Assembly (NCBI GenBank): GCA_964016885.1
Contig: OZ024750.1
Span: 14,136,001-14,200,000 of the forward strand
Origin: Eledone cirrhosa
Taxonomy: Eukaryota
Direction of reading: 5' to 3'
DNA: 64,000 nt
The notes under the pieces are model-generated. The model had not been told where the DNA came from. It saw only the letters and a program-made list of their open reading frames with translations, and did no database searches. A program made the position numbers and the translations under genes. Positions 1 to 64,000 of this stretch are shown here, one piece after another; the first letter of the stretch is position 1; each line of letters begins with the position of its first letter.

Positions 1-199
1 CTATGCTGAAACACAATCAATATCTTGTTACAAATTTGATTACATGTCATTTGACTGAGAGGAGTCACAATCATCTCTGCCGGAATTAACAGGACACTAA
101 TCAAACTTTAAAATGTTCATTTCCGTATGTTACTTTAAAGCATTTTAGCCTGACTCTTTGCTATTCATATTAACTGGCTGATTTACAGCTGTTTCCGTG

Positions 200-660
200 T
201 TTGAGATTCCTACAATGTTATAGTGTTATTCCGGTGGATGGCGAAGGAAATGTGTTGAAATAGTCATACCAACTCGCGGGGCTCACTCCTGCAGGTGAAC
301 AACAACGCTCTTATATCAATGAGTAATGAGATGGTATGGGGACCAAAAATACTGGAAGTTTCTACAGCTACAGGTACAACAACAAACCAACCGTATAGCG
401 ACCGATATTTCAACAGCTTGAGATCTTCGGCTAATCGGAAAACAAATCCTGAGTCTATAACCGAATGTGCTAAATTGCTGTTGAAGAAAGTATCACTGCA
501 TGTTGCATCCCAAATCAGGAGCTTACCACCTCGGAACGGGAAGATCATGATAAAATCTGGCCATCTGGCCATCTAGCCATCTGGCCATCTGGCCATCTGG
601 TTATCTGGCCTTCTGCCGTCCACTCAGTTCAACACCATCAGCTCGAACTGGAAAAGTTAT
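200..660 (-). mobile_element. Decayed CRE/NeSL-type non-LTR element, restriction-like endonuclease region
   Basis: PD..FPFRGGKLLIWDATCSDT..AEDLKLLKY..VPVAVET; interrupted by a 9-bp tggccatct tandem repeat. Confidence 0.7.
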
Positions 661-1281
661 GATTGTTCTTACATTTGGAATATTTTTCTCTTCAAAGAAT
701 ATATCTTATTTGATCGTTTTTTAAGAATAATTGTAAATTATTTGATATAGTCATTGTTTTATGCTCCACATTTTGTAGTTGCTTCGTTGTTGAAATCATA
801 TTTAACATTCCGGATCAAACACATTTTGTTGGTGATATTTTTTTTTTTTTTACAAGATGTCTGATTAAAAAGAAATCGATTGTTCCTTTTGTGTTGTTGT
901 TGTTGTTTTATTTTGTTTATTTTTTTGTTTCTAGTTACAGCGACATCTGTTGGTCGTTTATAAATACCATACACCTTTCCAGTCTCTGTTTAATATACAC
1001 ACATTGATTGATGTGATAGAATTTATTCAACTTGGATGTTGTTTCTTAGTAGGAAATCAATTTGTTGTAATAATTGTTTCTACGTTTGGCACAAGGCCAG
1101 CAATTAACCAGAGCATTACTGGTACTTTATTTTATCGACCCCGTAAGGATGAAAGGCAAAGTTAACCTCGGCGGGATTTGAACTCAGAATGGCAAGGGCC
1201 ATAACTCTATACGTCAAAGCATAGCGTCCGACCCTCTACCGATACTGCCAATGCACAATGCCAGCAATCTTTTTTTTTTTG

Positions 1282-1314
<33 letters not shown>

Positions 1315-1685
1315 ATTACTGGTACTTTAATTTATCGACCCCCGTAGGGATTAAAAGCAAAGCTAACCTCAGCGGGATTTGAACTCAGAACGTAAATGGC
1401 CATAACTCTATGCTACAAAGTATGGTGTCCGGCGCTCTACCGATACTACTAATCCATTTATAATAATTGTTTCTACTGTTGGCACAAGGCCAGTAATTAC
1501 CCCAGTACATTACTGGTACTTTATTTTATCGACCCCCTAACGATGAAAGGCAGAGCTAACCTCGGAGGGATTTGAACTGGGGTAATTGCTGGCCTTGTGC
1601 CAAATGTAGAAACAATTATTATTTCTTCTTTCTTTCTTCTTTTCTTCTTGGTATCTCGCACACATCGACAACCATCACCTCACCC

Positions 1686-2560
<875 letters not shown>

Positions 2561-2633
2561 AATGTTATTACAAATAACCGGAAGTGCTCCCCCTCGGCAT
2601 CTCATCTCTCTCGCTCTCCCTCTCTCTCTCTCT

Positions 2634-2665
<32 letters not shown>

Positions 2666-3059
2666 CACATACATACATACATATACAATACTATTACAAA
2701 TAACCGGAAGTGCTCCCCCATCGACATCTCTCTCTCTCTCTCTCTCTTTTACAAACAGTGTTTTAACAAACCGGAAGTGTCATTGAACGTCCTGCAGTAT
2801 ACGGGTGATCGATACACGGAGTAAGTGTTGTTCCAATGAAATCAGAAGTAACAGATAGGAGAAGGAAATAGCTGCAAAAGGATACGGGCTTGTGATGCTG
2901 GTTGTCACACGTGGACCCTCCAATGTGTACAAAGTAAAACTGTGTCAGTGTGTAAACATAACGGTATGCATTATATGTAGAATCACGCACATGCGCTTGT
3001 GTGTATTATGTCACATATATATATATATATAGAATCAGATACATACATACATATATACA

Positions 3060-3114
<55 letters not shown>

Positions 3115-3170
3115 GCGCGCGCACACACATGTATATATTTAGAGAGAGAGATGCGTGTGTATTATATATG

Positions 3171-3253
<83 letters not shown>

Positions 3254-3395
3254 TGTGTGTGTCACAGAGAGACAGAGAGAGAGAGAGTGTGTGTGTGTGT
3301 CACAGAGAGACAGAGACAGACAGAGAGAGAGAGAGAGACAGACATAGAGAGCAACAGACAGAGACAGAGAGGGAGAGAGAGAGTGACAGACAGGC

Positions 3396-3434
<39 letters not shown>

Positions 3435-3894
3435 GAGAGACAGACATAGAGAGCAACAGACAGAGAGGGAGAGAGAGAGTGACAGACAGAGAGAGAGAGA
3501 GAGAGAGGAAGAGAGGTGGGTGGAGATACATACGTGTGTGTTTGTGTGCAGTCTTTTAATTGATCCGACAACGACGACTTACTCTAATTATGATCGATGT
3601 AAGCAATTTACCAATGGTGTGTCTCATTTCTTGATAGACCTATTTTAATGACTAACAATAACAATGGTGAGAGTAAACATCCCACCTAGACACACAAGTA
3701 TAGACTGTTGCACTGGGGCCGGTGTTTGGGGGGGGATCAGTCTCTCTTCTAGGGGGAGACAAATTACATTATCTACGAGATGCAAGGGTGATGGATTGGC
3801 AGTATCGGTAGAGCGTCGGACAATATGGTTTGTGGCATAGATTTACGGCCCTTTACGCTCTTTCTCTCTATCTATCTATCTCTATTACTATATC

Positions 3895-4168
<274 letters not shown>

Positions 4169-4324
4169 TTTCCCACTCTACTACCCTAAGTATTGAGTAC
4201 TCTGGTGCGTTATGGTCCATCTGGTTCCTTACCACAATTCCTTTGTTATATATATATGCACTGGGGTCGATTTAGTCGACTTTCCTCTCCCCTAAAATTG
4301 TTGGTCTCTGTGCCTGGGTCGGGG

Positions 4325-4760
4325 TGATGTTACGGCTGCAGCCCGCGAACAAAACTGCAAAGGCATTTCTGCGGACAATGGCCAGCAAAACCCGCTGCAA
4401 CAGCCACCCAACCTTGCGATACTCCTTCCTCAGACGGGCTGCTGACGTTTCGATTTTACGGAGGAGCTCGGCTGTACGAGTCTGGACGGTGCCCGGTGCA
4501 AAGAGAAAGCGGTCGAACAAGTCCCGATATTTGATTGTCCTCTGCATTGCGGGCCGCGATACCGGGGTTTGTGGCCGAAACGACTAAGTTGGAGGAAGAA
4601 AATGTGTCACAGCATGTAACGTCCCAGATGAGGGATTTACCTCCTTCGAATGGGAAGAGGGTAATTCCGTCGGGGCGCCTGCTGTCTCCATGGTCGAGGC
4701 CTGCTGTCTCCAGTTGTGATGGGAAGCCGGCTGCATCCAGGCTCCTTCTCAATATATCGT
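4325..4760 (-). mobile_element. Second CRE/NeSL-type endonuclease remnant (frameshifted)
   Basis: GLDHGDSRRPDGITLFPFEGGKSLIWDVTCCDT..AARNAE / KYRDL..LLQRVLLAIVRRNA. Confidence 0.78.
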
Positions 4761-5283
4761 TTATCCGAAAAACAAGGCTCGTAGCTTTGTATATTGATAG
4801 CCATGGTAAGTGATTCTTACGGCTGTGTTCTGTTAACTTGTCCGATTACTATAATTGTTTCTACTTTTAGCACAAGGCCAGCAAATTACCCAGTGCATTA
4901 CTGGTACTTTATTGTATCGACCCCGTAAGGATGAAAGGCAAAGTTAACCTCGGCGGGATTTGAACTCAGACCGTAAAGGGACGTAACTCTATGCTGCAAA
5001 GCAAGGTGTCCGACTCGTGTATAATTGAGCCGATCCTTTAAACTATAATTGTCAAACGGAAGTGTGGCTTTGTTGCCACAAATATGCGGAGAATGTTATA
5101 GATAAGGAGATTCGTAACACAATCTTTCCCATTTCCCTTTAGTTCATACCTCACACGTTAGTAAGTCGGATAAAATGTTTTGCGATATTTGTTCTTGCTT
5201 TGAGTTCAAATCCCACAGTTGTCAATTTTGTCTTTCGTCCTTTTAAGGTTGATTAAAAAAATCCTAGTCCAGTACTGTTGTCG

Positions 5284-5347
<64 letters not shown>

Positions 5348-5663
5348 TCTCTCTCTATCTATCTATCTCTCTCTCTCTATCTATCTCTCTCTCTCTCTCT
5401 CACTCACTCTTCTTCTTCTTCTTCCTCTCTGGAAGAAATCGGCTATTCAGACCTGGAGAAGTATGAGTTGACCCGATTAACTAACTTATCATACAAGGGT
5501 CGACTGAAAATTTCATAGGCTGTCTATGAAGGAGTGATAGTAGAGCTGTGAAATCTTGCATGCATTGAATTCAACTCTTCTTTCTACCGGATAGATATCC
5601 TCAACCAAAAGCCTACCAAAAATAAATGGTAAAATTTTGTTACTGATTCATTATTTCTATTTA

Positions 5664-5856
5664 GGGCGGTGGATTGGCAGTATCAGTAGACAGTCGGACG
5701 CCATGCTTTGTAGCATAGAGTTACGCCCATTTACGGTCTGAGTTCAAATCCCGCCGAGGTTAACTTTGCCTTTCATCCTTATGTGGTCGATAAAATAAAG
5801 TACCAGTAATGCACTGGGATAATTGCTGGCCTTGTGCCAAAAGTAGAAACAATTAT
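5664..5856 (+). mobile_element. tRNA-derived SINE (octopus OR/CORE-type), representative full copy
   Basis: A-box tggcagtatcagta, B-box gagttcaaatcc, core gttaactttgcctttcatcctta.gggtcgataaaataaagtaccag. Other copies at about 1071-1253(-), 1315-1455(-), 1465-1618, 4852-5017(-), 7337-7672 (tandem), 10403-10570, 10772-10930, 11459-11617, 24190-24378(-), 29350-29500(-), 32660-32810, 40587-40780(-), 41795-41968(-), 42818-43158 (- tandem), 44170-44465, 48045-48262(-), 51672-51810, 54290-54425(-). Confidence 0.9.
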
Positions 5857-6501
5857 TTCTATTGAGCCTCCTGTTTTGTCTTTTATACAGGTTCTTTGCT
5901 TATCTCCCTTGAATATTTTTTTCGGCTAGCATATGTTGAAATACCTTCTTAATACTCAAAATCCTATATCGTCCAACAAAATTTCCAATCGCCCACCATT
6001 TTTTGTTCAGTTGTTCATTGCCCACCAAACATTTGAACTTATGTCAGTGGGTGATATTGTCCCGGTTGGGAAACCCTGATATAAACAGACAACCAAACAG
6101 TCACTGAGCAGACATCTATTTGGTTTGCCTAGCAATAGCAATTCGCATATTGAAATAGTTTTTCTTTCTTTAATTTTCTTTTAAAAAAAAAAAGTTTATT
6201 ATTTATTTCCTATTTTTTCTTCACTTTTCTGCTGTTGGTGAGAGGCGGGGGGATAAACACAACTTGACTTTGGCTAAACATCAGCTTATAAAAACCCTGG
6301 AGACGGAATATTGACTTCGCAAACTTTCGCACCAAAACAAAGTGACAGACCCTAATAATAGTCAGCACATATTCTTTTGATTAGCACCAGAGAAAAGAGA
6401 ACATAAAAAAAATACATGTGTGTATATATGTGTGTGGTATATTTGTGCTTATGTGTGTGTGCACGCACACAAATATATGCTGACGGTCATATATATGTGT
6501 G

Positions 6502-6574
<73 letters not shown>

Positions 6575-6699
6575 AGGGGCTGTGTGGTTACTGATAATAG
6601 GTGTTAGAAGGTAAGGAGACAGAAACAAGAGATGGACAGTCTCCCTTCGTCAGTAGTTTACTACGGATCACGGATGTTTAGGCGCATTATATATATATA

Positions 6700-6888
<189 letters not shown>

Positions 6889-7739
6889 CTTTATATATAT
6901 ATATATATATATTCCTTTATATATATATATATGCAAATATATTTCATGCATGCCTACACATATTCCAAGAGCACGCGTGTCATTCTCTTTAAGGTATTCT
7001 TATATATTATTAATAAAAATCTATTATATTCCATTCCAGGACTTTCTCAATCCTGTTGGAGGCACCCCTCCCCCAGTTGACCTCCACCACTTTCTGTTTG
7101 GTTTTAGTCATGCTGTACTCACCGCTTTTGGCCAATTACGGCTTTATGGATTGGTAGAGCTATTTATTTAGCCCATAGTTGAGGTGGGTGAGCGTTGATT
7201 CTGAGGAGTTTATTCGCCCTTTTACTATATTATCAGCATGAAATTTGAACCTTTTCTTTTTTATTCAACCCTTTGTTAAAACGTTACAAGAAGAATATAT
7301 CCTCGTTATGTCTACCAGATGTTGATTTTATTATTATGAGTTACGGCCCTTTACGTTCTGACTTCAAATTCCGCCGGGGTTAGCTTTGCCTTTCATTCTT
7401 ACGGGGTCGATAAAATAAAGTACCAGTAACGCACTGGGGTCAATTTAATCGACTTTCTCCTCCCCAAAATTGCTGGCCTTATGCCTATATAAGAAACCAT
7501 TATTATGAGTTACGGCCCTTTATGTTCTAAGTTCAAATTCCGCCGGGGTGAGTTTTTATTTTCATCCTTACGGGGTCGATAAAATAAAGTACTAGTAATG
7601 CACTGAGGTCAATTTAATCGACTTTCCCCTCCCCCAAATTGTTGGCCTTGTGCATAAATCAGAAACCATTATTATAATAATGTGAGGGCGGTGGATTAGC
7701 AGTATAATCGGTAGAGCACCAGATAAAATGCTTTCTATT

Positions 7740-8059
7740 TCATCTTTAATTTCTCATTCTATTTGCTGATGAAGGAGTTGCATCCGAAACGTTAAGATTC
7801 TTTTCCTTTGTTACTATATCAAGCGTGAAGCTAATATGTTTCTTCATTGTACTGTGTTGTTTGCTTTGTTATTTCATTTTTCATATATATATATATATAT
7901 ACCCACCCGTCTCTTCAATCTATCTTATTTCTCATTCTTTCTTCTGATGAAGGACTAGCGTCCGAAACGTTAAGACCCCCTTCCGGCTATTTCAAGCGTT
8001 AACCTAATATATTCCTTCCATATACTGTACCGATTGTGTTGTTATTTCTGTTTACCTTT

Positions 8060-8062
<3 letters not shown>
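7740..8062 (+). ncRNA. Tandem pair of ~180-bp units, each with a minimal hammerhead-like motif
   Basis: ctgatgaagga..tccgaaacgttaag at 7766-7796 and 7944-7974; palindromic aacgtt; each unit ends in (TA)n. Confidence 0.7.
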
Positions 8063-8092
<30 letters not shown>

Positions 8093-8237
8093 GGGGAGAG
8101 AGGGAGGGTTAGGGTTAAAGTTAGATAGATAATGTGTTTGTATTCTTGTGAACATATTGTGAAACTAGATTAACGAGACTTCATGACTCTTTTGGGACGA
8201 AAAGAAAATACTGATATTTTTTTTTAAATTTTACTTC

Positions 8238-8433
<196 letters not shown>

Positions 8434-8777
8434 TGTGTGTGTGTGTGGGTGTGTGTTTTGTTTGTTTTTGTTCTTTGAAATTCACTAATTCTTCATTTTT
8501 TTTTTTTTGTTCCTTTCTTTGTTTCGTTTTTTGGAATTCTTAAATGAACTTTTGTCTCTATTTCTTTAACTATCTTTCAATTTGTTATAGTCGATCAACA
8601 TGCTACCTTTTTTTTGCTTTCTCTAATTCCTCCATTGCTTCTCTCCCCTCCCCCCCCCCCCCCCTCTCTCTCTCTCTATATATATATATATATTATGTAT
8701 ATATATATATATACGGAAACAAAGCAAAATGAAAAAAAAAATTCAAGGGGAAACCTATATATATATATATATATATA

Positions 8778-8858
8778 TAGGGTGTCCCCCAAAACTGCAT
8801 ACACACTTCAATAGCATTCTAATAAATATGTGTATACATTTTTTGGGACACCCTGTAT
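8778..8858. mobile_element. Tc1/mariner-type MITE; second copy at 55477-55580
   Basis: TA-(c)agggtgtccc..gggacaccctg-TA termini; shared interior acacacttcaa.agcattctaataaatat. Confidence 0.75.
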
Positions 8859-8861
8859 ATG

Positions 8862-8933
<72 letters not shown>

Positions 8934-9132
8934 TCCCTGTATTTATGTATCTATCTATCTCTATCTATCTCTTCCTCTCTCTCTCTCTCTCTCTCTCTAA
9001 TTCTCTTGGGGAGGGGTAGACTGGATTGTTATATTCAAATTACATGAGATATGACTAAGAACGAGCAAGAGAGACGGAAAAAGTGAGGGAGAGATACAGA
9101 GATTAAAAAGAGAGAGGTGTAGATAGTGAAAG

Positions 9133-9291
<159 letters not shown>

Positions 9292-9466
9292 AGGCAGGCA
9301 GACAGAGAGAGAAATTTAAAAAAGTGGAAGAGAATAAAAAAAGGCAATAAAGATATGATGTAAGTGTTTGGAGGTCGTAGGTGTGGAGGATGTTAAGTCA
9401 AAAAATGGATCTTTAGCTTTAACTTTCTGCTCTCATTTATTGTTGTTATTGTTGTCGACGTTGCTT

Positions 9467-9498
<32 letters not shown>

Positions 9499-9607
9499 GA
9501 CGTTGCTATTAATTGACATTTCATTGAGTGATGATAATCTATCCCTCTTGAATAACGTGTTGACTTATTTTATTAAAAGATAGCTTTATATATATGTCAC
9601 GAATTTA

Positions 9608-9624
9608 CAATAATAATAATAATA

Positions 9625-9668
<44 letters not shown>

Positions 9669-10054
9669 AGTGAGGAGGAGGAGGAGGAGGAGGGGGAGAA
9701 GAAGAAGAAGAAGAAGAAGAAGAAGAAGAAGAAGAAGAAGAAGAAGAAGAATGATGCTGAGAATGAGAATGATGATGGTGGTAGTGGTGGTGTTGGCGTT
9801 GTTGGTGGTGGTGGTGGTGGTGGTAGTGGTGGTGGTGGTAGTGGTGGTAGTGGTGGTAGTGGTGGTCGTGGTGGTCGTGGTTGTAGTGGTGGCGGTGATG
9901 ATGGTGGTGGTGGTAGTGGTGGTGATGATGGTGGTGGTGGTGGTAGTGGTGGTGATAGTGGTGGCGGTGATGATGATGGTGGTGGTAGTGGTGGTGGTGG
10001 TAGTGGTGGCGGTGATGATGGTGGTAGTGGTGGTGGTGGTGGTGGTGGTGGTGG

Positions 10055-10085
<31 letters not shown>

Positions 10086-10112
10086 GGTGGTGGTGGTGGT
10101 GGTGGTGGTGGT
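9608..10112. repeat. Compound trinucleotide tract (AAT)(GAT)(GAG)(AAG)(GGT)
   Basis: Direct reading. Confidence 0.95.
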
Positions 10113-11964
10113 TTTGGCGATGGTGAAAATAAAAACAACATATATGGAAATACAAATAAATGAGAATTATATTTCGTAAAAAAACAAAGCAAATAAATAT
10201 TTTTTTTTTTAAATGGAAAATATTTAATATGAAAAAAAAAAAAAAATGGATGATTGAAAAAAAAAAGGATAAACTCTAAATATCATCGTAATAATGAACA
10301 ATATGACTGAAAGATGGAGGAAGATAAAGATTTTGTTTTTAACAGGAAGGAAGAAGGATTTTAAGTAATTAGAGTGCTGGGAGTGTTTGTAATAGAGTAT
10401 TGAGGCGGCGAATTGGTAGAGTGGTTAGGACTTTGGATAAACTGTTTTGTGCAATATATTTGTTTCGGTTCTTTGCGCTCTCTGAGTTCAAATCCTGTCG
10501 AGGCCAACTTTGCTTTTCATCCTTTCGAGGTCGATAAAAAGAAAGGTACCTGTTGAGAGTGCTGTGGTCAATTCTTCCTCCTCCGTATCACTTTCACACT
10601 TCGCCAGGTTTAAAATGCCCAAGACACGCTGCATGTCATTACGGCGCCCTTACGAATCCACCAGTAGATACAGGTCCTTACATACGTACGTTTAATTTAT
10701 AAGCCCGGAAAAATGAACCTGAGCCGAATGGGAACCCCGAACATAAAAGTACGTAGCCATTATAAATTCTTTGACGCCATGCTTTCCAGTATAGTTACGT
10801 CCCTTTACGGTCTGAGTTCAAATCCCGTCGAGGTTAACTTTGCCTTTCATCCTTACGGGGTCGATAAAATAAAGTACCAGTAATGTACTGGGTAATTACT
10901 GGACTTGTGCCAAAAGTAGAAACAATTATAAATTCCTTGTCTTTGTAGGATTTCAACTCAGTGTGCAGCGAGCCAGAACGAAATAACGCAACACATTCTA
11001 TCCGACCTTCTACCGCCTGTTTTAACCCTTTAGCATATGTTATTTTAGTTATTTTACACATGTCACTCACAATGTTATCTTCGTATTTCAGCTAAAAGAA
11101 TCCAAAAGAACCAGTCTTCGGTGTCACAACAGCACTTTTATCGACAACAACAACAACAACAACCCTAATAATCTCTAATGTTCAACAGAACGTCTCTTTG
11201 TACGTTGTACTTAACTTCTGTGGTATATATGTTTAATTGGTTAATAGTATGAGTTGCCAAACAATAATTCTTTTCTTTGCTGAGATGTCCTAATAAAATC
11301 ATTTACCATGCTTCTCACTAACTCCACTACATTTAGTCAAGGTGATATATAAACATGAATGAAGAAAACATATTTTCAAATATATAGGGTTGCCCCTGTT
11401 TTGATGGGACCCGCGGTATGTGTTCTACTAAATTTCTATCGTTGTTATATAACACTAGGTCGGACGCCATGCTTTGCAGCAAAGAGTTACGGCCCTTTAT
11501 GGTCTGGGTTCAAATCCTGCCGAGGTTAACTTTGCTTTCATCTTTACGGGGTCGATAAAATACCAGTAATACACTGGGGTAATTGCTGGCCTTGTCCCAA
11601 AAGTGGAAACAGTTATATAACAATAGGGTCAACCCTTATCAAGCATGCGTGTGCCATTCCAGTAATCAGCCGAATGACTAGGTACCTTCCACTGACCTAT
11701 TGTACCAGATACGCCATGCCTCCATCTAGCTTAGGACCATACAGTATATTCAGACCAGGGTCGGAAAATCCATTTCAGGCCCTAAGCACTTAAAAAATGA
11801 TAGTACTCACACGCTCCATTTATAGGGTTCCCCAAAACTCCCAATTTTTTTTTAATGGCAATACATCTAATTTGAATAAAGTTATGCTCCTCTTGCCTTG
11901 ATGTCCTTAGCCTGTTTATTTTACTTAATGGTTAATCTAGGTAGTTAGATAGGTAGATAGGTAA

Positions 11965-12007
<43 letters not shown>

Positions 12008-12267
12008 GTAAATAGATAGATAGGTAGATAGGTAAATAGATAGATAGATAGATTTCTTTATTTACCATAAAGGCATAAAAAGAAGGGACAAATACAAAGG
12101 GGGAGTTTACATATAGTCGAGTAAAAAGGGTGTAACATGAAAATAATCGAAAATAACCTCAAAAGGGAGGGGACGTGATGGGGGTTGCACACACCCCCGA
12201 AAAAGTGTGCAATCCTTTGCCCGGGGAGCACATGGAGAAGGCGCTCCCCTCTCCTTTACTTCTTTAC

Positions 12268-15200
12268 CTACAGGATGGTATACAGAGAAGGCCCATTTAC
12301 ACGAGCCATTCTCGCCACTATCACCCACCTTTCATAAAACTGCCTGTGGCCAAGCACCTCTCTCTCCATTCTTATCCTTCTTCCGAAGTGATATCGGAAG
12401 AAGTAGACCAGACTATGGCCAGAGAGGAAGTTGCCTGACCTCAGACCTTTCAATCGTGTCCACCAAACAACCTCTTTCAACATGGCTATTACGCACAGAA
12501 AAACCGCCTTTGCTTCCTTTGTGAAGAGGGGAGGCGGTTTGATTGTCATCACGGACTCGGCTGTCAATTTAATCGGCGCCACCCGCGACAGCAGTTGTTC
12601 GGCGTAGCCCCACAGATCAGCCACGCCCGGACATTGCACCAATGCGTGCGCCACGGTTTCTTCGTGACGCACGCATCTAGGGCAAATCTTTTTTGAGGGA
12701 TCCCTGCCCGGGCGCCCGTGTCTGTAGAGCCTCTCTCGAACGGGTAGAGCCCCTCGGTAGCACTGCCAGGCCAGTGACTTCTGGAAGTTGTCCATTGGTC
12801 CTGGGCCGAAAGTCCTACCGAACAGGCTGGCCAGTTCGTCTTCTTCCATGTCCAGCGACTCTCCAAGGGTGTCATCGCCCCTGCTAGCCACCAGCCCTCT
12901 ATAGAATGATGAGGTGGATTCTCCACCGATGGCCCGGCCCGCTTGCCAGAGAGCCCTGAGCGCCTGAGCACACTCAGTGTGCCAGTCTCCCAGTTTTCCG
13001 GATCTTTGCTTGACCCAGGACTGTAGCTCGGTGAGTGAGACGAGTCTCGGAAAGGCTCGTTTCACGAACGGAGCCCACACCGGTTGACCAGTGAGGAATA
13101 CCTGTAGGTGCCGTAGCCTTAATGCGTGCCTACGCATCATCAACCACGGCATCCCCAGCCCTCCTTTCGAAGGTTGTTGGCAGCAGATGGATCTTCTCAC
13201 CATAGGAGGACGCTTCTTCCAAAGAAATTGGAAGAGCATGCGTTCCATGGTGGTGAGTGTTTCCTTAGGGCAAGGCACGACAGTCAGGCGGTAGTAAGTG
13301 ACGGACGCTATGTAAATGTTCGCCACCTCCGCCCGGCCTTTTAGGGACAGCTTACACTTGGCCCATTTCTGGGTTAGTGCAAACACCTTGTTCGTAACCT
13401 CGTTCCAGTTCTTTTCCACCTGGAGGTCCGGTCCAAACCAGACCCCAAGCAACTTTACCGGGCCCTCCGTCCAGTGTCCGACGACACCATCGGGAGGCAT
13501 CGGTCTGCCTCTCCACGTTCCGAGTTGCAGCCCGATGGATTTTTCCCGGTTCAGTTTCGCTCCTGACAACCTTTCGTACTCCTCCAGTAAGGTACCGATC
13601 GCCTCGATCTCCGAGTCGGTTGATACCATTACTGTTACGTCATCGGCGTAGGCCGACACCGCTTTGCTCAATCCTGGTTCCAGGGGGATACCCTGCAACA
13701 ACTCCAACTTCCTCAGTAAAGGCTCGAGAGTCAATACGTACAGAAGGGAGGAGAGAGGGCACCCCTGTCGAATGGATCGTGTGATTTCGAACGGCTTCGA
13801 AAGGTAGCCGTTCACCTTGATCCTAGAACAGATGTGGTTGCTATGTAGGGCAGTGATCCAGCCTCTGAAAACAGGACCGAACCCAGCCGCCGCTAGCACC
13901 GCATCCAGGTAACCATGGTCGACCCTATCGAAGGCCTTAGACTGATCCAAGTTGATCAGGGCCCCACCGAAGCCGGGTTTGTTGCCAACCCTCTCTATGA
14001 TGTATCGCATGAGGTGGAGGTTATCGTGAATGGACCTGGATGGGATAGCACATGTCTGCGCATCTCCCACCAGGCCACCCACGACAAGCGCCAACCTCTT
14101 TGCTAACACCTTGGCCAAAATCTTTAACTCTGTGTTTAGCAGGGTTATGGGCCGAAAATTATTTATACTATCCCCCTTGTTCTCGTCCTTCCTCACCAGC
14201 GTGACTACGCCCTTGGCTACAGAACAAGGAATTCTCCCGTTCTGCTGCCAATTGCAGTAGACCGCTTCGAGGAGTTCGGAGAAGAAGACCGGCATTGCTA
14301 AATAAAGTTCGTAAGGTATACCATCGAGACCTGGAGATTTGCGTCTGCTGCATTGGCTCAGCGCATCTCCGATCTCATCAGCCGAGATTGGTCCCTCGCA
14401 GGACTCCGCCTCTTTGTTCGAGAGACGCGGCAGGCCGTCGAGGTATGGACCGAAATCCACGCCCCGGCCCGGACCCTCGCCTCCCCCGAACAATCGGGCA
14501 AAGTGCTTTTGAAAGGCCTCGCACATCTGCTTAGGCTCCCGGATCACTCGTCCATCTTCGTCTTGCAACGACCGGATGGTGGATCGATTTCCACTTTTAG
14601 CTTCTGTCACGCGGGCCCATCCAACGGCTTTGGCCCCCTCATTACCTAGAGCACGTATTTTACTTCGAATGACGCAGCCTTCATGCTTTGCATCGAAAAA
14701 CTGGTTCAAGGCCGTCCTCGATGCCAGCACTCTGGCCACATCTTCGCTCTTGATTGCCTCTTCTAATTTACCTGTTAATTCTTTCTCGTTTCTATTCCTA
14801 TTGGCAGCTAACATCTTGCTATAACTTATTGATTCTGTTCTAATCTCTCTTTTGAGAGATGCCCACCATCGGTTGTTGACGATTGCACCCGTCAACCTCT
14901 CCTTAACTAATCTGCTAATCCGGTTTCTGTAAGTCTCTTTTGCCGGTAAAGACAAATTAAGTTTCCAGTAACCGGGACCCTGTCTATGTGTTTTCTCGAG
15001 ATTGACCACGCAGGTCACTAATTTGTGATCCGTGTAGCCAACCGTGCGCATTTCTGGACAGCTTAATATGTCCCTATCCTTACTTCTAACTAAGAATCTA
15101 TCTAAGTACGATCTAGATTGACCACTGTGGTTTCTCCAAGTCCAGGTAGGCACAGTTGGAAAATCTAGTCGATATCTATCGACCAAGTTAAAACGGTCGA

Positions 15201-15705
15201 GTAACCCCTTGAGGCTGTTACACCCCCCTCTATTAGGACATGCTCCTGCATAGTCCCAACGTGCATCTAGGATGTCATTCCAATCCCCCGCTAGAAGCAG
15301 GGAACGCGACGTTCCCAGAAAAGTCTCCAAACGCTGGAAGAAGTCGGGCCGTTCAGCTCCGAAAGGGGAGTAGACGGCGACCAGTCTCAAGGCCGCACTT
15401 TCACTACTGCCAACGTCTAGCACCAACAAACGACCCTCCGGGTCCGAGTGCACAACCTGTACGGCAAGACCCAGGTGTTTTTGCATCAGCACGACAACCC
15501 CACCCCCACCTCCAGGTTGACAGAGAGATGCATGCACCTCAAAGTCATCGAAGGTGGGGGCCAGCTGCCGCATGACGCTGATTCGAGTCTCACAGATAAC
15601 CATTACATTTATACTACATGACCTGAGGTCATTTAGAAGCTTTGCTTGCTTCCAAGTTGAGCCCAGGCCACGTGCATTCAAACATCCTACTCTTAACACA
15701 TCCAT
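12268..15705 (-). CDS. Tx1-like ORF2: apurinic-like endonuclease + reverse transcriptase + C-terminal Zn finger (1145 aa)
   Basis: EN motifs LNARGL, CET, GDWN, SYLDR, TDH; RT motifs KSPGLDG, FRPITLLN, LDQSKAFDRV, RQGCPLS, YADD; CPRC..ETVAHALVQC. Confidence 0.96.
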   Translation of the reverse strand: MDVLRVGCLNARGLGSTWKQAKLLNDLRSCSINVMVICETRISVMRQLAPTFDDFEVHASLCQPGGGGGVVVLMQKHLGLAVQVVHSDPEGRLLVLDVGSSESAALRLVAVYSPFGAERPDFFQRLETFLGTSRSLLLAGDWNDILDARWDYAGACPNRGGCNSLKGLLDRFNLVDRYRLDFPTVPTWTWRNHSGQSRSYLDRFLVRSKDRDILSCPEMRTVGYTDHKLVTCVVNLEKTHRQGPGYWKLNLSLPAKETYRNRISRLVKERLTGAIVNNRWWASLKREIRTESISYSKMLAANRNRNEKELTGKLEEAIKSEDVARVLASRTALNQFFDAKHEGCVIRSKIRALGNEGAKAVGWARVTEAKSGNRSTIRSLQDEDGRVIREPKQMCEAFQKHFARLFGGGEGPGRGVDFGPYLDGLPRLSNKEAESCEGPISADEIGDALSQCSRRKSPGLDGIPYELYLAMPVFFSELLEAVYCNWQQNGRIPCSVAKGVVTLVRKDENKGDSINNFRPITLLNTELKILAKVLAKRLALVVGGLVGDAQTCAIPSRSIHDNLHLMRYIIERVGNKPGFGGALINLDQSKAFDRVDHGYLDAVLAAAGFGPVFRGWITALHSNHICSRIKVNGYLSKPFEITRSIRQGCPLSSLLYVLTLEPLLRKLELLQGIPLEPGLSKAVSAYADDVTVMVSTDSEIEAIGTLLEEYERLSGAKLNREKSIGLQLGTWRGRPMPPDGVVGHWTEGPVKLLGVWFGPDLQVEKNWNEVTNKVFALTQKWAKCKLSLKGRAEVANIYIASVTYYRLTVVPCPKETLTTMERMLFQFLWKKRPPMVRRSICCQQPSKGGLGMPWLMMRRHALRLRHLQVFLTGQPVWAPFVKRAFPRLVSLTELQSWVKQRSGKLGDWHTECAQALRALWQAGRAIGGESTSSFYRGLVASRGDDTLGESLDMEEDELASLFGRTFGPGPMDNFQKSLAWQCYRGALPVRERLYRHGRPGRDPSKKICPRCVRHEETVAHALVQCPGVADLWGYAEQLLSRVAPIKLTAESVMTIKPPPLFTKEAKAVFLCVIAMLKEVVWWTRLKGLRSGNFLSGHSLVYFFRYHFGRRIRMEREVLGHRQFYERWVIVARMARVNGPSLYTIL

Positions 15706-15738
15706 GTGGGCGGCAGAGCCAAAGGAGAGTGTAGAGAC

Positions 15739-17616
15739 CTACCTTTCCGCTTCCCGGGGTTCGGGTTGCACGACTTCCATGGGGTCGGGGGTGTTGGGTG
15801 AAGGGGTGTCTTGTGGTGGTGTGGGGTCGTCGGTGTGTGGTGGGGTTGGGGTGTTTGGAGTTGTGTTGGGGAGGGGAAGGGGAGGGGGAAAGCTTTTTAG
15901 TAGGACGCGGTTTATGGGTTTGACAGAGGGTGGTCCTACGTCCTCCTTAAAATCCTTTTTTAGTTTTTGGTAGAGGTTCATTGGGATTTTTATTAGTTTT
16001 AAATGTGGGTGGTTTTCTGATGAAACAAAGTTTACACCTTCGGTTTGTACCGAAGGATTATTGTATATGAGTTCATTTAATTTATTATTGTTTCTGTTGA
16101 TGTAAGTATAGTGTAATGTCTTTTTTTCCGATGGTGTGAGTGTTTCGAAGAGGGGAGGGGCAGGTTTGGTTTTGTTTGTTGCTGGAGGGGTGTTTTCTGT
16201 TTTGTTAGATTGTGTTGCGATTTGGGTGGGGGTTGTTTGTCCTTGTGTGTTTTGCACATGTTTTCTTTTTTTCCTTTTAATCTGTCTGAAGGACTCCGTT
16301 TCTTCCTCCGAATTCGTTGGGTTATCTTCAGTGTTGGAGGGAAGAGGTATGTTTGCTGGTAATGTTTCCGTGTTGGTTTTCTTTGTGGGGGAGATGGATG
16401 TCACTATGTTAGACTGTGTTGTGTGTTGTGTCTGCGGTGGTTGTGTTGTTTTATTGAGTGAGAGGTTGGGTGGGCCTGTATTTTGTTTTGGGGTAATGTG
16501 TTGTGACTGTTTGTGTTGTGGTGGTGTTGTGGTGTTACTGAGGGACGGGTTGGGTGGGACTGAGTTTTGTTGTTTGTTTATCTGTTGTGGTGGTGGTGGT
16601 GGAGCTGGTGTTGGTAGCAGGGTTTTCTTTTTGTTGAGTTGGGGACAAGCGGCCTTCAGGTGCCCTCTGCCTGCACAGATATGGCAGGACGGCCTTCTCC
16701 CCTCCACGCTAATGTTTATATACCCGTGGTCCTCTAATAGGATTCTGTCGGGTATTTGGGCGATGCGTTCAGGCTTCATTTGTACTACCAGCTCTATACC
16801 TGTTCCACTGAACGCATTGCCTGTGGTTTTCCCAATGGAAATCACGTTGTCATTCACTGGATCGATGAAGCCAGCTATGAGCCAGCAGTAGTCCACATCT
16901 GGCATCATTGCATCCAGCCATATGCGTTGAGTTTTTTTCCCCATATAAGATGGATAAAAGGTGAAATTTTTCGAACGAATCGGTGACAAAGCACATTTTT
17001 TTGCCGCCGATTCGTTCTTCATGATAATTGCTAGGCTTCCATACAGTCTGTCTTTTCTTATGAAAGTTGTTTCATTCAGTACTTCTGCGAGTACTGTTTT
17101 GATATCTGCTTGAGAAGGCTGTTCAGGTTTTTTTGTACTGTTGTTGATGGTCCGAAACTTGACCGTTCGGCTTTCAATGTCTTTCGTGAATTCTTGAGGC
17201 ATTTTTACCAATAAAATACCATTCTCACCTTCACTTATGTATTGTTTTGCGTCCGTGATCCTTCGTACCACATCTGAAATGTTTTCCGCTATATAAGTCA
17301 AAGATTTCTTTGTTTTCTGTGCAAATGAAATCTTGTCGTCTGCTTTGTTTTCTGATGTTATGTTATTTTCAACTGTTATTTTTTTGTTTGTTGTGTCTTT
17401 GTTTGTGTTATTAGTATTGTCATGCAATTTTTCAAATTTTTTTTCTTCGTTGTTTTCGACATTTAATTTTTTCTCCGCAGATTCGTCCGTTTTTATTTTC
17501 ATTTTTCCTTCCTTCTCTATGACGTTAGTTGGGAAGGAAGGGAGGACTAAAGCGTGCGAGCTTACAACTCTTACCGCTGTCCCCCCACCACTATTTTCGT
17601 TCGCTGCGTTTAACAT
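15739..17616 (-). CDS. Tx1-like ORF1 (gag-like nucleic-acid-binding protein, about 625 aa from first ATG)
   Basis: Open frame; CCHC knuckle CHICAGRGHLKAAC; Pro/Thr/Gln-rich tail; basic KRKKRK patch. Confidence 0.88.
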   Translation of the reverse strand: MLNAANENSGGGTAVRVVSSHALVLPSFPTNVIEKEGKMKIKTDESAEKKLNVENNEEKKFEKLHDNTNNTNKDTTNKKITVENNITSENKADDKISFAQKTKKSLTYIAENISDVVRRITDAKQYISEGENGILLVKMPQEFTKDIESRTVKFRTINNSTKKPEQPSQADIKTVLAEVLNETTFIRKDRLYGSLAIIMKNESAAKKCALSPIRSKNFTFYPSYMGKKTQRIWLDAMMPDVDYCWLIAGFIDPVNDNVISIGKTTGNAFSGTGIELVVQMKPERIAQIPDRILLEDHGYINISVEGRRPSCHICAGRGHLKAACPQLNKKKTLLPTPAPPPPPQQINKQQNSVPPNPSLSNTTTPPQHKQSQHITPKQNTGPPNLSLNKTTQPPQTQHTTQSNIVTSISPTKKTNTETLPANIPLPSNTEDNPTNSEEETESFRQIKRKKRKHVQNTQGQTTPTQIATQSNKTENTPPATNKTKPAPPLFETLTPSEKKTLHYTYINRNNNKLNELIYNNPSVQTEGVNFVSSENHPHLKLIKIPMNLYQKLKKDFKEDVGPPSVKPINRVLLKSFPPPLPLPNTTPNTPTPPHTDDPTPPQDTPSPNTPDPMEVVQPEPREAER

Positions 17617-17849
17617 TTCTGTTAGACGATTGAAATTTTTTACACAAAATTTTTTTAAAACAGGTTTTTCACCTCTAGGAGGGGTAAAGATGAGCTGACC
17701 CACCGCCTGACAGTTCAGACGGAGGGTCAAGCTACACAATTGTATCAAAATTAAGTTTGAACTCACAAAATTTCCTCAATAAATTTGAACAAAACTTCTG
17801 TGCGAAGTGAATGACATCCACACTGTAGAACAGACGACAGCTAGATTAA

Positions 17850-17944
<95 letters not shown>

Positions 17945-17980
17945 GTAAATAGATAGATAGGTAGATAGGTATATAGATAG

Positions 17981-18350
17981 ATTTCTTTATTAGCCACAAG
18001 GGCGCAACAAGAAAGGGGACAATACAAAGACATGCCGGGGATTTTACATACAGTCGTGTAAAAAATATAAAAACAAACAATTTCAACAATCGAAATCCCC
18101 AATAGGGGGGAGGCGCCACAAATGGGTTGTTTAATACCCCGTCGATAGAACAACCCTCAACTCAAGGAGCGTGTTGTGCAAGTGCTCCTTTCTTCCTTTT
18201 GCTCTCTTCCTCAACCTACAGGCTTATAAACAGAGAAGGCCCAATCACTCGGGCCATTTTCGCTTCATTCACCCACCTTTCAGTAAATTTACTGGGGTGC
18301 AGTGCCTCTCTCTCCACCCTGATTCTCCTTCTAAAGTGATACTTAAAGAA
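17981..18350 (-). mobile_element. 5'-truncated Tx1-like copy (subfamily ending ..GPSLFISL*)
   Basis: Homologous to the ORF2 C-terminus (FFKYHFRRRIRVERE..RWV..AKMARV) plus 3'UTR; GATA repeats on both sides. Confidence 0.9.
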
Positions 18351-18399
18351 TATAGATAGATAGATAGATAGGTATATAGATAGATAGATAGATAGGTAT

Positions 18400-18470
<71 letters not shown>

Positions 18471-18471
18471 T

Positions 18472-18517
18472 ATTTCTTTATTAGCCACAGGGGCACAAAA
18501 GAAGGGGACAAATACAA

Positions 18518-18520
<3 letters not shown>
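18472..18520 (-). mobile_element. Very short Tx1-like 3' end (about 48 bp)
   Basis: ttgtatttgtccccttcttttgtgcccctgtggctaataaagaaa; GATA repeats on both sides. Confidence 0.8.
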
Positions 18521-18590
<70 letters not shown>

Positions 18591-18600
18591 TTCTCTTCAG

Positions 18601-18771
18601 TCAATTCTTGGCCAATGAAGCTTGTCTCCGAATCCAATCCAAATAATAAGATACGTTTGAATAAACGTCCGGGAAGTTGTTACTGCGGCAGCTGGTCACA
18701 CCCCAAGAGGCAACACCAACAAGGACGAAACGGTTTTTAACTTTACAAGACAACGGGCCTCCTGAATCACC
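18601..18771 (-). CDS. Protease exon 7 (catalytic Ser, C-terminus)
   Basis: Acceptor tttgaccag; [39 protein letters not shown]; spliced CDS sums to 1377 nt (458 aa + stop). Confidence 0.95.
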
Positions 18772-18877
18772 CTGGTCAAAAAACAAATGAAAAAAGATTA
18801 CATGTGTGTATGTGTATTTATGAGAGTGTGTCTACATGTATGAGTATATGTGAGTGAATGACTGCTTATCTTAACAT

Positions 18878-18942
<65 letters not shown>

Positions 18943-19162
18943 ACATACAAACACACGAACACGCATACACGCACACACACACATACATACACAAACAAAC
19001 ACATGCACACACACACACACACGCGCGCGCATGCAGATATGCAGACATATTTAGCTAGTTGATGTCTAAATTCCAATGAAAGAGTCTTGTGTCTAGGTTA
19101 GAAAAGGATTCTTTCTCTCTATTTGTAAAAATTTCTAAAATTATGAAACCAGAAAAGCATAA

Positions 19163-19261
<99 letters not shown>

Positions 19262-19509
19262 AAAGAATATAGGTGTAACACACAAGTTATTATATATTGG
19301 TAAACGGAATAGAAAATGCTGACAAATTGTTCATAGTTGAAAAATGGTTTAATTAGGAATAAAAGAGTATTAGTGATTGTATGGGTTAGTATTCAGTTGT
19401 GGTTTTAAGTTTTAAAGTTTTTACCGGTTGCGCATTTCTAAATGCTTTTCAAAAATAATTTTGAAATAGAGTGTCCGTGCTGTTTGCTCTGATCAGAGCA
19501 AACAGCACG

Positions 19510-19572
<63 letters not shown>

Positions 19573-20009
19573 CAGATTACAGAAAATGGTGCACCTTTAG
19601 GCTACAGTCAGCCACACGAACCTGGAACAGATCCGGAACAAGCAATGCCTGTGCTTTGAAGGTTTTTTAAGTGGGGAAAGGCCTTACACTGGACCAAACC
19701 CATTCTCTGAGCATCGAAAACACAACCTGAAAAGGAAAACTTGGCAACATTAACGGATGCTTCCGAAGAAGCTGCAGGATTTTTTTTTTTTTTTTTTTCA
19801 CCGTTTCCCCTCTCCTAGAAAGTTGTTGTGGCAACAACTGGGGGCCTTTCACTCTCTGTTGAGTTCCTCCGCCCTTTTCCGGGTCTTGTAGTTCATCCCG
19901 CAGGGTGTCCAAATATCAGCCTCCGCTTGGTGGGGTTGCCGGTTTAGTAGCTGACGACCCACCATGAGACAGGTGGTACTCGAGAGTGACCTGACATAAC
20001 ATATGACCT

Positions 20010-22485
20010 GCATGTATGTAAATATGTATGTATACATGTATACATGCATGTATGTAAATATACATGTATACATGTATACATACATGTATGTAAATATGTA
20101 TGTATACATGTATACATGCATGTATGTAAATATGTATGTATACATGTATACATGCATGTATGTAAATATGTATGTATACATATATATACATGCATGTATG
20201 TAAATATGTATGTATACATGTATACATGCATGTATGTAAATATGTATGTATACATGTATACATGTATGTATGTAAATATGTATGTATACATGTATACATG
20301 CATGTATGTAAATATGTATGTATACATGTATACATGCATGTATGTAAATATACATGTATACATGTATACATGCATGTATGTAAATATGTATGTATACATG
20401 TATACATGCATGTATGTAAATATGTATGTATACATATATATACATGCATGTATGTAAATATGTATGTATACATGTATACATGCATGTATGTAAATATGTA
20501 TGTATACATGTATACATGTATGTATGTAAATATGTATGTATACATGTATACATGCATGTATGTAAATATGTATGTATACATATATATACATGCATGTATG
20601 TATACATGTATGTATACATGTATACATACATGTATGTAAATATACATGTATACATGTATACATGCATGTATGTAAATATGTATGTATACATGTATACATG
20701 CATGTATGTAAATATGTATGTATACATATATATACATGCATGTATGTAAATATGTATGTATACATGTATACATGCATGTATGTAAATATGTATGTATACA
20801 TGTATACATGTATGTATGTAAATATGTATGTATACATGTATACATGCATGTATGTAAATATGTATGTATACATGTATACATGCATGTATGTAAATATACA
20901 TGTATACATGTATACATGCATGTATGTAAATATACATGTATACATGTATACATGCATGTATGTAAATATACATGTATACATGTATACATGCATGTATGTA
21001 AATATACATGTATACATGTATACATACATGTATGTAAATATGTATGTATACATGTATACATGCATGTATGTAAATATACATGTATACATGTATACATGCA
21101 TGTATGTAAATATACATGTATACATGTATACATGCATGTATGTAAATATGTATGTATACATGTATACATGTATGTATGTAAATATGTATGTATACATGTA
21201 TACATGCATGTATGTAAATATGTATGTATACATGTATACATGCATGTATGTAAATATACATGTATACATGTATACATACATGTATGTAAATATACATGTA
21301 TACATGTATACATACATGTATGTAAATATGTATGTATACATGTATACATGCATGTATGTAAATATGTATGTATACATATATATACATGCATGTATGTAAA
21401 TATGTATGTATACATGTATACATGCATGTATGTAAATATACATGTATGCATGTATACATGCATGTATGTAAATATACATGTATGTAAATATGTATGTATA
21501 CATGTATACATGCATGTATGTAAATATACATGTATACATGTATACATGTATGTATGTAAATATGTATGTATACATGTATACATGCATGTATGTAAATATA
21601 CATGTATACATGTATACATGCATGTATGTAAATATACATGTATGCATGTATACATGCATGTATGTAAATATACATGTATGTAAATATGTATGTATACATG
21701 TATACATGCATGTATGTAAATATACATGTATACATGTATACATACATGTATGTAAATATGTATGTATACATGTATACATGCATGTATGTAAATATACATG
21801 TATACATGTATACATACATGTATGTAAATATGTATGTATACATGTATACATGCATGTATGTAAATATGTATGTATACATGTATACATGCATGTATGTAAA
21901 TATGTATGTATACATGTATACATGCATGTATGTAAATATACATGTATACATGTATACATGCATGTATGTAAATATGTATGTATACATGTATACATACATG
22001 TATGTAAATATGTATGTATACATGTATACATGCATGTATGTAAATATGTATGTATACATGTATACATGCATGTATGTAAATATGTATGTATACATGTATA
22101 CATGCATGTATGTAAATATGTATGTATACATGTATACATGCATGTATGTAAATATGTATGTATACATGTATACATGCATGTATGTAAATATACATGTATG
22201 TAAATATGTATGTATACATGTATACATGCATGTATGTAAATATACATGTATACATGTATACATGCATGTATGTAAATATACATGTATACATGTATACATG
22301 TATGTATGTAAATATGTATGTATACATGTATACATGCATGTATGTAAATATACATGTATACATGTATACATGTATACATGTATACATACATGTATGTAAA
22401 TATGAATGTATACATGTATACATACATGTATGTAAATATGTATGTATACATATATATACATGCATGTATGTAAATATGTATGTAT
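20010..22485. repeat. 36-bp minisatellite in protease intron 6
   Basis: Unit catgtatgtaaatatgtatgtatacatgtatacatg. Confidence 0.96.
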
Positions 22486-22614
22486 AAATATATGTCTGCA
22501 TATATTTGTAATCGTGTTTGTGTGTTTATGTTTGTATGTATGTGTGTATATGCTTGTATGTGTGTTTGCGTGTTTCTATTGGTGTTTATATATATGGTTA
22601 AACAAACCACTTAC

Positions 22615-22748
22615 CACACATGCTCCTGAGTTTCCCGAACTAACACAGATATGACCATCTCCAATCAGTCCGCTCCAGACGTCTTCACATCTTTGGTGAC
22701 GCCAGATGTGAACTTTCAGCGTTTGGAGAACATTGGGATCAGCGGTGC
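22615..22748 (-). CDS. Protease exon 6
   Basis: Not in the ORF track. Acceptor ttccttgtag; GTADPNVLQTLKVHIWRHQRCEDVWSGLIGDGHICVSSGNSGACV; GTAAGT donor; 134 nt, phase 1 to 0. Confidence 0.94.
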
Positions 22749-22828
22749 CTACAAGGAAACCAGTCGATTTAAATATATAAACATTTTTTTTTAATCAGCA
22801 TATTTATCTAACTAACTATCTCTCTAAG

Positions 22829-23175
22829 GAAGATTGAAGAAGGATAAGAATGGAGAGAGAGGTGCTTGGCCACAGGCAGTTTTATGAAAGGTGGGTGATA
22901 GTGGCGAGAATGGCTCGTGTAAATGGGTCTTCTCTGTATACCATCCTGTAGGTAAAGAAGTAAAGGAGAGGGGAGCACCTTCTCCATGTGCTCCCTGGGC
23001 AAAGGATTGCACACTTTTTCGGGGGTGTGTGCAACCCCCATCACGTCCCCTCCCTTTTGAGGTTATTTTCGATTATTTTCATTTTATACCCTTTTTACTC
23101 GATTGTATGTAAACTCCCCCTTTGTATTTGTCCCTTCTTTTTATGCCTTTATGGTAAATAAAGAAATATATCTAT
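22829..23175 (+). mobile_element. 5'-truncated Tx1-like copy in protease intron 5, nearly identical to the 3' end of the full-length copy
   Basis: Reverse complement of about 12050-12385; 13-bp TSD ctatctctctaag at 22816-22828 and 23176-23188. Confidence 0.92.
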
Positions 23176-23282
23176 CTATCTCTCTAAGTAAGTATCTATC
23201 TATCTATTTATATTTATATCTGTCTATATGTCTACCTGCCTGTATGTCTATATATCTATCTATTTATCTATCTATCTCTCTA

Positions 23283-23348
23283 TTGTATGTAAACTTCCCC
23301 CTTTGTATTTGTCCCCTTCTTTTGTGCCCCTGTGGCTAATAAAGAAAC
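23283..23348 (+). mobile_element. Short Tx1-like 3' end
   Basis: Same 3'UTR terminus as 18472-18520; TATC repeats on both sides. Confidence 0.8.
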
Positions 23349-23373
23349 ATATCTATCTATTTGTCTGTCTGTC

Positions 23374-23436
<63 letters not shown>

Positions 23437-23509
23437 GTCTGTCTATCTATCTGTCTATCTATGTATCTCTATATGTGTCTATCTATATGTTTATCAATAT
23501 GTCTATCTG

Positions 23510-23542
<33 letters not shown>

Positions 23543-23829
23543 CTGTCTGTTTTTGAGTAATCTTATTACTGTTGACCCCGGGTCAATTTAAAAGACTTTC
23601 TACACCACCAACATTTCTGGCCTTGTGTCTATGCTGGAAATTATTAATTACACTGAAATACTTATTTAATAAATATAATCATTCCATGATAACTTCGTCT
23701 AGTTATGTTTGAAAATGATCCTTATAATTTTCGGTTGAAACGCCCCTCTTCTCGCTCCTCAAAAAATATTACTGGTCTTGTGCCTACGTTAGAAAACATT
23801 ATTGCTTCAAGAAATGATATGTCCCTCAC

Positions 23830-23998
23830 CTTCCGTATTTCCCCATCCAGTCATCCAACAATCGTAAGGATCAATAGATAGCTGTTGGCTTGCAATACAT
23901 ATAGGAAACACTGATTTCGGATGCAAATCCCGAATTTCTGATAACTCAATCATAGCAATGTCATTTTCATAACCACCCGTTGTTGAGTAGTTTTCGTG
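23830..23998 (-). CDS. Protease exon 5 (catalytic Asp)
   Basis: Not in the ORF track. Acceptor ttgctttcag; HENYSTTGGYENDIAMIEL..VFPICI..CWMTGWGNTE; GTGAG donor; 169 nt, phase 0 to 1. Confidence 0.95.
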
Positions 23999-24458
23999 CT
24001 GAAAGCAAGATCAAAAGAGAAACAAACTTGAACGTATTCGCATTCTTTAACCCTTTAGCATTTAAATCGGCCATGTCCGGACAGAATTCTCTCACCTCTT
24101 TCTGTTCAAACTGACTGTAACCGGCCGCTTATACTGATGTTAAGGTATTGTTCTCAAAATGAATAATATCAAAATTTCATAGATTCGATATAATTGTTTC
24201 TACTTTTGGCACAAGGCCAGCAATTATCCCAGTACATTACTGGTACTTTATTTTATCGACCCCGTAAGGATGAAAGGCAAAGTTAACCTCGGCGGGATTT
24301 GAACTCAGAATGGCAAGGGCCGTAACTCTATACGTCAAAGCATGGCGTCCGACCCTCTACCGATACTGCCAATCCACCAATGTGAGATAATTGTGTAAGG
24401 ACAGACTTTACAATGAAAATATAACAGTATATATATACAGAGTGAGAGAGACACACAT

Positions 24459-24614
<156 letters not shown>

Positions 24615-25054
24615 CGTGAAGTCGTATATCTGGCGACACACTGTACGTATGAAATTAAAGTGCAAGTGATTGACCATTCCATAGACACGTGTATCCATAT
24701 CGTAATTCTCGGGGAGAATAGTGTGATATAGTGTGATAGTGTGTAACAAAGCTGATCCCTTAAATTACAGGTACAACCCATTGCCAGTTGATTTGACTGG
24801 AGCAATGTGATATATAGTGTCTTTCATGCTGAAGGGCGTAACGCACCACCTGGTCCGGAAATCGAACCCCCAACCTTACGATCGTGAACCCAGCACCCTA
24901 CCCACTCAAGTCAAGCATCTTCATTTTATATAACCAATCCTGTTTACCATCAACTGTGTGTCGTCCTTGAGTAAGTCGTTATTTATTTGACTACAAACAG
25001 CTACCCATCCCATCTCACTTAACTGCATTTTAGTAGACATTGTTGCATGCTTAT

Positions 25055-25267
25055 ATAGAAATAGCCTTCACCGTATTTTTGACTAAAGGAATTTTAGCCT
25101 GATAATGAGGTTTAGAACCCTCAGAAAAATGGAAAAAGATGAGTATTGACGTACATAGGAGTCGAACCCACATCTTTACTCATCTTTTTCCATTTATCTG
25201 AGGGTTCTAAACCCCATTATCAGGCTAAAATTCCTTTAGTCAAAAATACGGTGAAAGCTATTTCTAT
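25055..25267. repeat. Fold-back inverted repeat, ~90-bp arms
   Basis: 25055-25145 is the reverse complement of 25177-25267; followed by a short tail and long (TA)n. Confidence 0.9.
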
Positions 25268-25306
25268 TTTCTAATTTCAAACCTGCTCACTGTTTCAAAA
25301 CATACT

Positions 25307-25445
<139 letters not shown>

Positions 25446-25611
25446 CGGACGCTCTATTTCAAAATTATTTTTGAAAAGCATTAGAAATGCGCAACCGGTA
25501 AAACTTAAAACCAAAACTGAATACTAACCAATACTATTACTAATTTTCACTTATTCCTAATTAAACTATTTTTCACTGTGAACATTTTGTCAGCATTTTC
25601 TTTTCCGTTTA

Positions 25612-25646
<35 letters not shown>

Positions 25647-25734
25647 CCATATATATATTACCAGTCCGAGCTGAAGATCCGCATAAGGTGAAACATTTAT
25701 TCTCGGTATGGTGAACTAACTGTTGTGTTACTAC

Positions 25735-25950
25735 TTCTATATATATGACGTATTATCTTCGTTTTTTCCGTTCTTTGCCAGGGAACGTTTCCACGAACCT
25801 AAGTATCGTCTTCCTATCTTCCTTCGGTTGCAACGTTTTTCGAAATATTTACTTCTGCGTTCACTGATTGATTTTTTTAGTTTCAGAAGATCCCGCTAAG
25901 GGTGAAAGCAGTGATTCTTTGCTTAAACTTTAATCTGTTATTTTAATACA
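25735..25950 (+). mobile_element. (TA)n-tailed module with variant hammerhead-like fold; second copy at 49745-49892 + 50221-50260
   Basis: agttt-CAGAAGA-tccc..gggt-GAAA-gca..tgc-UUA-aact in both copies. Confidence 0.55.
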
Positions 25951-26053
25951 TATATATATATATATTGGGTTTATATTTTAATATAACCTAATGTTTGTTG
26001 AGTGAGATGGTTACCAGTCAGAGTTTAGCTTTAAACTATCTCTGTTATTGTAT

Positions 26054-26123
<70 letters not shown>

Positions 26124-26305
26124 ACTAGAACTGTTTCATTCGTAAGAAATCTCCAGAAAAGACTTTCCTAGTGATTTCTTATGAATGAAACAGTTCTAGT
26201 CCTGTAGAAGTCAGTTCTATAATCAAATGAATATTCCTATACTCTATTAACGTATTGAGTACCTTTTTTCGCCTCCCGATTTACATCGGGATCCTACATT
26301 ATATG

Positions 26306-26337
<32 letters not shown>

Positions 26338-26628
26338 CGTTGGCTGAGTGGTAAGACAATTGGATTCGCAATCGTGAAGTTGTGAGTTCGATTCTTAGAC
26401 CGGGCGATGCGTTATGTCCTTGAGCATGACACTTTATTTCACGTTGCTCCTTCTACCTGGAGTTGCGACCGATAGATAGTATTAGCAATTGGAAAGACCA
26501 GCGAAAACATTGTTTCCTCGGTCCGATTTAATGAAAGTCGATCAACTGTCGATATATATATATATATACTCTTTTACCTGTGCCCAGCCATCCGGCTGAG
26601 GCCATATATCTATCTATATATATATCTA

Positions 26629-26659
<31 letters not shown>

Positions 26660-26811
26660 CGTCTATGGAAGGAACCATCTTATCTACCATCAAACACACA
26701 CATATATATATATATATATATATGTAGAAGTTATATTTAATTTGTTGGGATACAACAAGCAAATATTTTTATAACTGATATAAAGCACTCAACAAATTAT
26801 TGGAGTAAAAT

Positions 26812-27169
26812 TACGATATATTAACAAATGGAAACTATATTTATAAAACCATATTTATTTCATTATACATATTTCAAGGACACCAAGTCAAATTATGGTG
26901 CGCTTTCATCAGATAAAATATAATATAGATCAGTTTTATAAATAAATATTGACATACCCTTAAAGAATGCGACCATTTCTGTTGGAAGCTCCCGGATAGT
27001 CGGAGAGCTTCCAACAGAAATGGCGCATTCTTTAAGGGTATGTCAATATTTATTTATAAAACTGATCTATATTATATTTTATCTGATGAAAGCGCACCAT
27101 AATTTGACTTGGTGTCCTTGAAATATGTATAATGAAATAAATATAGTTTCCATTTGTTAATATATCGTA
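26812..27169. repeat. Fold-back inverted repeat, ~180-bp arms, ~4-nt loop
   Basis: Arms pair almost perfectly around 26997-27000; right arm has CUGAUGA (27083)..GAAA (27120). Confidence 0.9.
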
Positions 27170-27172
27170 TAC

Positions 27173-27719
<547 letters not shown>

Positions 27720-27871
27720 TCAGGTTTGAGGTTCACCACTGTATAGAGCTGGTCTATTCCGTATGGTCAATCGTAATGCAATAATATAGAGAGTACTCAA
27801 CGTAAAGCAGTTCAACCGTCTTTGTTTTTGTAGTTGGTGGTGCTATTACGGAGTTAAATATTATATTTCGA

Positions 27872-27929
27872 ATACCTGATGATATCACCGGATTCATACG
27901 GAACCCGGTCATTGAAATGATCATAGTAT
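27872..27929 (+). ncRNA. Type I hammerhead ribozyme motif (different family)
   Basis: atac-CUGAUGA(27876)-stem II accgg..ccggt-GAAA(27914)-tgatca palindrome-UA-gtat. Confidence 0.72.
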
Positions 27930-27981
27930 AATAAACCTTTCAAGGATTTACACCAGTCCAGCCTCCTGTCATTTCATTATA

Positions 27982-28022
<41 letters not shown>

Positions 28023-28301
28023 ATGTATGAGGTGAGTTTTATTGTAGTACAATAAAGCAATGCAGATATCGGATAAGAAGCACTCTACAGTTTGTAGGAC
28101 TGGAGTATACATAATATAAGATCAAAAGATGGTTAAAGGAGTTCCATGTATTTTATTATGCGCATTTCAAAAACAAACATCATCATGCAATAATATTTGT
28201 GTTTTCATCAGATAAAACAGGAGAACATGATGATGTTTGTTTTTGAAATGCGCATAATAAAATACATGGAACTCCTTTAACCATCTTTTGATCTTATATT
28301 A

Positions 28302-28357
<56 letters not shown>

Positions 28358-28409
28358 CAAATGAATGAGTGAATGAAAGAGTAAGCCGTTAAAACATATC
28401 TTTATATAG

Positions 28410-28497
<88 letters not shown>

Positions 28498-29272
28498 TCA
28501 CACAACCGTTTCCAGTGTTTATACGTACATACTGTAGCTAATCCAGCCTACATGTCTAGACCCGCCCTTCTAACTATATTTTTCAGTCGCTGACTGCATC
28601 GACATAATCACTTTTCTAGTTCATCTCTTCTTTTCTTTTCTTTCTTTACTCTATTCCTTGCTATGTACATACAATATAATTGATGACGCCTATAATTCCT
28701 AAAACTCCCCCTTCCTCATTAAACGTCTGTGCATGCTAATCTGGACGTGTGAACCACTAATAGTAACAAACAAGATGTATACTTGTTGTGTTTACTTTGT
28801 CACAGTTCTTTCTTTCACACACCAAAGTGAGTCGACCAGCCTGTGTAGCCCCGTCCACTTTATTGTAGGCTGGGATACGCTGTTTAATTAAGCCACGCCT
28901 TGCCCAGTATATGGGAGAAGATAACTAACAGGAAATGTACACAAAGGTAATGTATATTGCTCTATTGTTAATATTATAGTGGGCGGGGATTTCAGTTCAA
29001 CAGATACGCCTCTAATCCTCTACTGCTCCATTACATCTCACAGAACACGCAACTAATTCTTGCTAACTTAGATTATATCTACTTCCCTAGTGCACAGTAA
29101 ATCTATACTCCAGATTCATTTATTCGTAACAATACAGTATACAGTCATTCTATAGAACAATATATTTCTAGCTTTACTATAGCTTGCTTTATATGGCGTG
29201 TCTTCGGCATTTTTAACCTGGTGAAGCCCATCCCTTCTCTGGGTCTGAACACAGTCGATTTCTTCCAGAGAT

Positions 29273-29314
<42 letters not shown>

Positions 29315-29530
29315 AGGAAATGAGAAAGAGATGTGGAGGAAGACTCGTCCCAGTACTGGATTGGTACGTTTTTTTTATCGACTTCGTCGAAAAGATGAAA
29401 GGCAAAGTTGACCTCCACCGACAGAGTTCGAGTCCAGAGATCCGGAACCAATATACCGCAACGCATTCTATCGGACGTTCTAGCGACTCTGGCAATTCAC
29501 CACTTTAATAAATATGATGTACACACACAC

Positions 29531-29683
<153 letters not shown>

Positions 29684-29689
29684 CATAGG

Positions 29690-29920
29690 ATTTCTTCTTC
29701 GCCCACTTATTCCTGAGAGGATCATGGGGGGGGGGGGGGGGGCAGAGTCCACAAATACTCCTTCCAACGAGTCCTGTCAGAAGCAACCGTCTCCAATTGG
29801 TTCGGCTGGATCCCCATGCGAAACCAGACATTCTCATGGATGTTATTCAATCATCTTGCTCGGGGGCTACGCCTGGGTCTCCTGCGGGTTGGTTTTTTTC
29901 CCGTAAAATCTGTCCAACGA
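29690..29920 (-). mobile_element. LINE 3'-end fragment with (AAG)n tail; second copy at 47570-47880 (+)
   Basis: Two homologous copies (ggagacggttgcttctgacaggac..ctctcaggaataagtgggcga-aga); RTE-like C-terminal peptide. Confidence 0.65.
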
Positions 29921-30097
29921 TTCTTTCCTGAGAAGGATGAAAAATAAAATTGAGCCTGACAGGATTTGAAACAAGAATGTAATTCATCTGATGATCTCCT
30001 GATTTTGCCATCCACCAGTTGTTATAATGGTGACATCGTCAATCAAGCAATCATGGTGATCGCCTAAAATGACCCATTAAATTGTCTTAAGGCTTAC

Positions 30098-30203
30098 CAT
30101 AATAATATTGATCGGTTTCACATTCTTTTCATGTCCTGAAGGTTTATTAATGAGATATTCACCGAGTGTAACAGTCCAGGCTCCAGCATTTCGAAGAGAC
30201 GGT
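30098..30203 (-). CDS. Protease exon 4
   Basis: Not in the ORF track. Acceptor tttatag; (R)PSLRNAGAWTVTLGEYLINKPSGHEKNVKPINIIM; GTAAGC donor; 106 nt, phase 2 to 0. Confidence 0.92.
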
Positions 30204-30607
30204 CTATAAATATAATAACCCACGTTAATCATGTGATATTATATACATTAAGATATCTAGATTTCATTATAGTAAAATAAAGGGCCCTTAACTGTTGATT
30301 GAGTCGCAGGGACGCCGTCTTGATACACAGCGTTTTAAACTAATACACTTTATATTATTGCATCCTCTTGTTTCCTTGACTTATATATATATATTAAGAA
30401 AAACGACTTATTTCCTTGACTTTATATATATATATAAAGAAAAACGAAGAAGTTTCGTTTACATATAGTTAGTTTTTTATTGTGTATCAACCTGTTACGC
30501 GCGTTTCGCAGAATATTGGCTCAAGGTCACCCATAGAAATTATGGACCCGACTCCAGTATCGATCTGCTGCACTTCAAACAGGTAATTCAACAAAAATAC
30601 CATCGAG

Positions 30608-30972
30608 TATGCCTCCTAAAATGGTGGCTCCAGTGAGAATGAAACCTAGCCTTCCTAAAATGGTAGATCCAGTGAAAATTGAGCCAAGGCCTCCTAATTT
30701 GGTGGATCAAGTGAGAATGGTGTCTAGGCCTCCTAAAATGGTGGATCAAGTGAAAATGGAGGCTGAGCCTCCTAAAATGGTGGATCAAGTGAGAATGGTG
30801 TCTGAGCCTCCTAAAATGGTGCATCCGGTGAGAATGGAGTCTGAGCCTCCTAAAATGATGCATCCGATGAAAATGGTGTCTGAGCCTCCTAAAATTATGG
30901 ATCCGATGAGAATGGTGTCTGAGCCTCCTAAAATTATGGATCCGGTGAGCATCGAAACTACGCCTCCTAAAA
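30608..30972. repeat. 39-bp minisatellite, about 10 copies, in intron 3
   Basis: cctcctaaaat recurs every 39 bp. Confidence 0.92.
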
Positions 30973-32300
30973 TGTCAAGTTCTCTAACAATACATTTACT
31001 CCTGCCTGGAAGTCATTTTATGTATTTATTTATTTTTTATCTTGCAATGTTAACACATTAACCATTCAATTCTAGTTTAGCTAACACTAAAATGAAATAT
31101 ATATAATATAAATCGTAATAAAGTTAGATTTTGAGTCTCTTAAAAATTCCTTGAACGAACTGATCAATGACTGTAACAACATCAAAGTAAACATCTATAC
31201 GTAGGATTCAAATGATATTCAGACTGACTGTGAAAATAGAAATACTGAACGTGACAAATAATATGGATTTACAATATAAATAATTGTATAAATACACTGA
31301 GCAACAACGACAATAAATGACAACGTTTTTATTCTAAATCGAGCGCTCATTTTATATTTTTGACAACACTCGGAGGAGGGGGGAGTGTAGTTTTGTAATT
31401 TTTAACTGGAAAATAAAATACATTTTCACGGAAGTGTGCTACTATCGTTTAAATTTGTTGTAGGGTCTAGAATAGTTGGGTTTTTATTGTCTTCATGCAA
31501 CGTGATCAAATACTAAGACTCTCGTCTCATCATAGATGATTGATAAATACTTTGTAATATCTATGATGGAGCCGTTAGCCGCTTGAAAGGTAACTAAGGA
31601 ATCCCATCTACTCCAGCTTTGAAATCAAGGTGAGCCTTCTCCTAGACAGACTACCAACCAAAACTAACGAGCTCTGTCAACCAGTTGGGGAGGGGTTAAA
31701 CACTATTGGATGGCCGCTAACTCTTTTGTGTTTCTCCCGTCCTTTGACGGGTTTTGTCTTTCATCCAAGAGGGTGTCCAAAAATGACCCTCCTCACCAAG
31801 CCAGCTAGGTGGTTTGCCGGTTTATTCGCCGACAACCCGGCCATATACGTATATACTATACGTATATGGCCGGAATCTGCTCGGAATTTAGGTGGGTCTA
31901 GGAGAAGGAAAGAAGCGGACTTCACTATTTTTAAATCCATTAACATACCACCTCTTTTTTTATTTTTCATTTATATGTGGAAAGAGGCGATGAGGTCGTC
32001 CCAAGATGAACTGGCAGCAGATAATCGACAGAGATATGAAACCCATCAACAAAAGTTGGAGAAATGTATTGATAGATGCAACTGACCGTGGTCATTGGAA
32101 CACTTCGGCTGCCTCGTGTGTCTCAAGACGTGGGATGTATTGATAGATGCAACTGACCGTGGTCATTGGAACACTTCGGCTGCCTCATGTGTCTCAAGAC
32201 GCAGGAGCTACTAAGTCAAAGTCTCAGATATCAAAAATACTTCTTGGAAGCTTTATAGACATGGCAATTTACTACAATCAATTAGATGATTTTATCTTAC

Positions 32301-32487
32301 CTGTAAACGCAATGTGCGGCAGTAAGGATCCATTTAGGACTGATAAGTACTCCACCACATTGGGTTGTATGACTTGAATTCAGTTTTCCTTTGAGCATTA
32401 CTTGCCAAGGCCACTGTCCATCGGTTGCAGCCAAACCACCAACAATATAAGGAGAGATATGATGGTCACACTGAAACCAATCGTATT
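32301..32487 (-). CDS. Protease exon 3 (activation site IVGG, catalytic His)
   Basis: Acceptor ttttcttttcag; [35 protein letters not shown]; GTAAGA donor; phase 1 to 2. Confidence 0.95.
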
Positions 32488-33974
32488 CTGAAAAGAAAAT
32501 TACGAAACATTGCATCTTTAATTTTATATCAATCTTTAGAGGAGAGCGTTTTTGTGTTCACACACTCACACACACGCACACACGCACACATCTATAGATA
32601 CATATGCACACACAAACATTTATGTGTGTTTATATTTTATTCAACGGATACATTATTTGAAGCGGCGAATTAGCAAGTTCGTTAGAACGTCGTATGGAAT
32701 GGTTTGCGGTATTCGTTACAGTACTTTGGGCTCTCTCAGTTCAAATTCCACCGGGTCAATTTGCCTTTCATCATTTCGAGGTCAATAAAAAGTTCCTGTC
32801 TAGTACTAAGAACTTTATTCTTTGACTCTCTCTCTCTCTCTCCCTTCTGGAGAGAATGTATTTTTGTTTCACCTTTATAACTAATAATCTTTGCTGTTCG
32901 TAATAATACTATCAAACTCAGCTTGGACTCGGTTGTATGAGCTTTCCTTCAATCTCTTAATAGCGTCACTCGGGCTAACAAATTTTCGCCTGAAATATAT
33001 ATAATCTCAAATGGTTTTAATTCACTACTTTCAATGACTATAACTTTGAACCAACTTCATAACTTAAAATGTTAACTTAAATGAAATAATTTTTTTTATC
33101 TTATATATAACAAACTATAAAGAAGTAACTAGGAATATAATTTTACCTGAGTGAAGTTAACAAATTGTGATGAGGTACCAAAATAAATAATTCTGATTTA
33201 AGTGGAAATATTATGAGTGTTGGACCAATGTACCATGCCTTTGATATTTTGTCGATTGCTACCGTTAACACGAGTAACAGTGACAAATAAGAGATATACA
33301 AAAACAAAACAGTGTTGTGCCTATACCACTTTCATTTACACATTTAATAACCTCTAATGAACCTCTAACCCTTTTCTAAATCTTCTACTAATGATATATC
33401 ATTATGATAAAATGATTGTTGTCAAAAGAAACCCAGATTGATGATAAGATATATATGAATTTACCTCTAATGGAGAAATATATTGTGATGGATCTAAAAG
33501 AAAAATCATTTGGGTAGACTATCAAACCAGGCCAATGTACACCTTTGAAAACTAAAGTAGTCACGCGTTCGTTTTAGATCAGATGGTATGAAGATTAATT
33601 AGCTATATGTAGCATAACCAAATACCATTTTCCAGTAGAAAGCAGCAAAATGGCTTTAGAGGTTTCTTATTTTTAAATTATATATTTTTACTGTTAAAAA
33701 TATATAATTTTTTATATGGATCTCTCCATGTAAATGCAGATCTTCGAAGATAATATCAGAGCAAAGCAAGAGGTACCAATATCATTTTTATCTCTTCTGG
33801 GTGAAATATTTTACATTTACTAATAGAAAGTTAAAGCAACAAAGAATTTGAGGGGCTTTCAAGTCAATGGGAAAACGAGGGAAAATACTTTCTTTTTTTT
33901 TTTTTTTCATATTAAAACTAAAATAATTCAATCTATTAGTGATATTCTTGATAAACTTTAATAAATAAATTATA

Positions 33975-35326
33975 TGTATTTGTGTGCGTATGTATGTGTG
34001 CCTCTGTGTGTATTTGTATATGTATGCGTGTATGTATATGCATGCATGTGTATATGTGTATATGTTCGTATATGTGTGTATATATGTGTGTATGTATCTG
34101 TGTATGTACATGTGTGTGTATGTGTATGTGTGCCTCTGTGTGTATTTGTATATGTATGCGTGTATGTATATGCATGCATGTGTATATGTGTATATGTTTG
34201 TATATGTGTGTATATATGTGTGTGTGTGTATGTATATGTGTGTATGTACATGTGTGTGTATGTGTATGTATGTGTGCCTCTGTGTGTATTTGTGTATGTA
34301 TATGCATGCATGTGTATATGTGTATATGTTTGTATATGTGTGTATATATGTGTGTGTGTGTATGTATATGTGTGTATGTACATGTGTGTGTATGTGTATG
34401 TGTGCCTCTGTGTGTATTTGTATATGTATGCGTGTATGTATATGCATGCATGTGTATATGTGTATATGTTTGTATATGTGTGTATATATGTGTGTGTGTG
34501 TGTATGTATATGTGTGTATGTACATGTGTGTGTATGTGTATGTATGTGTGCCTCTGTGTGTATTTGTGTATGTATATGCATGCATGTGTATATGTGTATA
34601 TGTTTGTATATGTGTGTATATATGTGTGTGTGTGTATGTATATGTGTGTGTATGTACATGTGTGTGTATGTGTATGTATGTGTGCCTCTGTGTGTATTTG
34701 TGTATGTATATGCATGCATGTGTATATGTGTATATGTTTGTATATGTGTGTATATATGTGTGTGTGTGTATGTATATGTGTGTATGTACATGTGTGTGTA
34801 TGTGTATGTATGTGTGCCTCTGTGTGTATTTGTGTATATATATGCATGCATGTGTATATGTGTATATGTTTGTATATGTGTGTATATATGTGTGTGTGTG
34901 TATGTATATGTGTGTATGTACATGTGTGTGTATGTGTATGTATGTGTGCCTCTGTGTGTATTTGTGTATGTATATGCATGCATGTGTATATGTGTATATG
35001 TTTGTATATGTGTGTATATATGTGTGTGTGTGTGTATGTATATGTGTGTATGTACATGTGTGTGTATGTGTATGTATGTGTGCCTCTGTGTGTATTTGTG
35101 TATGTATATGCATGCATGTGTATATGTGTATATGTTTGTATATGTGTGTATATATGTGTGTGTGTGTATGTATATGTGTGTGTATGTACATGTGTGTGTA
35201 TGTGTATGTATGTGTGCCTCTGTGTGTATTTGTGTATGTATATGCATGCATGTGTATATGTGTATATGTTTGTATATGTGTGTATATATGTGTGTGTGTA
35301 TGTATGTATGTATGTGTGTATGTACA

Positions 35327-35330
<4 letters not shown>
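33975..35330. repeat. ~130-bp higher-order TG/TA minisatellite (about 10 units) in intron 2
   Basis: Marker gcctctgtgtgtatttg recurs every 123-146 bp. Confidence 0.93.
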
Positions 35331-35396
<66 letters not shown>

Positions 35397-35501
35397 GCGG
35401 GCGTATGTGTGTGATTTAAGTACGTGTGAATCTACATCCTACTGTAATCAACTATAACAGATATAACAGATATATAAATCCTGAATTCAGCAACAACTTA
35501 C

Positions 35502-35820
35502 CCGGGTTCTTATTTGTTGAAGGTGGTGTATTGTAAGTGTTCCCCACCACCATATCCGGTGTTACATAGGCAGATTGCCGTGTCGTCCATCTAAACGCTG
35601 GTGTCGTAATGAAGAAGTGGTTAGAGACACTTGTTGACGGCTGATAACAGGAGTCCGGATCCTCGCCAATAAACACACATCTTTGCTCTTCGTCCGACCA
35701 CGTTTGTTTCGTAGGACAATACTGGGTTTTGACAGATTTACTCCGTATACACAAATGATATCTACCACATTGGCGGGGGTCTTGTCGATAGATTACTTGG
35801 CTGTTGCCATAACACGGATC
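35502..35820 (-). CDS. Protease exon 2 (CBM14-like domain 2 + Ser/Thr/Pro-rich linker)
   Basis: Acceptor ttatttccag; DPCYGNSQVIYRQDPRQCGRYHLC..YCPTKQTWSDEEQRCV..SC; GTAAGT donor; phases 0 to 1 match the neighbouring exons. Confidence 0.87.
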
Positions 35821-35930
35821 CTGGAAATAATAGAGAGAGATAGAGAGAGAGAGAGAGAGTGTGTGTCAACTTTTAAATGAAAAAGTTTGATATAAAGAAA
35901 TTAGAATGGGTGTGTATATATATATTATCG

Positions 35931-36130
35931 CAGACCTGTCAACTCTCCACGTCAGATGGGGATATTTACGACCCACTTTGGGGCGAGTGAGAGATGTCTT
36001 CTCTTGTGAAAATGGGTATACCGTAGCTTTCATTATGTAAAATCTCACCTTTTTGCCTCATTTCTACCCGTTTGGGGGCACTTTTTTTCATGGCAGTCTC
36101 CCTTTTGATTTTTAGAGGTTGGCAGGTCTG
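35931..36130. mobile_element. 200-bp MITE in protease intron 1
   Basis: TIRs cagacctgtcaac / gttggcaggtctg; ttatc on both flanks. Confidence 0.65.
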
Positions 36131-36548
36131 TTATCATACGCCATTAAACACCATTCCCCACATCTAATATACATGTTTGTGTGGTCCCGTAACTCGTGAT
36201 GGGTCGTAGAGGCGCCGTAGAGACATACAACGTTTCTAGGACTTTAAAAAAGAAACTGGTGGAGCTCATCCCCTCACCAGGTCTGAATACAGCAGATTTA
36301 TTCCAGAAAAGGATAGAAAGTGAGAGAAGAGGAGTGAAAAAGAGATGTAGAGGAAGAATCGACCTTGAATGGGGTGAATTAATATTTAACAATGACGGCA
36401 GATAAAAATAGGACTGGGCGATACAGAGTATCCATCGCGGGAGACTTTACATAAGTTATTCAATATTTATATGCTTCTTTGATTTAGATACTTTTTTTAG
36501 CTATCTCTTCATTAAAATGTTCAGTATATTAGTGACACATTATCTTGT

Positions 36549-36601
<53 letters not shown>

Positions 36602-36938
36602 TCTTATACATATATATGTGTGTATGTGAATGTGTGTGAGTTTGTGAATAGAACAATGAAAAAAGACAGAAGTCAGAGGTAGGTAGTTAATTAGTTCATT
36701 GTTTTACGATCGTTTCAGAGGGTCGATTGATCATGAAATATCAATGTATCGACTAACATGGTATACATATATATATATACATATACGTTTGTTTGTTGTT
36801 GTTGTTTTTTTTGTTTGTTTGTTTTTTCTTATAATAACACATTACCAAATAATTCCCACTTCCCCTGTAAATTAAAATACAAATATTTCCACGCTTAAAA
36901 CAATCATGAAATCATGAATAAGTAATGTTAATACTTAC

Positions 36939-37229
36939 ACATCTTCGAGAATATTCGTTTCGGCAGCTGCAACTTGGTCTGTCGTCTGCTAAAATTGGAT
37001 GCACACATCTCTGTTGTTGTGTCGACCAGACGTTACGACCTGAACAACGATGACTTGCACTAACTCGGCCATTTTGGCAGCTATAGTAGAAGCTACAATC
37101 ATTAGAATCTCCTGAAACTCTTAAGTATCGGTTGGACTCACACATTGGTTCGCCTTGCACAAAACTCCAGAAGGTTAAACAACTGCAAACAACAGCAGCT
37201 ATCAACAGATTTACGTCAAGATAATTCAT
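36939..37229 (-). CDS. Chitin-binding S1A serine protease, coding exon 1 (signal peptide + CBM14-like domain 1)
   Basis: ATG at 37229; hydrophobic leader MNYLDVNLLIAAVVCSCLTFWSFVQG; 6-Cys module CESN..DCSFYYSC..HRC..VW..QRCV..SC; GTAAGT donor at 36938, phase 0. Confidence 0.85.
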
Positions 37230-37514
37230 GATCCTAGATAATACTCATAGAGCATAAATACACACAGACAGATATGTATATATTATGATGAACAAAAACA
37301 GTGGAGTGCTTTACATTTGTTAAGAAAAAGTCGGCAGGTTTTCAATCAACCAACTTTCTTCAATTGAATATATATATATATGGTAAACACACTTGCTTGC
37401 TAAACGTGGTGCTGTACTCTGTCCTCCGAATGCAGAGGAGTTGAAGTCTCACCAAACGGTGAAATAACTCTGTAGTTGTTTCGGTCCTTTCTATCGCAAC
37501 ACCTATATATGTGT

Positions 37515-37637
<123 letters not shown>

Positions 37638-38258
37638 CGTGCGTGTGTGTATGTATGTATGTATGTATGTATGTATGTATAACGTTATAAACGATTTCTA
37701 AATTGCTGTATATTATATGTAGTTAGAAGAGCAACCAAGATTCATGACCCGGATATGCAGCCGGACCCCTTTAGAGAGAAAGAGGTTAAGGGGCAAATCA
37801 CTTGCTTGGGGCCGGTGGAGGTTCTTCTCTGAAGACCTTCTGCTGTCCAGCACTCCCGAGAGTTTCTTACCACAGTTAGCAGCGCAAACAGTGACTAACT
37901 TCAGTGAAAATAAGTGATAAATCAAAAGTACTATTCGTTCCATTGTGTTTATATGGTAAACAGCAACGGCTGATTTGAATATTAGTGACAGCAAATGATA
38001 GCGCTAATGAAAGAATTATTGACACAAGAAAAGTTCAAGTGTTCATTTAAAGAAGGAGAAAGAACTGGATTCTAGATTAAATCTTACACCGCTATTTCAA
38101 GTTTCAAGCAAAGATCAAATATTCTAACATTTTTCACACTTTTCTTTCTTTTCTTTTTTTTTTGCGTACAACTATTTTTGATTATTTTATTTTGGATTTT
38201 CCTGTGTTCCATTCATATGAATGTGTGTGTATGTGTATATATATGTATGTATATACAC

Positions 38259-38324
<66 letters not shown>

Positions 38325-38464
38325 CTGTGTGTGTCTCTCTCTGTCTGTGAATGTGGGTGTGTGTGTGTGTGTGTGTGTTATACATCTATACAGCTTATTT
38401 TACGAGGTAAATTTCCTTTGTTCTTCTTAGTGTTTCATAAAATCTAAAAATCTAACCGATTGAG

Positions 38465-38915
38465 AGTACATAACTCCCCCCCCCCTGGATAGGATGCCAG
38501 TCCATCGCATGGTTAAAGTCTGTCTCGAGCCCAGAGGTTCATCAAACTGGTACTTATCCCGGTTTCAGAGGCGCGTTAAGGACAGAGAGTATACGACCTT
38601 ACCTAGACAGCACACCTGTCCGTCGCAGGGTTAAAGTCTGTTTCGAGCCAGGAGGCTCATCACGCCGGTACTTATCCCGGTTTCCATGGCATTAAGCAAC
38701 CGACAGTACAAGACTCCTCCCTGGACAGGACGCCAGTCCATCACAGGGTTAAACCTCCAGCTATTACTGGTACTCATTTCCAGCAGAGTATACTGGAACG
38801 ACGTGAAATGAAGTGCTGTGTTCAAGAGCACAACACACAACACAAGTCCCGGAATCGAACCCACGATATTATGATCGTAGATCCAACACCCTTACCACTA
38901 AACCACGCGCCCACA
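38465..38915 (-). mobile_element. SINE with triplicated 3' tail module; related copy at 46490-46770 (+)
   Basis: tRNA-like head at about 38850-38910; three repeats of ctgga.agga.gccagtccatc.cagggttaaa. Confidence 0.75.
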
Positions 38916-39343
38916 CAGTGTTATATAAGGTCATTTGAAATAATTAGAAATGTCACAGCTAAGTAGAAAGTGAAGAAGAAATAATAATAATAATGGTTTG
39001 TTTGCTCAAGAAAATGTTCCGTTGTTTTCTGAGCAACTCACTCACAGCTCTGATATCATCGAGACTTGTACGTTGAAGAATAGGGAAAGGTGAGCGTATT
39101 AAGAGTGTCATCAAACAATCACATACATACATACATACATACATACATACATACATACATACATACATACATACATACATACATACATACATGCATATAC
39201 ACATGGCGGCTGCCAACTCGTTTTCGAGTACGGCCACTACTTTATATCCATGTAGGAGAACCCCTACCGATGCGCTGAACGAGTGTGACATTTTAGTCCA
39301 GCCAGCGACTTGAAAACTCTGGTACAAACACTACACTTGTGAC

Positions 39344-39948
39344 AATTATTGACACATAGTGCTGGGCCCATGGTACCATGTGACGACAAGTGCAGAGAGA
39401 TCTCCAGATATAAAGCAATGCCTGTGCCGTGAAGCTTTTATATATATATGTGTGAATATGTATGTATGTATGTGTGTGAATATGTATGTATGTATGTATG
39501 TGTATATGCATGTATGTATGTTTGTATGTATGTATGCATACATGTATGTATGTATGCATGTATGTATGTATATATGTATGTATGTATGCATGTATGTATG
39601 TATGTGTATGTGTTTCTTGGTGAGGAGGGTGACTTTGGACATCCTGCAGGACTAAAAACAAAACCTGTCAAAGGGCAAAGGAGCTCCGGGAGAGATGATC
39701 CCTTAGCCTTTGTCAAGGCAGAATTCTAGGAGAAGGAAAACTCTGATATAACCCTGATGGTATCCAATGATGTTGACTTGTTCTTCTTTTTGGTAAATAT
39801 CATCTTGGTTAAGAGAGTGGGACTGGCTTTGTGCAGTGCCTTTGCTCACTATAAAAGCTTCACGGCACAGGCATTGCTTTATATCTGGAGATCTCTCTGC
39901 ACTTGTCGTCACATGGTACCATGGGCCTAGCACTACGTGTCAATAATT
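39344..39948. repeat. Inverted repeat, ~98-bp arms, ~410-bp spacer
   Basis: 39344-39442 vs 39850-39948, about 2 mismatches. Confidence 0.9.
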
Positions 39949-41149
39949 ACCAGAACTAACCCAGTAGTATAGAATACTGGTGGGTTAGTTTGGATCTAGC
40001 TGTCGAAACGGCCGGAGCTCAGCCGTCGGGGGGTCCTAACTCTTCTCCTATTACCCACTCTACTACCCTAAGTATTCCGTACTCTGGTGCGTTCTTACCA
40101 CACTTTCTTTGTTATATATATATATATATACATACAGACACACTCATACATACCTACATACAGACAAACATATACACACGCATATATATATATATATATA
40201 TACATATATACAGGCACATACGTACATACATACATACATACATACATACATACATACATACATACATACATACATGCATGCATGCATGCATGCATGCATG
40301 CATGCATACATAACTTTGATAGGTTTCGGCCAGTTTTGGCCCAGGCCACGTCTGACTTAATAGGACAACCTGCATTTAGGTGACAATGCAATGCCACAAT
40401 GTAACATCAATCCCTCAAAGACACCGGCTCCGAATCTAAATACAACTGAGTAGGCCATCTATGTTTGCAACGGGCATAACACCTACCCAGTCCCTTGAAA
40501 CTGTTGCCCTTGAGAATTGATCGGATTTCCGAGAAAGTTGAAAGTGTTTCTCGAACGTAAATTTAATTATTACCCATTTTCATTAATAATAATTGTTTCT
40601 ACTTTTGGCACAAGGCCAGCAATTACCCACTGCATTACTGGTACTTTATTTTATCGACCCCGTAAGGATGAAAGGCAAAGTCAACCTCGGCGGGATTTGA
40701 ACTCAGATCGTTAAGGGACGTAACTATGCTGGAAAGCATGAAAGCATGGCGTCCTCTACCGAGACTGCCAATCCACCGCCTTCATTAATAATAATGATTT
40801 ATTCTCATGATAAATCCTCTTCATTATACAGATCTCTGTATGTTATTAATAAGTAATACCTTGTTAATCACAATTTATATATAAGCATATAAACACAATT
40901 TATAATTTTTTTAAAAAGTATGAGATAACGAGTATTGCTTAGTTCGAACGGGGTTATTTCCCTTACATTTTCTCTTCGTCTTGTGAGAATCAAAGGGCAA
41001 GTAACAACAAATATAAAATTAAAACGAACGAAAATATTCATTCAATACAAAGTAATGTGTGTCAGACTCCATTGTAGAAGAGCTTCATCCATCTTCCTGT
41101 TGGGAAAGAGAAAATGTTACCCACCAGAAGGAAGCAAGCATGGATGGAG

Positions 41150-41460
41150 GGAAATAAGCAGGAACAAACAGCAAGAGGAACTTATTCGAATAAATTCCTC
41201 AATCATCGTTTTCGCAGTTGCAGAGACCTTATTTAGGTGATACCCCAAACAAGCATCATCGAGATAGCAGACATTTAAATCCAGGTCGGCCCCTATTTTA
41301 TTTACGTTAACGATACCTACAGCAAATAAAGCAAGTCTGAGCGGGTCACCTTGTTGGACTCCTGAAGTAAATATAATAAATTGATCAACAAAGGTGCGGT
41401 AGAAGGATTCCCTATAAATCTGCCAAGCTGTTGGACCCTGACAGAAGAGCTTCATACGCC
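41150..41460 (-). mobile_element. CRE-type reverse transcriptase remnant
   Basis: SGVQQGDPL..LF..LDLNVCYLDDACLG. Confidence 0.7.
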
Positions 41461-43329
41461 ACAAGGAGGGGCTAGGGTTTCTATCTAATAATTAAGTCAA
41501 CCCAATACACTGAGAGCGTTACCGCAGGTGATATAGAGACCAAAGCGCTGGAATAACCAAACACCTTTACAGATATCACCTGATACGTCGATAGAGTTTA
41601 AAGTTTACAGTTAAGAGCTTCAGTTATGTTTTATGGTTACGATTAAATCCCAATTTTATTACTAAGGTTACCGTGAACCTATTTCAACAGTATTGCGTGG
41701 TGTGGGGCATATTTAGGGAAATACAGCAAAACTTCACTCTAATATGAAATGATGCACATTAATGATTTCCAACCTAGGTACAACTTAGAAGAAAAGGTAA
41801 GTCGATTAAATCGACTCCAGTACTTTATTAATACTTTATTTTATCGACCTCAGAATCATGAAAGGCAAAGTTAGCTTCAGTTGGATTCAAACTCAGAACG
41901 TAAAGAGTCGGAAAAATACTTCAAAGCCTTTCTTCTGTCGCTCTACCGACTCTGCCACATCACCACCCTATATATTCCACAATAATAACAAATGCAAAAA
42001 CAATGTGTTTCGTTTAAATAGAGTTTATTTTAAATAAAAACACCAAATGATTGATTTAATACGTTTATTTTAATTATTACACTATACTATATGTAACTAT
42101 AAGGCATTTAAAAATTTTTAAAAATTCATATTTAGCTGATGAAAAAAGGCTTATTTCGATATTTAATAATTTTAGATTTACTTTCAGGGGAAATAATGCT
42201 AGTCTAGTGATTTATAAGAATTATCTTCCTTATACTGTCGAAATTTACTTTGTGTGCATACACTCAAGCACACACGCACATATATAAATATATAATATCC
42301 ATGTAAATCTTGGGTACACATGAGGTGTAGCGGAATAGCAGGCAGACTAACAGGAAAGGAAGACTTTGCATATAATAGATGCTGAGGGAGAATTGATAGT
42401 AACAGTGTCAGTGACATATACCTTCTTCAATCCCAGGTAGGATCCATAGAAGTGGTTGATCACTTCTACTATCTAGGTATGCTAATTAGTAGTGACGGTG
42501 AGTATTCCAGGAACATAGTAGTTAGAATAAGAACAGTTTGAAAAACGTTTCGGGAGATTCTGCCCCGTTTGACTACAAAAGGATCCTCTCTAAATTCGAA
42601 ACTTTGGCTGTATGATGCTAAATACGAAACTCTGACTGTATGAAAGCGGGCGTAAAATGAGGATGATGAGTTGTTTCCTTAAAAAGTGACAAATTTGTAG
42701 TAAGACAGTGGTTATGTTGCCAACAGATGTAGTAAATCGTATGTGACAAGCTGTGTTGTCAAACAGTTGATGTGCAAGAGAAAATGTGTGTCACTAGGGC
42801 TAAACGATAGAGTATTTATAATTGTTTCTACTTTTGGCACAAGGCCAGCAATTATCCCAGTGTATTACTTCTACTTTATTTTATCGACCCCGTAAGGAAG
42901 AAAGGCAAAGTTAACCTCAGACTATGTTGGAAAGCATGTCCGACCCTCTACCGATACTGCCAATTGATTTATAATTGTTTCTACTTTAGGCACAAGGCCA
43001 GCAAAAACTCAGTGCATTACTGGTACTTTATTTTATCGACCCCGTAGGGATGAAAGGCAAAGTTAACCTCGGCGGGATTTGAACTCAGAATGGCAAGGGC
43101 CTAACTCTATGCGTCAAAGCATGGCGTCCGACCCTCTACCGATACTGCCAATCCACCGTTGATTTATAATGACCGCTAATTACTTTACAGAAAACAGATG
43201 GCCTTAGAAAATGTCCTCCTTTCGTAGAATTGGTGTTGTTAGTCCTTCCACAAGGGAAATCTATCTATATAAATCTGCGAGGTCATAAGTTAAGCGTTTG
43301 GTGATCATGATCTTCAAAGAAAGATCATA

Positions 43330-43760
43330 GGAAAATATTTATTTTGTTACAACTCGCCTCCTACTTCTCCAGATGATTTCAGCATCTCAGCAACTATCTC
43401 TTCCTTCTACTCATTCTCCACATTCATCAACCTCTCATAGTAGTATTTCCAGATTTCTTTCGAGCGTCAGTGTAGCTAAATATACCACAGTTATTTCAAA
43501 ACACATATCTCCACTAACATCCTGATTCTCAGTGACACATTGTTTCACAATGATGCTTCTATGTGAACTTGTCTAGCTTATATTTTAGCTACTTGATATT
43601 ACTTATCCACCAGTTTTCCAGGCTTCCATTCGTGTCTCATAACTTTATTGGTTCTATCTGAGTAATTCATACACATACATCATACAATCTGTCCTTTGCT
43701 CATTGCCAACAGAGATAGTAGCTTCCTGAATTTTTTCCACCCTGTTCTTATTTTGGACGT
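43330..43760 (-). pseudogene. Decayed RTE RT fragment
   Basis: Reverse strand reads IRTGWKKFRKLLSLL, matching RVRTGWKKFRELLPLL of the 56-kb RTE. Confidence 0.6.
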
Positions 43761-44687
43761 TTTTTTTGTCATCCAAATAATTAGTAAATAATTTACTTAT
43801 ATTTCTTCCTGCTATTTAGTATAAAATGACTAAACCGAAAACAAAATAGAAACAGGATATATTTTATATAATTGGCCTGGGAAACAAATGGAAATTTGAA
43901 TCTATCATTTGACATCTTATACATATTTTAATATCTTGTTACTTAGACAACGTGGAAAGATTGAAGTGGTGGTGAGGGAACATAGTTGGCCTATTTTCAT
44001 TGGTATCAATTGGCCTTATGTCGCCACTCAGTATGATAGTATGTCAGTTAAGAGGCAGGAAAACAATCGACAATAAACAATGTATGTGGAGTTTAGCCAA
44101 CATATTTGGAAAAACAAAGTGAATTTGTTTTCATACATGTAAAAGATAGAAAATAAAAATGTCTACATTAGGCCAGCATTTTGTGTGGTGGTGGTGAAAT
44201 CGATAATATTGATCTCAGTATTTAACTGGTACTATATTTTATCAACCCTGGAAGGATGAAATGCAAAGTTGAACTCAGAATGTAAAGAGCTGAACATATC
44301 CCTAGAGATAACAAATTCAAGTAGTTGTTACCCACTGAGGTTAGCTTTGCTATTCATCCTTGCAGAGTCGATAAAATAAAGTACCAGTAATGCACTGGCG
44401 TTGATTTAATCAACTTTCCCCTCCCCCAAAATTGTTGGCCTTGTGCCTAAATCAGAAACTATTATTTAATATGAAGGCACATGACTTAGTGATTAGGATG
44501 TTCGGATTAATGATCATAGGATCGGGAGTGCAATTCCAAGCAGTACATTGAGCAAGACACTTTATTTCTCATTGCTCCAGTCCACTCAGCTGGAAAAGAT
44601 GACTTTCAGTCAAACAAGAAATCATTGTGATAGTCATAAACCCAGGTCAATATTGATCAAGCAGACCTATATATATAATCAAAGAGA

Positions 44688-44985
44688 TTAACCATCTCAT
44701 CTGTAACTATATCAGATATAAGTATACTATCTGTAACTATACCAGATGTAACCATACTATCTGTAACTGTACCAGATGTAACCATCTCATCTGTAACTAT
44801 ACCAGATGTAAGTATACCAACTGTAACTATACAAAATGTAACCATACCGTCTGTAAGTATACCAGATGTAACCATACCACTGTAACTGTACCAGCTGTAA
44901 TCATACCATTTTTAACTATACCAGATGTGACCATAACATCTGTATCTATACCATCCTTTTAGGGGACCAGATGTAACCATTCTAT
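44688..44985. repeat. 30-bp minisatellite, about 9 copies
   Basis: Unit ctgtaactataccagatgtaaccatactat. Confidence 0.9.
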
Positions 44986-45477
44986 CCTTTTAAGAGCATC
45001 TAGTACAACATTATTTAATGTGTCCTTTTTTTTCAGATGATGTGAGTGTTATTTGAAGGATATTTGACTGCTATTTCTAGCAGATCGAGTGAATACATAG
45101 AGGCTTCATTGTTAGTTTGTACTCGCAGTTTCAAGAATTTTTGTGAATGACATCATCATAGAAGCTAGAATCATCCTTTAAGCTAATATTTGGCATTTTG
45201 TCAACATATTTATCATTTCTTACAGTCTTTAACGTTGAGATTTTTTGATTTTTCTCTTTGCTAATATTTTCTTTTGCCTTTCAGAGTTACTAATAATTCA
45301 TTGTTACTCCAAATTGTTGCTTCATTTTAAAACTATCATAGTAGTTATTAAGCTATTCAGATTTGTTTATCCATTGAAAGAATATTGTATGAATGTAAAT
45401 TGTTTGTAATATATATCTCCTTCAGTTCTTCCATGTCTCGATTTCTTTAATCATGCTCAACCTTATTATTCCAGTAT

Positions 45478-45772
45478 ATTATTCCAGTACCTTAACTTTG
45501 CTATCACCCACAGTGTAAAGGTGTCTTGATTATTGCAGTACCTTAGCTTTGCTATCACCCACAGTGTAAAGGTGTCTTGCTTATTGCAGTACCTTAGCTT
45601 TGCTATCACCCACAGTGTAAAGGTGTCTTGCTTATTGCAGTACCTTAGCTTTGCTATCACCCACAGTGTAAAGGTGTCTTGCTTATTGCAGTACCTTAGC
45701 TTTGCTATCACCCACAGTGTAAAGTTGTCTTGCTTATTCCAGTACCTTAGCCTTGCTATCACCCACAGTGTG
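45478..45772. repeat. 51-bp tandem repeat, about 6 copies
   Basis: ctatcacccacagtgt recurs every 51 bp. Confidence 0.93.
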
Positions 45773-46867
45773 ACATTATGGGGAGGAAGGATTGGACATA
45801 ATGATTCTATTTCAGTATTTGGGGCTTGACACAGAAAAATATGGGATAGTCATGGCTGTAATACTGTTGTTAATAAATATATTTGACCAAAACAAAAACA
45901 ACTTCTCCTGTTTCTTCTTCTTCTTCTTCTTCTTCTTCTTCTTCTTCTTCTTCTTCTTCTTCTTCTTCTTCTTCTAGGTCAAGGATCAGTCTCTAGGGCC
46001 CTCCGCGAGGAGGTCGACAACTTGGGATCCTGTATGTCCAATAAAGAGACTGATTGATCCCAAAACTCTTCTAACCACTCCCACAAACAATAATATATCT
46101 CTTGCTCTCCCTCTCTCTCTCTTTCTCTCTCTCTCTCTTTCTCTATCTCTCTCTAGCAACGTGGGTGTATCAGATACACAAACCACCCTCCCATTCATGA
46201 ATTCCACTCATTCTTCATATAGCTCAGAGTTCATCAAAACTGCACTCTTCACGTCAGAAAATATTGATGCAACGAATAATAAGCAACTCTACACCATCTA
46301 AAAATACGCCTCACCTGTAGAAAGGCTATGCTGTAACTAAAAACAGCTTTTGCTCAGAAACACACCCTAACAACCTGCAGACAAGTAAAATACCAGAGCA
46401 GAGTGGGGTATGATGACAGGGAGCAGTCCACCCCAAATAACATTTTTATGAGGTGACACTTTTGGGTATGTTGTATATATTTGAGTAGGTGGGGTGCTAT
46501 GATAAGGGTATTGGACTTATGATCATAATGTCAGGGTTTGATTCCTTGACTGGGTTATGTGTTGTTTTCTTCAGAAAAACACTTCATTTCAGATTGTTGC
46601 AGTATACTCAGCTGAAAATGAGTACCAGCAATAGCTGGGGGTTTAACCCTGCAATGGACTGGTGTCCTGTCCAGATGGTGGAGGAGTTTTGTACTCTCAG
46701 TCGCTTAATGCCATGGAAACCAGCCTGATGAGCATCCAGGCTTGAGACAGACTTTAGACTTAGGGTGCTGCGAGGGGGAATGTTTTCTTCTGAGAAACAC
46801 TCGTCCATTTTTTTCAATAGTTGCTGCCCTTCCTCCTCAAATTAACAAAATAGGGTTTGGTTTTTTT

Positions 46868-47158
46868 TTAACCCTCTAGCATTTATATTACTCTATATTT
46901 ACTATTGTATTTTCACGGTAAAGATTAACCTCACATAATTATCTCACATCATATCGAATCTATGAGATTTTAAACCAGCATATCCGGGCCACCTCTTTCT
47001 GTTCAAATCACCTGTAACTGGCCACTCATACTGATGTCAAAATAAATAATATCAAAATTTCATAGATTCGATATGATGTGAAATAAGTATGTGAGGTAAA
47101 GTGTTTATTGTGAAAATACAATAGTAAATATAGAGTAATGTAAATGCTAAAGGGTTAA
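46868..47158. mobile_element. piggyBac-like MITE (TTAA-CCCT..AGGG-TTAA)
   Basis: TIR ccct(t/c)tagcattt / aaatgctaaaggg with TTAA on both sides; family copies at 24047-24190 (truncated), 51452-51840, 52622-52820, 54539-54712, 54711-54880, 56860-57062. Confidence 0.82.
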
Positions 47159-48304
47159 ATCAACATTACATTTCACTTGTGTTGAGACTGGGAAAAGCAA
47201 TAGCATAGGTATCTGCCCCAAGGCTATTATTTACATAAGCCTGTCAAGTAGGAGTCTCATTGCATCCTCGAGAAGAAGCATAGTGGACCAAAAATAAAAT
47301 GATAGAGAGGGGAGGCATAATTTCCACCACTTATAACACTTATCTACCATACAGCTGATAGGATGTTAATTATTTAATTTTCCATCAAAATAATTAGTTA
47401 AGATATGTGAATTAGTACAAAATGTAGGGGGACATTTTTCTGTTTCAAATTTTCCTTAATTCCGTTATCACTTTTGGGAAATTTCTGTTGTCATTTCTAA
47501 TAAATATGGGTGTTTGTTTTTTTTTCACATTTTATTGAATTCTGTGGGTAAATTGCTATAAATTGTACTATAAATATTATTAACACAGGGAAAACAAATT
47601 CCAGCCGACACTGGACATGTGGTTAGAATTTCTCACAAATGAACCGTTGGACAGATATTACAAGCAAAACCAACCGGCAAGAAACCTAAGGGTAGACTCC
47701 AGGCAAGATGGTTGGATATCATCCATGAGCTTGACTGGTCACGCTTGGGGGAATCAGCCAGAACAGTTGGAGACGGTTGCTTCTGACAGGACCTGCTGGG
47801 AGGAGTGTTTGAGGACTCTACCCACACGACCCTCTCAGGAATAAGTGGGCGAATAAGAAGAAGGAGCAGAAGAAGAAAGGAAAACAAAAACGGACTACAG
47901 AAAAGTAGTTTGTAGACCATGTTTGAGACCCTTGCTGTATATGCAATATCAGAAGATTGTCAACTCAAGGTTTGACCCAGGCAGCACTCTAGTTACACTA
48001 CCAACTTTTATTTTACTACTATATGATCTGCTAAGTCAATTAATATTGATTTCTACTTTAGGCATGAGGCCAGCAAGTTTGGTGGGTGGGGAAAGTTGAT
48101 TATATCGATATTTCATATGGGATTGCTACTTTATTTTATCAACCCTGGAAGGATGAAAGTCAAAGTTTACCTCAGCTGGATTTGAACTCAAAACATAGAA
48201 AGTCATATCTAAATACTGCAAAGAATTTTGTCTGACACTCTACCAATTAGGTTAATCCACCTCCTTTGCTAGCCAATAATATTTCAGATAAATCTATAGA
48301 ACAC

Positions 48305-48800
48305 TCCTCCTGATTTCAGTGGGAAATAATTATTTTTTCTTGATTTTTTTCTTTCCATATGCTATCAACTAATCTGACCTCTGAACATGTTGCAAATGAC
48401 TTTCCTCCAGGGTTTTCTTTACCATTTTTTTTCGTGTGTTATCAATGAATCTGACCACTAAACATGCTAACCCTAACCCTAACCCTAACCCTAAACCTAA
48501 CCCTAACCCTTAAACCTAGCCATAACCCTAACCCTAACCCTTAAACCTAGCCTTAACCCTAACCCTAACCCTAAACTTAACCCTAAACCTAAACCTAACC
48601 CTTAAACTTAGCCCTAACCATAACCATAACTTTAACCCTAACCCTAAACCTTTCCACATTTGTTGAAAGGTATGGTTAACTAAAAAACTTATGATATAAC
48701 ACATGAAAAAGAGCCCGCCTTTAAGGCATGTTTAGAAGTCAGATTAGTTGATACCACACAAAAAAAAACAACATTTCCACCTGAAATCGTGATGGGTGGA
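48305..48800. mobile_element. Inverted-repeat element with internal degenerate (CCCTAA)n array (48467-48650)
   Basis: tatcaactaatctgacctctgaacatg / catgtttagaagtcagattagttgata and gatttcag..ggaaat / atttcc..ctgaaatc arms. Confidence 0.65.
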
Positions 48801-48981
48801 TTTTTTTCTGTAATAATACTCTATTTTAAGCTACATTTAAAAGTTATCAGTCGTCACCAAAAACTTATTACCACATAAACGCCTGAGTGATTTTGCTGTT
48901 ATTGTTGTTCATGTGTGGATTGTTAATATTGTATGGGAATATATAGGTATATGGACATCAGAGTGCATATATATATGTAGG

Positions 48982-49388
48982 TGACCTTACCCAACTACAC
49001 CTCTCAAAGTCAATGACACACGACCGTGACTTCTGGCGTCACGCAGTAATACAGGGTACCCGACCTCCCATGGGTACATGCTGAAGCATATAAACAATAT
49101 GCCCCCACTCCCCCCACCGCAAGGTGGTCGTGGAGGTGCCACGGCAAAAAAGCACCCAGCCCACACTGTAAAGTGGACGTGTAGGCGCCACGAAAAAGCA
49201 CCCAGCACTCACTGTAAATGAGGTTGGTGTTAGGAAGGGCATCCAGCTGTAGAAATCAAGCCAGATCAGTTCCTGTATGAGCAAGGCATGGTCAGCCGAC
49301 CAGACACTGCCCACAACAGGACAACCCGTCTAAACCCATGCTAGCGTGGAAGAACGGACGTAAAACGGTGATGATGATGATGATGATG
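48982..49388 (+). mobile_element. Short 3' copy of the same RTE LINE
   Basis: Near-identical reverse complement of 55605-56015; flanked by an imperfect ~30-bp direct repeat ggtatatggac(a/g)tcaga(g/a)tgcatatatatat. Confidence 0.9.
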
Positions 49389-50692
49389 AGGTATATGGAC
49401 GTCAGAATGCATATATATATATATATATATATATACACACTCTGACGTCCATATACCTATATATATCTATATATATAAAACTGTTGTTGTCTGTGTGTGT
49501 GTGTGTCCTCATTTTTGCAAAGTCTATACAAATCCACATTTCTACTCCGATTGACTTCAAACTTGCATTTATATATTCCTTGTGGTCTAAAGATATTAAC
49601 TGCAGCTTTTATTTTTCAATTTTCTGTTGTTAAAGGGGTGTTAGGCGCCGGTGATCCATCTCCATCGCGCTCTTATAATATCTGTCTGTATGCCTGGCTG
49701 TCTGCATTACGACATTCTAACGAACATTGATGACATATTATGTTCGCTATTATCCGTTCATTGCCAGGGAACGTCTTCACGAACCAAAGTATCGTCTTCC
49801 TGTTTTCCTTCAGTTGCAACGTTTTTCAAAATATTTACTTCTGCGTTCACAGATTGATGTTTTTAGTTTCAGAAGATCCCGTCAAGGGTGAAAGCAACGA
49901 TTAATAATAATATAATAATGAAATTATTGTGTACAGTGCTCAGGTGCACTACAACTCATCAAAGGTGCATGTATAGTACATAGAATAATGTACAAATGTC
50001 AGGAAAATAAACAGTGTATGAGTCATGATATAATAACAATAACAATAATGAAATATTGTGTACAGTGCCCAGGTGCACCACAACTCATCAAAAATGTGCA
50101 TGTACAGTACATAGGGCAATGCACAAACATCAGTAAAATGAACAGTGCACGAGTCATGATACACACGTGTGCATGTGTATGGAAGGGGTACATCAGGTGT
50201 AGTTTTGGTGTATTTCGGGAAGCATGATTCTTTGCTTAAACTTTAATCTGTTATTTTAATCTATATATGTATATATATAAAACTGAGGAAGGATGTATGT
50301 GTGTTTGTGTGTGTGTGTGTGAAACCCGAGAAGTACCCAACCGATTTTTTTTCAAACTTTACATGTGTATTACTTATGTTTCAGGTAGTGTTATGCACAT
50401 TAAAAAATTCAACTACAGTTTTAGTCCTGTAGAAGCCATTTCTATATAAAATTTTGTATATACTCTACTAATGTATTGAGTATTTCACTTACTGTGGTTA
50501 CTCCATTGAACCCAGTACTCACATATATATATATATATATATATATCATCATCATCATCATCATCATCATCATCGTTTAACGTCTATCTTCCACGCTAGC
50601 ATGGGTTAGACATAGAGACATATATGTATATATATATCTGTCTTCAAGAGACCACTAGTAAGTGAATTAATTATCTTATGTTGTTTATTACA

Positions 50693-50747
<55 letters not shown>

Positions 50748-52199
50748 GTAAAAGGTAAACAGAAATATGTGTGGGTGTGTGTGTGTGAAAAAAGAGAGAG
50801 AGAAAAAACATGTATATCTATGTATGTCTACCATAAGGAGCTTGAACAGAGCTGAGATATATAAAATGTACACTTTGAACTAATATAACATTTTCATATA
50901 ACAGCATAGATCTGTGTTGTGTTTTGAATCTATAATTTATAAAATAAATTGCAATGAAAAGGTATATACCATGTTTACTATTGGAAAATATCCAGGCCAA
51001 ATTGTACTTAAAAAAACACTGAACTAGTAGTGCATAACATCTTAGAGATTATATTACAAAGCAGATATAATTTCTTCTTTTGCCTCTAGTCTGTCGTGTT
51101 TTCTGTCACGTACTTTGATTCTGTACTATAATAGATACATATTATTTATTTATTTCACCAATTTTAACATCCGTGTAGAGTTAGTAAACCATGACATACT
51201 AGGGGTAGTATCTAACACTTATTACAGTTGAGAAACAAAAAAAAAAGATAAACAAATATAAAAATAAGATCTTTAAAAAGTTTAATAAAATAAAAATCCC
51301 ATGCGTGTTGTAGTGCAGCATTTACGACAATTGTGCAACTGCATGGTAAGTGCTCATTGGTCAAAACTACAACTTATGAATATTAGGGGTTTTTTTCTTA
51401 GAAAATCGGAATTAAAAATGCTTATTTTTTTCTGTATTTAAAATGGTTTCGTTATCCCTTTAGCATTTAAACCGGCCATATCCCGCCAAAATTTTCTCAT
51501 CTCTTTCTGTTCAAACTGGCTGCTCATACTGATGTTATGGTATTGTTCTCAAAATAAATAACATCAAAATCTCATAGATGCAATATTATGTGAGATAAAG
51601 CCTTTACCGCGAAAATATAATATTATATATAGCGTAATGTCGCCTTTACTGCGAAAATATATTATATATAGAGTTACGCCCTTTTACGGTCTGAGTTCAA
51701 ATCCTGCCAAGGTTTACTTTGCCTTTCATCTTTACGGGGTTGATAAAATAAAGTACCAGTAATGCACTGGGATAATTGCTGGCCTTGTGCCAAAAGTAGA
51801 AACAATTATATATAGAGTGATGTAAATGCTAAAGGGTTAACCAAAATACTACTACTACTACTAAATTCATCCACTTTTTGGGGGTGACATGATAAAACCT
51901 TTCCATTTCAGACAATCCAACATTAACTGCATCAGTTCTTCACTGGATAGTTCTGTATTTTCTTCAGTGACTCTCTTTAATGTCTTGTGTAATCCTCACA
52001 TGGCTTGAAGTAAGATTTTTTAAAAGGAAAACAAATTCATTTTGTTAATTTAGGTATACACATAAGATGGTCCGGAGGAAAAGACAGTGTATCTTGCTTT
52101 CGTAGATCTTTTGAGACCAGTGAGCTCAATACAGTCCCTGAATAGTTACTCTTGAATAGGTGCAACAGTAAAAGTATGAAGAAAGAAAGAATTCCGGAA

Positions 52200-52615
52200 G
52201 ACCAACACTCTTGTGGGAAATAACTAAACATAGATTTTAGTGCAAAATGGAAAGAGGATCAATATGAATGATGAGAGGAAGAAAGACAAGTGAGGTGGCA
52301 TAAGACCAAACAGCTTTGATGGAGTAGAGACAATTGCAGTAGAAGTAGAATAGACAGAGAGCAGAAACAGCACATCTGTGGTACACAGATTGGAGTTTGT
52401 TAGCAAGTAGTCTGGCATTCTTATAAGTGGTGTGCTACCAGTTTTTGTAGTAGCACCACCATTTAAGATGTAGGAGCAGTTTACCAGTGTGGCCCTCACC
52501 TGAATTTTGTTAGTCATTATTTCTGACCCCAAAGAGGATAGCCAGCTTTTACTATGTTGAAGGTATGTGTTCAAAGAATAGATCCTCAGTGAGATGGTGA
52601 GGCCTAACATTTTTA
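52200..52615 (-). pseudogene. Old CR1/Jockey-like endonuclease remnant
   Basis: Weak motifs only (..SWLSS..LLTNSNLC..). Confidence 0.3.
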
Positions 52616-53649
52616 ATGACATTAACTCTTTAGCATTTAAACCAGCCATAACTGGCCAGAATTCTCTCACCTCTTTCTGTTCAAACTGGCCGCTCATACT
52701 GACGTTAAGGTATTGTTCTCAAAATAAATAATATCAAAATCTCGTAGATTCGATATTATGTGAAGTAAAGACTTTACCATAAAAATATAATAGTAAATAT
52801 AGAGTAATGTAAAGGGTTAAGGGGCCGAGTTGCATGCTGTTCATGTGTTGTGAAGTACAATATTGTTTTCTTGTTATGTGTAATGATTGTACATCAGAAG
52901 TACTGCTGCACATAGGGATCAAGGAGCACATGACAATGAGAGCCTCTTCTGTCAAAAAAAAAACCAGCCATCTTGACAACTGCCACAACTCAGACATTGA
53001 AGTCACCATAGAGGTGAACAGAAAGGAATGTGAGAAATTTAAGAATTAAAGATACATGAGACAAGAAACAGTTAGTTACAGAAGCAAGCAGTATTGCTAG
53101 GCGAGTCATTTGATAAACATTATCGAACTTCGCTGATGCCACATGCAATAACATTGTTTTCATTATATTTCTCAAAGGCAAAGAACAACTTGTGAGTGCA
53201 GTAGCATAGCTAGAGTGGTGAGTTTCAAAGGTGGCAGTCTATGAAGGGTGACACTTTTATGGAAGTGGCACTTCCGAGTCTGCAGTATAAGCCTGTAAAG
53301 ATTATATTGATATAAAAGTGGTTTTAATCACTGGGCACTAGACACTAATCACAGTTGAAAGAGCTTTTCAATTTCTAGTATCTTAAATTACACCATATGT
53401 ATTTAAGAAGGGGCTTGTAAAAGATGAACTGCTGATGGCATTCCTTTACTGCGAACTTGTTATTGAACTGGTCAGCAGAAAAGGAACTTCCAGTGAAGCA
53501 AGGAACAGGACCCTGGACTTCAGAGATAGATTGCTCTTTCTTATGTTTGAATCCTATAAATAACAGTTCAAAAAATCACAGTTTTTGTTGTTATTTTGCA
53601 TATAATTAAACCAGTTATACCATGTATATATATTTACATGTATATATAT

Positions 53650-53985
53650 GGAGGCACATGGCTTAGTGGTTAGAACATTGGCCTTGCAATCAAAAGGTTG
53701 TGAGTTCAATTCTCAGACCGGGTGATGTGTTGTTTCCTTGAGCAAGACACTTTATTTCACATTGCTCCAGTTTACTCAGCTGTAGAAATGAGATGATAGG
53801 GACTGGGGTCCATATCATTCCACTGCAAAGTGGACGTGTAGGTGCCACGGCAAAAAAGCACCCAGCACTCACTGTAAATGAGGTTGGTGTTAGGAAGGGC
53901 ATCCAGCTGTAGAAATCAAGCCAGAATCAGTTCCCGTCCCACCCTTGCAAGCAGGGAAAAGTGGACGTAAAATGATGATGATGGT
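53650..53985 (+). mobile_element. Second tRNA-derived SINE family with RTE-derived 3' tail; copy at 55165-55465
   Basis: A/B boxes, central ccttgagcaagacactttatttcac..gctccag, tail gttggtgttaggaagggcatccagctgtagaaa..gacgtaaaat(gat)n shared with the RTE; related heads at 24760-24920(-), 26335-26450, 44474-44600. Confidence 0.87.
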
Positions 53986-55604
53986 GATAAACAGATGATA
54001 GGCTGTGTTTTATGTTACTAAGCTGATGATTCACTTCACTGTTGTACTTCACAATAATAAACATGTCAATTATATGAAACAGGAACTTTAAATTTAAATT
54101 TTATATTTAGAATAGCATGTGAATTTCTGTTCATCTGGTTATGTATTCTTTATATAAAAATAGGTCTATGACACATATTCCATTTCTTCAGTAACTGTTT
54201 TACAGGTTCACAATCTTTTATACAAAATTATGAAAACCAAAAAGCTCCGAAAACCAAAAGTTTTTTTCCAGATATATAGAGGAAGAATCAACCCCAATAC
54301 TGGACTGTTACTTCTTTTGTGGACTTCGAAAGGACAAAAAGTGAAATTGACAGAGAATGTGGAGAGCCAAAGTGAATACTGCAAAATCTTCTATCTGACA
54401 TTTTAATGACTCTGTCAATTCGCTGTCTTTCATCTATGTTACAGATTAAATAAAAAGCCAGCCTTATTCTTAATACTTAGGTCAATATTGAAGTCTACCA
54501 TCCAAAGACCAGGCAGTGGTATTAAACTGGGCAATGGATTAATCCTTTAGCATTTACATTACTCTGTATATACTATTATATTTTATTGGTAAAGGCTTTA
54601 CCTTACATAATATCGAATCTATGAGATTTTCAGAACAACACCTTAACATCAGTATGAACGGCCGGTTTGAACAGAAAGAGGTGAGAGAATTCTCACTGGA
54701 TACAGCCGGTTTAACCCCTCAGTATTTGCATTACTCTATATTTACTATTATATTTTCACGGTAAAGGCTTTACCTCACATAATTATCTCGCATAATATCG
54801 AATCTACGAGATTTTGATATTTATTTTGAGAACAATACCTTAACATCAGTATGAGCAGCAGGTTATGGCCAGTTTGAACAGAAGAGCAAAGTAGCAGCAA
54901 CAGTGACCACTCCCTAACCTGATATATATTACTTGGTTAACAGGGAGAATTTCTTCAAGTAGTCCCACTCCTTGTAGATAAAAGGATAAATAGACTAATA
55001 CATAAACTGTGAATGATGTCTGTGATATGTGTCAAAGGTCACATGAATACCATTTATATTCAAGGCATTCCAATACATTCTTGTCTCCTCTATTATCTGT
55101 ACTATTCTAATTATATATATATATATATTCACCACCTAAATTATATATATTTACATATATATATATGGAGGCACATGGCTTAGTGGTTAGAGCATTGGGC
55201 TTGCAATCGAAAGGTTGTGAGTTCAATTCTCAGACCGGGTGATATGTTGTTTCCTTGAGCAAGACACTTTGTTTCACATTGCTCCAGTTTACTCAGCTGT
55301 AGAAATGCAAAGTGGTCGTGGAGGTGCCACGGCAAAAAAGCACCAGCCTCACTGTAAATGAGGTTGGTGTTAGGAAGGGCATCCAGCTGTAGAAATCAAG
55401 CCAGCGTCAGTTCCCGTCCCACCCTTGCAAGCAGGGAAAAGCAGACGTAAAATGATGATGATGATATATATATATATACAGGGTGTTCCAAAAATATGTA
55501 TACACACTTCAACAGCATTCTAATAAATATTGCCTGTATAAGTTATCAAAGTATGTATGCATATTTGGGGGACACCCTGTGCGTATCATCATCATCATAT
55601 GCGT

Positions 55605-56820
55605 ATATATCATCATCATCATCATCATCACCGTTTTACGTCCGTTCTTCCACGCTAGCATGGGTTAGACGGGTTGTCCTGTTGTGGGCAGTGTCTGGTC
55701 GGCTGACCATGCCTTGCTCATACAGGAACTGATCTGGCTTGATTTCTACAGCTGGATGCCCTTCCTAACACCAACCTCATTTACAGTGAGTGCTGGGTGC
55801 TTTTTCGTGGCGCCTACACGTCCACTTTACAGTGTGGGCTGGGTGCTTTTTTGCCGTGGCACCTCCACGACCACCTTGCGGTGGGGGGAGTGGGGGCATA
55901 TTGTTTATATGCTTCAGCATGTACCCATGGGAGGTCGGGTACCCTGTATTACTGCGTGACGCCAGAAGTCACGGTCGTGTGTCATTGACTTTGAGAGGTG
56001 TAGTTGGGTAAGGTCGGCTTTTATCACCTCATCCCAAGTCATCTTGGGTCTCCCCACTCCGCGGTTTCCATCAATTTCTAGTGCTCTGCACCTTTTTATG
56101 CAGCTGTCATCCTTCATACGCATCACATGTCCATACCAGCGTAACCGCCTCTCCTGCACGCAGCATTTGATTCCTCTTATGCTCAGTCTCTCTCTCAATT
56201 TCTTTATGCTTTGTCGTTCACGTATATTACTGTTACACATCCATCGGAGCATGCAGGCTTCGTTTCTCTCTAATCTACGTAAGTCTTCCACCTTCAGCGC
56301 CCAGGTCTCACTACCATGCAACATCGCTGTTCGGATACACGCATCATACAGTCTGCCTTTCATTCTGAGGGAGAAGCCTTTTGCAGCTAGCAGTGGTAGT
56401 AGTTCCCTAAACTTCTTCCATCCCGTTCTTACCCTAGTTATTGTACTTTCTGAGCACCCACCTCCGTTGCTAATTCGGTCACCTAGGTAGCAGAAGCTGT
56501 CTACTGTTTCTACAGGGCCCTCCCAGAGATTGGTGGTACTTGTTTCCTGTGGCTGTTTGCTTGCTGTTTCAGCACAGCTGCTGCATGTGAATCCTACATT
56601 CTTAATTAAGCTTCCTGAGATCCCGCTACATCTCTTGTGTACCCATTGTTTGCATTTGGGGCAGAGAATGGAGTTCCTACCTACACCTTTCCTACATACT
56701 GAGCAAGGCCATTTCCCTGAGGGGATCTGGGTTCTGTTTTCTCGTCTACTTATAAGGACCTTAGTCTTTGTCATGTTGACTTTGAGGCCCTTTCTCTCTA
56801 GTCCCGGCTTCCAGGTTTGG
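55605..56820 (-). mobile_element. 5'-truncated RTE-clade LINE with (GAT)n tail
   Basis: ORF 55914-56820: KTK..VDSFCYLG..RTGWKKF..MLHGSETW..RRLRWYGHVMR..GRPKMTW; tail gacgtaaaacggt(gat)n. Confidence 0.92.
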
Positions 56821-56821
56821 A

Positions 56822-56856
<35 letters not shown>

Positions 56857-57615
56857 TATTTAACCCTTTAGCATTTGAACTGGCCATATCCGACCAGAAT
56901 TCTCTCACCCCTTACTGTTCAAACTGGCTGTAACTAGCCACTCATACTAATGTTAAAGTATTGCTCTCAAAATAAATAATATAAAAATCTCATAGATTCG
57001 ATATTATGTGAGGTAAAGCCTTTACCATGAAAATATAATAGCAAATATTGATATTGGGTTAAATTGCAGAAACTCAGCTGTCAGGGTCCTGAATTATTCA
57101 TATATATGTATATATGTGTGTATATACTTCGTTTTTTTTTTTTATATTTGTTTTGCAACATTTCTTATCAGAAAACGTGTGTCAAAACAACAGATACTTT
57201 TGGAGAGTCATGCTGCCAACAGCACACACAAACCTGTTGGTTTTCAATTAAATTTATTATAAACTTGTTTAGTTTAATAACCAGATGGTTGTTTATTTGT
57301 TGATTGTCAAAGCTCAACACGTTTTCAGAATAGAAATACATGTTTTATTGTCACCATGACCCTCCTAAAATATAGCAATATCAGTTTTAACAAACAGGTT
57401 TTCAGATAAGAAATTTGGCGAAACAAATACAAAAACGAAGTATCTATATATATTCCTTTTGTTGTTATATGGTTTCACTAATATATAGCTGTCTTTGTGA
57501 TCCAGTCATTCCAATCAGCAGATTGTCATGTAATAAGGAAAAGCACTCAACATCGTGTATTTTCCATCATAGATGTGATATCTCATGGATGGTACAAGAA
57601 CGGAGTTAAATACCA

Positions 57616-57727
57616 CATGTGAAGGCTGGATTCCAATAACTTCTTTTATTGTTGTATAGCCACAGAAATACGTATTATGGTGACTTATGCAACAATAAAA
57701 GAAGTTATTGGAGTCCAGCCTTTACAT
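57616..57727. repeat. Hairpin, ~45-bp arms
   Basis: aaggctggattccaataacttcttttattgttg / caacaataaaagaagttattggagtccagcctt. Confidence 0.85.
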
Positions 57728-57787
57728 ATTTTTCATTGAGATATATGTATGTGTGTGTGTGTGTATATATATAGTGAGAGAGAGACA

Positions 57788-58290
57788 CATCATCATCATC
57801 ATCATCACAGTTTAACATTCATTTTCCCATTTTAACATGGGTTAGACGAGTTGTCCCATTGTGAGACAAGTCAGATCAGATGACCATGTCTTGCTCATAC
57901 AGAACTGTTTCTGGCTTGGTTTCTATGGCTGAATGCCCTTCCAAATGCCAACCCCATTTACAATGTGGACTGGGTGCCTTTTATCGAGGCACCAAAATGA
58001 TCACTTTACATTGTGGACTGGCTGTTTTTGGTGATGTCACCAACATGGCCTCTTTACAGTGTGAACAGGGTGCTATTTGTTGTGTCACCAACACAACCAC
58101 TTTATAGTATGGAACGGATACTTTTTGTTGTGTCATCATCACAACCACTTTACAGTGTGGACTGGGAGCTTTTTGTTGTTACCGTCAAAACCACTTTACA
58201 GTGTGGACTGGGTGATTTGTGTTGTCACCATCACAACCACTTTATATTGTAGACTTGGGGCTTTTTTTTTTTGTGGTGGCACCAACATGA
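57788..58290 (-). mobile_element. Diverged RTE 3' tail with tandemly amplified ~45-bp subunit
   Basis: (CAT)n + ttaac..catgggttagacg tail; repeated accactttacagtgtggactggg, which is also duplicated in the RTE 3'UTR. Confidence 0.7.
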
Positions 58291-58584
58291 CCAATGATGG
58301 GCTTCATAGTAAAAGAATATTTGATTTAATAACTCCTTCATTACTACATTCTATATAAAGATGCTCAAATCGTTGGGTTTTCCTGAAAATTCTCCCTTTT
58401 GTCACTCTGGACAACACTTACATATTGGATTTTACATTCATGTAAATCGAACTTTATTCTGTCTATGTATCCGTTTATCTTTGAACTGCTATTAGGACTC
58501 CTTATCTGCTGCTGTTGTTGTCGTTGTAAGGCAGATACATTGGTATATATACATAAATAGCAATAGACAGACAGACAGACAAAC

Positions 58585-61500
58585 CGTGAGGTAGATAGAC
58601 AGATGGGCAGGGAGAGATACAGACAGATAAATAGATATCTTTAGGTAGGAAGATAAGCAGACAGGCAAGTAAAGATACAGACAGGCAGACAGTGAGGTAG
58701 ATAGACAGATGGGCAGGGAGAGATACAGACAGGCAGACAGTGAGGTAGATAGACAGATGGGCAGGGAGAGATACAGACAGGCAGACAGTGAGGTAGATAG
58801 ACAGATGGGCAGGGAGAGATACAGACAGGCAGACAGTGAGGTAGATAGACAGATGGGCAGGGAGAGATACAGACAGGCAGACAGTGAGGTAGATAGACAG
58901 ATGGGCAGGGAGAGATACAGACAGGCAGACAGTGAGGTAGATAGACAGATGGGCAGGGAGAGATACAGACAGGCAGACAGTGAGGTAGATAAACAGATGG
59001 GCAGGGAGAGATACAGACAGGCAGACAGTGAGGTAGATAAACAGATGGGCAGGGAGAGATACAGACAGGCAGACAGTGAGGTAGATAAACAGATGGGCAG
59101 GGAGAGATACAGACAGGCAGACAGTGAGGTAGATAGACAGATGGGCAGGGAGAGATACAGACAGGCAGACAGTGAGGTAGATAGACAGATAGGCAGGGAG
59201 AGATACAGACAGGCAGACAGTGAGGTAGATAGACAGATGGGCAGGGAGAGATACAGACAGGCAGACAGTGAGGTAGATAGACAGATGGGCAGGGAGAGAT
59301 ACAGACAGGCAGACAGTGAGGTAGATAGACAGATGGGCAGGGAGAGATACAGACAGGCAGACTGAGGTAGATAGACAGATGGGCAGGGAGAGATACAGAC
59401 AGTGAGGTAGATAGACAGATGGGCAGGGAGGGATACAGACAGGCAGACAGTGAGGTAGATAGACAGATGGGCAGGGGGAGATACAGACAGGCAGACAGTG
59501 AGGTAGATAGACAGATGGGCAGGGAGAGATACAGACAGGCAGACAGTGAGGTAGATAGACAGATGGGCAGGGAAAGATACAGACAGGCAGACAGTGAGGT
59601 AGATAGACAGATCGGCAGGGAGAGATACAGACAGGCAGACAGTGAGGTAGATAGACAGATGGGCAGGGAGAGATACAGACAGGCAGACAGTGAGGTAGAT
59701 AGACAGATGGGCAGGGAGAGATACAGACAGGCAGACAGTGAGGTAGATAGACAGATGGGCAGGGAGAGATACAGACAGGCAGACAGTGAGGTAGATAGAC
59801 AGATGGGCAGGGGGAGATACAGACAGGCAGACAGTGAGGTAGATAGACAGATGGGCAGGGAGAGATACAGACAGGCAGACAGTGAGGTAGATAGACAGAT
59901 GGGCAGGGAGAGATACAGACAGGCAGACAGTGAGGTAGATAGACAGATGGGCAGGGAGAGATACAGACAGTGAGGTAGATAGACAGATGGGCAGGGGGAG
60001 ATACAGACAGGCAGACAGTGAGGTAGATAGACAGATGGGCAGGGAGAGATACAGACAGGCAGACAGTGAGGTAGATAGACAGATGGGCAGGGAGAGATAC
60101 AGACAGGCAGACAGTGAGGTAGATAGACAGATGGGCAGGGAGAGATACAGACAGGCAGACAGTGAGGTAGATAGACAGATCGGCAGGGAGGGATACAGAC
60201 AGGCAGACAGTGAGGTAGATAGACAGATGGGCAGGGGGAGATACAGACAGGCAGACAGTGAGGTAGATAGACAGATGGGCAGGGAGAGATACAGACAGGC
60301 AGACAGTGAGGTAGATAGACAGATGGGCAGGGAGAGATACAGACAGGCAGACAGTGAGGTAGATAGACAGATGGGCAGGGAGAGATACAGACAGGCAGAC
60401 AGTGAGGTAGATAGACAGATGGGCAGGGAGAGATACAGACAGGCAGACAGTGAGGTAGATAGACAGATGGGCAGGGAGAGATACAGACAGGCAGACAGTG
60501 AGGTAGATAGACAGATGGGCAGGGAGAGATACAGACAGGCAGACAGTGAGGTAGATAGACAGATGGGCAGGGGGAGATACAGACAGGCAGACAGTGAGGT
60601 AGATAGACAGATGGGCAGGGAGAGATACAGACAGGCAGACAGTGAGGTAGATAGACAGATGGGCAGGGAGAGATACAGACAGGCAGACAGTGAGGTAGAT
60701 AGACAGATGGGCAGGGAGAGATACAGACAGTGAGGTAGATAGACAGATGGGCAGGGGGAGATACAGACAGGCAGACAGTGAGGTAGATAGACAGATGGGC
60801 AGGGAGAGATACAGACAGGCAGACAGTGAGGTAGATAGACAGGTGGGCAGGGAGAGATACAGACAGGCAGACAGTGAGGTAGATAGACAGATGGGCAGGG
60901 AGGGATACAGACAGGCAGACAGTGAGGTAGATAGACAGATCGGCAGGGAGAGATACAGACAGTGAGGTAGATAGACAGATGGGCAGGGGGAGATACAGAC
61001 AGGCAGACAGTGAGGTAGATAGACAGATGGGCAGGGAGAGATACAGACAGGCAGACAGTGAGGTAGATAGACAGATGGGCAGGGAGAGATACAGACAGGC
61101 AGACAGTGAGGTAGATAGACAGGTGGGCAGGGAGAGATACAGACAGGCAGACAGTGAGGTAGATAGACAGATGGGCAGGGAGGGATACAGACAGTGAGGT
61201 AGATAGACAGATGGGCAGGGAGAGATACAGACAGGCAGACAGTGAGGTAGATAGATAGATGGGCAGGGAGAGATACAGAGAGGCAGACAGTGAGGTAGAT
61301 AGACAGATGGGCAGGGAGAGATACAGACAGGCAGACAGTGAGGTAGATAGACAGATGGGCAGGGAGAGATACAGACAGGCAGACAGTGAGGTAGATAGAC
61401 AGATGGGCAGGGAGAGATACAGACATACAGACAGGCAGACAGTGAGGTAGATAGACAGATGGGCAGGGAGAGATACAGACAGGCAGACAGTGAGGTAGAT

Positions 61501-62010
61501 AGACAGATGGGCAGGGAGAGATACAGACAGGCAGACAGTGAGGTAGATAGACAGATGGGCAGGGAGAGATACAGACAGGCAGACAGTGAGGTAGATAGAC
61601 AGATGGGCAGGGAGAGATACAGACAGGCAGACAGTGAGGTAGATAGACAGATGGGCAGGGAGAGATACAGACAGGCAGACAGTGAGGTAGATAGACAGAT
61701 GGGCAGGGAGAGATACAGACAGGCAGACAGTGACGTAGATAGACAGATGGGCAGGGAGAGATACAGACAGGCAGACAGTGAGGTAGATAAACAGATGGGC
61801 AGGGAGAGATACAGACAGGCAGACAGTGAGGTAGATAGACAGATGGGCAGGGAGAGATACAGACAGGCAGACTTTGAGGTAGATAGACAGATGGGCAGGG
61901 AGAGATACAGACAGGCAGACAGTGAGGTAGATAGACAGATGGGCAGGGAGAGATACAGACAGGCAGACAGTGAGGTAGATAGACAGATGGGCAGGGAGAG
62001 ATACAGACAG
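58585..62010. repeat. 48-bp minisatellite, about 70 copies
   Basis: Unit agacaggcagacagtgaggtagatagacagatgggcagggagagatac; recurrent 40-bp deletion variant. Confidence 0.97.
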
Positions 62011-62129
62011 ATAAATAGACATGTAGGAAGATAGGCAGGCAGACAGATAAACAAACAGATAGGTAGATAGACAGATGGGTATGTAGACAGGCAGACAGAG
62101 ATGGAGGTAAATAGATAGGCACATAGATA

Positions 62130-62705
62130 TCTTTCTTTATTTGCCACAGGGGCGTACAAAAATGGGACATTACAAGACGTGACGGCGGGGGTTTTACATA
62201 AAAATAACTTTAACATTAATAAATAACAATAAACTATATATAATAAAATAACAATTGAAATCCCCAGTAGAGGGGAACGTTACTGCAGGGTTGTTTTACA
62301 CCCCGTGGATAGAACAACCCTCAACACCAGGAACACGTTTTGTAGGTGTTCCTGTCTTCCCTCTGTTTATCTTCCTCAACCTACAGGTTTATATACAGAG
62401 AAGGCCCATTCACTCGGGCCATTTTCTCCACATTCACCCACCTTTCAGCGAATTTACTGGGGTGTAGCACCTCTCTCTCCACTCTCACCTTCCTTCTGAA
62501 GTGATACTTAAAGAAGGGGATAAGTTGTTGTCCGGAGAGAAAGGTGTTTACCCTCAGTCCTTTTAATCTCGTCCACCATATTACCTCTTTCGCCATAGCC
62601 ACTAGACAGAGGAAAACCGCCTCTCCTTCGTTCTTAAATGAAGGCGGCGGGGTGATCCTCACGATGGACTCGGCTGACAACTGGATGTGTCCCACACGTG
62701 ACAGC
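62130..62705 (-). mobile_element. 5'-truncated Tx1-like copy (subfamily ending ..GPSLYINL*)
   Basis: ORF 62381-62695 is homologous to the ORF2 C-terminus; aggtaaatagatagg at 62105-62119 and 62710-62724 as probable TSD. Confidence 0.9.
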
Positions 62706-63131
62706 AGGTAGGTAAATAGATAGGTAAATAGATAGATAGGCTGTCAGACAGCTAGATATACAGAGAAGTAGGTCGACCGACAGACAGGTAGTTGTCATGT
62801 TTGTTATAAACAAAGCTAGAGAAACACTCATATATACACATTGTTTGGGTTTGTGTTGTCAACACTGTGTGAAAAAGGAAAATGTTATTTCTAATATCCC
62901 TTACCCTCTCTTTTTCTCCACACATGTACATGCATGTGATTGTATCATCATCATCATCATCTTAACATACCTTTTCCCACGCCAGAGGTCTTTACCTGAT
63001 TTTTATAAGCTATTTTATAGCAACTGATTGTAATTGCAGTTATTTTATGTGCCTGAGCTTCCTATACATATATATATGTATATATATATATATATATATG
63101 TGTATAAATATATATATGTGTATAAATATAT

Positions 63132-63164
<33 letters not shown>

Positions 63165-63622
63165 ATGATTCAGCGAGAATCGCATTTTCGGCGGGCAGGA
63201 AAAGCGAAGCGAAACGCAAAAATCAGAAATGATATATATATATATGTAGGAGGTGAGTTTTATTGTAGCACAATAAAGCAATGCAAATATTGGATAAGTA
63301 GCACTCAACAGTTTATAGGACTGGAGTATAAATAATATAAGATCAAAAGATGGTTAAAAGAGTTCCATGTATTTTATTTTGCGCATTTCAAAAACAAATA
63401 TCATCATGGGATGATATTTGCGTTTTCATCAGATAAAATAGGGAGACATGATATGAAGCTTAAAACACTTGCGAGCAGTGAAGTGTTAAATCAACATATG
63501 AAAAATAAAATAAGATGGATATATAAGATTGGGAAAAAAAGAAGGAAGGGGGGAGGAAGAGGAAGAAAGAAAATAATAAGAAAAAAATATATAATAATAA
63601 GGAAAGGATGACAGAGGAGGAG

Positions 63623-64000
63623 TATAAGAAGGAAGGATGAGAGAGGAGAAATGAGTGAGAGAGAGATAACCTTTAATACTGAGAAACACTGTCTCACAGA
63701 GAGAAATTTAAAAAAACCATTGTAAGATAGTACGAGGTTTATGAATGGTGATGTTTATGATTAAAGAAAAGGAAATATATAAACCTTAAATAAATACTAT
63801 TCTTAATTCCTTTTTCTTTAATCATAAACATCACCATTCATAAACCTCATTAACTTTTAATTTCAAAAATTTTTTAAATTATGTACTATCTTACAACGGT
63901 TTTTTTTTTTATTTCTCTCTGTGAGACAGTGTTTCTCAGTATTAAAGGTTATCTCTCTCTCTCACTCATTTCTCCTCCTCTCTCATCCTTCCTTCTTATA
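63623..64000. repeat. Large inverted repeat running off the window edge
   Basis: 63623-63774 pairs with 63807-64000; the right arm has an extra ~35 bp. Confidence 0.88.

Follow-up and report, generated by a model that had tools for sequence, protein, structure and literature searches.

A young LINE of the L1/Tx1 type in the octopus Eledone cirrhosa inserts mostly into existing (TATC)n arrays and in one orientation. Its site is probably (we would put this at about 70%) picked by a stretch of the parental 3' flank that is borne on the RNA and pairs with DNA that an endonuclease of loose specificity has nicked. The RNA tail likely helps to pick the site because one branch of the family, tailed TCAATA, moved to another target with a two-letter change of tail and without a common change in the endonuclease.

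The window analyzed is a 64,000-nucleotide stretch of contig OZ024750.1. It contains all six copies proposed in an earlier sequence-only reading, with ends within about 10–20 bases of those given there, and these fall into four subfamilies (A, B, C, and D), where at least three had been claimed. The proposed pile of three copies in one TATC array is also present, formed by A, B, and D members at 12053–18518 on the minus strand with arrays between them.

11938–12052, minus strand: (TATC)n array broken up by TACC/TATT, on the full-length copy's 3' side; a probable target duplication of ~20 nt has its 3' copy here
12053–17847, minus strand: full-length subfamily-A LINE, ~5.8 kb, terminus AATAAAGAAA, without poly(A); 99% identity to many genomic copies
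12053–12267, minus strand: 3' UTR of this copy; AATAAA stops 4 nt short of the element end
12268–15705, minus strand: open ORF2 of 1145 aa, with an APE endonuclease, a reverse transcriptase (YADD), and a zinc-binding region at the C terminus
15739–17616, minus strand: ORF1, 625 aa from the first Met (stop-to-stop frame 15739–17775)
~16645–16686, minus strand: ORF1 CCHC knuckle CHICAGRGHLKAAC; just before it, a conserved domain resembling RRM/CCHC-type clusters
17848–17981, minus strand: (TATC)n array separating copies A and B
17982–18351, minus strand: subfamily-B copy, 5'-truncated, 370 bp, then TCTATC; 100% identity to other B copies
18352–18472, minus strand: (TATC)n array separating copy B from the D fragment
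18473–18518, minus strand: subfamily-D 3' end, 46 bp, then TATATC
18519–18588, minus strand: (TATC)17 array, 5' side of the stack
22836–23166, plus strand: older, truncated subfamily-A copy, then TATATC; target duplication CTATCTCTCTAAG seen at both sides
23284–23347, plus strand: subfamily-D 3' fragment, then CATATC, within the same degenerate TATC tract as the preceding copy
62132–62707, minus strand: truncated subfamily-C copy, then GATATC; surroundings of degenerate TATC/TACC/TGTC

TATC on the sense strand had been claimed for both junctions. This is the case at every 3' end, but the sequence 5' of the copies at 22836 and 62132 is degenerate, with no clean array. Likewise, the statement that no copy lies in a TA tract holds within the window but not genome-wide (L033, L275, L283). 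Pure runs of the AGAT type total 308 bases in the window; those of (AT) total 1766, of (ACAT) 896, of (AC) 768, and of (AG) 476.

The element is an APE-type non-LTR retrotransposon of the L1 group, as seen from its ORF2 with APE, reverse transcriptase, and Cys-rich regions, the ORF1 ahead of it, 5' truncation, and target-site duplications of 8–23 nt wherever measurable. ORF2 matches the Pfam families Exo_endo_phos, RVT_1, and zf-RVT (the last at 26.9 bits, slightly below the 27.5 cut-off), and among solved structures its endonuclease is best matched by human L1 ORF2p and a chimera of the latter. A Pfam search with ORF1 gave no match, and thus none to Transposase_22, the domain of vertebrate L1 ORF1. 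The CCHC knuckle of ORF1 is kept across subfamilies, and its atlas look-alikes, taken as a lead only, carry zf-CCHC (0.91) and RRM or ZCCHC3 domains (0.89); ORF1s combining RRM and CCHC (Type I) are tied to Tx1 in the cited part of one account (PMC5203782). Protein searches returned no named animal Tx1 reference; the nearest named matches are hypothetical proteins of Argonauta hians (61% and 67%), and after these come proteins of turtles and fish that bear no clade label. A metagenome scan gave relatives at only 23–34%, and ENA proteins were nearer than these (38–53%). Inserted copies of vertebrate-type L1 carry a poly(A) tail, whereas in this family A8 occurs within 30 nt in 0/198 3' flanks. 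Given that AATAAA stops 4 nt short of the element end, transcripts would extend briefly into the flank.

Exact 3' ends number 1,421 for subfamily A and 1,211 for subfamily B in the genome. (TATC)3 lies within 50 nt upstream of 28/36 truncated TCTATC-ended B copies, and target duplications span array edges in L002, L014, L041, L046, L069, and L191; the repeat is therefore the target and not merely a tail. The corresponding counts are 33/41 for TCTATC-ended B copies overall, 32/50 for unbiased A copies, and just 11/26 for truncated A copies, several of which lack any duplication. The chance level of (TATC)3 is 1/3717 for 50-nt bins of background; of the 1279 bins of the window, 4 contain it on one strand and 10 on the other. 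The reversed arrangement, (GATA)3 upstream, occurs in 0/178 resolved copies. Canonical copies match the repeat over at least 7 bases, with AT at positions 5–6 in 64/69. Some A copies sit at C^TAT within unique or TA-rich sequence. The family thus has a strong but non-exclusive preference for the word C^TATCTAT, and roughly one quarter to one third of subfamily A lies off-array, so that "(TATC)n/(GATA)n-specific" overstates a preference that is strong genome-wide. Both the unbiased A and the TCTATC-ended B shares lie above the 20% of flanks with one repeat that the Kojima criterion, as worded in the part of PMC4494074 cited, sets for a microsatellite-specific LINE. Among background CTATCTAT words, 13/18 are in arrays, about equal to the observed share. 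What the genome-wide copies bear out is a real LINE of several subfamilies, fixed in orientation, preferring pre-existing (TATC)n, and stacking head-to-tail.

The tail and the target change together within subfamily B. As many as 122 of the B copies have the ending TCAAT; they form SNP-defined branches, ~99% identical to their array-targeting sisters: branch SNPs are carried by 34/35 SNP-informative TCAATA copies against 2/34 TCTATC copies, and by 10/10 informative copies of a second, later TCAATA set (the copy tree has low supports). None of the TCAATA copies scored has an upstream TATC array (0/51 and 0/32 in the two sets, 0/83 together), and for truncated copies the contrast is 28/36 (TCTATC) to 0/49 (TCAATA; Fisher p = 1e-15). 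Their putative empty sites read Y^AATAT instead, with YAATA in 26/28 and 18/20 of the two sets, in which duplications were detected in just 28/51 and 20/32 copies; at putative empty sites of other copies YAATA occurs in 0/80. Both target words keep Y-1, A1, T2, and T4, so the switch amounts to two letters, and the target differs at precisely the two positions where the tail differs. TCAATA copies match their target over 5 bases, followed by any AT-rich pair. Since canonical copies match at least 7, endonuclease or array structure may favor TATC as well.

The first two bases beyond the AAAGAAA element end are inherited within a lineage. In TATATC-tailed A copies position −1 of the junction is A, while 10/12 targets have C. 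Non-T at tail position 0 gave 8 pattern matches among A copies, TCAATA being represented by 0. A second retargeted lineage was sought among five A copies with the tail TCTATATA and four with TATATA, which are scattered on the tree, share no convincing SNPs, and gave no second clear case. The 30 of 161 other variant-tail matches examined were mostly of other subfamilies with few clear duplications.

Site choice by the endonuclease alone is the textbook model for Tx1L, R1Bm, and SART1/TRAS1. Applied here, the endonuclease would read GATA repeats unaided, and the TCAATA branch would have been moved by a protein change elsewhere (ORF1 Q460R, ORF2 D932Y or M858I) or by in trans mobilization by another element. 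The long match of canonical copies to TATC agrees with this model, as does the sequence specificity of the Tx1L endonuclease in vitro described in the cited part of PMC1950540, and both Q460R (4/5 vs 0/7) and D932Y track the main TCAATA branch. However, six independent TCAATA copies have no endonuclease substitution in common relative to array-targeting B (L235F is present in two of the six), and the target is altered exactly where the tail is. Array copy L197 has D932Y too, and array copy L199 has both G480S and A1052S. The small TCAATA branch lacks D932Y and, in the one copy covering the site, Q460R, yet its targets are still AATAT (L368, L394); its members share M858I, and the lone copy covering the endonuclease (L387) is damaged. 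We therefore consider this explanation unlikely. That the APE endonuclease targets GATA in a fixed orientation was right as to orientation and preference. It is probably at most half the story, given the absence of a common endonuclease change in a branch that avoids TATC arrays.

Far less probable is that TATC is only a tail, with arrays built by the elements themselves and later copies entering earlier tails. Stacking is indeed frequent, with a same-strand family neighbor within 300 bases in 28/52 unbiased A and 10/14 unbiased B copies, and the two bases beyond the element end are copied from RNA. Against it, many truncated copies have an upstream array but no adjacent family end, and duplications join array to unique flank. 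At their 3' ends, off-array copies carry just 5–9 bases resembling TATC (L050, L262, L350); templating of a long array is thus not the default. The assertion that a simple tail cannot explain the junctions is thus sound in that the arrays pre-exist, but the tail, with its lineage-inherited bases, is probably still part of the mechanism; self-seeding by elements may add to array abundance. Random insertion with mere retention of microsatellite copies, or an assembly artifact, is hardly credible even in so microsatellite-rich a genome, being contradicted by fixed strand and register, by copies 99–100% identical, and by the rare use of the commoner TA, CA, and CATA tracts.

In the preferred, tail-guided reading, transcription would continue beyond AATAAA for a few bases of flank. 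The endonuclease would nick AT-rich Y^WATNT sites (sense strand), two bases beyond the element end, and the freed 3' end may then pair with 5–7 tail bases to prime reverse transcription. The daughter copy would inherit the word from its parent's flank, which would account for the preference for arrays, the fixed orientation, the head-to-tail stacks, and a change of target once a copy has landed off-target. Whether this makes the family a naturally RNA-guided LINE, its target word held in inherited read-through bases and a two-letter noncoding change having moved a branch of >100 copies out of GATA arrays and into scattered AATAT sites with the same endonuclease, we regard as evenly balanced. 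The branches constitute a natural experiment on a near-isogenic background, with tail and target changing jointly and the endonuclease staying as it was, and the question is therefore testable by a two-base swap, TCTATCTATC to TCAATAT and the reverse.

For RTE/Bov-B elements a role of the tail has been proposed before, a proposal in connection with which Gilbert 2008 is reportedly cited. In these LINEs and their SINEs, which have microsatellite-like tails, the 3' repeat bases of the RNA were suggested to affect cleavage site or priming, such that a changed tail may switch sites, much as envisaged here; in the cited parts of that work the support is a cross-family correlation on the first duplication base, and Bov-B is seldom flanked by tail-like targets (PMC6007223, PMC13295347). 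In the Eledone family it is sister branches, ~99% identical, that are compared, and a whole five-base target word differs. Kibi at (TC)n, Koshi at (TTC)n, and crocodilian Tx1 families at (TTCC)n/(TTTC)n are likewise APE-type non-LTR elements preferring a microsatellite; (TATC)n/(GATA)n is not among the targets in the cited parts of these reports, which credit the endonuclease with the targeting (PMC4494074; PMC3812793), one terming the mechanism not well understood (PMC3812793). Human L1 offers a parallel in snap-velcro priming, where the RNA tail has to match at least 4 bases at the primer terminus and priming rules shape sites together with the endonuclease (PMC3649969, in part). However, its poly(A) is added by the cell and so can be neither inherited nor mutated, in contrast to the pairing word that Eledone copies apparently take from the parental flank. 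Short target-like 3' RNA also aids, or is required for, accurate priming by SART1Bm, R1Bm, and avian R2, but in these systems the site is set by the protein, pairing serving to sharpen the start, with no natural tail-linked target change in the cited parts of PMC7265360 and PMC13580325. A literature search covering titles, the openings of abstracts, and term counts returned no TATC/GATA-targeting LINE and no tail-linked retargeting in Tx1.

The GATA target by itself adds only modestly to a habit already known; tail-linked retargeting appears to be the new part. Tail-guided site choice, if true, would provide a route for evolutionary target switching, with orientation and head-to-tail stacks as self-reinforcement. 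If the RNA-guided reading is also true, microsatellite target switches in Tx1 could start in the tail, ahead of protein change, and it is interesting to speculate that such an element could be retargeted through tail editing.

Searches for empty alleles were uninformative at L357, where contigs of runs X2–X5 end at the array, and at L375 (X1, X2, X4, X20), with no joint across the insertion among the joints listed. A TATC leader at the 5' end of the full-length RNA was considered and rejected for subfamily A, since off-array full-length copies begin right after the duplication (L269, L273, L275, L279, L281). L361 and L362 do have a short TATC-like extra at the 5' end.

The window holds a full-length copy of subfamily A of an L1/Tx1-type LINE, along with two tandem arrays and a further reading frame:

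12053–17847, minus strand, full-length LINE with ORF1 and ORF2 both open
20009–22481, long tandem array with a 36 bp unit
34021–35375, long tandem array with a 134 bp unit
55914–56855, minus strand, 313-aa frame with a PHD finger

ORF2 of the full-length copy matches APE endonuclease, RT and zf-RVT, and the top solved-structure match of its endonuclease is human L1 ORF2p. Argonauta hians supplies the closest named proteins, at 61% and 67% identity, pointing to a probable octopod host. Putative Tx1 membership would agree with the ORF1 type. Five more 3′ pieces lie where the sequence-only reading had placed them, three copies are stacked within 12053–18518, and every window copy ends in AAAGAAA and is followed, in sense orientation, by two variable bases and then by TATC. 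The six copies, the three-copy stack and the TATC 3′ ends of that reading are thus real, and its at least three subfamilies number four across the set (A, B, C, and D). The same interrupted ~50-base motif, with TACC and TATT variants of TATC, flanks the full-length copy at 11938–12052 and 17848–17981, and is either a unit of a compound repeat or the trace of a long duplication. A ~48-bp GACA/GATA-rich unit, tandemly arrayed at about 58500–62100, adjoins the subfamily-C copy. The PHD-finger frame lies within a putative RTE-type LINE ORF, in what resembles its C-terminal portion.

Exact 3′-end patterns identify 1,421 A and 1,211 B copies in the genome, and a DNA search gave 2,509 first-look candidates for C. 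Many copies are 99–100% identical, and several full-length ones have both frames open. ORF1 relatives (30–85% identity) adjoining sampled copies indicate more subfamilies. Further full-length subfamilies, with an ORF1 core 43–57% identical to that of A, start right downstream in the same arrays at ten sampled loci (L010, L066, L071, L072, L231, L233, L234, L239, L256, and L289). ENA proteins P0139–P0191, from other organism(s), form a large group with RT regions 46–53% identical.

Both junctions were resolved in 178 of 198 distinct A and B copies, drawn from top-scoring matches, first matches on contig 1 (“unbiased”) and the TCAAT list; L282 was left out as a duplicate and L294 as mis-called at the junction. 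(TATC)3 lies within 50 nt upstream of 28/36 truncated and 5/5 full-length TCTATC-ended B copies, and of 50/76 A copies (11/26 truncated; 32/50 unbiased), against a background of 1 in 3717 bins. None of the 178 resolved copies has the reversed repeat upstream. Target duplications span array and unique flank at L002, L014, L041, L046, L069, and L191. Given this enrichment, the single orientation and the duplications crossing into unique flank, the arrays existed before insertion; a simple tail cannot explain TATC, as had been argued from the window. Several truncated A copies lack a duplication and were perhaps rearranged later. A same-strand family neighbor lies within 300 bases of 28/52 unbiased A and 10/14 unbiased TATC-type B copies, and an opposite-strand neighbor accompanies 2/178 overall; with three references only, these counts are lower bounds.

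Preference for an 8-base word could by itself yield the observed array share, because at least seven flank bases match TATC in 64/77 unbiased non-TCAATA copies and 13/18 background CTATCTAT words, a small background, sit within arrays. The C^TAT start is kept in off-array copies L033, L050, L262, and L283.

Poly(A) was found in none of 198 copies checked. The two bases after AAAGAAA track subfamily and lineage (TC, TA, GA, CA, TT), TT being the inherited pair of one further subfamily. TATATC-ended A copies carry A at the junction where 10/12 rebuilt targets have C, from which we infer that these bases are templated by RNA and that the nick falls two bases past the element end.

Among the 1,211 B 3′ ends, TCTATC follows in 1,004 and TCAAT in 122. 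In the initial B sample, 9/40 ended in TCAAT and shared body SNPs (8/8 vs. 1/18 and 8/9 vs. 0/23 in other B copies). Of the 122 TCAAT matches, 100 were listed and examined, eight rows being left out as likely duplicates. Of the 35 SNP-informative TCAATA copies, 29 belong to a main branch and four to a small branch, one carries the marks of both and another carries neither; any branch mark occurs in 2/34 TCTATC copies. A later set of 34 included 32 TCAATA copies, with branch marks in 10/10 informative ones. An upstream TATC array is absent from TCAATA copies in both sets (0/51 and 0/32), and a family neighbor accompanies 2/56. Duplications, detected in 28/51 and 20/32, nearly always begin no later than AATA (27/28 have an offset of ≤2), and YAATA is present in the target of 26/28 and 18/20, vs. 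0/80 other copies. The AATA word therefore belongs to the target DNA itself. As an internal control, TCAATC-ended copies lack the branch SNPs and lie mostly in TATC-like sequence. Among A copies, searched with a pattern that also demanded A or T nine bases further, only eight matches had non-T at tail position 0 and none was TCAATA, although AATAT is twice as frequent as TATCT in the background.

Endonuclease sequence is available from six independent copies of the main branch (L361/L362 as one, L363, L366, L381, L439, and L460), and no substitution relative to array-targeting B is common to all six; L235F occurs in two. The only small-branch copy covering it is damaged. Branch-shared changes elsewhere are ORF1 Q460R and ORF2 D932Y, the latter also in array copy L197. 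G480S and A1052S of the small branch recur in array copy L199, and M858I marks the small branch but recurs in three copies of the main one, so the two may not be independent in origin; tree support is weak. Of the proposal that the APE endonuclease targets GATA, the strong TATC preference and fixed orientation hold, but the branch changed target without a shared endonuclease change.

Site choice most likely combines read-through, loose nicking and flank-base pairing. The transcript would continue beyond AATAAA into sequence flanking the parent copy, AT-rich Y^WATNT-type sites would be nicked by the endonuclease, and 5–7 flank-derived RNA bases would pair with the freed strand, selecting the productive nick. 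This resembles L1 snap-velcro priming (PMC3649969), although here the pairing word would be heritable. Canonical copies match TATC for seven bases, with AT at positions 5–6 in 64/69, whereas variant copies match only five, followed by TA (17), AT (15) or TT (11) of 53, and the two target words agree at four positions. These patterns argue against a purely RNA-set target, and the endonuclease probably sets these limits. No empty allele was recovered at the two loci searched for one (L357 and L375). We put tail-linked retargeting as a contributing mechanism at about 70%; its strong form is an even call.

Earlier work describes Tx1 families targeting TC, TTC, TTCC and TTTC microsatellites (PMC4494074, PMC3812793), a proposed tail influence on RTE site choice (PMC6007223, PMC13295347) and demonstrated tail pairing for SART1Bm and avian R2 (PMC7265360, PMC13580325). 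Tx1 and GATA are absent from the main text of an octopus LINE paper (PMC9115989). No TATC-targeting LINE was found in the literature searched, though Repbase or article supplements could contain one. The interest of the result lies almost wholly in the tail-linked retargeting.

Full-length B copy L451 (G000:C7:77319402-77325736), off-array with flank TCAATCTATATATT and no branch SNPs, is a possible intermediate toward the TCAATAT tail. TCAATA-branch copy L442 (G000:C4:248286246-248292580) lies right behind a family 3′ end that continues TCAATAT, indicating that self-stacking in a variant tail occurs too. Two sets of TCAATA copies (L208/L312 with L395; L330 with L464) have near-identical downstream flanks and different truncation points, reflecting either insertion hot spots within another repeat or duplication of the loci. 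Other TCAATA copies lie inside tandem repeats and were multiplied with them (L361, L362, and L301 at G000:C1:35.25-36.18 Mb; L321–L324 at C1:430.29 Mb), and the 5′ junction of L361/L362 includes a short additional TATC-like stretch.
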